A DNA stretch of 62,849 nt, the filler included, from Asterionella formosa (lineage: Eukaryota), in the NCBI GenBank assembly GCA_002256025.1. It is 14 parts of 14 records of this genome, joined end to end, with 100 filler letters (N's around TTAATTAATTAA, not from the genome) between each part and the next. Parts side by side here need not be neighbours in the genome. Positions count along the whole stretch, not along the records: positions 1 to 22,513 come from NKIB01002706.1; 13 more parts are not named here. One strand, 5' to 3'. The translations under genes were made by a program, and so were the position numbers. Below are positions 1 through 62,849 of the stretch, one piece after another. Position 1 is the stretch's first letter; each line of letters begins with the position of its first letter. The notes beneath the pieces were generated by a model. The model was given only the letters and a program-made list of their open reading frames with translations. It was not told where the DNA came from and did no database searches.

Positions 1-115
1 CTTGAAAGTTCTTGTAGCACGCGTATGCGAAAAACTTCGCTTTCCACATGTGCCATTTAGCATCTTGCCCATCGAATGTCGGCAACCTCACTGACGTGTC
101 TTCGTCACTTCCCAT
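1..115 (-). CDS. gag: N-terminus of Ty1/copia gag (partial, runs off the window edge)
   Basis: Minus-strand ATG at 115 reads MGSDEDTSVRLPTFDGQDAKWHMWKAKFFAYACYKNFQ, a typical copia gag start (FDG..W..W..KF.AY), 45 nt downstream of the LTR at 161-539. Confidence 0.8.
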   Translation of the reverse strand, partial: MGSDEDTSVRLPTFDGQDAKWHMWKAKFFAYACYKNFQ

Positions 116-160
116 CGTTCCTGAGTAGCCTGTGGCCTTAAAAGTGAACGCTTTAAAGCG

Positions 161-539
161 TGTTGAAAGGTCTCGTACTCCTTCCCGTCTGACGGGTTCC
201 TCTTACGTAAAACTTACCTGCTATACCACTAGTATTGTTATCTTCTTTCTGCTGCTAGCCTTCGTGCTAGTTTTCGCTATTGACCTTACTCTGTCAATTC
301 TCACTGTTTCTTAATTATAAGATTAAACTAAAACTAAGTTTCAATCCCATTCATCACACTTCGAGAACCTGTTCTTCGTGTTCCCTTTTCGTTGATGTAA
401 ACCTTCTTCTGATTGATCTAAGACATCAATCTCGTTAGCAAGCTTCTTGACATGGGAACGCACCATTTGACTCATTGGACTATAGTCGAGTCCACAGTCC
501 TTGTGACTCATTATAGCCATTGATGCTATATTCTTGACA
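161..539 (-). mobile_element. 5' LTR (379 bp) of a Ty1/copia (CoDi-like) retrotransposon
   Basis: TGT...ACA termini; near-identical to 46007-46385 (3 substitutions seen by eye); followed by gag on the minus strand. Confidence 0.92.
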
Positions 540-574
540 GGGGTACAGGGGGATACAATCTTGCTTCTATGTAG

Positions 575-725
575 CTCGTCTTGAAAACATAGTACGGTAT
601 CTATCCTGTCATTTACCGGAAGATCTTATCAACATAACTACCGGTATGGTACCTGGTACCTGGTACCAGGTACATATCAATGTCAATGGTACCAGGTACC
701 TGGTACCCCTGTTACTACCTGGTAC
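575..725. repeat. Cluster of TA-CCWGG-TA / TA-CCGG-TA modules (GGTACC-rich)
   Basis: taccggtatggtacctggtacctggtaccaggtac and ggtaccaggtacctggtacc; the same modules recur at many intergenic sites. Confidence 0.8.
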
Positions 726-1147
726 AACCATCAGTATGTATTCGACGGTATTTATGCCGTATTTAGTATAAGCAATATTTATAAAAGAGACCGGTACACA
801 ATGTTGTGACTACATACTGTATAATCTTCAGTGCTGGTGGTAGAATAGATTTCCATCGACGACTAATCAATTCCATTTCTGTTGATTGTCACATTGTTTA
901 AAACTTCTTTCAATGTGATTCAATTACACCAGTGACCTGGAAGACCTGTTACAATTTCTCACTTGCCCAGAGCATCATCACTTCAATCTGTGCTTTTGTT
1001 CTGACAGTCTTCACAAAGTCGCTTTCATAATTACATCGCAGTGTTTGCTCATCGCCCATCACCGCTGGCCTCGCTCGAGTACATCCAAACTTGGAAGGAG
1101 TAGCCTGTAACTAGGGACCATACTTCAATCAAATCAACGTCGAGGAG

Positions 1148-2671
1148 ATGATATGCCTTGCTCTTGCGTACTTCTCAGCGGCGCTGCTTTCCACTGCCAA
1201 CGCATTCGTACCCCAAGTAAGGCATCAATCCTCCCGGCCATTGTCAAGATTTATCCGTGTTTCTGATCCAAGAATAGATGGCAATGAATCGCCTGCTGAC
1301 AACGTCAGACGAACCCTGCTGGCTTCTATTCTCGCTATTTATTCTGTGCTCGCACCTGCTGCTCAAGCATCGGACGAACCGACTAGCAACAAGGTAGTCC
1401 TCTCGGCCGCAACGGCGCCACTACGATATGTGGGCACTTCCACATCAGCTGTCGCACAGGCCTCGACCGACACCCCTTTCTGCATCGATGCTGACACAAG
1501 TCGCATGGAAATATTTGAGCGTACTGCTCCCTCGGTAGTATTTATTGATACATTTACAGAACAACGCGATCAATTCAGTACTAATGTTATGGAAGTGCCA
1601 CTTGGCAGTGGCTCAGGATTTGTTTGGGATGATAAGGGACACGTGGTTACAAACTATCACGTGGTGCGAAATGCTAGATCAGCATCGGTGGCTATCCTAA
1701 CAAGAGTGTTTCCAGAGGAACAAGACGACAGGGTAATTACGAGTGCCAAGCAGCTTCCGATCAGCAACGCTGGATACAAACTGTCCAAAACCGATTCATC
1801 AATGCGACCGAATGCACAAGGGACTGGAATGACGGACTACAAGAGAAAAGTATACAGAGCTCGCGTTGTCGGTATCGACCCTGGTAAGGATATTGCCGTT
1901 CTCAAAGTTGACGCGCCTGTATTTGATCTGTACCCGATTGAACTAGGCAGCTCCAAAGGAGTGAGGGTTGGTCAAACAGCACTCGCCATTGGGAACCCTT
2001 TTGGACTGGACCATACTTTGACAGCCGGGATTATTAGTGGCCTTGGTCGCGAAGTTCGCTCACCCACGGGTCAGCCTATTTCCAATGTCATTCAAACCGA
2101 CGCTGCCATAAATCCGGGCAATTCAGGGGGCACGTTGTTGGACGGGAGTGGGAAATTAATTGGGATGAATACTGCCATTTATTCTCCATCAGGTGCTTCG
2201 GCTGGGATCGGCTTTGCCATTCCAGTGGATACTGTAAAATTTATTGTTGACACACTAATTCGCGATGGGAAAGTCATTCGTCCAGTTTTAGGTATTTCAT
2301 ATCTACAATCCAAACAGGCAAGGGCATTGGGTATTTCTAGGGGGGTGTTGGTACTGGACGTTCCTGTTGATAGTCCTGCTTATAAAGCTGGTATGAAACC
2401 AACTCGACGAACTGAGAGTGGATTAATTGAAATTGGGGATATCATTGTCAATGTAAACGGAACGGAAATCAACACCGAGGGTGATCTCTTTCAAGCCCTT
2501 GAGAATTTCAAACCGGGTGACCGAGTCAAGGTGACGGTGAATCGCCTCGAGCCCAATGGAAATGGATTGATTGCTAAAGAGGCTATCTTGACCATTCAGC
2601 TAAAAGCAAGCCCAACTGTTTCGCAGTCTCTGCAGTTTAATGGTGATAATGCTGATGGATCATTTGAGTAG
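1148..2671 (+). CDS. DEG1: Deg1/HtrA-family serine protease with PDZ domain, predicted thylakoid lumen
   Basis: GSGSGF, TNYHVV (His), DIAVLK (Asp), IQTDAAINPGNSGG (Ser), C-terminal PDZ. N-terminus has a signal peptide ending ANA-FVP, then RRTLL plus a hydrophobic stretch ending AQA (Tat-type lumen signal). Confidence 0.92.
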   Translation: MICLALAYFSAALLSTANAFVPQVRHQSSRPLSRFIRVSDPRIDGNESPADNVRRTLLASILAIYSVLAPAAQASDEPTSNKVVLSAATAPLRYVGTSTSAVAQASTDTPFCIDADTSRMEIFERTAPSVVFIDTFTEQRDQFSTNVMEVPLGSGSGFVWDDKGHVVTNYHVVRNARSASVAILTRVFPEEQDDRVITSAKQLPISNAGYKLSKTDSSMRPNAQGTGMTDYKRKVYRARVVGIDPGKDIAVLKVDAPVFDLYPIELGSSKGVRVGQTALAIGNPFGLDHTLTAGIISGLGREVRSPTGQPISNVIQTDAAINPGNSGGTLLDGSGKLIGMNTAIYSPSGASAGIGFAIPVDTVKFIVDTLIRDGKVIRPVLGISYLQSKQARALGISRGVLVLDVPVDSPAYKAGMKPTRRTESGLIEIGDIIVNVNGTEINTEGDLFQALENFKPGDRVKVTVNRLEPNGNGLIAKEAILTIQLKASPTVSQSLQFNGDNADGSFE

Positions 2672-2739
2672 CAAGTGTATTGCAATGATACCGTCGTTCG
2701 GGCTACAAGATCAGAGAAATGATTTATTCTTCTATTTAA

Positions 2740-4572
2740 TTATTTATACTCCAACAGTTTGTCGCCTTCAAGATTAGTCATTGGATCTGCCATTCCTCGG
2801 TCCTTACGTATTCGATAGGCTTCCATCTCTTCCTCTGTCACATCAATGATGGCTCCCACAGAATTGTACTTTCGTTTGCGATCAGATGAGGCAGCATGAC
2901 TTTCGTCTTGTTCCAATTTTTTCATGGCAGCTTGCAACTTTTCCTTATCAATTGACGCCGATAAATCTGCTTCGCCATATAATTTTGATCCTAGCGGTTT
3001 CAGCGATTCTCCAGCCTTGCGATCTGGGATGGCCTTGAGCATTTCTCTTGCTTGAGCCAAAGCGGCAGATCCAGCCACTCCAGTTCCATACTTCATTTCA
3101 TTTGCTTCGTCATTGACCACTTTGCCGTTTGCTCCCGTGCAGTAGGAATTTCGAATCAAGGAATGATCGTCTTTATATCCCCATTTAAAGGCCCCCCTGT
3201 GAAAGTATGATCCCCACACGGTTGTGTGGCCATTGGAATACACGTCTTCTTGGTACTTGCACGGCAAGGCTGCTCTCTTCACGGCGACACCATTTTGAAG
3301 CAGGCGCCCATCTCTTGTGTACTCTTCTTGTGTCACGGATACTCCAAATCTCGCTTTTCTAGCTGCGGCAGATTCAACAGGTTTAGTTTCTGCTGCAGTT
3401 GCCAAGCCCCCTCCACCATCCAAATACTCAGCTCCTCCATACTTATCAAGCACAGCTTTTTTCTTTTTCGCCATCAAGTCTGTCGCTTTGACTTTGTATT
3501 CCTTCTTGAGTAGCTCCGCTTGACTTGGATTCGCCTGTGGATGTATACTTGTTGTTCCGATTTTCCCCGTCACATCCCAACTAAATAGTTGTGTTTCGGC
3601 CAAGCCGACAGCATCGCCCGATATTCTTGCTGCATTATCTCCTGCATATTGACTCTCCTCTGGTCCTTGCTCTGGATTCGGATTGTCTCTCATCGATCGT
3701 GACTTTGGGTCATAATATGCCGAATTGACATCTAAGTTACGCAAGTACTTGGCAGTGTCCTCTCGAATCCGTAAATTTCTTGCGGTAACTTTCATTTGAG
3801 CTCCTCCGACACCACCCTGTCTCGCAAGTCGGGAGGTAAATGTCTTTGCGTCCTCGTCCTTGACGACGAACTCGTCTTCTGAATCATCCGATCCCATGTC
3901 AGAATCAGAGTCCGCATCGTCCTGGTCGGCATCCTTGGTATTCTGCTTCGCCGTGGTGGTCAAGAGCAGGTCTTTTCGCATATCGTCTCTTGACTTGAAC
4001 TTGGCCTCCATATTTTTCAAATGGCTGTCCCCATCGAATCCTAGATAAGAATCTCGCTTGCTGTCGTATGTTTCCTTCCCAAATATCTTCGCGTCGATGA
4101 CATGAGCTCTGTTTCCCGTTTTCGTCCGTCGCACTCTGGGCTTGTCGGTCGGCTTCGTCGACAGTTTAATCTTGCGCTCCACACTTCCGTCTTCGTATTT
4201 GAGATCAATCTCTCTTCCATTCTTCGCAATCTTAATCACTTGACACATTTGATATGGCATTCTGTTGTTCTTCATCGCCTCCACCCACATGCCCACCTGG
4301 AATGTCGTTACCTTGCGGGCCTGCTGCAGCAGCGCATCGGCGGCCGACAAGGAGAGTTCCAGTTTGTCCTCTTCTAATCGCTGATCTCCTTGATGTTCCA
4401 AGGAGGGTCCCTCGTCGCCTCCGCCAAGGTACCATGGTCGCTTGGTGATAAAGTCTGGGTTGTGAGGATTGATAATGGCGTTGGTTTTGCTGTCGACAGC
4501 CGGGGGCGCTTGGCCCGATTGGCGGGCTTGTTGGAGCTTGAGCTCTTGTTGCCGTTCGGAAATGGAGGACAT
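2740..4572 (-). CDS. SLU7: Pre-mRNA splicing factor SLU7
   Basis: INPHNPDFITKRPWY, YDSKRD, RNLRIREDTAKYLRNLD..SAYYDPKSRSMRDNP, NGHTTVWGSYF, RKRKYNS, EEEMEAYR...DPM are SLU7 signature segments. Confidence 0.95.
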   Translation of the reverse strand: MSSISERQQELKLQQARQSGQAPPAVDSKTNAIINPHNPDFITKRPWYLGGGDEGPSLEHQGDQRLEEDKLELSLSAADALLQQARKVTTFQVGMWVEAMKNNRMPYQMCQVIKIAKNGREIDLKYEDGSVERKIKLSTKPTDKPRVRRTKTGNRAHVIDAKIFGKETYDSKRDSYLGFDGDSHLKNMEAKFKSRDDMRKDLLLTTTAKQNTKDADQDDADSDSDMGSDDSEDEFVVKDEDAKTFTSRLARQGGVGGAQMKVTARNLRIREDTAKYLRNLDVNSAYYDPKSRSMRDNPNPEQGPEESQYAGDNAARISGDAVGLAETQLFSWDVTGKIGTTSIHPQANPSQAELLKKEYKVKATDLMAKKKKAVLDKYGGAEYLDGGGGLATAAETKPVESAAARKARFGVSVTQEEYTRDGRLLQNGVAVKRAALPCKYQEDVYSNGHTTVWGSYFHRGAFKWGYKDDHSLIRNSYCTGANGKVVNDEANEMKYGTGVAGSAALAQAREMLKAIPDRKAGESLKPLGSKLYGEADLSASIDKEKLQAAMKKLEQDESHAASSDRKRKYNSVGAIIDVTEEEMEAYRIRKDRGMADPMTNLEGDKLLEYK

Positions 4573-5753
4573 GATGAGTGTTGTAGAAACTAGAAGCTAC
4601 TCGGAGTATTTGTAAAGTGGTATGTATTTGGAGTATTATTTAGACTTTAGTACCTGTTACCGCTAGTCCTCCTCAGTGCTTGGGCTGTTCCATAGTCGTA
4701 CCTGCTGCTGATGGGTTTAGCACTATGAAATACCTGATTGTAATACCAGTAGAAGCAAGAATGAGAATGCGGTTTTCCAAGCAGGCATGAATATCAGTAC
4801 TGTATACCCGGTCTACCGGTACCCGGTGTGTACTACCTACAAAAAGGTTTCACAATAATCAACTTTCAACTTCATGTAATTATTTAGCTAAGTTTATATT
4901 TAAGTGCATCCATATAAAAGGTTAACAAACTCGCCTCCAGGTTCCTATTATATTCCGTCGGCAGCCTGTAGCGCTGCTGCTGACACCCCCTCATTCATTA
5001 TGCCCATTTTGGACACTGCAGCCCCCTTTCCCTCCTCCTCCTCCCTCATATTCACACTCAACATGCTCTGTTAGACCTGCTCGTCCCTCCACAGCAAAAT
5101 CCGCCTGTTCCCTCCTGAGAAAAAGCATTTCACCTACTTTGCACACTTCTCACAGTGCTTTCTAGCTACTAGCAACAAAAACTCCTTTGCTACCACTTCC
5201 GATGATCATGTACTCACCTGGGAGCACCCCTGGCCCTCAGAAAATTCCAAGAAAGGGTCCTCTAGTATTGCTGCCACGCACACTCTCTGCCATTGAGCTG
5301 ACTTCTTGTCAACTGGTTTTTTGAGAAAAACAACAACTTTGCTTGCTACCATCTAGTACTGCTACTATGCTTACTTTCTCTCGCAATCAAAACCTTATAT
5401 TCTCTCACTTTCTCCTTCATACTCTAAGTGACATTTGGGCTCCTTGCCTAACTCATACCCAATATAGTTACCAGAAATCCCTTCCATACTCTAAAAGCCA
5501 CATGGGCTCCTTTCACAACTCTAATATCCAACAATTACAAAGAACAACTGGGCTCTGGGCCCCAGGATTGCAACCCAACACTCCACAAAAGTCGAGGATC
5601 TATAACCTGTATTTAAATTTTATTAGCAACTACGTAGTTTATAAATGCCAAGCCTGACCAAGGATGAGGAATACTGGTAGACAACAGTATTCAAGATTCC
5701 TATACTTAACTTCATTTATTAAGCGCCTTGAGACTATTCAAGTGTCAGTAGGG

Positions 5754-6012
5754 CATTCATTTTCGTCAAGCTCCTTGCGTTTCTTGTTGTTTCTGTTGAT
5801 TCTTTCATGTGTTTGTAGTTCATTGCTTACGCTGTAGTTATTGTGTAGTTCATCAAAGCGCCGGTGCAGACCCGCTTCCAATGCCAGTACATCGACAAAT
5901 GCGCTTTTCAATTGAATGCTGCATGATGTTGTTGCATTCCATTCATTTTCATCAAGCTCCTTGAGTTTTTTGTTGTTTCTGTTGATTCTTTCATTTGTTT
6001 GTAGCTCGTTGC
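5754..6012. repeat. Imperfect direct repeat, about 72 bp x2, 186 bp apart
   Basis: cattcattttc(g/a)tcaagctccttg..ttgttgtttctgttgattctttcat.tgtttgtag at about 5754-5825 and 5940-6012. Confidence 0.8.
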
Positions 6013-6445
6013 ATACAGTGTAGAGATTTGGTAGCAAGAGAGGTCTGATTTGATTGCGCGGCTGTTACTGTACATCGCCCTCCATGGTGAGATGGGGTGC
6101 TTACCAGTGCTAGTAGGATTGCTGTGATAGTACTAGTTTAGTTTCTTGTAGCTAGTAAATAGCTGCTTACTACGGAGTACAGAGTAGGTAAAAAAATATA
6201 TGCCGATAGCCAAGGTCAAGAAAGAATACATTTATTCGCAGTTGTTATTGTCTACCGTAGCTATACTTCATTGTCCTGAACCCCCCTGTACATTTTTTTC
6301 GAGGTGGCACCAAACACCCAATAATTTTCTAGACATAGACAAAGTAACGTGCTATAATTCTGATTTTTGTGGCGAAAATTGAATGAAGCTACCATTATAA
6401 ACTACCAGTAATATCGGTACTAACAATGCATACTACATATTAATC

Positions 6446-6859
6446 ATGTCAACAACAAGATCAGCAGCAATCAACAGCCGCCGAGATGGGGAGTTGCTTG
6501 GACTGAATGCTTCCAGCAATGGGCGCTCATGTGAGCAACATGAATGCTGCGGGAAAGCGGTTAAGGCTGATGATGTGATCAGGTTCAAGCTGGCCGTTGT
6601 GGAGGATGCATTGGTGGGCAAGCCATAGGTGAAGATCAAGGCTGTCCTCATCAAGGACGGCATGGAACTTTGCACTGTTGGGTTTCTGGGCAGAGAAATT
6701 GCAGCATTGCCTTCACAACGGAGCAAGTACATCGACAAGTTTGCGCAGGTTCTAGAACTATATGATGACAATGAAGATTCTATGATGAGAAAGAAGAGCA
6801 AGAGGAAGGCCGGAGTGGCTTCATTCCGCTTGATGGAGGATATTCAAGGCCAGGAGTAG
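6446..6859 (+). pseudogene. Passenger ORF of the pogo element, HIRAN-like fold with a C-x2-H-x2-C insert; one in-frame TAG at 6626-6628
   Basis: ORFs 6446-6628 and 6629-6859 are one frame: ELLGLNASSNGRSCEQHECCG..V...DVIRF...KIKAVLIKDG..CTVGFLGREIA, resembling the HIRAN pattern (VvG ... AI.V....G..VGYLPR..A). Confidence 0.55.
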
Positions 6860-7151
6860 ATTCGATTGTAGCAGTCCTCAATAACGAAATAGAAATGCAT
6901 TCTATACTATTTGTTATAATATTGTAGAACAGAAAATAGAATCTAGAGTCATTTCCTTTAGCATTTATAGTGATTCACATCAACTGTAGTTCTACTAGCT
7001 TCAACACGAAAAATCGAATCATAAAGCTGTTTAACATTAACGCTATGGAATTGCTTCTACAAATCAATAATATTACAATAGAGCATGCTTAAACAGACTA
7101 TAAAGTTATATTTCTAGTCACATGCTACACTTTTTGAATAAAATAGAGTCA

Positions 7152-8386
7152 TCAATCGCTTGCAATGTAACCAACCGCATTCCAAATGTTCAAAATTGTT
7201 GATTGTGACACCCTCAGCCAAGCTGTCCAAACCCACTGAGCGACATCCTGCCGCTTCACCTTTGTACCATGAGGATGGGCGACAATCCAGTCCTCATAGG
7301 CATTCCTAACAAAAGCCTTAAAGGGCTTGTTTACTCCAACGTCCAAAACTTAAGTTTTGATGTGTAGCCACGACCACAAATGAAGTCCACAGCAGTGCCA
7401 CAATCCTTAATTGCATTGAGGCTCGTCGCCATCAAATGCACCTGGAACTCATCCATCAGGAGGTAGCTTGGTTGAGAATCATGGCTGATTGTCCATGGTT
7501 TCCAGACTTCCCGAATCCAAAGCGCAAACACCGACTCATTGACCCACGCCTTCGCCTGACAACAATAAACCATCTGTGGGGGATCAGCAAACTGTTGATT
7601 GTTAAATTCTCGCTGGATCCTGGCATCAGGTGCTCCTTTGAAAACAACAAGAGGAGCAAGCTTCTCTCCAGACATGGTAACACCCAACAACACTGTGCAA
7701 CGCATGCTGCTGCCATTTGGTGCATAAACTGATGGTTTTCGCACCTTCATCAGCTAGCGTGAGCCCGCCTCCTGCCATATCGAAATAACGGTAAATGTTT
7801 GTCTCATCTATATTTACAATGCTAGCACGATGATACGACCCTTCAAGAAACTGTGCGTGCATATACTGGAGATACTCTTGCATGACAGTCAGTACATAGC
7901 GCGTGTTTTGTGCCTTGTGGGTGATACGACGATACACAATGTTTTGGGATGTGCACCGACGAGCTACACGCTGTTGAATAACGCTCAAGCTAGTACTAAC
8001 AACATGTCCCGCCAAGCGCTTCAGCTCAGCAGCAAGCAACATGATCGAACAAGCGCGATCATCACCACGAAGCTGATCATACAAGAGACAAATCGCAGCA
8101 AATTCAGTTGCACTATTGCTACGTGACTTGCCTAAATGAAAAGTTTGTTTTTTCAGTTGGAGACGCCCCTCATCCAACAATAAACCTTCTACATCAGAAT
8201 AGACTAACGATTGTCGAAATCATGAGAGTTAGCTTTCCAGTGCTGAATATTGCTGGCGCCGATGCCATACTTATGTTCAACAGCCTTGATGATGCTGGGG
8301 AGTTCCCATGCTTCATCCACGATGACGTGCTTTTCTTGCAAGGTGAAGAACTTTCTCATTTTTCACTTTTCGGAAACAGCGATCAT
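7152..8386 (-). pseudogene. pogo/CENP-B-like DDE_1 transposase, frameshifted
   Basis: N-terminal HTH (RKFFTLQEK...KYGIGASNIQHWK), NIDET, RCTVLL..TMSGEKLAPLVVFKG, QAKAWVNE, LLMDEF..H, GYTSKL..DVGVNKPFK, split over several frames with a TGA near the start. Confidence 0.9.
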
Positions 8387-8559
8387 ATTAATAAATATTA
8401 GAAAATTGCGCGCCATCCTGTAGAACTAATAAAATTAACTTAGGACTAGTATAAGGGAAATCTCTTCATTGTCCTGGACCCCCCTTAAGTAATATCAGTC
8501 AAATTCAGTCACGGCAGTGTACATTGGGGGGTCCAGGACAAAGAAGTATACGGTATGTG

Positions 8560-9060
8560 CTAAACTACCGGTTCAAAAATTGAAATACCGTAGAATTTAG
8601 GTATATAAACCGTTACCGGTATTTATGTCGATTACTGTGCCGGTAGTAACATTCCTACGTATGTAGGGTTCTCATCAAGGAGTACTTACTACCGGTACAA
8701 GCCTCATGGTACCAGGTACCCTTGTACCATCAGTACCAGCACGGTCCCTGAGATGTAGAGTACCTGGTACTGTAAATGAACTTACCAGCATATCATCTTA
8801 CCTGGTATCGTGATCATGTTGTCACCGGTACATGATTTCGATACAATCCAACTGCAGTACATATTGTACATCAAATATCAGTACAGACTAGAAAAGGCTA
8901 CCGGGTACGAGTTCCTGGTACGGAGTATGGAGTAACGGCACCTGGTATCAGGCACCAGGGATACTAACTATAGACCGGTATGTGTGGTAGACCAAGCACT
9001 GGTACTGGTACCAAGTACCAGGGTTACCGTACACAGTACCTGGTACGGTACACCATATGG
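8560..9060. repeat. Dispersed TA-(C..G)-TA module cluster next to the right pogo end
   Basis: Numerous taccggta, taccaggta, tacctggta, tactggta, tacggta units. Confidence 0.7.
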
Positions 9061-9351
9061 GTGCCGCAGTACATAGCAGCGACAGACGCTCTTCAATAAT
9101 TCGTCATGCAAGCAATCACAGCAGCTGAAGAAAATCGATTCTTCGTTCTGCGCACTAATCTTCCCCGTCTCCTTCATCAATTCGACATCATACGAGACAC
9201 GATCGTATCAGAAAATACTTACGTGTGTGGGCCCGCATTGATTCTATCATTCTTGAGACTGTTTCTTCCAACGAGCAGGTATAGAGATAAATTATAAGTA
9301 ATAACAATTCGATAACGATAACGATAACAATAACGATTTCGATACGTTCAC

Positions 9352-11488
9352 ATGTTTCAACGATCCAAGCCAGAAAAGGTGAGAGCCAGTTGAGCTTTGA
9401 TCCAGGCCAGGGGGCAAGGGGCGAGCGACTCGGACATGACGATATAAACCCAACGCAAGACGATCCCATCATGCAGTATTTCTCACCATATGCTCTTTAA
9501 CTCTGGAAACTAATATGTTTGTAGACTTCCCGAACACCGAAAACGTCGACGAATCCGTCAAATCCTGCAGCTGAGGCTACTGTCGCCGCAAGCCCTACCC
9601 AGCACTTATCCGTCCGATCCGATGATGAAACCGTCATAACAGACAACACGCCAGAGTATCTACTCAACAAACCGACGGATAATGTCTATCTAAAAACCAT
9701 TGCTGACCTGCAACTCGAAGTCAAGCAAACCAAGGCCGAGGTGACAACGGAAAAGGCTGCCAAACGGAAGCTATATTCATCACTGGTGAAATTGGCCACG
9801 GAGCTCAAGCGCATCCGAGCCGAACATGTGCCCTTGCTAGATGCGGCGGAATTTGCAAATCAATCCTGGTACAAGGGGGGAATGTGGCGTGCACCGAAAG
9901 TCTTGCCGGGGCTTAACCAGAGGGCAGCTGGGGCTAATCAAAAGCACGTCTTACAAAAGGCCATTGGATTGTCGGAACTATTCTTTGATTTGGTCGTTGT
10001 GACAGCCTTTACTAGGGTCGGTACCGCCATTGCGACCAACAGCACAGTAAACCTTAGAGACCTCTTGTACTTTGCCATTTTTTGGATGATTTGGACCAAG
10101 GAAACGAATTACTCCACAAGATTTGATGTCACAGACCTGTCGGTGCAAATTGTCACCCTGCTCACGTGCTTTGCGACCTTGTTTGCATCGCTCAGTACCA
10201 ATTCGGAAATCAATTCAGTGGATGGTACACGCATCATGATGGCTGCTGCCTTTGTCGCGATCTTGCACTGCATGTTGCATATCCGAGTCGCATGTTGGTA
10301 CAAGGGAGCGGTCTTTGGATCTGTGAATGATCACGTGCAGAGATACGCCATTTTTACTGTCATTATGACATTTTTGGAAACAGTGACATGGACTGTTGGC
10401 ATCTTTTTCTTGCCAGAGGACTACCCATATCGGTGGGCCATTTTATTGACAGGTATTGCCTTTTCGATTCGGTTGCCTAGGGCATTCTTGTCGAATGATT
10501 TTCATGGTATGTGCCTTTTTAAAAAAAAAGCTAGTCAATGCACTTATGTCCAATCATGGAAATGTTCTCACAAATGATTGATTCCTACATTACTCCAGCT
10601 GCCTGTTCCAAACGTGGTGTCCTCTTCATCCTATTACTTGGCTTCTTGTTGCAATCGGTTGTTATTGTCGGAAGTCCGTTTTTTGAATACCAAACACCAT
10701 CCTTGGAACAGTATGGTTTCTTGGGATCTTGTTGTTTGATGCTTTTTTGCATCAAACTTTTGTATGTGGACGACAACACTGGAGCACTTGGAAATGATCA
10801 TGCTCTCCTTGTCAATCGATATGCTGGGCTCTTTTTTAACATTGGTCAACTTACATTGCTTCTAGCAACGACTGTCTTGGGGGCAGGCTTGGACCTTATG
10901 ACACATTCATATTTGGCTGCCACGCAGGCCTTGTCAGACAATGCCAAGATTTTGGTATGTGGAGGCTTCTCATCGGTGGTTCTGAGTATTGCTTTTATCA
11001 AGTCCATGCATCTGCGTCGCTTCCCTGTGGCAGGGAAAGCACGGGCCCTGTTTGTGGCAGCATACTTGACACAGCTGATCACCACTCTTTTGGTGGTAAC
11101 CATTACGGCTATTATGTGTTTGCGCGAGTCCTACATTATGGCCCTGACTCAAGATGAGAGAATTATGATGTTCGTGTTGGCAGGTATGGCGGCCTTCTTA
11201 GTGGTTATGAGTTGGTTGGATGAAGCAGTGGAACTATCATTGTACAAGGGTGCCGATGATGCTAGTCAATACTTGGTTAACCCGTTTGGCTTGTGGTGGT
11301 GTTTGAAACCAGAACTAAACGAAGTCGAGACTTTGGCAGCAGCAGCAGAACCAGGGGATCGAAGACTCTCAGCATTATCACCCTTGCTTGGTGCATCCAT
11401 GGCGGATTTCAAATTGAGTGTCCGAAATTTTGGATATGATTCAATATCGGAAGATATGGATGCCATGCAGAAAGGAGAGTCTGTGTAA
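9352..11488 (+). CDS. LtrA (low-temperature requirement A)-family multi-pass membrane protein; exons 9352-9378, 9525-10506, 10599-11488
   Basis: LSELFFDLVVV LtrA motif, YSTRFD, many TM helices. GT-AG introns 9379-9524 (branch ctaat) and 10507-10598 join the ORFs in frame (..NDFH-AACSKRG..). The first exon is less certain. Confidence 0.8.
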
Positions 11489-12589
11489 TGACAGAATTGC
11501 ATTTAAGAGGAACCCATTGTATTCGAGTTTGGTGAAGGCTCATAAGGAAGACGACTCTGGGGTAGTGATGTTTGGGTTCCCTTTTTGTTATATCAGCTGT
11601 ATATAGTAAGTATACAGCAAAAATAGTTAAAGTGTATCTGAGAAACATGATTTAATTTTCACTCTGCCAATCTTTCAAATGCTTCGGCTCGCTATTAACA
11701 ATAAGGGAAGAATTTTGGGCTTTCTCAAAAGCTACAGAGGTAGGCAGTCTTACCATAGCTGATTTTGTAATTACAACATCATGCACTGATGATATGTATT
11801 GTGCATGAGAAATAATAAAACCAACATCACTCCCTTCATATCTATCTATGCATCAAATGCGATATGAAGTAGAACTTATATATGATTTTTCACTTATTTC
11901 AACATTAAGTTTCACAGATATTCCAATAGGTGATTACTAATAACCTTTTCAATATTTTAAAAGTGTCGCATTAATTCAAAGAGAATAAATATTCAATAGT
12001 TGCTAAGATTTCTGTTATGGCAGCGTAAATTTAGAAATTGTCCACACACAGCTTCCTATTTGTTTGACAATTAAATTTTAAAGTGCATTGAACTGAACCA
12101 AAAATTGCACTTGTACCTAAGAAACACCTAGTGAAATTAAGATTTCCGCTTCCATACCCTTGTTCAATGGCCATATCCATGTTGCCAGAGTGGAACAAGA
12201 TGTAGCCAAACTTCATCATTTTGATTACACAACGTCTGCAAATAAAATGCATTTTGTTGCTCATGGCCTTAGTAATGAGCTTTCCATTCTCATTGACTAT
12301 TGGAGAGAATGTTTACATGCTACAGACTTAGAGTGCACAGACATCACGAATCAGGAAGTAGCATGATCAGGAAATAACAGCATCGCATCAGACAGAATGT
12401 GATTAGTTGATACATACTTAGCGCATATTTGTAGTAATTACTCTGGGTAAATTAAAGGAAACTCCAGAAATCCATGTCACCAGTCTGGAAGAACTTTATG
12501 ACTACTTTCCAAAAGATTCCTGAAATTGTTGTCGATGAAGCCATGACTCACCTCATTTCCCCAAAAACACCATGTCTCCATTGTTGTGA

Positions 12590-12950
12590 AATTAATTGAA
12601 GGAATTATTCCATAAACTTCATAATCATAAAGACCCCACATGACCAACCACCATCCTTGGTTGGTGGGTAGGACAACATTGAATCAATATCTTTGGCAGT
12701 AAAACAGAGGCCCTTTATCTCGACATCGAAAGGCCATCTTAAATTGAGGTTTGTCATTGGTATAACCTCAGATCCTTGGTTTCTCACCCAAGGTTTTCAA
12801 AAACCTTTTCAACATAGTTGGGAGTTGCAGGAAAAGACAGTTCTTATGATTAGGAAAACAGAGCTAAATTTCTCATTTTCCACAACTTATATAGATATCA
12901 TGCTCTGCATTTGTTGGTCAGTGGTGTGCCTTATAGCCTTTCGTCAGTAG
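12590..12950 (-). pseudogene. Possible degraded Ulp1/C48-protease-like fragment, probably TE-derived
   Basis: PPTKDGGWSCGVFMIMKFME resembles the Ulp1 PxQxxxxDCGVF catalytic-Cys segment; the rest is broken by stops. Confidence 0.3.
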
Positions 12951-13056
12951 CTTCATAGTGAAAAAGGCAAAAGTAATTACTCCGAGTATTTTATACATTT
13001 TCTACAAACACTTGATTTTCTAATTTACTGCAACGAAAAATTATCTTGGAAAGACT

Positions 13057-16000
13057 CTAAGCTTTTTGTCGTCGGAATCTGTCACCCAAGGCTCGAAAAT
13101 TTCTTGACTTGGTGCTCTGCACGGAAGCATCTGGTGATGCCGGCCCAGCATTACTCGAGCCTACAGATAGACCATTGCCAGATGCGCGACCACGGCTCTT
13201 CTTGGTAGACACCCCATTGAGCCTGTTCTCAACATCACCAGGACTATTGCTCGAAGATTGAGTCACTTCAGGTGGATGAACAGATGACTTCGTCACTCCA
13301 TGATTTTTGGAATCCCCGAACGATGACGATCCAGCTTGCCTGTTATTGGTTGAACTACTAGTCGTGTCCTGTCGAGATGTGGCCGGTCGTGAGCTACTGA
13401 TTTCTTTGCTGCTCCTGACCGACCCTGCATCACTTTGATTTCCCTTGTCCAGAGAGCCCCCCGTGAAAAATGGATGCTCCAAGACGTCTCGCATTGATCG
13501 AACTCGTTGTGAAGGATCAGGATGAAGAAGCTTTCCCAAAAGATCTCTGGTTATGTCGTTTTCAACATGTTTTAGAGCTTTGTGAAGGCTATTTTCGTCC
13601 CAAAGGCCGATTTTGCCAACCTCAATCATGCTCATCGCTCGCTTTCCACGACATGCGTATGGGCCAAGAGGCAATCCTGCGTTGGCTTCATAGACAACAA
13701 CACCATAGGCCCAGATGTCGTATGTTGTTTGAGCTGGTATCGAGACAACGCAGGCAGAGACATGTTTCTTGCCGATGGCCAACCGCTTGTTTTCGACGAC
13801 AATGGACTCGGGAGGATGGTAGAAGCCTCGGTTGGGATCTGTTGGGTCGCCAATTGGGGTGCTTCCTCCAACTCCGAGCAACTTCCACCGGTTTCCAAAC
13901 TTTCCTATGTTGTGCGTTCCAAAGTCGCCATGCACGATACCGTGCTCGTGCATGTGAAGCAAAGAAATTCCGATGCGCTTCAAACTCTTTGGAGGGAAAA
14001 CGGTCCCTTTCTTTCTCATGTCAAGCATGAGGTTTTCAGCAGTTGTGTCGGCACCTTCCATTGTCACACAGTAGCCAGGCTCGGCCATGGCCTCGCTGTA
14101 AGCTGCATGCTGCACAGTATGATGTACAGATATAATAGCCGGGACATAGTGACGAGACAAGTGATAATCCTTCCTTATTTTCAGTTCCCGTTCGACAATG
14201 TCAGCTCTTGAAGTAAGTTTGGCAATCACTTGCTGCCCTTTCTCTTTGCGAATCTTACGAAGCTTGTCTTCAATACTTTGTTGAGATCTGCTCGTCAAAG
14301 TCGAACGCATGCTGTTTCTGGACATAGATGAGACTTGAGAAGCGTCATCCCAGTCCTCTAGATAATCATTGTCGCCTCCGTCGTTCTTGTCTTCGTGTAG
14401 AAGGGTAAACTGTCCGTTGCTTTCCTTTGGGGGTTCATAGCGGAGAGCGTAAAAAATCTGCGTATCGCTTACAGGGTTGGTGTAGGCCGGCCGCTGGTTC
14501 ACAACTTCTAACGTATTGAACAATCGTAGCATGACACGGATTTCATGCTTGCACACAGGAGTGGCAGCAGCCAATGCGATCTTTCCATCGGGGCCTTCAA
14601 CGTGTGCCAAAGCCAGAACTTGTGGCTGTGTGCAAGTTTGGAGAACTTTTGTAACAACCTGATGGTATAAATCATCGGTATTTGACACAACATGGTTCCA
14701 GGAATAATGGTGCGGGAGTAGCTGAGCACGAACCTTCTCCTTCAAATCGATTGGCATATCTCGTTTCAACAGGTTGTGAACGATAAAGTGAGAGTGTTCA
14801 TTCTCCGTGGCAACCTGAATCGGCAAGAGTCCAGTCTTACGATCGACAGCAGTGGCAAGCTCGGGCGCGTGATTCAAAAGCCCCATGATAGTACGGTCGT
14901 CTGCACTATGCTGAAAAGCTAAAAAGAGGGCGCTGTGCCCGTCCCCGTTCAAAACACCTGCAGCCTCAGGGAACTGCATGAGAATGGTGTTGATGACAGC
15001 TGTTCTACATTGGTGTTTCAGGGCAATTGCAAGCGGAGAGTCACCGTGCATGTCGGTTCTAGAGACAGCATTCGCAAAACAAGTCAAAAGAGTTTTGACA
15101 ACAACTTGGTCAACAACCTCTCCGCATCGTAATAACAAGTGCAGCGGAAGATCACCATTTTCATCGGTTCGTTTAGCAGAAGAAAAATTCTCGGCTAAGA
15201 GAGCAGTGATGACACCAATCGACGCATAGTTGCGACAGGCTATGTGGAGTGGCAAACCCCCACCATCATTATTGGGAGGGCGATACACCATGGTGTATGC
15301 GCCCTCCGGAGCCTTGGAAAGCAAGAATTTCACAGTGTCGACGGCGTCAAATTCTGCAGCCACGTGGATAGGGAGGCGACCCTTTTTATCTGTATCGTTG
15401 ATTCCTTCCTTATAGGCGCTATAAATTATCTCCAACGCTGCAAGATTATCGTGGGCGGCAGCATGGTGGATTGGGAGAGCTCCCATCTGGTCACGATGAA
15501 TGAGTGCTTTTGGATACAACACGAGAACCATATCAATAAGGAGTGTCCATGCACCAGTGTGCCTAGCAATCATATGCAATGGAAGTTCTCCACTCTTGAC
15601 ATCCACAGCTTCGGCAAGCTCGGGATGTCGGTCTAAGATGTGTTCCACCATCGACCAGTTCTCTTCTTGAATCTGTCGGTATAATTCTGTCTGAGTATCG
15701 CCATTTAATGCGAGTTCGGTAGTGGCGACAGGAACAACTGCAAGAGAAGCCCTCTGTTGGACAGGTGAAGGAGAGTGTGCAGGAGCTTGCCTGGGAGGAG
15801 GCGACGGTGTTGGTGCCTCGCTGGTTGCAGCTGCCAGTAATGCCATGCGTGTCAGTGCACCACGGTGCATAGCCTGCAAAACAATCACACTTCGAATTAC
15901 TTGCTCTTCTGAAATAGTGGGCTCCTTCTGGATATGAGAAGTTTTGTACATAGAGGTTCGAAAGAAGCGCTGAATAGCTGTAGCAGCTGCCTTTCTGTAC

Positions 16001-19000
16001 ATTAGAATCTCGAGAACAATCGCCTGCGCAGAATGCATTCTCCATGTTTTCTGGATAATAGTGGCAGCACTCTGAGATCTCATTCTGATGACACGCCTAT
16101 TACTCAGCTTCATGCGGAAAGCAGACTGGATGGTGACAGCTGCCAATCGCACGGCAATGAAATACTGACGACAGCGCTTTCCCCGAATAATTTTCTGAAT
16201 TGAGGCAGCCGAGCTGAAGAATTTTTCAGATCGCATGGCTTCGATGCGGTCAAATGCTTCCCGGCGGAGAAAAACCTTGTTCCGGCCCAGCTGCAAACCA
16301 GCAACTGCACAACGTGCAGCAAAATCAAGCGCTTTAAATTCTTCCTCTGTTTCTGGTCGAGCAATCCCGATTGATACCTTTTCTTTTGTAGAAAAAATGT
16401 TGCGACTATTCTTTCCTTTCTGTTTCTCTTCAGGTGTCATAACTGAACTTTCGACAACCATATTAAAAGGAGGCACATATGGAGCAGCATCCCCAATATT
16501 GATTTTAGGGCCAGCATCGCGCTTACGTGGAATGTCACGTTGCTGGAACTTCTTTGGCAAAGCGGCAGAAAAACGTCGATTGTTTTCCGCTTCAAGCATC
16601 GACTTCATGATCTCGATATCTGTCCTCCAAAGACCAAGAGCGATTTTTGAAATGAGACGCTTCAAATCGGATTCACGGTCAGTTTGACGATCTGGTGTGA
16701 ATGCAGGAGAAACAGGTGATACATCTTTCCTGTCGCCAAGGATATAATATCTTGCCATGAAGACTTCATGGGGGTATCTGGTAGGATAACCTGCGCGACT
16801 GACACGGACAGCCTCGAGAACACCGCCACACCTCAGTTGTTCCACAACGTTTTTAGGCTCGAAGTAGTCTGGAATTAGGTCATCGTTGGGTTTCAGACAA
16901 CGAATGTAGTGAGGGACAGTTGTTTCTATTCGAGCTCTTAGCAACCGTAGCTGAGTTGAAAACTGAGCACCCACAGATTTGGTATTAACCGTACCCCGCC
17001 CGCCACGATCCTCCGAGCGAACAAACATATGAATTTCTCCAATAAGAGGAAAATCCGAAGAGGTTAGAAGCGCTGCTGAAGCAGCAGGAAGCTGGTCCTT
17101 GTTCTTTTCCAACCAGGCATCGGTCGTGTACTCAACGTATCCAGCATAGTGCTCAATACTGAACTTGTAGTCAACACGTTGAGCAGATGTTGCATTGAAT
17201 CGGGGATGCTTGTCACACCGGGCATACAAATATCGAGTAAACTTTTGATCGGTACTCTTTGGGAGGATACACTGTTCATCCAAAAGGGAAAGGATACCAG
17301 TGTGTTTCATGTCTATCAAATCAAGAACATCTTGATTATCAGGGAACGAAATAAACTTCCACAAAATGCCTTCCCTCTCATATTCCTGTTGTTCCAATTT
17401 GAATACATATTTGTTGAACTGTTGTTGAAGTGCTTCGTTAGTATAATTGATGCATATCTGTTCAAAGTTGTTAATGTTGAATGTTTCGAAACCAAAAATA
17501 TCAAGGACTCCAATGGATGCTGCAGAGCTTCCGTGACTTGTGGTGTCTTCGACAATGCTAGCATTGACTTTTTCCACGATGAAATCGAAAGCAGCACCAT
17601 AAACAGCCTTGATAAGGGCTTCGCATGCCTTGGTAGATTCTTCCTTGTGGAGTGGCTTATTGACAATCTCCAGACCAGCATAGATAACACGCTCAGTAAG
17701 TGAGGAAGCTAGTCCTTCAAAGGAGACTCCCAATAACGCGGCAGCCTTAAGGGCAGCTTCTGTCTCGTCAAGACGACAGGATTCGCCGTCAGCGGACGGA
17801 GTAAAAGTCATATTTCCAGCAAAAAGGACTGCTGTGACCAGACGCATTAAGGACATAATGGTCTCTGGAGAGAAGCCTATTGTATTCTGTAATCAGAAGC
17901 AGGAGGAGTTAGCGAATAAATTTGAGCGAATGGAAGGAAATAAAAGAAAATCAGACTTACCATTGCATCAAGCATCTCGTGATGGTTCATTTCGTCGCTC
18001 ACTCCGTCGCGGCGATCGAATGTTCCACTCTCGCACAACAGGCGAAAATCGCCATAATGCATTTTATCTATGTAGAAGTCTTCGCGTTCCTTTGTTGTGG
18101 CACTGCTCAAAAATTGGTAAAAGATGTGATAGTTTCGTTCTCCTGCAGATGGACGAATCAAGCGAACCTTTTCCAATAAATAAGTTTCAATAGAAGCACC
18201 CGACAATTTTCCAGTCGTGGTGAATCTTATATCAATGTACTTCCCGAAACGAGAGGAGTTGTCGTTACGAATAGTTCGAGCATTACCAAATGATTCGAGA
18301 ATTGGATTGCTCTGCAGCACTTGCTGCTCAATGCTGACAGTCTCGGAAACAGGTGACTTCTGAGGGGTCTTCATAGGGGTACTCCTTTGATCGGCATCTG
18401 CGCGCTTCTTGGAAAGCATAGCCAAATAGTTCAAAACGATCTTGGTGGTTACAGTCTTCCCAGCTCCCGATTCTCCGGAAACAAGAATGCTTTGGTTCGT
18501 TGGTGTGCCGAACTGCATTGTTTGAATCATGGATTCTCCTCTACGCAGTTCTCGCCTGGGAGTCCCCATCAAAGCCTTGTTCTCTAATCCACGCATCATG
18601 GCACGATAAGCGTCGTCGGACGTTTGATATACATGCGGTGGAAGTCGTTTATTCGTGGTGGTATTCTTTTGCTGGCTGCGCTTGAAAGGTGTACTGAAAT
18701 TATCGTCTGCCTTGCTCGCAGAACTAAGACCTTGTTCACCTTGAGACCGGTAGAGCTCCATAGTATTTTCTGAATAGAGTTCCATTGATTTGAAAGGGTT
18801 AATTGCAATGAGAATGGGACCTGTAGCAGTGTAGATAATGTTTGCATCATATCGGAGACGAAGTGCGTGCAAAATAGCTGGTTCGTGCAAGTGCGTCAAT
18901 CCGATGAGATCATTAACACCACCGACCACTTGTTCGTCCAGCTTCGTGGAAGGACTGGTGATCACGCCAGCTTCTGGGTCCTCTCCCGATAGCTGATATG

Positions 19001-19292
19001 AAGTAGGAAGGTTTCGCAGCTTGATATCGGCATGGTCGGCAGTCTTGAGTTGCTCAGGATCTACAGTAACAATGACTTCGAATTTTTCGGCATTTGCAAA
19101 GTAGTTGGAACTATCAGTGTTACGCCGACGCTGAAATTCCTTGGAAACCTCAATACTAGAATCGTCTCTCAGCGTCAAATTGATCATTTTTACGTGTTGT
19201 ACCACAACTTCATTCTTGTGTGTAATGATGGCAGGAACCCAGCCCCAATGGGACTTGTCCCGTCGGAGCCAAACGTGCGCTCCCAATTCCAT
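13057..19292 (-). CDS. Unconventional myosin (2053 aa): motor, about 5 IQ, ankyrin repeats, C-terminal kinase-like domain; exons 19292-17961 and 17886-13057
   Basis: P-loop GESGAGKT, LESFGNARTIRNDNSSRFGKY, DIFGFE, YIRCLKPN, IQ motifs, many GxLPLHxA ankyrin units, kinase-like HGDFGTHN...DIWAYG...HPFF. 74-nt GT-AG intron 17960-17887, phase 0. Confidence 0.95.
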
Positions 19293-20029
19293 TGTTAAAC
19301 AAGGCTACCGGTAGAGCAATTGCTTTATTTGAAGCAGTTGATTTGCCTTCTTTGCAAGGAAATAATCTGCAAAGAACGGAGTGTTTGTTCCTGTATGTTG
19401 ATACACAATTGTAAGTGAAACGAAATATTTGAAAAAAAGGATCGTTGCAATGTACCGGTATGCAGATGATAGACCGTTGGAGATGCACACAGGCCGATGT
19501 TTCGGAACACTTCAAACACGGTTATATATATTTACGACGTTCAAACCATGGTTTGGCCGCTATCCGGGTGGTCCCCAAATCTAGCCCCAAAATTTCTAGC
19601 AAATAGAAATAGAGCTGGCGGTATAGGCAGTAGAGTGTGCCAGTAGCTACCCCGGTACTTGTCAAGCGGGTATCGTTCTAAGACATGTCTGGTGGGTACC
19701 TGATACCAGGTACCAGGTACCAGTAACAGCAAGTTGCGGTCATTTAATCTGGGATAAAGATAGCTAAACCTTTAGTTCAGCAAAATTAGCGCAACTTGCA
19801 CAGGCACATACCAATACTACATATTACATCTGCACAAGAAAAGTAACAAAAATGCGTCAGTCTAGACATGAATTCGAAAAAGTGCCATCCACTCTCAAAA
19901 AAATTTTGATAGCAACTGCCAAAGAAAGAACAACACATTTGTTGACACCGATACCTGGCTGCATCCACCATCACAAAAATTGCCGGTAGCTACAATCAAT
20001 CAATTCTCATTCATTGAATAACTATTTTC

Positions 20030-20230
20030 GTCTGCAAATAAAAAGTATCATGCATAGTATAGGATCAAGGGTATCGTACGCTAGTAAGTGGCACAGGATT
20101 TCATATAAATGATAATTTTTGGATCAAAACTGTGATCAAGGTGTCCTGTAACTATGATGATTTATTAATTTTTTACCTAACTTGAAGTATAATGATAAGA
20201 AGAACATTATCATTTCTCATCAATATCATA
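20030..20230 (+). repeat. Dispersed repeat, homologous to 49115-49280 on another contig
   Basis: gtctg.aaataaaaa.tatcatg...gatcaagggtatcgtacgcta[gta]agtggcacaggattt..cata.a.atgata.tttt..gatcaaaa...tgatcaa shared by both loci. Confidence 0.8.
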
Positions 20231-20855
20231 AACCTTCTCATATTATTTTCACTTCTCGTAATCGCAAAATGTAAATCATTACTACAACGCATCCTAAAAA
20301 TCAGCTAAACTCTATACTATCATGTGAATTGTTTCAACGTGTATCTATCTTAAACATGATCATAATTCTAATCACAAGCATTGTTCAAAATAGATTGAAA
20401 TGGATTGTAATTTAATTAACAAATTTGGCAATGCTATCTATGATTCTAAAGGCCAGCAACCTCTTGCCCTTTTCTTCCTCTATTCTGAATCTTGGTTGTG
20501 CCATGCAGTGCTTAATTTCTCGTCTCTCTCCCTGCTGTTAGTGACACTCTGAACTTGCCAACTATTCCATTGTTTGATTGGTTTTATTGTCCTATGCAGT
20601 TACAGTAAACAACGAGAAGGAATGATTTGTTAGCTACCGTAAATCCTGTGCTCCGGTCTTCCACCATGCTCCTGTCTCCTCAGTGTACATCTGGTGCTAC
20701 ACACCCAAATATTTTACATGTGCAGAAAAGAGAACATATTATTTTTCAATTCTAAGATATTTGTTGTATTCACCGGTATGGCTGCAATCACGATCAGGGT
20801 ACTTAATACTAGGGTCCCGGTAACCGAAGAATAACTCGTAAGGCCGTTGCTAACC

Positions 20856-20913
20856 GTTGACCCAAACCAAAACCCAAAAACTTATTTTTGGATTGGTTTT
20901 GGTTTTGGTCAAC
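20856..20913. repeat. Imperfect palindrome, possibly TE subterminal
   Basis: gttgacccaaaccaaaacc..caaaaa / tttttgga..ggttttggttttggtcaac; TAGGG at 20810 may mark an element end. Confidence 0.55.
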
Positions 20914-21126
20914 TGGCTGACGAAAAAACGATACTACCGGTTTTTGGGAAATCCTAAATGTTGTCAACCACCCATCTACTGTGACGTAGGATGACAAAAC
21001 CATTATAAAAAAGTAAAATATTTCTATTAGACTACTTTTATAAATGAAATATTATGATTCCTATTTGGGAATTAGTTAGTTTTCCCCGCAATTTACCGGT
21101 TGTGCCGTAAATATATATACTCCGAC

Positions 21127-21215
21127 CACACTTCTTCATGATGAAATACAACTGATTCAATTCTGTCTGGGTTGCTGAAACTGCTGTCAGTTGTATTTCA
21201 TCATGAAGAAGTGTG
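21127..21215. repeat. Perfect 29-bp inverted repeat with 31-nt loop
   Basis: cacacttcttcatgatgaaatacaactga (21127-21155) and its exact reverse complement (21187-21215). Confidence 0.95.
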
Positions 21216-21233
21216 TTGTAGTTCGTTGGTTGC

Positions 21234-21840
21234 TCATTTAATGCGTTGCTGGTAGTCTCTTGAAAATGCCATGGTGCTGTGTTTGGGGACAGCCATTTGC
21301 GCCTGGTGCTGGAGGAAGTTGCGTGGTCTCAATTGCAGCACTATTTTCGTTTGTACTCGTCCCCCCCCCTTCTCACCGGAAAGTTGTGTTTGTTCAGTCT
21401 TGTGCTGATCAGATCTATCTGTTAGATAATTGTTTCTCACACTGCTTTTTTCATCTGAGTTAAATGTAACTGTTGTCAAAGTGGATGCAGTAGTGGAGTT
21501 TCTGGTTGCAAAGGTAAGCATGCTGCTGGTTTCAATTTGATTTGCTGGGGAGTAATCCAATAGAACTGTAGAATTTAAACCCCCTACTACTAGATCTGTG
21601 TTGTTGTTGTTGTTGTTGTTCAATTTCTTCAAATGGTACATCACCATGTCTTTTGTTAGCCATGTAATTTTGCCACCTTTGTTTGCTACTAATCTAGTGA
21701 TAGCACCATATAGCAACACTCCTGCATTGTTAGCCTTTGTAGCTTCTAGTTCTCTAACAGTGTTGTTTAGAACAAGCTTTACTATTTCCTTATCTAGAGT
21801 CTTACATAACTCTGTACTTTGCTCGAGGTTTGGTGCATCT
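21234..21840 (-). pseudogene. Probable N-terminal remnant of a DNA-transposon ORF
   Basis: GVLLYGAITRLV...TWLTKDMVMYHLKKL, a low-complexity linker, then a degenerate GRPKGST-like segment; breaks off at the 29-bp hairpin. Confidence 0.35.
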
Positions 21841-22513
21841 TCGGTTCGTAATAGTACTACCGGTAAGTACCGGTAGAAAGATCCGAAAATATGAAAATAG
21901 AAGTGGTATTTTTTGATTGTCTCAAGAGCATTTCAGGATGCATATCGGTACATATGTTGACAGTACAAAATCACTCAATTTCTATGGTGCGAACTATCGT
22001 GCATGTTTGGATTGGGATGTTGCACACAATCGCGCCATAGTAATATCCACCGGAAGGAAAGCGTTAAAGGAAGCTATATTATTTGGAGTATAAAACTTTA
22101 AAGAATATCGTATATGAAGATAAAATGTCGGCCCAGCTAAACGAGGTAATTTTATTTTCTTCCGATGTGCCTCACTCAACATTTTCGTGGTCGTTTATCT
22201 CAACAACTGGAACACAACATCGATCGGGCGTCAAGACATCCTATATGTAGATGCGTGAAACAAATGACTTGTTCATAGTAAATATTGTCGTATTGGTAAA
22301 ATTGAAAAAATTTGTAGTACAAAAAGTAAGATTACCCCGTTATAGTGGTCTAAGCAGTTCATAGTGGTCTTAAGCAGCTTTTGACTGGTACCAGGTACCT
22401 GGAACCCACCACCTACCAGGGAGGATAGAGATTTGTGCCAGGTACTCCAGAGGAGTACGGTATTATCTAGCAGTCAGTTTGAGTCGTGACGTATTTTGAA
22501 AGAACAACTAAGA

Positions 22514-22613
22514 NNNNNNNNNNNNNNNNNNNNNNNNNNNNNNNNNNNNNNNNNNNNTTAATTAATTAANNNNNNNNNNNNNNNNNNNNNNNNNNNNNNN
22601 NNNNNNNNNNNNN
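22514..22613. other. Artificial contig linker (N44-TTAATTAATTAA-N44); same linker at 45093, 46564, 48046, 49527, 51007, 52488, 53969, 55450, 56930, 58410, 59890, 61370
   Basis: Identical 100-nt spacer carrying a six-frame stop cassette. Confidence 0.99.
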
Positions 22614-22660
22614 AATGTATTTCCAATTTGGCAGCAGAATAGTATAGGAGGGTGAGAGAA

Positions 22661-23066
22661 AGCAAGGGAATGGCTTTGTGGTTTAGCATGGTGCACATTG
22701 CCTTTGATCTGGTGAGGTTGCTTGTGACAAGGTTCGATTCCCGCAATTTTTTTGAGAAGCAATTGTTGGGTTCGACTCCCACACTCCCTTACCGTCCTGC
22801 TGCATGGTCTTGTCTGCTGGCTGGTGTGCAAAAAATTAGTGGGTTGCCCCCCTACAAGCAGCTTGTGTCGCCTTCCTAGTAGGCGGTCAGAGATTTCCCC
22901 AACAATCACCTTTCGCAAAAGGCGATTTTGTTGGGGACTCAGCACCAATGCTAACAAGACTAGCTAGGGAAGCACAGCAGGTCTTGTCAGCAGGTACTAG
23001 CACAATGAAATACTTGCCTTGAAAGAGGGTAGTGCGAATGGGCTATAAAACATACTAACTTTTTAT
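22661..23066 (+). mobile_element. tRNA-derived SINE-like element with 13-bp TSD
   Basis: A box TGGCTTTGTGG (22671), B boxes GGTTCGATTCCC (22731) and GGGTTCGACTCCC (22768), acceptor-stem pairing AGGGAAT/ACTCCCT; flanked by GAGGGTGAGAGAA at 22648-22660 and 23067-23079. Confidence 0.75.
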
Positions 23067-23928
23067 GAGGGTGAGAGAAGAGGAAAAAGAAAAAGGAGGA
23101 GGAGAATAACAAGCAAGTGAAGAGAAATACACTTACCTGGCTGTATAATATTGAGAGAAAAGGAGGAGCTTGGTATTTCTCCTGCTACCATTATAAATTT
23201 CGCAGTTAGAACATGCACACAAAAAAAAGAATCATGGAACAAACTCAGCAGCTCACATTTTACCTATGTTTGAAAAACACAAACTCAAAAGCTGTAGTGA
23301 GCAAGCAGATGCATGAGGCTACTAGGAGTATGAAGAGACCAAGGCAGGCATTGGAATGCATCAAAGCAAGCAACCAGTGTGGATCTTTTTAATGAGAGGA
23401 ATAGAGATACATTGATGAGACGAAAGTGTCAATGCTGGGAAGGGAAAATGACAGTGTGTACGCTTGGTTTCAATTATGGTAATTTATTTAGATGCTAATA
23501 ATTTAATGAGCCATTGAAAGTGTACCCTCACGTCTATTTATATGTAATCAATATGCATTTTTTCGATCCTCATGTAGAAAGATGATATGTTTGCTACATA
23601 ATCCGTCCTAAAACTTAGCTGCTCAGCATCTGCAAATCGACGGAACACAACTATTTTCAACCAAAGGGTGCCAGAATTTACTATTAATAAGCAATAATAA
23701 CGAGTTGCACACACTAGAATACCAGGTAGTACTGATATTGCAAGTTGCCAATTGATTCATCTTACGTACTCCAGTATCATTCATCACCACATTTAAGAAC
23801 ATGATAGCTGTTTGTCTTGTTTCAATGTTTTATAATTTGAGTATTAGCCCCCCGACGACAAGTGACACATTTTTGTGTGTATTTGACATTATTTTCCCCT
23901 AACACCTACCTACCTCCAATCTGATTAC

Positions 23929-25113
23929 CTAACTATCCAGCACTCGTTGGTAGGTCAAAAACTTGTTTCTCACCACTTCTCTGACATCCGGAACATTTTG
24001 CAATTCTCTGCAAAATGTTTCAAGCTTCAACAATTCCGTATCCTTCCGATCATCGAACCACGATTCAATGGGAATGCCATTGTCCACCTGGTATCCAAAT
24101 GCATGTGGTGAGTTGTCCACCAAAACAGCCTTCGACAAGTCCCGGCCTAGGACAGTAAGGTCCTTCAAAAAGTTTCCCTCCACAGCAAGACATGACTCTC
24201 GAAACATGCGGTGCTGAATAAACTTGCCGGCTGTCGTAGAATAAAAAAGTGAGACCCAGTGGAAACAACTGGCCATGGCGTGCAATGCAACAAAGAATCA
24301 CTTACTCGGATCAATGCGGTCCAACAATTCGTCCGCGTAAACTCTTTGCGATGCGGTAAAAACAACAACTTCAAACTTGTCATGGATCGATTCCAGAAAT
24401 TCAAATAGGTACGGTCGCAGCCGGACATGCACTTGGTAGGAAATGCCGTGAAAGACCACTGGGAAGGTCAAGTCCGCGTCAGTACACGACTCGACAGTGC
24501 AATGCACCAGTGTTTCATCCAGGTCCAGAACCAGGGTGACCGGTGGCGCGTTGGGGTCCTTGGGCGGAAGGGCAATGCCAGGGCGCATGTGTTTCACAGC
24601 TGCGTAGCGTGGAAGCGACTTGATAAAGAGGTACGGGTTAAAGTCATCTTCGTCATCGGAGCTGGGGTCTTCCTCCAGCTCTGCCTCCTCCTCACACGAC
24701 AGCGTTGATTTGGTCACGACCACGGCTCCCGTGTCTTCCTGCGCCGCCGGCGAAGGGTCCAAATAGGGCTCAGCGGCTGCCTTGTCCTCCATGGCCACGT
24801 CTTCATCCGTAACGACGTGCTCCTCCGCAGTGCCTCCATGACTAAACATGTGCAGCACCGGACTAAAGAGGGCGTCCACCTTGCGCCCCACCCAGCTGGT
24901 CGTTTCTTCCTCTGCGTTCTCCACTGGCTTGGGGGGATGCATGGGAGACATTTGCTCCACGCGTTCCGGCTTTGTTGTGCATGGCGTGGAAGGCACGGAT
25001 TTAGGTTCGATGCTCTGGCGAGGGCGCTTGATCGATGTAATGGGTGTGTTCGGAGCGGCGTAGTTGTTGCGCAAGGGCGTCGGCGGTGGGGAGCTGGCAT
25101 TGGGAGAACTCAT
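23929..25113 (-). CDS. CTDSPL2: CTD small phosphatase-like 2 (SCP4/NIF-family HAD phosphatase), 369 aa; exons 25113-24306, 24230-23929
   Basis: FNPYLFIK, TLVLDLDETLVH (DxDxT), RLRPYL, VFTASQRVYAD, KDLTVLGRDL, VDNSP, NGIPIESW; 75-nt GT-AG intron restores the frame (DP-T-GK). Confidence 0.92.
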
Positions 25114-26102
25114 TGTGCTGACAGGTTTTGTTTCAGTTCGGCTTTTCGCTTAATCTCTGAATTATTCTGCTTTTCGAAAACTCGTTCGATTGCGCTTCGA
25201 AGTCTTATTGCTCTTTGTGAGCCCGAGCGGTGGTCTCGTTAGTGTCACCGTCCTGCACTGCTGTGGGAATCAAATGACAAAGGGAAAGAAAATCAATCCA
25301 AAGAACCACTACTACTTATCAAAGAAACAAAACAATCGATCACACCAAAGCTGATGCGAATAGTTTTTTATTACCAAAATATTTGTATGTAGTGCAGAAT
25401 ATTTCTTTTCTTTATCCCATGTACTCATCTACTTACTACCTGGGGTGTATGTACAACTTCGAGCAAGCAAGCAACGCAACAGCTTTGGTAATTGTACACT
25501 GCTACTCATTCTACGTGAGTGTTCGCTGTGTATTGTGCTATGAAGATGAGTATAAACGGTTTTTCACCATGCGCGGAACCTTGCGCAGAGGTGCGTAGAA
25601 TGTATGTTGGGACTTGCATTTTCTCACTTATCCTCTCTACGTGCGGTACCAGGGTACCATACGACTGGTAACATCATTGTTGGTCCTGGCCGAAATCCTT
25701 GCTTCGCCATTATGTGCGAGGAGGAGGAGGTGGTGTAGAAGAAACTGTCAAAAACCTATTCATACAACTAAATATATTCGTTTTTGAATATATTATATCC
25801 GGACCGCAGTGGCACCAAAACAAGGATGACAGGTCAGTTACAAGACTAAGAGTACCTGGTAAGCTACCAGGACCAGAGTTACACATACACAAGACACAAG
25901 CACTGGTACAATAATTGTGAATAACGGGTACATAGATATATAATGACATGTATGTACATGTCGTTATGCATACTGGTGCCCTGGTACCTGGTACTTGGTA
26001 CCAGGTAGCCATTCTCAACAAGCTACTCCTGCTACAGTACATACCTTACGATATTTATGATGTAGAAAAACGAAACCACCAGGAACCAGGCAGTGCTGCA
26101 AC

Positions 26103-26148
26103 ATATATATATATATAAAATATATATATATATATATATATATTTATA
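26103..26148. repeat. (TA)n microsatellite
   Basis: Long interrupted ATAT run. Confidence 0.9.
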
Positions 26149-27510
26149 TGTGGTGCGTTGTTATTCATGGTGTGAAGACTTTTGTGATCGGGGATGGACG
26201 ACGAGGAAACAAACAAAATACCAGGCACCTGTGCGTTGCTACCAGGTCCTACGGTACTGTACTAGTACCACATAGACTCACACGGTATGTAGAACTCTGG
26301 TAGTTTGTACAAGGTGCGTGCGTGCGTACCAGGTACTATACCAGGTTAGTACGGTAAGTAGTACCGGTACCCTAGTACATTGTTGTACTCCTCCCTACAT
26401 ACTGCACATGCAACCTGTTGAGGTGCGTGCTTCAAATTAGTTGCAACCAAGGGGTAAAAGGGTATTAATTTTGGTGGTAAACAGAATTCAAACTTCTTTG
26501 CATTGTTTATTGCTAAATTAATTTCGTTTTGTTGCTGCAATCAAGAGCAAGGAATTGAGGGGTCAATCGAAAATGATTTCTTTCATCTGTCAGCCAATCT
26601 TGGCCACATTTTAGACTTAAACTAATACATATATGGCAAGCTTAAGTCTGAAACAATGTGGCCAACAAGATTGGCTGAAAGATGAAGAAAAGGAAAATCG
26701 CAAAGTAACAATAATTAATTTTTTCGGAGTTTTAATGCTGGTATGTTTCGATGTAGACATGTCATGTAGAAGTTGTTTCATCATGATGAAGCTAAACAAA
26801 ACAGAATCTCATACTATTTACAAAGGATTGTCACAATGATGAGCTTGATTCAAGAAATAATGTCTACTGCTAACAACTGGGATGTTTTGTTCCGCTTTTC
26901 CACAGTGCTGTTGACCTCGAAGTACACTAACATTGCTGTGCCATCATGAGTGTTACCATTTTACAGAAATAAATCGAAAAGCAGCTAGTGGAAACAACAA
27001 TCAACAGGTTGATGCAAGCAAGCGCCATCTTCATCCAACAAGTGACAAGTGTTGAAATGGAAATGTAACCCACCCAAGCATCAAATTCTATCACAAGCGC
27101 CACAACAGGAATGAAAGACATCGACAAAATCAAGAACAAGAGAACTATTTTCAGTACACACAAGTGACAACAAGCGCCCAAAACAAGCAACAAGCACAAC
27201 AAGCAACAACAAACAAACATGCAAGCACAGAAGTGACAATGATACCGGAAAAAAATCTCACTGCCAAGAACCAACACAAGGCATAATGATAGTTACATCT
27301 ACGATTTCATTAAGAAATACATTGTTAGCATAATAATATTGAGTCAGAGTATTCAACCACACACTACTTACAAGTAAAATGTAAATGTATGTCTCTAAAC
27401 GGAGCTTTCACCAATTCACACCCTTTCCATATGCTAAGATACAGTTATTGATCAATGTAGGGGTATAGGTCAACTCTATATAACAACATTATTATTATAG
27501 GATCTGGCGA

Positions 27511-27622
27511 GAAACTGCAGAAAGGATCTTTATTTTGTAAACTATGCTGTAAGACTAGAAATTTCGGGTGAAATCACTTTATTTGGCATAGTTAAATGAC
27601 TGAAGTTCCTTTCTGCAGTTTC
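27511..27622. repeat. 20-bp inverted repeat with about 72-nt spacer (small MITE-like)
   Basis: gaaactgcagaaaggatctt / aagttcctttctgcagtttc. Confidence 0.6.
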
Positions 27623-29362
27623 GTGCTACAAGTTATATTAAGCTATTTGACAAAATAATTCATATATAAACCAAATTGTGTCGTCCCATGCTACTTCCTG
27701 TGTCTACTATCAGCGCTAGTAATGGCGGCAATAAGGCAATATAAAGCGTCATGGGAAAATGTTCTATTGTTGAGTAAAGCAACAAAATAAAGACAGCATG
27801 GGTGGTGGATGTGATTACTACCTACTACATGCCAATCAAGGCGCAAAATATTATATACCTTAGGTTTAGGGTTTATGCTAATACCAGGCCTACAGAGGTC
27901 TACCCAGTGGCCCCAAAAATTGCATGCAGCCATGCTAGCTATGTGTTGTATACAATGTTACGGTAGCCTACCTGTATATATTATGACGAAATGGAGGACC
28001 GGTAATACTGTAGGTTGTCCACGCTTGTGTGCCGGTACTTCGACTCAATTACCGACTTGTTCGACTACCTTTTCTTGCTAATAATTCTCTCGCTTCTCCT
28101 CGATGGTTAATCTTGGGACGCTTGCGATTTTGGTTTTACATGGTATGATTCACTTCCACCTCCGGGTCTCCGTAGGTGCAGTCGAGTTTGCACTTTAGCC
28201 GTGGGTGGGACGTAGGAAGGAGGGTGAATTTTATCTATTGACAATAAATTTTTGCACAGCTTGGATTCAACGATGTTGCTTTTTGCTGAAAGTTGATTCG
28301 AAGAGTTGTGAGCTTTCTGTCTCCTTTAATTCCGCCTTGAAACCCTTACATGTTGGTGTTCATGGGCTGATTGACTCTTCCATGATTTTCTCTTGCGTGG
28401 TTTACTGTCATTCACTAGCCATCAAACCTTATCTTCATTTTTGGCTAGACAGAATTAGCTCCCGTCATGGCTAACTTGGCCTCCACCTCAAATTTCGCTT
28501 GCTCCTAGTTGGTTTGTTGTTCCCTTGGTTTCAATGCACACTCCTTGCACATCCCCCTGTTTCCCTCGTCTAAAGCACTAAATATTATGCAGTAGGTCAT
28601 ATGCATAGTAAGATTCCCTCCAAACAGATGGTTGCCTGCACGTGATACCCGGTACACCATCATGATATACCTGCTTCCCGGCAATTAATATGTAGAGCTT
28701 ACTACCAATATGCATGGACTGCCCAGCAAGTTGTGGTCACTTCCCTGAAACTGACAGCATGTCGCCGGAAAGGTGCTTAATTCTTCTTAAGTAAAGAACA
28801 TCTTCAATTCATTGAAGGATAAAGCGAAATAAATACATAGATTCTTCCAGTGGTGTCAAAAACGAGAGAACAGCCACCTATGACTATGACTTTGTTCAGG
28901 AAATTCCTAAAGGTGCAAATCTCAGGAAATTGCTATAAATTCCAAAGTGATCAAAACAAGCTATTCTAGTGCATGAGGATACCTGGTACCCTGGTTGTAT
29001 CACACAGCTTGCAGCATAGTATAGGTCTGCCTACCATGCATAGCACTAGACTTTGCCAATCTACGCAACCCCTACTTTGAGTTATTGACTTGCCTGTACC
29101 ATAAATATGTAGACCTACTGTTAATTGGTGATTCAAGTCTATCTATCTTGCTTGTCAACCCCACAATCGACCACAAGAGAAATCTCTAGAGGCAGAGATA
29201 AAAATGATTGTATCTCACCTCCCTTGTATCATCCTATTCCAATACACATAACCACAGAGCCAACCCCTTATTGGCCCATGGATTCTCTTCATGTCACTTG
29301 CTTACAGATGAATTCGTGGCACTAGCTCAGGATGCTAATCCTTTCCAATATACGAGTCACCA

Positions 29363-29545
29363 GTCTCACCAGACGATTCATCATCACGACGTTGTTGTGA
29401 AAACATAATGTTTATAGGAGACCCTCCCCTGCAATGATCATCATCTTACCTTGTCTCACCAGATGATTCACCATCACGACGTTCTTGTGAAAACATAATG
29501 TTCATAGGAGACCCTCCCCTGTAATGATCATCATCATTACCTTGT
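29363..29545. repeat. Tandem duplication, 90-bp period, overlapping the 3' end of the ankyrin gene
   Basis: gtctcaccaga.gattca.catcacgacgtt.ttgtgaaaacataatgtt.ataggagaccctcccctg.aatgatcatcatc.ttaccttg x2. Confidence 0.9.
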
Positions 29546-31168
29546 ATCATATTGTAAAATTGCCTCTTTTTAGCTATTTTTCCATTTTGTAAAGCCATAT
29601 AGTGCTTAGCCTTGAATGGGATAGCGCCATCTTCCAATAAACAGGCCAAATCCAAGGGAGTGTACCCGTCATCATCTCGACACATCAACACGTCAGGATC
29701 TGCCTTGACCAACAGCGTAATCACTTTGATTTTAAGTTGTGGATCGCATTCTACCTTATCAATTTCCGTCTTATGATACTTGCAGCTTAAGTGTAGTGGT
29801 GTCATACCCCGATTGTCCTCCATCGCGGTTGCGGCACCAAACCTTTTTAATAGCAAGCAAATGACACGAATTTCACTTTGTGCCCTACAGGCAAAATGAA
29901 GTGGGTAATGAGCATCACAATCATACAGCTGGGCGGTCTCCTCGTTGCAGAGTAGTTGCACAATTTCAAAGGGAGCATTGTATCGGATTGCCAGATGCAA
30001 AGGACAGCAACCAAGGTTGGTCGTCATGGTGAGTGCTGCTGGGTATGTTTGTACCAAAACACTCACCACGGATACTTGCTTATGATTTGAACCAACACTG
30101 TCATGGAGGGGCAACCATCCTTCCTCGTCAGCTATGGAAACTAGTTCTGGTGATAGTTTGAGCATCAACATGATAATGTCCACATTAGTACCCAAGCGGA
30201 TTGCCTTGTGTAAGGCTGTTCCTTCATCGTCCTGGAGGGCCTCGAGTACAGGAAAAGCCCCATTATTGTCTTTGATTTTCAACAATGTCTTGATAACTGA
30301 TTTAGACGACTTGTGTTCCAGGCAAAGTAGAAATAGTTCCGAAAGGAAACGCACTCGATCTTTGCTGACTTGCTGTAGTAAGTATCTTTGCACCTTGCTC
30401 TCCTTTTGGTGAATAATAGCCAGCTGAACGGGAAGATGGCCTTGGTAATCTCCAATATCAAGCGCGGCGGGGTACTGTTTCACCAAGTATTGTACAGTTT
30501 CCAAGCGCGCACCGTGAACACATGCAGCATGGAGAGGCAATCGCTGATACGACTCTGCAGTAACTTCAATAGCATTGGGAAACGCTTGGTGACAAAGGCG
30601 AATAACACTAACAGACGGTCGCAAACATGCCAATTTGTACAATGGATACGCGACTTTGTCGTTTAATCCGAAAAATGGATGTTTGACGCATACTACCTTT
30701 TTGGCATGAACATGCAAGAGACCCCTTACTGCATCGTCATCGTAGTAGTTCGATTCATTCATCAGAGATGGATTCAAATTAAGCATTTTCTGCAGCATTC
30801 GACATGCCGTGGTGTCTGAATCAACCTGTGGTATCAATCAGGAAAAATGTATTTATTATACAGCAATAGAATGGGATCGTTAAATAGTAGAGGAAAATTG
30901 GAAATGGTGTCAGAGAGACACACGCCGGTCAAGTAAGCAAAGCCAACAAGCGCCTACGCCATGATGGTTTAAGTACAACTGCATAACTCACCGTCTTGAT
31001 AGTCCCACTGTCCTGATCATCGCGTTTGTCAGCTGCTTGTATGTTCTTCCTGCCGGAGGTTGCAAAATGGACACCGAGTGCAGGACTCTTTGAGTCATTA
31101 GGAGTAGTATGAACATTGTCAAACGACTTTTCGTTGCCTAGAGAGCATTTGTCCATCGCTTTCTCCAT
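29446..31168 (-). CDS. Diatom-type ankyrin-repeat protein; exons 31168-30992, 30825-29446
   Basis: Repeated LPLHxAC...YPxAL ankyrin units; GT-AG intron 30991-30826 joins the two ORFs in phase 0. Confidence 0.8.
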
Positions 31169-31857
31169 GATAGACAAGTTCGTTTCGCTCTGACTGCGTT
31201 ATTTTATATGCCTGCATTACCGCCGGAAGTCACGATGGCTTGCGCATTATTGCCGTATTATTAATATTTTGTTGGAGGCGATTTGTTCATATTTTGTTGG
31301 ACCTTTCTGTTGTGTCGGCGATTCTTGTGTATTAGTAATATTGTGTGAACAGGATAAAATCTACTACGTAATATATGTTATAATATTATTGTTACCGTTG
31401 CATTTTGTGTGCGACCGACAAATAATCCATGAATGATAAAATAGTTCTCCGTATTACGTATTTATATTGTATATTTGTGGAATAGATATCTTTTACATTC
31501 ATACACATAGACGAATGGGTTGCGAAGGGGACGATGGGATGTTGAATCGAAACTCGAATAGGTTCAGAACATTGAACAATGCTCGCCAACGTTTAAAAAG
31601 ACGGTTTGTAGATCGAATACCTTGCTTGGGTGTAAACAGAATGTAATTTATTTGTGCACCATATATATCGCGGATTAAAATGTCAAGGTCCATGCAAATG
31701 AACAGGAGGATATAAAAGGTCGAAACTACGTACGTGAATCGAATTTTCTGGTATATCCAATGATTTGAAACGTTCGTCAATGAGTTCCATCATCGATGCG
31801 ATTTACCGGTACTTAAGCCCCGACCATAACATGTCCCTTCTGGTGATGGGCGACAAG

Positions 31858-32245
31858 CCCAAATTGCCATTTGTCATGTCTACCAGGTGCTCCAGTATTT
31901 TGGCGAATTACAACCCAACGGTACCTATAACGACAAGCCCACATGCATGAGACCATGTACTAGTAACAATCACTCTTGCTCCCTTGAAGGCATCATAAAA
32001 CTGAATGGACTTTTTATAGACAATGCATATATTGTGTGAGCAATTGGAAAAAGGCCAAATTGCCGTTTGTCATGTCTACTAGGTGCTCCAGTATTTTGGC
32101 GAATTACAACCCAATGCTGCCTATGTAACAACAAGCCCACATGCTTGAGACAATGTACTAGTAACAATCATTCTTGCTCCGTTGAAGGCAACATAAAAAT
32201 GAATGGACGTTTTACAGACAATGCGTACATTGTGTGAGCAATTTG
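31858..32245. repeat. Diverged tandem duplication, about 197-bp period
   Basis: ccaaattgcc.tttgtcatgtctac.aggtgctccagtattttggcgaattacaacccaa...attgtgtgagcaatt x2. Confidence 0.9.
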
Positions 32246-32424
32246 AAGATCTTCTATAAATAGTACTTTCTTGTTGTCATGGTGCTAGTAGCACTAGTAC
32301 TAGTACTATTATTATAGCTCGTCTTTTTGTATCTATTGTCGATTCCCACTCCATGTAGCTAGTAGCAGAAACCATATTTGTGGTGATAGTATGGTTAACC
32401 CTCTGCCATTTATAAAGTCTATTC

Positions 32425-33489
32425 TTAGCAGTTATCATCATGATAGACCCAATCCTTTTGATACTGTCCTGGTTTGTTTTGACTATGACGTGAATTGTCC
32501 ATGGGCAATGATTTGGTCGATGCGCTTGATAAGATACTCAATATGGACAAGGCAATACTTTGAGCTGTCATGGTGGGTTTCCAATCCTTGCCCAACAAAG
32601 ACAAACAAATATCCCCATTGGTGTACACATGTTCATGAAGAGGTGGTGGTGGTAGAAAGTACACAGATGGTGGTACTGTGGGATATCCAGGAGGGAACAT
32701 GACACGCAATTTGTATGTTTCTCCTTCATAGACAGTGTTAACAGCCCCCACCATGGTAATGATCCATATTCGAATGTTCGACCCAACCTTGACAGAAAGA
32801 TTGGCAGGTGGGTCGCGAAGGAATTCTTTAAGTTCACGTTGAATGCGATAATTGGGATTGTTGGATTGAAGTTTGGAGGATAAATGTGCCAAAGTTGGGT
32901 TTTTGGATTCTAAAACTTGTTTTTGTTGTCGTGGTTGTTTCTTGGACGACTTTTTTGTGGATGACTTTGCTTTCCTTTTGACAACTGTTTCTGTTTCCAC
33001 TGCATCTTCTGTTGTCGTCGTTTTGTTTCTCTTTTTCTTGTTCTTGTTACCATCATCATGATTTTTCTTCCTCTTTTGTTTTGGCAACAGTAATGTAACA
33101 CCTGTCAATTGTTCGATTGAAGTAAAAAAGCTATATAGAATATTGTACAAGGCAGGTGACACTTTCTTGGTACGTTTCAACATGGATTGAATCATCTTGG
33201 TAATAGCGTTGTTGTTGGTGGTGGTGGTGCTGCTGTTTTTGTTGTTGTTTTTGGCAACTTTAGCACCACCTCGAGGAATCGACAAGCATGTAGTCATACT
33301 GGAGGAGGAGGCGGATAATGATACGGAGCGATGAGAATGAAAATGAGAATGGACCAAAGGACTATATCGACTCGCAATAATACTACTTCTCGAACCAAGA
33401 GTATTGGTAGCTGCTACCACCACCACCACCACCAGTAGCAGCAGCTGTTGCAGTACAAGGAGGATTCGAATGTTGCGTTGTTGTCTCAT
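32425..33489 (-). CDS. UBE2W-like ubiquitin-conjugating enzyme with bipartite presequence; probable periplastid SELMA E2 (sUbc)
   Basis: NYRIQREL, YPTVPPSVYF, HEHVYTNGDICLS (active Cys), C-terminal WVYHDDNC typical of UBE2W and the apicoplast E2; hydrophobic signal peptide, Ser/Arg-rich transit-like stretch with PRGG. Confidence 0.88.
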   Translation of the reverse strand: MRQQRNIRILLVLQQLLLLVVVVVVAATNTLGSRSSIIASRYSPLVHSHFHSHRSVSLSASSSSMTTCLSIPRGGAKVAKNNNKNSSTTTTNNNAITKMIQSMLKRTKKVSPALYNILYSFFTSIEQLTGVTLLLPKQKRKKNHDDGNKNKKKRNKTTTTEDAVETETVVKRKAKSSTKKSSKKQPRQQKQVLESKNPTLAHLSSKLQSNNPNYRIQRELKEFLRDPPANLSVKVGSNIRIWIITMVGAVNTVYEGETYKLRVMFPPGYPTVPPSVYFLPPPPLHEHVYTNGDICLSLLGKDWKPTMTAQSIALSILSILSSASTKSLPMDNSRHSQNKPGQYQKDWVYHDDNC

Positions 33490-34370
33490 GGTGACGGAGT
33501 CATTTATTGTCCTTCAACAATGATTGAGAAACCAAAAGGATTGAAACGATCGGCCAAGGCGGAGGAAAATAAATTAAATAAAACATCACCACCACGTGGA
33601 GATGATTTGCGACTGGGCGGCGTCCGATCATCAGGCACGCACGTTGTACAACAAGCTACGACGTATACTGGAACATGTGATACTGAATGATGTTGCTAGC
33701 AAGCAGCACCCGAAAATAGCAAGGGAATACCAGTACAATCGATGTACGGTACTAAAAAGGTATGTGGTATGAATGAGGATAACCGGTATACCAGTTTTCT
33801 CCTACGCACAAAGGCGTGCATGAACCTCTTAGCACCCCTTCAATGACTGACTAAATACTGTATTGCTACATGCCAGCAAAATACATTCATGTAATGTGCA
33901 AATCCTAAAAAGTTTCCTTGGCGCATTCATCAGAATCACAGCACAACATTATATGAATTCATACTGGTAAAAGGGTTACCATCAGTTTCACCATAATCTA
34001 TTATTAAACCAGATCCCTTTAGAACTGTAGATGAACTACCTTTTATTGTTGTTTTGCTGATAAATAATGGTACACAATTTAAATGAGATTGGTGCAACAT
34101 ATAAAATTTATACATAATGAAGGATACAGTATACCTTTTGCTCAATATTCCTTAGCCTAAAACACCAAGCCAGTTGTTTGAATGATGCATGAATTGAACT
34201 AATTCTTATAGTATCAATACAGTGTCAAACTGTTCCAGTGCACTGCCATACTCAGTCTTGCTCTTTTTTGTGTACTGTAAATTATTACAATATATATATA
34301 TGTATAATATATAAAAAGTTTCAATATATGTTATCTAGTCACTTGCCGCAACAGGCGACTAGGCATGGCG

Positions 34371-35907
34371 TCACAAAAATGTTTCCAATTCGTCAATATC
34401 CAAGCGTGATCCCATAAAGCAGGGAGACTTTTGATGGACATGACCTGGTACGACATTTAACAAATCTCCACTTTGGCCATCTATCGCTCGTCCACCAGCC
34501 TTGGAAACAACAAAGGCCATGGGGGCTGACTTGTACAGGAGTTGCAAATTGCCTTTGGGGTGTTGACCATTATCTGCTGGATAACAAAAGATCCCCCCAT
34601 AGGACAATGTTCGATGAATGTCACCGACCATGCTACCCACATATCGATGAGCATATCGTTGTCCTGATTGGTTGTTTCCAGTCTTTAATCCTTTCAAGTA
34701 CTCTTTGAAATCATCTGTCCATCCCTCTGAGTTGCCTTCATTGCATGAGTAGACATTCCCTCGTTCTGGAATCGTAAAATTCGAATGGGTTAAAATAAAT
34801 TCATTTTGTTGTGGATCCAACGTAAATCCATTCACTTCCTCTCCTAGAGTAAATACAAAAACTGTTGCAGATGAATACAAGCAATATCCTGCTGCCTTCA
34901 TTTGACTGGCAGGTTGCAGTACACTTTGAACCATTTCTTGTTGGACCGTTCGTTCCTCTTCCATGGTTGTTTTTGGTGGTGGTGGCATTGCCCGAACGAC
35001 CCCAAAGACAGTTCCAGAACAAATTGCAGCATCCGCATTCCCACTCCCATCCAGGGGGTCCAGTACAGCAATATATTCACTATCATCTAGTGCCTTGGCA
35101 ATCAATACACCTGGTTGATGTTCCGCTGGTCGTTCTTCGGATACTGGTTCTGCCTTGACCATGGCAACTTTGCCAGTAAACCGTAATGCATTTTTCAACA
35201 CTTGTGTGGACAATTGGTCCAATCGTGTCATGGAATAAAAGCGACCATCGGTGGTATGTGTTTGATCGTTCATGGTGTATTTGTCATTCAAGGCATTGCG
35301 AGAAGAAGGGCCATACACTAATCCAGCTCGATTAACTAAATGTGAAATGGTTTTACAAGAAAGTTGAATGGAAAGGATCATTTCAGTAAGAGGACGGAGC
35401 TGAAGTTGAATGTGGTACAATAGGTGAAAGGAGAGAGTCAGTCAGTCAGTTAAATATTCATACATGGTATGTGTGCTGCAGTCCAGTAAGCATCGATGGA
35501 TGTGTTACTGTCAAGTGTCGTTCCCTCAAATGAGAGTACTGGTAACTGCCAAAGTATTTCGACAGTCCAACCACCACTCCACGTACCTCTTCATTGCACT
35601 TGGCCACGGTATCTAAATATCTAGTCAGTGTCAATGGTGCGATTACTTCTCCAGGCTTATTATTACTACTACTAGTAGTAGTATAAGTAGTAGTAGTAGT
35701 AGTAGAAAGGATGGAAGGAGACGAAGAATGATACTCTGGTAAGGATGAATAGTACGTTGGGTCGATCTGCTGCTGTTGAGTTGTATCATACAATGGCTTG
35801 TGAAATAACATCTTCGTTCTGGATGATTGCTGCACAAATGCAGATTCGCCAAGCCATGCCAGAAGAAAAACCATGATGGAGCTCATCACCATGTTTGTTG
35901 CGGTCAT
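34371..35907 (-). CDS. Plastid-targeted class I fructose-1,6-bisphosphatase-like protein (449 aa); exons 35907-35587, 35399-34371
   Basis: DPLDGSGN, AAGYCLYSS, YSCNEGN, RYVGSMVGDIHRTL.YGGIF.YP; signal peptide ending ESA-FVQ; 187-nt GT-AG intron, phase 0. Confidence 0.9.
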
Positions 35908-36835
35908 GGTGAAGGCAATTGCTTGTTGTTAATGTGTGGATAATAGGCTGATGGATGTGTCAACAGATTCGTGACGATTACACATACCAGTAGGTACCGG
36001 TACCGGTATATGATTTGATGTATGCTATGTACCGGTTTTTATTATATTACCGTACGATACATATCTGGAGCCGAAGACGCTGTAAATATTCCTATGTATG
36101 TACCGGCACTCCTCTATGTACAGAAGAAGGGGGTTGCGGCAAAAGACGGTTTTTACTATCAAGCAAACAAAGCTAAACTTATCATTTACAGCAACTTCCA
36201 CAGAATGAAGCGTAGTACCAGGTACCGGGTATAATACCATTATCATATCCTTCCAAATGACGTTGGTCGAAGTAGTCGTGACATGGTGACGTCGAATCAG
36301 AACACAACGTGGCTGTGTCGGCGAGAGGATTTGTTCCCAATCACAGCCAAACAGTGGGAGTGGATTGCTTCGCAATCTATATATTTGTTGCAGTATATTC
36401 TATTGAATCTGCAATTCTTTCACACAAGGTCTGTTTGTTTCAGAGCTTGTTCCTTTTCTATTGTTCCTTTGCTATTGCCGGTTGGTTGTCTTGACGGCAG
36501 TTATTGATTTTCGAACGACAACAGAAATGAAACCACAGCGGCGAGAGAAAGTGAAAACGACAACATGATTGTTTCCCGTAGTTGCGTTGTGACGATACTT
36601 CGTGCTTGATTTTCAGAATTCCAGATTCCGTCAGAGGATCTGCCTTAATACGTTTATACAGTACTGGCGCACAGCGTTGTAGGATCTGCTGTAACATTTT
36701 TTATATTATTTCTCCAATCATCAACTTCGAAATGCTTGCGCTAACAAACTGTCGTTTTTGGTTTCTTTCATTCATTCTTTGTGTTACAGAATATTTATAC
36801 ATACACACATTTATACCACTCATTCCAAATAAATC

Positions 36836-37150
36836 ATGACGGCCGATGCTCCACCCAAACTCAACAAGATCTTTTCGGAAGAACTCCCGGATCACTTGTC
36901 CAAGGAACAACAGGCTTTGTTGAAGCAAGTCAAACAAATTCGTACGACGCCTCGTGATTTGAGATTCCCATCCACCAATCAAGCAGGACATTGCTTCAAT
37001 CGGTACAATGAATGGGTGCTGTGTGTGAAGAATGTTGGAGAAGGAGAATGTGCTCAATTGAGACAAGCGGCCATTTCGATCTGTCCAACCATTTGGACGG
37101 ACAAGTGGGATGAAGATCGAGGTGAAGGAACATTTGCTGGTGTTAATTAA
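36836..37150 (+). CDS. COX6B: Cytochrome c oxidase subunit 6B
   Basis: DLRFPSTNQAGHCFNRYNEWVLC...C.........CP..W...W.E.R..GTF.G twin-Cys pattern. Confidence 0.93.
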   Translation: MTADAPPKLNKIFSEELPDHLSKEQQALLKQVKQIRTTPRDLRFPSTNQAGHCFNRYNEWVLCVKNVGEGECAQLRQAAISICPTIWTDKWDEDRGEGTFAGVN

Positions 37151-38029
37151 TGATTATGATGACACACACACATACACACTTTGTGTGTGGGTTGGTGAAT
37201 ATTGGTTGTCATGAGGTGGACCATAATTTTGGTGCAGTCATTGAATGTAGGACAGGTAGGAGGTTTAAAAAAAGACAGTATAGGTACCATGATAGTATCA
37301 GCCCTAGTGATCATTACCAAGCATGTAGTGAACTTGTCTGTCTCTCATTATAAAATGGGCTCGTTATCTTGGATAGGTTTGCGACTTCTCTTGGAGAGCA
37401 GCAGCGAACAACGTTAATGTGGTTGGAATTTCCCAATTCCAAGTTTTGAAGATTAGAAATTCATCCCCCATTTTTGCTAGATTTTGGAATTTGATAAGGA
37501 ATCATGTATGAGTTGATCTCCTGGACACAGTTTCCGCACAGGAGACTTGTTACGTCTAGGCTACCAGTACCTACTGGATACTATAATCAGACTTTGTCAA
37601 CTGATTATTGGGTTGACTACCAGGAGGTTGTCGACCAGCTTACCATAGTGTGTGGCTACTATTGAGAATGTGCCATGAACAGAAAAAATATGTAACAATC
37701 GCATTTGTTTTGATATATTTATCCTATTGTTGCCATCTGATGCGATTTAATCTTTATGCTTTGATGACGGCTGCAGAATAGTGCCAGATACTAGCTAGGC
37801 TTGCATGATGCAGCATGATGCATGGTGGTAAACAAGAAACAATGAAACTGCGATAGTTGTAGAGCATGTCCCTGCTAATGGAACATGCAATTTAGGCTAT
37901 GGAATCATTCAGCATTTCATGATCTGTGTCTTCATTGGGAGTCAGATCCTTTTCAGTGGTCGGCGCAATGCCGTAATTCTATCATGCAGAAGAAAGAACA
38001 ATTGGGAGTACTAGTCCTTCTTATTGCCT

Positions 38030-38280
38030 TGGCTGCCTTGTTGTAGTCCAAAAAGGCGGGCAAGATGTGAGCTCCCAGGGTCAAACAAGCAACAGATGGT
38101 GCTGCCGCAGCATATTCAGCACCAGGTGACAATGAAAATTGTGTAATAATCATAAGGACAATGGTGCACAAATACTGGAATCCAATGGACAATTGGAATG
38201 CGTGATTGTCAGGACTGCTTGGCAGGACACTGAAGTAGCGACCAAGACCAAACAAACCATTTAGAACATAGAAAGTGTAA
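38030..38280 (-). pseudogene. Fragment of a membrane-protein-like coding sequence abutting the copia remnant
   Basis: Open hydrophobic frame YVLNGLFGLGRYF...HILPAFLDY; no start codon, family not identified. Confidence 0.3.
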
Positions 38281-40140
38281 TTTTTTTGGTTGAAAAGAGA
38301 GACAAGAGTATTAAAGGCAGAGCTTGTGCCAATGGCAGTTCGCAACTTGAATACATGGAAACAAGAGATGAAGCAGCTAGTCCAACTACTTTGACTGAAT
38401 CTGTTAGCATGATAACAGCAACAATTGATGCAAAGCAAAATCGCGATGTTACGACTGCAGATATACCAATGCATTTGTGCAAGTGGATATCGAGGAGAAA
38501 GTTAAAGGGGAGCGAATCATTACGAAGATTAGTGGTTTACTTGTCAATATGTTGACAGAACTCAGCCCTGAGACTCATGAAAAATATGTTGTTTATGAAG
38601 GAAACAACAAGTCCTATATGTTAGGATGATCAAGGCATTATATGGCATGTTATAGTCATCATTATTATATTACAAGAAATTTCGGAAGGATATTGAGTCA
38701 ATTGGATTCAAGGTCAACCCATATAATCCATGCATTGAAAATCGCATTGTTAATGGAAAACAACACACAGTTACTTGGCACATAGACGATTTGAAATCTA
38801 GTCACGTGGACAGGAAAGTGGATGATCAATTTTTAGAATGGCTCAAAAAGAAATACGTTTCTGACGAAATTGGTGAAGTCAAGGTCGTGTGTGGAAAGAA
38901 GCATGATTATTTGGCGATGACACTAGATTACTCTCTTCCAGGAGTGTTGAGGGTGGACATGACCAAATATGTGAAATCAATGATTGATGATTTTCCAGAC
39001 AAACTTGAAGGAGTTGGAAAATTCCAATGGACAGAGAAATTGTTCACAATTGATACGACATCAAAGAAGCTTGAATATGAAAAAGCAAAAACATTTCATA
39101 CTTTTGTTATGAAAGGATTGTTCCTATGTGAGCGAGGAAGACAGGAAATTCAACCAGGACTACCAAAACAAATGAAGGCGATTGGGCAAAATTAGTCAAG
39201 ATCATGAATTTCTTGAAAGCAACTCAGAATGAGGTTGCATCTATGAGTGCTGATGACACTCAGAGCATTAAAGGGTACGTTGATGCGGCGTTTGCAGTAC
39301 ACAAAGATTTTAAAAGTCACACAGGAGCTACATTGTAACTTGGAAACGGAATTATTTGTTCTAGTATGTCCAGTATGAAACAGAAAGTGAACACTAGAAG
39401 TTCGACTGAAGCAGAATTGGTTGGTGTCGATGACATTATATCAAAGGTGTTGGGAACGAAATTATTTATTGAAGCACAAGGACACAAGGTGACTACGAGT
39501 GTCATTTATTGTGACAACACTAGCGCAATGAAGCTAGAAGCAAATGGAAAAGCAAGTTCAGGAAAACGCATGCGACATTTCAACATCAAGTATTTTTACA
39601 TTACTGATCTTATTGAAAGAAAGGAAGTACAAATTAAGTACTGTCCAACGGATGCAATGATTGCAGACTACATGACGAAACCACTGGTTGGAACGAAATT
39701 CAAAGTGAGCATCCATGTCCAGCAGGAGGAGTGTGTTGGAGAATTATTTTAGGAAAGAAAAATCCCTGTATGAATTACCTACTACATATTGAATCGAATG
39801 AATCAAAAAAGAATATGGTACCAGAGAAAACTCAGAATTCGAAAACAATCTATATCGACAGTAAAACCCATAATTCTACTAAAACTCTTAGGAACGATTA
39901 CAATCGATTACTGCACAGCCTATTTGGTCCCTGATGTGTCCTTACAGGATACAAGAAAGCAATAGAGGGCTTTGGGACGCAATTTCAAAAGATGGATCGT
40001 TCAGATTGTGAGTAAATAAAGAAAGTCGAATACATTTTGATAGTATTTTTCAATTAAATCTAGAACGCCTGTGCATTCGATTAAAGACACAATTGGTCAA
40101 TGAAAATAGACACACACACACACACACAAACATCCTCAAC
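38281..40140 (+). mobile_element. Degraded, 5'-truncated Ty1/copia (CoDi-like) RT-RNase H with PPT and probable 3' LTR from 39734
   Basis: EKRDKSIKGRACANG, ADIP, KALYGML, HIDDLKSSH, YVDAAFAVHKDFKSHTG, SSTEAELVGVDD, ADYMTKPL with many frameshifts; purine run agcaggaggag followed by TGTTGG. LTR end approximate. Confidence 0.9.
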
Positions 40141-41269
40141 TTCGATCAATTGTGCTCTCTGCATTATATGGCGGAAATTTTTTCACAGCAGGGCTAATGA
40201 ATAGAGATTATTGACAGCACTGTATCTAATCAATTGACTACTTGACATTCATGTATGGTAGCTGATCAGCTCATTGTATTAGCTAGAGCAAGTTCGTTCC
40301 ATGATCATTTTTAACTACATCGACTACATCAAATCTTAATGTCCAATTAGCCCGCCGCAAAAATCAAAAGAAAGCATTTTTTATTCTTCGCTCCTTTTGG
40401 TATTCTTCAAGTGCGAATTTGGAAATTCCTTTTCTGAACTAGGGGAGTCCAATATTGGTTCTTAGACGAGTTCGCTCGTGAAATATTCAGAGAAAATGTC
40501 TGAATTGATCCGGTAGGAGTATTGAATTTTATATCCGCCGTGAATGCACCGCCCTCCTGTTTGCTCGACGATAAATGCGGGGAATTATTGGAATTGCTCG
40601 GCTGAGGTTTTACCGGCGGGTAGTCTAATACTTAATTCATCTATGATACGGTAGGCAGCAGGATTAGATTTGCTTTTTCCTGTCGCATAGGTTGCTTAGT
40701 AGATCCAAATTGATGACGTGCATCATTATATGTACCGGTATCCGGTATTGAATAAAGCGTAATATTATTTGTTCGAACAGACATAATTTGTTCAAAAGAA
40801 TGAGAACCGCAGGAGCACTGCTGATGCCTTCATCAAGGAAATGAGCAAACAACTGATGTGTGCATGATGATCCGTTTATTTACTCCGATAATGAAACAAA
40901 ACTACTGTTGTTATCCTCTCAATATAAATTGCACCTACTCAACATGAAGACCATTCATTCTGCTCCCATATCGGTATTCCTTTCCATAGTCCATTGCACC
41001 TTCGCTGCTTCACCTCCGTGTACAATCAGCAGGGGCTCTACCAGTACTACTAGCAACATCATCGAGGCCTTATGAAAGTAATAAAGGTGAAAATGGTAAC
41101 AATGGAAATGAGAATCATGGAGAGCAATATAATTTTTGGCTTCTTCCATTGAACGACATGAAGGAGTTCGAAACATGCTGAGGCAAGTTGTCATATATTC
41201 TCTCATTGCTCCTCCCAGGGTAAAATTATTCGTGATACTCCTGATGAAGTTAGTCATGGCGAGGATACT

Positions 41270-41800
41270 CCTGGTGTCTATGACAGCCACTCCTCACAAA
41301 TCTACTCACAACGAGGGAGATCAAAGTGATGATTCTCCAGATGTCTATCATCCTAATGGATGCATGATCAACATTGAAGCGACTTGCATGATTTATGATG
41401 GCATCAGTAATACTAGTTGCATTGATTTCGAGATCCCACAATGTAAATGGCAACTATTCTCTCTGGAATTCTCCTACTATGGAGGAAACTTTAGCCAAAG
41501 TAAGAATAACACTCAAACAGATCATGATCCTTTGGTTCAGTGCCAAGATTTTCATAGAGGTCCACCCACTGACACTCTTTCTTTCCAAATGAGCTTCATT
41601 GTTGTCACTGATGGAGAGAGAAGTGGAGTCATCCACTTTTCAGATTTTTAAATGTAAACTCTAATTATTTCATTGTTGACACAGCTGGGGTTGACTCCAA
41701 CGAGGCACCAGCAGCAAAACAGAATGTTACCATCTACTCAAGCAGCAATGCCAGGTTTGAAAACATGCTACAGACAAGTTTCTTTAACAGCTATTGCTCA
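41270..41800 (+). pseudogene. Remnant of a diatom Cys-rich extracellular repeat domain (DUF7467-like)
   Basis: C.I.IEATC...C...LEFSYYGGN.SQS.N.Q....C.DF..GPPT...FIVVTD pattern, then stops and frameshifts. Confidence 0.5.
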
Positions 41801-42333
41801 TCTACCTACCAACTTGGTTTTGGGGGATCATGCATGAATCTATGTTAGTACCTACCGGTACTCCTACAGCATTGAATAAGGAATTTATTTATAGGGAATC
41901 TCGACCTCAATATCACCAGAATCATTCATCATACTACCTGGTACCGGTACTCGAGGTTAACTATTTTCCAGCCATACCGGTACTTTTTACGTGGTTAGTA
42001 AGTGTGAGCGTATCTACGTAGATGGTCCAACCACGTTGCACCATCAGTTCGCTTCAAATACCAAGTATGAATGAATACCGGTGTCTGATTCATCAGAAGC
42101 GGCAAGTAACCAATTTACCTGGAGAACCCGCGTTTCCGTATTTGTCACTTCTACCACTTTGCTCTCGTTGCTGTCAGTGATGACAACTAGTATCGCTTCC
42201 TCCTCAGCTTGCTCATAAAACTGTTGGGCCATTTCCATCAGACTACCGGTAGTATCGCCGTTGTCATCGCTCATTATATAGAGTCGAAAAATCATTCAAT
42301 TCTTTCAGTTAAAACTGACGGACCATTTCAATC

Positions 42334-42975
42334 ATGAATCTCTCCACTTTCCTCTTCGTGGCTGCGCTTACCGTGTCGTCCATTGAAGCCACCAGAAAGC
42401 TTCGAGGGTCAACGACTATCACTACTGACATTACTTATTCTTCGACGAAACGCTTCACTAAAAAGTCTGGTACCTGCGGAGGTAAAATGGACAAAAAAAA
42501 GGACGACATTTTTGCACTGACTCCCTTTACATCGACATTTTATGTTGCCTACGCTGGACCCACGGGTCCATTTCAAGGAAATGTCATTACGACAGTTGAA
42601 ACAGTCCATCGAGATACCTACAATCAAGTGATTGGATGTGCTCGCGAAATACTTTTAGATTCCGTGGTTATAAATAACCAAACGTACTATCCACCAATCA
42701 ACAGAAACAGAAACTTGGCATATTCACGGTCCTTTTCACTTGTCAATTCATATTCTGTTTCTGGTACTTGTCGGTCTTGTTCCTCTGGTACTAAATTATT
42801 TAATGATGCTGTCCGACGACGATTCTTACAGACACTTGCTGCAAGCAGCAGCAGCAGAAGCAATTCAACGGCATTGTTCAATGCAGCATCATTAGTGAAT
42901 CTAAATGCAGCTGGTATTACTCAAGTTACAAGTGTCTCTGCCACAAATGGTGTGCCATTGACTCTCATGAACTAA
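42334..42975 (+). CDS. Secreted protein of a diatom-type family
   Basis: Signal peptide MNLSTFLFVAALTVSSIEA, RKLRG and RRRFLQ basic processing-like sites, VSGTCRSC....LFND motif. Confidence 0.7.
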   Translation: MNLSTFLFVAALTVSSIEATRKLRGSTTITTDITYSSTKRFTKKSGTCGGKMDKKKDDIFALTPFTSTFYVAYAGPTGPFQGNVITTVETVHRDTYNQVIGCAREILLDSVVINNQTYYPPINRNRNLAYSRSFSLVNSYSVSGTCRSCSSGTKLFNDAVRRRFLQTLAASSSSRSNSTALFNAASLVNLNAAGITQVTSVSATNGVPLTLMN

Positions 42976-45372
42976 CCAGAAACTCAAGGAATAGATCAAT
43001 TGGACCAATGGATGGAGGGGATTGTAAATTCACAAACGACAATTCCATAGAGAGAAATAGAAAAAAGTACTTTTCTATATAAACATATATAGAGATACAC
43101 CAACCGATATACCATACTCGACCATTACAAAATGGTTGGATGTACACTAGTAAGTTGTAATAGTATTCCAATGGCAGTTCACCAACTATCCTTTGGCAAT
43201 CAATTTGGGTACAAATGTTTCATTTGTAATGGACCATCCACAAAATTTGCATACCATCAGTATGAGAATTGAATGAATTGAACTCTTATTAAATATATAT
43301 ATAAATCAGAATGATAATCGGAATACCAAAAATCGGTATTTACCATACAGTGACTACCAGGTGAGCAATCCTGCATATCAATACAGATGTATATCAGAAC
43401 TCAATAATAAAAGAACTTGACTACCACCTGCTATTGTATACTTTGGTGTCGACTTAGAGAATGAGTTGCACACAAGGATTAAAGAATAAGCTCATATATT
43501 CAACAAATAATAATACTTCTAATTAGATACTTCACTTTGAATTCAAAAAGAGTCCAATTAGAATTAATAATCATGTTGATGTACTGTCTTCTCAAGTTCC
43601 AGCCATTGGTCCTATTGATGATGGATAACAACATACTAAACATCAAGATTCAGACCTTGTTTTGTATCCCTACCAGGTCTATGTTTGGAGTCTTTCTATT
43701 GAAGATATGATCAATGAACACTCAGTGGAAGCTTGTTGATTGACTTCAGTAAATCCTGTGATATGGCTAACAAATGTACCTATAGTCCAGCAGATTCCTT
43801 GCTTGTTCTCCTACTGCTACAAAAGATGGCTCACAAATATTGCTTTGTCTGCTGACTGGATGAGCATTACAATAATCCCAGATGCTCACCAGGCCCAAGA
43901 CAGTCTCAACAACGTCATGGTGATGTGTCTGGAAGATTCTCTTATTCATGATATCTCTGAGAATCAGCATCAGTGGATGCCACGATAATACTCAATAAAA
44001 CATTTCAACATGTTGGTGATCGACTTCGCTGCCTATCTCAAGACCTAAAATAAGCTCCTCAAACTCCTGATGCTTCATCCAGGCGATCAGGAAGTCTTGG
44101 CCAAGGACGATTTGAGGTTAATTTTCATTTATTTTATGCCCAATGTGTGGAAGCAAGGCTTGAATGGAAATATGAAAAGAACACAAATCAAGAGAACACG
44201 CGTGCCTTGTATCAATTTTCAAACATAAAATCGTCTATAAATAGTTAAAGCTGACGACAATCCTGTGATGCATCAAGAAAACAAGCGTGACTAGCTAGTG
44301 TCAATTTTTTAAAGATCGTTTTTGCATTGCTGAATGCAGTCATGTGATGCATCAAGAAAACAGCCATGTCAAGCGTCAATTTGTACACGATAATGATACA
44401 CTAAGTGGTAATGGTACTAGGGCACATGCATTTTAATGTATCCCCCCCCCCTGTTACTCTGGCGTGAAAATTCTACGCAGAGCGAATTATCATCATACTG
44501 ACACAGCTAACCCTGTTCATGTTTGCTTTTTGTGTGCATGTTTTCTACAAATGCATTGGTTAACCCTATCATGATGTCTGGTTAGGGTACTGTGCCGAGG
44601 GCCATACCTGCCGACTTTTATGAATCTGCCCAGGAAATTGTAGTGTTCATGAACCCTCCTTTTGGTCAGCTGGTCGCCTTTATGCCTAAAATCCAGCAGA
44701 ATGCTGAACAGATCGCCTTAACAGAAGTATGTGCGACAATAGCAATGCTATTTTTATAATACATATATATATATTTATAATGGCAAATTAAATATGTCGT
44801 ATGTCAGTCATGACCTGGATAACATTTGTTATTTACATGATAATTACAGGCTGGATATCGCCGCTATTGTAACGCGGGATATTTTAAAATGCATAGGTGG
44901 CTTCAACATATCATCCCATACATCTCTCAAGGCCTGACTCCAGTCTCATTTCTTTCTTTGCCTAACATCTAAGCCGCGTATTACGTGAAGTGACCATCAC
45001 GTAAATAAGCCTAGTTGATTTTGAATGGATCACATGAATTAGTTGAATACATCAAAATGCTTACTTGAATATATCTATATATTATCTGAATANNNNNNNN
45101 NNNNNNNNNNNNNNNNNNNNNNNNNNNNNNNNNNNNTTAATTAATTAANNNNNNNNNNNNNNNNNNNNNNNNNNNNNNNNNNNNNNNNNNNNTGTGTAGA
45201 CAGTGGCATCAACAGGTATTGTGCAAAGGTAATTTCTTTGTTACAACATATTGATCAAAATATTCAATTTACCAGGTGTTTACAATTGAGTCTTTGTTTA
45301 ACAATTAATAGCATTCAAAGTGTAGTTCAGAGTGCATCTACATGATATGATACTAAAAATAAGTATATCTAT

Positions 45373-45887
45373 TCATTTGGGACAGGTACGTGAATTGTGC
45401 CCATTCACCCCACAATTACCACATTGATTTCCACTGACATATTCAAATCTTGACTTATCTCGTTGATTAGCACGGTTCTTAGAGCCTGGAGGACGTCCAC
45501 GCTTCCTAACTACACTGACCACTGGATTTGAAAGCATATGTAGCGGTCGAGAAGTGGCTTCCTCAAGTCTTTGCAATAAAACGGGAACTTGATCAGCATC
45601 TACCGAATATAGGGTCTCTTGGATTGAGTTCAGCCGCTTCTGTCGTGGAGAGGAGACATTGGCTGCTGGGGATGAAGTCTCATGCTGAAGCATCCAATGC
45701 TCGTGAAAATCGGTGCTTTGGAATGTTCCAGAGCTTACATATCCTTATAATACTTGGTAACAGCTTCAATGCATTTTTCCCGAGAATCAAATGTAACTTG
45801 ATCCATTAGATTGACGTCGGATAAATTTTCATCTCCCTCCTCTGTATTGTCCCCAATAGGTTCTGACAGCTTTGGTTGAGGAGGCAT
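45373..45887 (-). mobile_element. Internally deleted Mutator/MULE transposase remnant
   Basis: N-terminal TFDSREKCIEAV (FAR1-like) joined near 45735 to C-terminal DFHEHWML...KRGRPPGSKN..RDKSRFE..CGNCGVNGHNSRTC; the DDE core is absent. Confidence 0.7.
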
Positions 45888-46006
45888 CAGAGTCAATTCG
45901 AACACAATGATGTGCATGCGTTAGCACGGCAGTGTCGTGGAGGAGTCAACTAAAATTCGTGTGGCAAAAAAGTATTGGTGGTTTATACGAAGACTATGTA
46001 GGCTAG

Positions 46007-46385
46007 TGTTGAAAGGTCTCGTACTCCTTCCCGTCTGACGGGTTCCTCTTACGTAGAACTTACCTGTTATACCACTAGTATTGTTATCTTCTTTCTGCTG
46101 CTAGCCTTCGTGCTAGTTTTCGCTATTGACCTTTCTCTGTCAATTCTCACTGTTTCTTAATTATAAGATTAAACTAAAACTAAGTTTCAATCCCATTCAT
46201 CACACTTCGAGAACCTGTTCTTCGTGTTCCCTTTTCGTTGATGTAAACCTTCTTCTGATTGATCTAAGACATCAATCTCGTTAGCAAGCTTCTTGACATG
46301 GGAACGCACCATTTGACTCATTGGACTATAGTCGAGTCCACAGTCCTTGTGACTCATTATAGCCATTGATGCTATATTCTTGACA
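46007..46385 (-). mobile_element. 3' LTR of the same copia family as 161-539
   Basis: 379-bp near-identical copy, preceded on the minus strand by the purine tract AACGAGGAGGA. Confidence 0.93.
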
Positions 46386-46563
46386 TCCTCCTCGTTACCA
46401 TGTTCAAGAAGTTCTAAAATTGTACCACTCAGCACGGGTCCAGATAACCTTGTAAAAATCTGCTCTTTGACATTCTTCGTCAAAATGTCTGCTGGATTGT
46501 TTTCTGATCTTAGAAAAACAATATGCAACTCACCCTCATCTATCATGTTCTTGACATGATGAA
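46187..46563 (-). CDS. pol: C-terminus of copia pol (RNase H), reading into the LTR
   Basis: HHVKNMIDEGELHIVFLRSENNPADILTKN. Confidence 0.88.
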
Positions 46564-46663
46564 NNNNNNNNNNNNNNNNNNNNNNNNNNNNNNNNNNNNN
46601 NNNNNNNTTAATTAATTAANNNNNNNNNNNNNNNNNNNNNNNNNNNNNNNNNNNNNNNNNNNN

Positions 46664-48045
46664 GTAATATTCCATCGTGTGGATGCAAGAACAATTGTGA
46701 TTCAAATGAAGACTGCCTGGATGTGTCAACTTTGTCAGCACCATTGTGTTCATTGTTTATCATCATTTCATTCCTCATTCCATTCAACTGGTCCTTAATT
46801 CCCTCTAGGTTTGATCCAACAACCTTCTGAATTAACTGAACCATTCGAGACTCCGACAATACACCTCCAAATGTCCGATCATCAAGCATTTTTTCGAATT
46901 CCTTTAGCAGTGATGGTCCAAGTGCCTGTAGTTCGCCTCTCATGCTCCTGATGGCTGCAAGATGGGCAACATGAGGAGGTATACCTGTTAACTTCACAGC
47001 AAATGAGGATTCTTCCTCACATGAAAGATATCGAACAACAATATGTTCATCAAGTGCCAAAAACTCCCTTGATGTGTAGATAGCAGTCTTACTCACTGCC
47101 GACTTGTCAGTACGAAGTTGTTGGAGATGTTTTCTGTGGTGCAGGATACATGCTAGTCCAACACGAAGAAATGGAAGCACCATAACTTGCCGGTGAATCA
47201 CATCACCAAACAGGGAACGTAAAGCCAGAATCACTTTTCCATCAAGCTCTGTTTGCTTTACTCGTGCATTTGCATCATTGGGGTTTCGAATCCAAAAGTT
47301 TGGTTTTGAAACCGCAAAACGAGCAGATAGCACTGGCAATCCAGCCAATATTCGACCAACATAGTGGTCACCTGCCTTTTCATAAAGCATATAGACATCT
47401 CGCACAGTGCCTAATGTCCAACCACCTCGATTGTTGATTGCTACACTTGATGGACTTGCTGTAGAGCCACTCGATGCATATGTTGTTGCACCCTTCCTGA
47501 TGCTGTGAGTACCAATATCCTCCACCTCATATCCATCTAGATCGCCTTCATGTCCATGTAGCAACCTCTTGATAATTTTTCTGAATCGATCTTCCTGCTC
47601 TGCACCAGGAAACAATAGACCATCTGTATCTTGTAGAATTTCCGGAAAGCATGTCATGTACTCAAACAATGCAAAATCTTCAGGGTTGGTGTAGCAGTGT
47701 CGGGGCTTGAAATTCTTGGAGCCATCTTGATCATTTTTTGTATGAGAAAATCGAATCCCCACAGCATCTTGACTCCAAACCAAATGCTTGATACAGACAC
47801 CATCAGTACTATCAACACGGCACATCAAATTCCAAGTTAGACATAAAAATGCACGTGCAAAAACAGCTGATGGAGAGCCATCTTCAATCAACCATATGCT
47901 TATTTTTCGGTACAGGTCGATTGTCAATTCACGTTTTCCTTCCTCAAGGCTACCCATCCCATCTTGTTTTGCCTTACTTGCAATTCGTTTGACGCCAGCA
48001 ATGAGATCTTTCAGCTCATCATCAAAGTCGTCTGTAACCTTCATC
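46664..48045 (-). mobile_element. Crypton (CryptonS-like) tyrosine recombinase, open across the whole contig
   Basis: LTWNLMCR (R), HTKNDQDG (K), GTHSIRKG (HxxR), RGGWTLG (W), DVY (Y), AGDHYVGRILAGLP, TGIPPHV. Confidence 0.9.
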
Positions 48046-48145
48046 NNNNNNNNNNNNNNNNNNNNNNNNNNNNNNNNNNNNNNNNNNNNTTAATTAATTA
48101 ANNNNNNNNNNNNNNNNNNNNNNNNNNNNNNNNNNNNNNNNNNNN

Positions 48146-48288
48146 ATTTTAGGTTATTCCGCACCTAAAATTCAGGAAATGATGGAGAATATTTTCTCGT
48201 CCTACAGACAAATGTTGGTACAAGGCTACAGACGAAGTTAAACTTCCTTTTCAGTTCTTGGAATTTTAGGTGTGGGAAAACCTAATAA
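48146..48288. repeat. Imperfect inverted repeat of about 37 bp (MITE-like)
   Basis: attttaggttattccgcacctaaaattcaggaaatga versus tcagttcttggaattttaggtgtgggaaaacctaataat. Confidence 0.65.
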
Positions 48289-48636
48289 TGACTCCCTGCA
48301 TTCAATACTTTTGTACAGTGTAAAACGGATGACGGATTCTGATGGTTTATACCGTACTTAGCTTGAGGTCGGTACGTGATGCATTGGATTTACCGGTACC
48401 AGGTACCTGATAGGCACCTGACATGGAGCATTGATGTACTGGTAGATAAATAGAGAATTATACTGGACGGTAGTTATGACTTACTATGATATTATGGAGT
48501 ACTAATACCGGTACGAGGTACCAGGTACCTGGTACCTGATGGATGCGCATACATACATGTCAGTACGTACCGGTGTGTTGTAGAATCTTGTCGGCATGAA
48601 CTTTTCGTCGTCCTTGTCATTGAATATTGCGAAACC

Positions 48637-49070
48637 ATGATCGGTCTACAGTTTGCCACGGCTCACCTTTCCAGCATATGCTCAAAAAGCGGTGGTCCTA
48701 GACAAGTGTTTCCAAAAGCAAAGTGCAGTCCTGCGGTCATTCGTTTGTGTGTGTCGATTGCTGCTTGTGCTGTTTGCTTTCTTTTCCTGGCATGTTCTGC
48801 TGCATCATTACCATTTCGCACATCTTCTCTGTTTATGTATTCAACGATTTGATTTGTAAGAGTTCCTGAAAGTCCTTCTTGCAGGTTGAGCTGGTCAGGT
48901 GTAATAAAGTTTTTGTTGCTGTGTGAGATTCAATTCAATGGGACAACACCAAATTTCGTCAGCTGTATTTCAGGATTCAACAAACAATTATAGTTCAAAG
49001 GTCCCCAGCCTCGCTCTGCTAGCGCTTTTTTTGTGCGTAATCTCGCAAATCTTTTTTCCCAAGAAGTGAA
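48637..49070 (-). pseudogene. C-terminal remnant of a probable pogo/Fot-like transposase
   Basis: SWEKRFAR...KKALAERGWGPLNYNCLLNPEI, then (frameshifted) LNLQEG...KRMTAGLHFAFG..CLG. Confidence 0.45.
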
Positions 49071-49114
49071 TTTGCAAGTTGCAGTCGCTCCCTCTTGGCA
49101 TGTGATGGGCGGAC

Positions 49115-49280
49115 GTCTGTAAATAAAAAATATCATGAAAATATGATCAAGGGTATCGTACGCTAAGTGGCACAGGATTTTCACATATATGATAGTTTTT
49201 CGATCAAAAATATGATCAATGTATCATATTATTATGATCATGCAGTAAACTTTTACTGAGCTTGAAGTATGATGAGACTA
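49115..49280 (+). repeat. Dispersed repeat, homologous to 20030-20230
   Basis: See 20030; weaker similarity continues downstream. Confidence 0.8.
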
Positions 49281-50029
49281 TCATAGTTATAATACCATTG
49301 CATCATATAATTAGTTAAACATGGTCATATGATGTGTATACTTTTGTCATTCATTTATTTTAGCATGATCGTCATTCTCATCGATATCACTGTCTAAAAT
49401 AGGATGAAATTGATCGATATTTAGAACTATATTTAGCTAAGAATGGTTCTATGATTCTATCATATCTTAAGTGGCTACAGAATGTTCTACAATGCTCTCA
49501 TCGCAATGATTGTTAGTGCTGCTTTCNNNNNNNNNNNNNNNNNNNNNNNNNNNNNNNNNNNNNNNNNNNNTTAATTAATTAANNNNNNNNNNNNNNNNNN
49601 NNNNNNNNNNNNNNNNNNNNNNNNNNGTTTTTATACCGGTATGTTTTTTACTGTGTAGGAGCACAAGTCTATAATGTCGTTGTTTGTACATAAAGAAGAT
49701 CGCGTTACGTATCGATTCATTCATTACTTACTAACTACAAAATCACAATTATCATGCCTTCATTCACATAATATATGCATGTGGCCATCACATGCATTTA
49801 GCGGTACCTGGTACCTGGTACCAGGTACCATGTTTTAGTCCGTGGTTTGGCTGGTATTGAGATACGACCGAGTACCGGTAGGGAGTGATATATATATGCG
49901 AGGGTGTACAGTGACACCCAGGAGTACTACCGGTACCTGGTACCTGATACTCCCTCTGTCTAGTAACAGTTGCATCGATAATTCAAATTTATCCGGGGCC
50001 ATTTTGACTCCTACGATTTTCTCCGGCTC

Positions 50030-51006
50030 AATTGCCCTAGTTGTTAAGTTTCTTTTAAGAACAGCCCATTTTGTCTGTAACAAACCAAATGCCATCTCTT
50101 TCCTAATCCGTAGCTGGGAAAGAAAGAAATTATAGGCATCTTGTGTTTGGTCATCACGCTAAGAACCAACAAATGGAACTAACATGACATCTGACAATGT
50201 ATATGCTGCATCACCAACAAGATAGAAACCAGAATCAAATAATGCAGTTTTGTTGGGTAGAGCAGTTCTCTTAAATGCAACTTGATCACTGCATCATCCA
50301 GGAGCAATCACCCCAAAAAATATAAATCTACTCTCAACATCACAGATAGCCTGAACATTGATACCATAGCTAAGTCATGTAATGTCCAGAATAAAAAGCT
50401 CCTGGATTGTTTCCACAGTCACGTAGCGTGGGGCGACTAATTGTGGCTAAAAACCATCAATAGCACCAACACACCCTCTGATCAACCCTTCTGTGCTCTT
50501 TTGTTCAAAGGCCATAGCCAGTTTCACCCAATCACTCCTTGTTTTAGGAAATATAGTTTTCAGATAATCACAGTTAAGCACAACTTCAAGAAATAAATCT
50601 CGGCATCTATAGATTGAAGCTATGCTACATTCATAGGCATAACAAATGTCAATGTAGCTGCCTCCAGCCAGCCATCGAATGCCAATGGCCAGCACAATTT
50701 CTGGGTAAATGGGAGTAGCTGTACCGCACTTGGAGAAATTCCCAATGACATCACTCTCCAGCAAGTAAACCAACTTCTTAAAGGCTCGAAGGGACATTCT
50801 ATAAGTCTTTTCAAAAGCGTCCTCATGACACAGCTTCTTGACATGAGAATGCCATGACATTCTCTCATGCTCCCATTTCGCCTTCCTCTTTTTAACTTTT
50901 GTTTCAGCCTCCAGAGCCAGATGACAAAGGATAAAGAATTGATCATGGTCATCATAATCAAAGAATTGATGATTGCTTTCATTATCAAAAAATTGATTAC
51001 TGATGA
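50030..51006 (-). mobile_element. Degraded PIF/Harbinger (DDE_Tnp_4) transposase
   Basis: FEKTYRMS, LAIGIRWLAGGSY, GCVGAIDG, FYSGHY.TYGINVQAICD, YLVGDAAY, YNFFLSQLRI..EMAFGLLQTKW. Confidence 0.9.
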
Positions 51007-52668
51007 NNNNNNNNNNNNNNNNNNNNNNNNNNNNNNNNNNNNNNNNNNNNTTAATTAATTAANNNNNNNNNNNNNNNNNNNNNNNNNNNNNNNNNNNNNN
51101 NNNNNNTATTGTAATCGGTTCTAAGTATAATCCTATTGTAATTCATTAATACCTGCTGATATTATTTTTAAGTACCGGTACCGTTTTATACATATACCTA
51201 ATTAGCACAGTGATGATCACGATCGGGACAAACGTTTAAGAAAATACCTGTACTACGCATATATGTAATACATAAATTCCACATAAACAAACACAAAGTC
51301 AATAATGTCATCATAATGAATGATTACAGAAAAGTCAAAAATCATCCCTCCGTAGACACTGAGTCCATTAACACTTTTATCATTAAAAAGCTTTAGAAGT
51401 CACCGACAATGCTTCAATTCAACTGTTCCCTAGTCCTATCATGGTTTAGAATTTTGACTGCAGGCTCAACAACACAACCCATCAACCATCCAAAACCCAA
51501 ACAATCATAGCCGAAAGGCATTCAGTTTCATTGCAGAGCTTTATCTAATATCCAGGGGAACAATCATTAGCATTCGGCACCATCTTATCATTAGATGCAA
51601 ATCCTTTCGAAGTTTGGCTGACAGAAAATCTTGAAGATTGGTACTCCAAGGCTCTTACCATCAAATGTCAATTCTTTCGACAATGTGTAGCAGATGATCT
51701 TGTGAGAATATTCGAAGTTCCTACGGGTGAATAGTCGTACGATCCCGGTATGAAAGTATCTGATGGGTTTCCGGGATTGTTTTCGGTTGTTGTTGGATTC
51801 GATTTGTAACTTGCTTCAGATGCCGATGCCGTTTCCATCAAAGCTGCTGGGTCCTCCTTGACAATGTTTGGTGGCGATATCAGTATCGATTTGAGAGGTG
51901 GTATGGGCGATGTTACAGGTGTCATTCATGTATATTCGAATGTTCCCGGTCTCCTCTTGTTGCCGTTTTGTGAGCGATCCAACTGATGGTTGATGAGTTA
52001 CCTTTTGTGGAAATGACGATACTATCTCATATAACTAAAATAGATTCGTTCGATATTGATCCTGTCTTATTGGTTATTAAACTACGTTTATTTGTATTTG
52101 ATATTCGGTGGTTTCCCTCAAATCTCGATTATCTCGACACGATTTGTCGCTTCTTCTTGATATATCACAAGTCCATGGACTTACCTTGGGTTGCCTCCCA
52201 ACAGCCAAGACAAAGGAGACGACCCGTAACTTGCATTTGAACAAGATTTATGATAAGATTCTTGGTGATTGCAAGACTGGAACAAACAAGGGATACTACA
52301 TCACAGGTCAGCTCAATCCTACGATTTATAGAGATGATAAAATGATGAGCCAGATCCAGCCATGCCTGTCAGAGGATGGCGGAAATGTTTAAAAGCTGCT
52401 TCAAAAATCTTTATGAGCAGTCTCATGCTGAACTTCTCTCTTCTTACATTGTTCATGACCAGCTTTTGGCGGCAGAATGGAAAATGCNNNNNNNNNNNNN
52501 NNNNNNNNNNNNNNNNNNNNNNNNNNNNNNNTTAATTAATTAANNNNNNNNNNNNNNNNNNNNNNNNNNNNNNNNNNNNNNNNNNNNTTTGTGCCGATGA
52601 AGCAACCAATGGACTCTTCAACTAGGCATATTGAACCACACTTGCACACCATGTTAGTTATAATAGTA

Positions 52669-53968
52669 CTAGTTCTTAGCATTGCACAAAACATTCAAAA
52701 ACATATTGTTCAATTCCTCATAAACCCATGGAGTGAAATGATTAGCATCCCAAAAGACACTACTTCATTCTCGATAATTCCACAGTTTGCCATTTTCCTG
52801 CTTTGGTGGTTGAGGATGCATTTGAGGAAGACCATAGAATGCCATGGTCAGATGTGATGCATCAAAGATTACACACCCCGACTGTATGGTTGCATCCCTT
52901 ACTGTTTTCATCTCCTCGTCTCGAAATCCTCGTTTACTATCAGGGCTGGCTGTAGTAGTTTTGAAGAAACAACGTCCACGTTCACCACCTGCAAAGTGAT
53001 GCAACAGTGGCATGATAGTGTCAACTTGGTCTTCAGTCAACATGCCCCGAAGGCCTCGATTGTACATGACTATGTCCACGTCTGGAAGAATATGGTGTAG
53101 CGAACTAGTAGAACTGTTTTCATTCAATGCCTGATACAATGGTGCACTCCAATCAAAGTCTTTGGCACGCTGACGGCCAATGAGATGCTCGTTATCCTTT
53201 TCGGTCATTCGACATGTCCCTTTGAATGCACAATCAGTAAAATTCCATCCCCGAACAGGATAGGGATTTGATCCCCATCCAAGTTCTGAAATGAAACTCA
53301 ATATGACTTTTCCTCCTTCAGGAGCACCAACATCATCAGATACATACAAAAAATTCTCAACAGGGACATGCACAGGACCTGCGGTTGGGTCATCTTCCTT
53401 TCTGGCACATAAACATTGAAATCTGCCATTAAATGTTCCACCATCTATACCACCACCCAAATCACGATGGTATGTTTGGAAATTTTTCCAATCACCTTCC
53501 ATACACACATTGGGTTCAGCACTTGGAGAACATGTAGCTTCCCCTTGCTCATTGAAATGAGTACAATTCTTTTCTTTCCCAAATCTCGGTGGATATTTCC
53601 CTTTCTCAATGAAATATGCCAAACTTATGAATTGATATCTAGTCAATGAATCTCCAATAAAGGACACATGTTTCTTGGACAAACACTGGCGTGCTTCTGA
53701 CGCTGTATATCGATGTAACTGACATGTAAAGGGTAGATTTAATTGCCTTGAGCCATCTGCTCGAAGGGTCCACACATTTGGTGTAGAATCTCTATTTGTC
53801 AGGAACGATCCGTCAGCTACTGGAGAATTAGGTGCATTCATTAAGGATCGACAGGTGGGAAGTGTCTGTATAGTTTTTGTTGGTGTAGTGCTGGTGCTAG
53901 TGCCAGCAATTGCATCTTCCAATCTTTTCACTTGTGCTCGTAGAGTGGAAATGTCAAGTGGATCTTGT
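52669..53968 (-). pseudogene. SGNH/GDS-DxxH (PC-esterase-like) acyl-esterase or O-acetyltransferase, 5'-truncated, with one in-frame TGA at 52765-52767
   Basis: CLSKKHVSFIGDSLTRYQF (GDS), CFFKTTT; after the TGA the same frame continues SSVFWDANHFTPWVYEELNNMFLNVLCNAKN*. Confidence 0.8.
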
Positions 53969-54068
53969 NNNNNNNNNNNNNNNNNNNNNNNNNNNNNNNN
54001 NNNNNNNNNNNNTTAATTAATTAANNNNNNNNNNNNNNNNNNNNNNNNNNNNNNNNNNNNNNNNNNNN

Positions 54069-55449
54069 CCGAAATTGAAGGAACAACGAGGAAGGTCTCG
54101 GTCACTCTGGTGAAGGAAGAGTTTAGATATTTTGTTGAACAACTGGTCAAACAGTTTTCGATTGGAATTACCCTTTACTGTTTTGGGACGCCCGATCATA
54201 TAAGAATATAGCTCCATGAGGTGATCCATTATTCCTTCTTGAATGGAATGGAGTTTTTCAGGAGGAACGTGCCCATTAACACCAAGAGGATCGCCACCAA
54301 AACACAACTGATACCAAAAGGGATAGATGAATCTTTGGCTCACATTATCCAATAAATCTTTTATGCCCCGGATTAATAGTTCCTCGTAATCAATCTGACC
54401 TACAGGACTGCATTCATGAGATGGATTGTCCGTTTGATCAAACGGACAATCACATTCACGACACATTCTGGCAGTCTTTAGATATGTTTTCTTTCGTCCG
54501 CATTGTCCATCTAAACCTTCAGCATCACCGAGAATTAGACCAACCGGAACTTTCACATTAAGTGTAAATTGATTGCCTCCGAAATTGAAAATGTGTTTGA
54601 ATCCACCAGCTTGTTGGACATTCTTGACCCCCTCAAGAATCACACCAAGGACAGCGTGATAATCGGATTCCTTTTGATCAGGGGTTAGGGACTGGATTTC
54701 AGATAGACTTGATGAGGTCAGCTTTGGGATCAATCCGATTGGCCGCCATGCATTGACCTTATTTCTCACATTGGTAGTAAAAATACCAAGTGACATTAGG
54801 ACAGGCTCCATTGTGTACTTTCCTTTTTCAACCGTGTGTGTCTTGTCAATAAAGAACATGAGTGGAACAAGGAAGTCATTTGGCTGAGAACATAAATATT
54901 CATGGGCATCTATCCACCAGGTACCAGTGTGAAATTCGGATCTGACACTGGTGGGTTGCGGTGCTTTACACGGATTGACGAAATCAAATGACACATTTTG
55001 TGGTGACATTAGTATGTCATTTGTCAAGAGATTCTTAACCTGAGCCATGAAATCAAAACATACAACATCAATCAGTTTTCCATCATGCAATATGGCCTGT
55101 TTCACCTGGGGAGTTAAATCATTCATGTTAAATCGGTTTTGAAATTCTTTCAGAACAGTGGTCCTCCTGGGAGGACAAGATTCAAAAATGAATCCAGCTT
55201 CCTGAGCTGTGCTGCAGAAACTCATGATTTGATCATACATATAAAGAGGAGAACGGGTGCCAAGCAAAAGACTAAGCAGTCGAGACTTCATAACATCGCC
55301 AACTGAGAATGGTATACCAGGATCGGCGGAGGAAAACCTAATCCCTGTGGTGCTCAGGACTGGAATAGTATTGGTTTCATCCTGTACCACTATTTCGCTT
55401 GTATTTTCTTCATCTTCTTTTTGATCAATGTCATATATATTGGTATGAT
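54069..55449 (-). mobile_element. Plavaka-like (CACTA-related) transposase, open frame, truncated by contig ends
   Basis: SEFHTGTWW, VPLMFFIDKTH, EPVLMSLGIF..RN..AWRPIGLIP, YHAVL..IL, LGDAEG.D..CG, CRECDCP, EKLHSIQEG. Confidence 0.75.
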
Positions 55450-57139
55450 NNNNNNNNNNNNNNNNNNNNNNNNNNNNNNNNNNNNNNNNNNNNTTAATTA
55501 ATTAANNNNNNNNNNNNNNNNNNNNNNNNNNNNNNNNNNNNNNNNNNNNCAGGTTGTTCCAGTTCTTAAGTAGTAGTTAGCCATCAACCTTTCAATATGC
55601 CGAAGGATTTCATTCAATATTTTTTCAATCAGACTCCACCATCATACCACTACATGTCTATTCTTTCCATGTTCATCGCCATACTTTATTGCACAAGTCA
55701 ACACTGGCCATCACAAGTAATCTCCATCACATATAAAATAATATCCTTTACATCCAATGCTAGATGAATCCTCAGAGAACACATGCTATTCTTCCCTGCC
55801 CAGAAAATAATACCTATAATTTAAATTGGAAACGCAAGAGTCATATGATCGAATTTGACTGTGTGTTTGTAATTTCTTGCTCTTGGGTGTAGGTAACAGA
55901 TGGTCTAAATCTTTCTTATCTGATCGAAAATCGCCTCAAAAAACTAATGGATACCGCCCCTTTTGAACACCAGTTGTTGCTAGTGAAGTATAGAGGACAC
56001 CAAGTAAGAGCAAGTGGAGGTCGGTGTAGAGAAGATTGGTGCAATCTTTCAATGATGGATCATAGTACTACTATCCATTTTGAGATTCTTGCCATGCACG
56101 TCATAGAGCACTCTGAATATGCTATCATGTGGAACACGAAAAACCTTCCAAAAAAGCTTGTCATGCATGTGGTAATGTCCAATTGTAATTGGTTCTTTTC
56201 CGTTGTGAGGCAGGAGCTTCTTTCACCATCATGAGTCTTGCTTTGAAAATTGAGGTTGTTCATTTCTCCCTACTTTATTTTGATTTTGTCATTGGGTGGT
56301 GAAGATCATCAAATTGAATCTTCTTGTTGCATCTTTGTACTCAATAATATCCTGACAATGAATGCCAGTATGCACTGTAATACTAAAATAGAGACCACAT
56401 ATAAAGTATACGGTAATGATGCATCAAAAGGAACTGTATACTACCGGTATACTACACTCCAGATCATCAGGTAGCTGATGGCAGGTACCTGATGGTAGTG
56501 CCAGGTAGTATTACCTATACCTGGTATAGTAATGAAAGAGATATACTGGTATATACCAGTATTTCATGCATTCCGTTATACGTATTAACTAGCTCATCTC
56601 TCGCTCTCCTACCTACTATACAAGCAGGCTGGAACGCGCACAAAACAACGTATTTCGTTTCTTGTGTTGCTTTTCTTGGAAGTTTGCCCCGGCATCACCC
56701 AACGTCGACTCCTGATTTGACTCTTTTCGTTTGCTCCATTGTCGAAAGAAGAATTGGAAGCGACGTGAGATTCCAATCAACAGAGCCTCAAGTTCAGAAG
56801 CGCAGACAAACAATAAACACTACCCACTTCGAACATGACGTTGTCACAAGAACGAACTACAATTTGTGAATCCTCGCCATTCGTTGGAACATGTGCTATT
56901 CAGCACCTTCGTTGGATACAGATGATACTNNNNNNNNNNNNNNNNNNNNNNNNNNNNNNNNNNNNNNNNNNNNTTAATTAATTAANNNNNNNNNNNNNNN
57001 NNNNNNNNNNNNNNNNNNNNNNNNNNNNNAGTGAGTGTTGTTGGCGGAGTGGTAATTAATACTTCGATGTACCCGTACAAAGTCACCGAGATTGCTGTCA
57101 ATGTTGTTGCCGTGGATTTTATAGACGCATCTGTATCTA

Positions 57140-58030
57140 CTTAAAATGTACGGGTGAGTACCAGGTAGTCGACCAGTACCGGGGAACTTGGTACCACTGG
57201 TAAACCTCTATTCTTCAGTAAGGCTTGGTTAGGTTGCTGGTATACCGGTACCTTGCATGTTGCGGTAATTGTGCTGAAGCTCAATAACCTCAACTTGCTC
57301 TGGTACCTGGTAGGTGGACCGGGTACCAGGTACCTGGTACCAGGTGAGTAGGTACAAGGTATCGGACGAGTTGGAATCAAAGCTGGCGGCTCCTGAGCAT
57401 CAGGCACAGTACCCTGGTACCAGGTACCAGGTACCGGTACCCCGTCTAATACCCTGGTACCAGTGGTACCGGTATATTCTATGTAGCTACCGGTACATGT
57501 CCGGCTGTGGTGTGACCAGAGCAATTTTGATGAATATAAATAGTTCTTCGGCCCTTCCAATGATTACTTTGCGTTTTAATAGTTATAAGTGTAATTATCT
57601 GCAGCTTGTAAGTCTACTTAAAATGTACTATCTACTTTCTCAATTTATGCTTGTCCCCTTTTTAGTTATGAATTAGTGGCGTTGAAAGCAGCACCAGCAA
57701 AGACTAGTAGTATAGTGCCGGTATTCATATCACAGAAAGTATGCCTGTAGAAACTGGAGGATCAGCCAGAGCTGCATTCTTAGGCTGTGAAATCTACGTT
57801 GACTACCGTACCGGTACCGTTAGGTTCATAAAATCACCTGGTCGTGGGCTGATGGAGTGATGGCACATAGGAACTCTATCTACGAGGTACCAGGTACCAG
57901 GTACCTGGTACTGGGAGTACATGGTACCAGCGCCGGTACTGGCACCTGGTTCCAAACATGTAGAATGATGTACATTTTACCAGTCAGAACCACAATGAGT
58001 CCAGGGTACCTGTTTCCAGGTACCAGTAAC
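57140..58030. repeat. Densest array of TA-CCWGG / TA-CCGG modules
   Basis: For example ggtaccaggtacctggtaccaggt (57322), tacctggtaccaggtaccaggtaccggtacc-like run (57410-57442), ggtaccaggtaccaggtacctggtactg (57886). Confidence 0.9.
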
Positions 58031-58216
58031 GGCACGGACGTGTGTTTACGTTCTCATCATTGCAGCGCCCTTTTTCAATTCCGACCACACTTTAAGTTGT
58101 CATCCCCAAGATACAATAAGCTTTGTAATAGATTTGGTGATCTCCATCAACATCTGTTTCTACTCTTTATTCTGATTCCTCCTTCCTTCCAACTCGACAA
58201 CACCCGACCAACAAAA

Positions 58217-58409
58217 ATGAATCAGAGGCTAATATCTCAACTCTTGCTTCAACACCGAATGGGTGGTGCGCTTCGGTCATCCATAACTCGCCGAACCGGT
58301 ACGAGTTCCAATGGAGCCACCTTTCATTGGCATTATCCTAATTATATGAATACTGCAACAGCAACGATACGATGGTATCAAGTGAGTCCACTTGTATTGG
58401 ATAAAGACC
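58217..58409 (+). CDS. 5' end of a gene with a probable mitochondrial transit peptide (truncated by linker)
   Basis: aaaaATG context; Arg/Ser/Thr-rich N-terminus with no acidic residues until RWYQVSPLVLDKD. Confidence 0.45.
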
Positions 58410-58509
58410 NNNNNNNNNNNNNNNNNNNNNNNNNNNNNNNNNNNNNNNNNNNNTTAATTAATTAANNNNNNNNNNNNNNNNNNNNNNNNNNNNNNNNNNN
58501 NNNNNNNNN

Positions 58510-59530
58510 AGAATAGTTCCTTCTGACCTATGGTTTGACAAAGATCTCAATTTGTACAATTGCAAGGTGGATGCATGCAGTTGGATTCAAGTATGAGATT
58601 CGAAAGAAACATTACTTTGTCGATGGTCATGAGAAGGCAGACACCTCAGCCTACCGTCGAATTTTCATTGCTGAATACTGGTTACATTTACAGCAGAAAA
58701 ATCTAAACTTCTAGAGTCACAAGGTTTAGTTGCCAAGCATACTGGATTTCATTACAGTGACCATGATGGAACCTCTATGGTAGAATATCATGCAGACAAC
58801 TTTGATAACTCACCGGATCTTCCAATGGGAGGCAATTGTAGTGTGCAAAAGAAAATTGACGAGCAAACTGTTATGATTGTTGGACAGGATGAAGAAATAT
58901 TCAAACAATTCTTGTTGAATTCCAAGATGTGGAAAGGTCCGAATGGCGAACTACCAAAAGATGAGGGTTCTGGAGTAATGATCAGTTCATTTATCACTCG
59001 AGAGCAAGGCTTGACAAGAGAAATCGATGACTATATTCTTACAACGGTCAATGCCAATAGACTTGGAGCAAGTTATGCAGATGAGGAAGCTAGAATTGAC
59101 GTACATGGGACCAAAAAGAAGAAGCCATTGACAAAAAACTATTCTCCATTCTTGGTCTACTTTGATTATGGAGAAAATCGAAATGGCTACTGGAATTACA
59201 ATCACATGGTGTGTCAATTCGAAGACACAATTGATGTACTAAAAGTGATGCATCCACACTATAAGTTTGTTTATCTATTTGACCATTCAAGTGGACACAG
59301 CAAACATAGACCTGATGGATTGAGTTCAATCAGGGTAAAAAAAACCTTTGGTGGAAAAGGGTTGCCCATGCGATCAACAATCATTGAACAAGAAGCAGGA
59401 TTCCTTGGCCCCTTTCAAAGAAAATTATAGCCTGGTCAAACACAGCACCTAACATTCCAACCTGATGATGTGGGCCCATGTTGGATGACTCCTGCTGAAC
59501 AAGAAGCAAGTCGACATGAAACCATCATTG
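58510..59530 (+). mobile_element. Degraded DDE transposase, IS630/Tc1/mariner-related (possibly Sagan-like)
   Basis: YFVDGHEK, GQDEEIF, PKDEGSGVMISSF, YGEN.NGYWNY, FVYLFDHSSGH.K.RPDGL; upstream frameshift and TAG at 59428. Confidence 0.7.
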
Positions 59531-60692
59531 GGGTACCGGTAATACCCCATCGTCGATGGGGACATCATCAGCTACTAGTACAAAGGATCCCGTAATTGAT
59601 ACTGAATGCGATGATGACGTTTCTACTTCAGTTATTGATACAAGAATAATGGCTCCTGTCGATGATACCATTAATAACTCCCGGATGCAGATGGATGACG
59701 TGGAACCATATCATAAATTTTCTAATCGCACAGACCAACAAGTACATGACAATCTGAGGGAAAAACATTTTGCACTTGCCAAAGGATATTATCAATTGAT
59801 CAATGAACTCAATCACTACAAAGCTCGTAATTCGGTTCAAAACTCGCTTGTCCATACAAGGTTATCAAGACTCTTCAATTTCAGCAGCCNNNNNNNNNNN
59901 NNNNNNNNNNNNNNNNNNNNNNNNNNNNNNNNNTTAATTAATTAANNNNNNNNNNNNNNNNNNNNNNNNNNNNNNNNNNNNNNNNNNNNTGGTACGGTAT
60001 TTATTCTGATACATCATACACCATCCAGTGAATGTAGTGTACATACCCTGTTAGTACGGGTTTATGCGCACTGTATTACATGTGGACCAATCATAAATCA
60101 GCCTCTCCCACAGTTACCAGTTATATCAATAGGTGAATACACGTACGAACAGCTAAACAATCGGCATGCTTCCGTACCGTATTTGTCGACCAGGTACTGG
60201 TACCACTAGTCACCTCAAGGGATTGCTGTGTTCCAATCACACCTAAGATAGTTGATATACATACATATATGTATAACACAAAAGTGTGAATATGAATAAT
60301 AGCGTGGCGAACAGATCGATTTGAAAGTTCATGTATTCATCATACACGAATATACCGCATGGTGGTATATGAGTTACAGTTAGCTACCGGTATTTGTAAA
60401 CCGGTATTCATCGGCATATCAAAAATTGAATCTAGGACAAGTGCTTCTATATCAAAAAAAAGCGGCAACTCAGGCGAGAGACGTGCTTATACTCGGTTAT
60501 TTATAATTATACACTACTGTATACCTACACATAGCTCACCAACCCGTATATCCTGTCGAGAACAAGAGTCAACAATGAACTTGACATGAAGCCAGGAATT
60601 AATCAGTAGCATAGCTTTAAGCATTGCACTTCCACTTCGTTTCCTCCAGCCCTTCCTTCTCCTCTCTCCGTATTGCAGCGCAAATCGCCGAA

Positions 60693-61369
60693 ATGAAAAA
60701 GCAAGTTTGGTCAGATCCTAAGAAGCCTCTTACCGCTAACGCCTCGACAACAGATACAAAAAACACACAAAGTTCGACAACACAAGCAGAGACTTACGTG
60801 CTTCAGGAAGATGATATGATGTCCATCCATAGTTTTCAAACCCAGAATACCTTCTCGTCAACAGATGGTATCGACGTCCTGGGAGCTCCTCCTCCTGGAA
60901 ACTTGGTCGAGTGGCACGCAAACTGGACTGGTAGGATCATTACAAATCGCGTGTTCAAACAGGCTGTCATTGTCCTTTTGGTTTTAAACTCAATTATCAT
61001 GGGAACTGCAACCTTTGATTTTGTGACAGAAAATCAAGAACTGAAACGTCTCTTTTACATTTTAGATTTGGCATTTCTTTCATTGTTTACAGGTGAAATC
61101 TTTCTCAGGATTGTTCACCAAAGACATTTGTCATCACTTCGAGATCCTTGGCTTCCGTTTGATACCGTCATTATTGCCACCAGCTGGATGTGCCTTGCAA
61201 TTTTATCAATTCGAACATTTAGGGTACTAAGAACTATGCGATTAGCTACCAAGCTGAAGCCTTTACGAGATATCGTGCTTTCCGTTGGGCGAGCCATGAA
61301 AAGAATCGGAGCCATCTTCCTCCTGTTGATTTTCTCGCTGTATATTTATTCTATTGTTTTTACGGACCT
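60693..61369 (+). CDS. Single-domain voltage-gated cation channel, EukCatA-like (S1-S5; pore cut by linker)
   Basis: S1 LLVLNSIIMG.ATFDFV, S2 FL.LFT.E, S3 DPWLPFD, S4 IRTFRVLRTMRL, S5 YIYSIVFTD. An upstream exon is possible (polypyrimidine + CAG at 60678). Confidence 0.8.
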
Positions 61370-61469
61370 NNNNNNNNNNNNNNNNNNNNNNNNNNNNNNN
61401 NNNNNNNNNNNNNTTAATTAATTAANNNNNNNNNNNNNNNNNNNNNNNNNNNNNNNNNNNNNNNNNNNN

Positions 61470-61782
61470 TATTACTCCGACTATTGGTTTTTAGTTTTAC
61501 GATCATACAATCCTAGAACTATGATGATTTATTGTCCCACGGTAGTAGCAACAGTCCTGAATATTTGGTATTCCATTGGTTTTTAGTTTTACGATCATAC
61601 GATCCTAAAATTATGATGATTTACTGTCCCGCTGCAGTAGCAACAGTCATGAACATATGGTGTTCTATTTGTTTTTAGTTTTACGATCATATGATCCTAA
61701 AACTATGATGATTTACTGTCCCACTGCAGTAGCAACAGTCCTGAACATATGGTGTTCTGTTGCTAGTTTACTACTCCGACTA
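61470..61782. repeat. Minisatellite, about 92-93 bp x3
   Basis: ttg.tttttagttttacgatcata..atccta.aa.tatgatgattta.tgtccc.c.g.agtagcaacagtc.tgaa.at.tggt repeated at about 61484, 61576, 61668. Confidence 0.92.
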
Positions 61783-62849
61783 CCCCCACCAGCATATCAC
61801 TTACTACCTGCTACTGGTACTCTGTATATATATATGATATATTGTTATTGTCATATGATGTACCGGTACACATGAAGAGCTCCCGCCCAAAAAGGGGGCT
61901 TAAACAATTTGCCACCATAACCCTGGCGGTTATGACTTACACGGTTCACGTAGTCGTGGAAAACAATGGACATATAGTGCATTGAGTATTTTCGAATTAT
62001 GTATATGCGAGTATGATCATCTCAACCATATCAGATGTTCCATATCGAGAGCGCCTTTGAATTTTATAAAATGTATTACGCTATATATATATATATATTT
62101 ACAAATTTTATTACTATATTCATGGCCAATATATTTTTCAAATCGTTCTGTCACGTTAACAATCAATGCCTGCTGCTTCATGAAAAGATACGTCGTAGTA
62201 AAGCACATGACAGCAAAGAAAGTTTACGCAATACATAACGAAAAACATTGTGACTTCGACACATTGCGCATTCGAAGGATGGAGAATGTTTAAGGTAATG
62301 AAGCCATCAATGTGCGTGGTACTTGGATGACAATCGTTGGGAGGCAGGCAGGCAGCACAACAACAAATTGTTAACTAAACGCACATTTCCTTTTTTCTCA
62401 GTTGATTCAACAGCTCAAACAAAACCAAACCAAATTGCGTAAGTGCTCTTGTCGCTCGTTGGACCTATTCACTTCTGTTGGAACAAAGCTATCATGACTA
62501 CTAGCTAACAAATCATTCCTTCTCATTGTTTCTGTAACTGCATAGGACCATAAAACCAATCAAACAACGGAATAGTCGGCGAAAAATGCTAGTATGGCTT
62601 GTCAGCTCACGCATTGTTGTTGACAACAGGCAGGGACAATGAGGTCCGGAATGGAAGTTTTTCTGGTAAGATTACTGCGCTATTTTGACGGCTATATGAG
62701 CAACGCTACTGATAACTCACACTGATCTTCCTCTACATTCAATTGACATTGCAGCAAACCCTTTCAATTCAGGAGCATTCGGATGAAATCCAAAAGAACT
62801 CTGCAATACAGTTGAATGGTGAGTGTGTTCTTGTTGTGTACCTAAATGC

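Follow-up and report, generated by a model that had tools for sequence, protein, structure and literature searches.

The window, by which we mean the whole 62,849-nt stretch of Asterionella formosa DNA analysed here (filler included), contains a pogo-type transposon at 6255–8553 that is itself host to several of the insertions described below. It ends in CCGT…ACGG, has 28-bp terminal inverted repeats and lies between TA target-site duplications, placed by end comparison at 6253–6254 on the left and read in the sequence at 8554–8555 on the right. The left repeat (6255–6286, plus strand; from the sequence and a repeat scan) consists of CCGTA, an inserted GCTA and then TACTTCATTGTCCTGAACCCCCC; the right repeat (8526–8553, minus strand; from the sequence and end comparison) ends in GTATACGG, and, apart from these 4 inserted bases, the two agree at 26 of 28 positions. 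The left and right ends in the window and one end of a second copy (L001) have TA followed by CCGTATACTTC in common and diverge immediately outside it.

On the minus strand, the element carries a decayed transposase in four reading-frame pieces (7152–8362), with a DDE_1 domain (PF03184, E = 1.2e-12, above the cut-off) and a weak N-terminal match to the CENP-B-type helix-turn-helix (PF04218, E = 0.04, 14 bits, under the 21.2-bit cut-off). An intact 394-amino-acid relative (P0001), also with PF03184, is 90% identical to it over 162 aligned residues, and many distinct contigs in four runs from four studies match the element. The pogo family bounded by TA is resident and multi-copy, and has a relative with an intact transposase. 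A more distant relative (L006, 40% identical) has the ends TA|CCAT…ATGG|TA. A search with the pogo repeat pattern gave 0 loci in genome_contigs and, in viral_contigs, two matches that are unrelated and attributed to chance. At 6403–6410, where the window has TACCAGTA and L001 its reverse complement (two adjacent mismatches), the pair could be taken for opposite strands of a single mismatched repair joint; we give this reading no weight because the window/L001 alignment contains three other adjacent double mismatches.

Two further repeats bear on the analysis. A remnant of a Harbinger transposase gene is 96% identical to an intact relative (P0002) that carries PF13359 (DDE_Tnp_4 transposase); the window piece by itself matches this family under the cut-off (E = 0.011), and it lies on a 1.38-kb contig and is truncated after LKRNLTT. 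The other is a multi-copy dispersed repeat near 20 kb, with a second in-window copy at 49114–49275; no transposase domain was found in the open reading frames at 19.5–22.4 kb.

Six derived insertions between duplicated TAs

The sequence-only reading had flagged four places at which a TA appears to be duplicated around a short filler. The first, TAGCTA at 6258–6263 (TA-GC-TA, +4 bp; class: TA duplication with L = 4), lies within the left inverted repeat of the pogo element, and both the right repeat of the window and the same end of L001 have CCGTATAC instead, lacking the 4 bp. The second (7786–7793) lies in the pogo transposase and reads TAACGGTA, or NIDETNIYRYFDM on the minus strand. This TA-ACGG-TA (TA-CCGT-TA on the minus strand) is an in-frame gain of 6 bp that adds RY where P0001 has NIDETNIYFDM; the 6 bp are missing from L001 and from contigs of three runs (eight in X1, one each in X6 and X8, 0 in X3). 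An equally valid parse is a TAA duplicated around CGG. The third, TAGTA at 20082–20086 (TA-G-TA, +3 bp), is in the dispersed repeat, where the corresponding stretch of the other copy (49161–49166) is CGCTAA and the 3 bp are absent from 64 (X1), 17, 11 and 12 contigs across the four runs, or 75–96% of the summed depth. The fourth, TAGCTA at 50367–50372 (TA-GC-TA, +4 bp), breaks the Harbinger frame, and P0002 reads GHYMTYGINVQAICD at this position.

When these elements were compared without bias towards the flagged sites, two more events of this kind emerged, both classified as TA duplications. TAGACTA at 8200–8206 (TA-GAC-TA, +5 bp) shifts the reading frame, and its 5 bp are missing from L001 and from 29 (X1), two (X3), one (X6) and one (X8) contigs. 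TAGTA at 20055–20059 (TA-G-TA, +3 bp) lies in the dispersed repeat; the in-window copy at 49114–49275 is without it, as are 71 (X1), 9, 15 and 11 contigs across the four runs (36–86% of depth). Contig depth is not copy number, and contig counts serve as the evidence; the contig comparison covers the 12 listed of 98 indels, among which the site at 6258 does not figure.

All six events are TA (or TAA) duplications with filler, and the polarity of each comes from one or more independent copies or intact relatives. Longer alleles that proved ancestral would have told against the sequence-only reading; L001, the intact relatives P0001 and P0002 and the contig majority in four public runs instead show that the four flagged sites are genuine and that the longer alleles at all six are derived.

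Element ends, fillers and over-represented words

Words of the kind expected from joining TA to CC and GG to TA are the most over-represented in the window, an observation that is new here. The word TACCGGTA occurs 32 times where 0.29 are expected, a count reached in 0 of 100 shuffles, and TACCWGGTA occurs 38 times (expected 0.24). Shorter forms are also in excess: TACCGTA plus TACGGTA (19, expected 3.1), TACCAGTA plus TACTGGTA (17, expected 1.5) and TAGTA plus TACTA (183, expected 94.6); TAATA (80, expected 76) and TATTA (71, expected 78) occur at about their expected counts. After TA, CC occurs 302 times and GG 113 times; before it, GG occurs 319 times and CC 125 times. Together, the TACCGGTA and TACCWGGTA sites number 70 in about 62 kb, all of them outside the recognised genes, and have unrelated flanks; comparison of the window with itself found eight repeat pairs only. 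The words saturate the flank of the pogo element (8556–9060, with TACCGGTA, TACCWGGTA, TACCGTA and TACGGTA), and the densest patch of TA-CC…GG-TA words lies at 57130–57500, with the array TACCAGGTACCAGGTACCGGTA at 57418–57439. Part of the 70 sites form such arrays with a 7-bp period and a mixed central A or T, which in neighbouring units is identical five times and different eight times, unlike the product of simple slippage.

Both the insertions and the words can be compared with the element ends. The filler ACGG (CCGT) at 7786 does equal the first four bases of the pogo end, as had been claimed, and the two G fillers equal its last base. This agreement extends to ACGG, G and G and stops at GC, GC and GAC, which cannot be constructed from CC…GG ends in the expected order. 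Two inverted-repeat scans of the window found no TA-bounded element with G…C ends and, as to a second TA-bounded family, returned only pogo and the motif arrays. A palindromic element of 53 bp, CCTTGCATGTTGCGG…CAACTTGCTCTGG, flanked by TA at either end (57251–57303; identified as a palindrome and from a loose-end consensus) might belong to a second TA/CC..GG/TA family with the consensus end CCAGCAAGTTGCGG; this candidate CCAG-ended family is hinted at by two degenerate copies in the window and by a single loose-end consensus, at 19777.

We think it probable that the TA-filler-TA insertions are cut-and-paste scars of TA-targeting Tc1/mariner/pogo-type elements, a known process at an unusual density. 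An element would enter at a TA and duplicate it; on excision, the transposase would leave short 3′ overhangs consisting of bases from the ends of the element itself, and host end-joining would seal the break with both TAs kept and 0–4 or so bases between them. For pogo ends of the form TA/CCGT…ACGG/TA, CCG and CGG overhangs would anneal through their self-complementary CG to give TACCGGTA. Retention of one whole end would give TACCGTTA, as at 7786, and retention of a single base TAGTA or TACTA, as at 20082 and 20055. Every scar brings a new TA, so that repeated hits could build up 7-bp-period arrays of the form TA-CCWGG-TA-CCWGG-TA. For the central A or T of CCWGG, the CCGT end of pogo is not a sufficient source; this base may be one extra base or may come from a second family with CCAG ends. 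We infer excision and did not observe it, because no element-filled allele was seen at the scar sites among the joints (15 of 157) and loose ends (24 of 2,416) listed; that elements once sat there and left, and the length of their overhangs, are likewise part of the model. The footprint interpretation offered by the sequence-only reading is partly supported: in its favour are the derived state of the insertions, their preference for TA, the resident pogo, the filler at 7786 and the TA-CC(W)GG-TA words, and against it are the fillers GC, GC and GAC.

The words could instead be no scars at all: TACCGGTA and TACCWGGTA would then be a highly iterated palindrome or short satellite of its own origin, its likeness to pogo a coincidence, and the six insertions could still be footprints. 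We regard this as rather unlikely. Such a palindrome might arise as a binding or regulatory site, by biased repair, or by slippage and template switching in a quasi-palindromic heptamer. None of the 70 sites falls within a reading frame supported by Pfam (16,777 bp in all); they are all intergenic, which is compatible with a regulatory motif as well, and at no TACCGGTA site did comparison with another copy reveal a gain of 6 bp. Arrays of TACCWGG-type heptamers also occur in bacterial contigs, from genomes that appear to be without such transposons, which counts against the scar reading: the two-unit array pattern found at least 103 loci in genome_contigs, mostly on GC-rich bacterial MAG contigs and as short arrays only, where chance alone would give about 70 loci in 596 Gb (hand arithmetic, uniform base composition). 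All seven array loci inspected in genome_contigs were without the pogo repeat, and the array loci yielded no algal DNA. The cyanobacterial HIP1 (GCGATCGC) offers a precedent, being a very frequent, genome-spread 8-bp palindrome well above chance whose origin is unsettled (PMC4390886); it belongs to another domain of life and is not known to be tied to target duplication or to the end of a transposon, whereas TACCGGTA is bounded exactly by the duplicated TA of the resident element and has that element's end bases as its inner CC and GG. Graded shorter forms (CCG/CGG and C/G) are enriched too, single A or T fillers are not, and the insertion at 7786, a proven gain of 6 bp, differs from the word by one base. 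The mixture of A and T in neighbouring units does not fit slippage.

TA preference among insertions

TA-filler-TA events make up 6 of the 11 indels of at least 3 bp that are longer in the window, versus 1.2% of simulated random insertions of 3–6 bp (hand binomial at that rate, ~1e-9); leaving out the four picks of the sequence-only reading, they make up 2 of 7 (~0.003). These figures describe 11 polarised events in elements that had been flagged beforehand. The predicted enrichment of insertions at TA is strong in this sample, and it is not exclusive, as the same copies have insertions of other kinds. They include duplications that enclose a filler but are not of TA (AC-G-AC at 7370, CTG-G-CTG at 20913), plain tandem duplications (7768 and about 6615) and a 6-bp insertion at 7994–7999 with no simple TA duplication; the polarity of the events at 7994 and about 6615 comes from L001 alone. 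Repeats within the window held too few indels to be informative. A Harbinger (TWA) origin of the insertions was also considered and set aside: four of the six are at TAA, which is not significant given a chance of ~0.4 for TAA or TTA.

These other events are what would be expected if all the insertions were ordinary ones that arose as repeats decayed, through templated end-joining or slippage during replication, with TA present by chance or through a local AT-rich context. The same copies do contain tandem 3-bp duplications, 1-bp homopolymer changes and the non-TA filler duplications, and about 14% of simulated random insertions give a duplication of at least 2 nt around a filler. Such an origin is nevertheless improbable, given the excess of TA specifically, in a window where the TA dinucleotide is under-represented (0.75 of expectation), and given that 0 of 6 fillers are copied from neighbouring bases on a reading of their contexts. 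A TA-specific break without a full cycle of insertion and excision, sealed with a few added bases (after abortive strand transfer, off-target cleavage by a pogo transposase that is plausibly abundant because its copies are many, or cutting by some other TA-specific nuclease), would cover both the TA specificity and the fillers GC and GAC, which are foreign to any resident element end, but is very improbable: a simple TA break alone gives no TA duplication, the signature of staggered integration followed by removal, and the filler at 7786 consists of element end bases.

Excision footprints in known systems

Excision footprints are textbook biology, usually studied at single loci or in transgenic assays. 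Footprints of Tc1/mariner/pogo elements have a TA target, both TAs kept, 0–4 or so end bases between them and closure by end-joining (PMC2874221, PMC9976928); those of the pogo element Passer are 0–4 bp (PMC9976928). The insertions in the window resemble those of Tc1 in C. elegans, Sleeping Beauty and Passer in their TA target and in the retention of both TA copies. Unlike them, they are fossils within other transposon copies, without a donor allele, and half of their fillers mismatch the one resident family with known ends. In rice, DNA-transposon excisions were likewise detected by comparison (Roffler and Wicker 2015; PMC4423477), with fillers of 1–123 bp and perfect footprints rare (8 of 94); the rice scars mostly carry flanking deletions and foreign filler, whereas those in the window are short, keep both TAs and are dominated by one word class. 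The density of the putative complete footprint (70 sites in about 62 kb) and its chaining with a 7-bp period had no parallel in the literature searched, and the papers listed in a search for TACCGGTA were on other subjects.

We tentatively hypothesize that TA cut-and-paste may be so frequent in this genome that its scars (TACCGGTA, TACCWGGTA and shorter forms) are the commonest non-random intergenic words, at about one per kb. New TAs would be hit again and excision would build the 7-bp-period arrays, which would make it the main small-insertion mutagen, a generator of microsatellite-like DNA and, through the scar words, the source of a countable excision record. If the excess of words does reflect footprints, excision history could be counted straight from genome sequence, and a DNA transposon family would be shaping small-indel spectra and seeding short tandem arrays; there would also be an explanation for frameshifts in nearby transposons and potentially in genes. 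For an algal pogo transposase that is uncharacterised, the model makes a sharp and cheap prediction of how its cuts are staggered and what repair of them yields. The source alga is a freshwater one, and the scar-like insertions recur in its decaying transposon copies.

Four TA duplications and the pogo element

The sequence-only reading had described four insertions in which TA is repeated around a short filler; all four observations hold, and in each case the longer allele is the derived one. Two lie in a pogo-type DNA transposon (6255–8553; TA duplicated at 6253–6254 and 8554–8555). Within its left terminal repeat, TAGCTA (6258–6263) carries 4 bp that are missing from the right repeat and from L001, the contig of a second pogo copy. 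In the transposase, TAACGGTA (7786–7793) inserts RY into NIDETNIYFDM, and both L001 and its intact protein, P0001, are without the insertion. Contigs without this insertion, which can alternatively be read as TAA-CGG-TAA, number eight, one, one and zero in the public runs X1, X6, X8 and X3, respectively. TAGTA at 20082–20086 has 3 bp that are absent from a copy of the repeat at 49114–49275 and from contigs in all four runs (64, 17, 11 and 12). Across TAGCTA at 50367–50372, P0002, an intact relative of the Harbinger transposase (491 amino acids, 96% identical to the window copy), has FYSGHYMTYGINVQAICD. The window consists of contigs placed end to end (1–22513, 22614–45092 and then twelve of about 1.37 kb) and is not one contiguous stretch of chromosome, so the four sites lie on three different contigs.

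The pogo ends are 28-bp inverted repeats that start with CCGTATACTTC and, read by eye with the 4-bp insertion set aside, match at 26 of 28 positions. The transposase, on the minus strand, is in four frame pieces (DDE_1, E = 1.2e-12), with an N-terminal CENP-B-type match below threshold. A protein search returned one close relative, P0001 (394 uninterrupted amino acids; 90% identity over 162 residues), whose contig aligns with the window element nearly end to end. Three independent pogo ends have TA plus CCGTATACTTC in common and diverge directly outside; the element therefore begins with CCGT and finishes with ACGG, which bears out the ends assumed in the sequence-only reading.

A second open frame in the element runs the other way from the transposase (6401–6859, plus strand) and is conserved in L001; in the window it has a stop at 6626–6628 and a 3-bp tandem insertion, and Pfam gave nothing significant for it. 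At 6403–6410 the window has TACCAGTA and L001 its reverse complement, a difference of two adjacent mismatches that could be due to chance, to an inversion, or to a mismatched repair joint of which each copy shows one strand; three more adjacent double mismatches were counted elsewhere in the alignment. The right end (8455–8553), like that of L001, carries, about 40 bp away from the terminal inverted repeat, one extra inward copy of it, so that the final ~90 bp make up a miniature, hairpin-like element. Contig breaks are numerous at 8450 and 6361 and point to short derivatives of this pogo family.

Indels beyond the reported sites

For an unbiased look, we collected the other differences of the window copy in its alignment with L001. 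These include a new TA-filler-TA event of 5 bp (TAGACTA, 8200–8206) and a 6-bp insertion of TACTAA after CTAG (7994–7999) that is no simple TA duplication. Here (7990–8003) the window reads CTAGTACTAACAAC and L001 CTAGCAAC, which could represent two nested one-base scars (TA-G-TA-C-TA) and one substitution; TAGTACTA and similar words occur 25 times in the window against 2.3 expected. The remaining differences are 3-bp tandem insertions at 7768 and near 6615, a 3-bp insertion at 7370 (AC-G-AC), one base added to an A run at 7716, and deletions of 1 bp at 7351 and 11 bp near 7025; L001 has a duplication adjoining its own repeat. Among the best-supported 12 of 98 indels from run contigs, which do not include the left-repeat insertion, there is independent support for 7351, 7370, 7716, 7768, 7786 and 8200, along with 20055 (TAGTA, TA-G-TA), 20082, 20913 (CTG-G-CTG) and three 1-bp changes. 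The original observation holds and has been extended.

Eleven indels of at least 3 bp are longer in the window (pogo, seven; 20-kb repeats, three; Harbinger, one), and six of them are TA-filler-TA; the compared elements had been pre-selected by the sequence-only reading, and the polarity of 7994 and ~6615 is set by L001 alone. Of simulated random insertions of 3–6 bp, 1.2% had this shape and 14% had any duplication of at least 2 nt around a filler. By hand-calculated binomial, 6 of 11 has a probability of about 1e-9, and 2 of 7, without the four sites originally picked, about 0.003. Some scars are common to several copies. Only two X3 contigs (78.6 of 702.5 in summed depth, which does not equal copy number) are without the 5 bp at 8200, so this scar, at least, arose before the copy bearing it spread further.

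A word family and its possible origin

A single word family supplies all of the most over-represented 6- to 9-mers in the window. TACCGGTA occurs 32 times against 0.29 expected (0 of 100 dinucleotide-preserving shuffles reached 32), TACCWGGTA (W, A or T) 38 against 0.24, TACCGTA plus TACGGTA 19 against 3.1, TACCAGTA plus TACTGGTA 17 against 1.5, TAGTA plus TACTA 183 against 94.6, and TAGCTA 21 against 9.7; the figures for TAATA and TATTA are 80 against 76 and 71 against 78. CC follows TA 302 times and GG only 113 times, and before TA there are 319 instances of GG and 125 of CC. Contigs are joined (22514–22613, 45093–45192 and eleven more, up to 61469) by 44 N, TTAATTAATTAA and 44 N; TTAATTAATTAA is a six-frame stop linker that raises the counts of TAATTAATTA words. 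The 70 TACC(W)GGTA sites lie on most contigs in unrelated flanks (self-comparison of the window gave only 8 repeat pairs), and none falls in the Pfam-supported frames (16,777 bp, 27% of the window). Some form arrays with a 7-bp period, in which the central bases of adjacent units are the same five times and different eight times.

Tc1/mariner elements insert at TA, which is duplicated in the process (PMC2874221); for DNA transposons in general, the break is described as having short 3′ overhangs that consist of terminal bases of the element (PMC4423477); and excision of the pogo element Passer leaves 0–4 bp (PMC9976928). Given CCGT…ACGG ends, 3-base overhangs CCG and CGG (top-strand sense) joining through the self-complementary CG would produce exactly TACCGGTA, as would two-base overhangs abutted. 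Retention of four bases of one end would give TACCGTTA or TAACGGTA, the transposase insertion; of three, TACCGTA or TACGGTA; and of one, TACTA or TAGTA, as at 20082 and 20055. Every word predicted from these ends is over-represented in the window. TACCWGGTA would need one further step, either an extra A on either overhang or a second family with CCAG…CTGG ends, whose overhangs would pair C:G, A:A, G:C. Sleeping Beauty overhangs pair in this manner. A candidate second TA-bounded family is hinted at by a 53-bp palindromic element with TA at both sides (57251–57303), a related end beside an array (19718–19745) and a loose-end consensus of 83 X1 contigs, which ends in GCAACTTGCTGG. A further hint is a pogo relative of 40% identity, found in another metagenome, that ends TA-CCAT…ATGG-TA, so CC…GG ends recur in this clade.

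We regard the TACC(W)GGTA words as putative scars on the basis of their form, their match to resident ends, the graded shorter words and the proven insertion in the transposase. A live rival, above all because none of the TACC(W)GGTA sites showed either a plain-TA or an element-filled allele, is a highly iterated palindrome that arose in some other way; cyanobacterial HIP1 is one such palindrome (PMC4390886). TACCWGG-type heptamer arrays also occur in bacterial contigs, and arrays alone therefore prove nothing. The fillers GC (6258 and 50367) and GAC (8200) are not obtainable from CC…GG ends in left-then-right order; they would fit untemplated filler or TA-bounded elements whose ends are G(W)C; inverted-repeat pair scans of the window found none of the latter. 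Duplications around a filler also occur at non-TA sites in the same copies (7370 and 20913). Excision footprints are the best available interpretation and, in our judgement, a moderately probable one. The same kind of event is already known from rice, in which scars with fillers have been catalogued genome-wide (PMC4423477); the literature searched described no canonical scar word that reaches about one per kb and nests into short arrays.

Gene content and minor features

The window is eukaryotic, with long open frames that include a Slu7 splicing factor, a myosin with ankyrin and kinase domains, fructose-1,6-bisphosphatase and an ion channel, and its 31-mers are present in an 'algae metagenome' run and many freshwater metagenomes. 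An LtrA-like gene (9525–11488, plus strand) and the myosin gene (13057–19304, minus strand) are each in two overlapping frames, a split that a short intron or frameshift could explain. The Harbinger copy has two in-frame stops and, in our own comparison with the P0002 alignment, is missing one base from a T run just upstream of the 50367–50372 site. It ends after LKRNLTT (~50040), where the P0002 match stops; two TACC(W)GG arrays lie in the next 250 bp (49805–49945), and the putative excision process may have had a part in the truncation. A Plavaka-type transposase fragment (PF18759, E = 1.7e-14) fills one short contig (54071–55447, minus strand). Within the multi-copy 19.5–22.5 kb region, a perfect 29-bp inverted repeat with a 31-bp loop (21127–21215) has its arms joined on opposite strands by one X1 contig.
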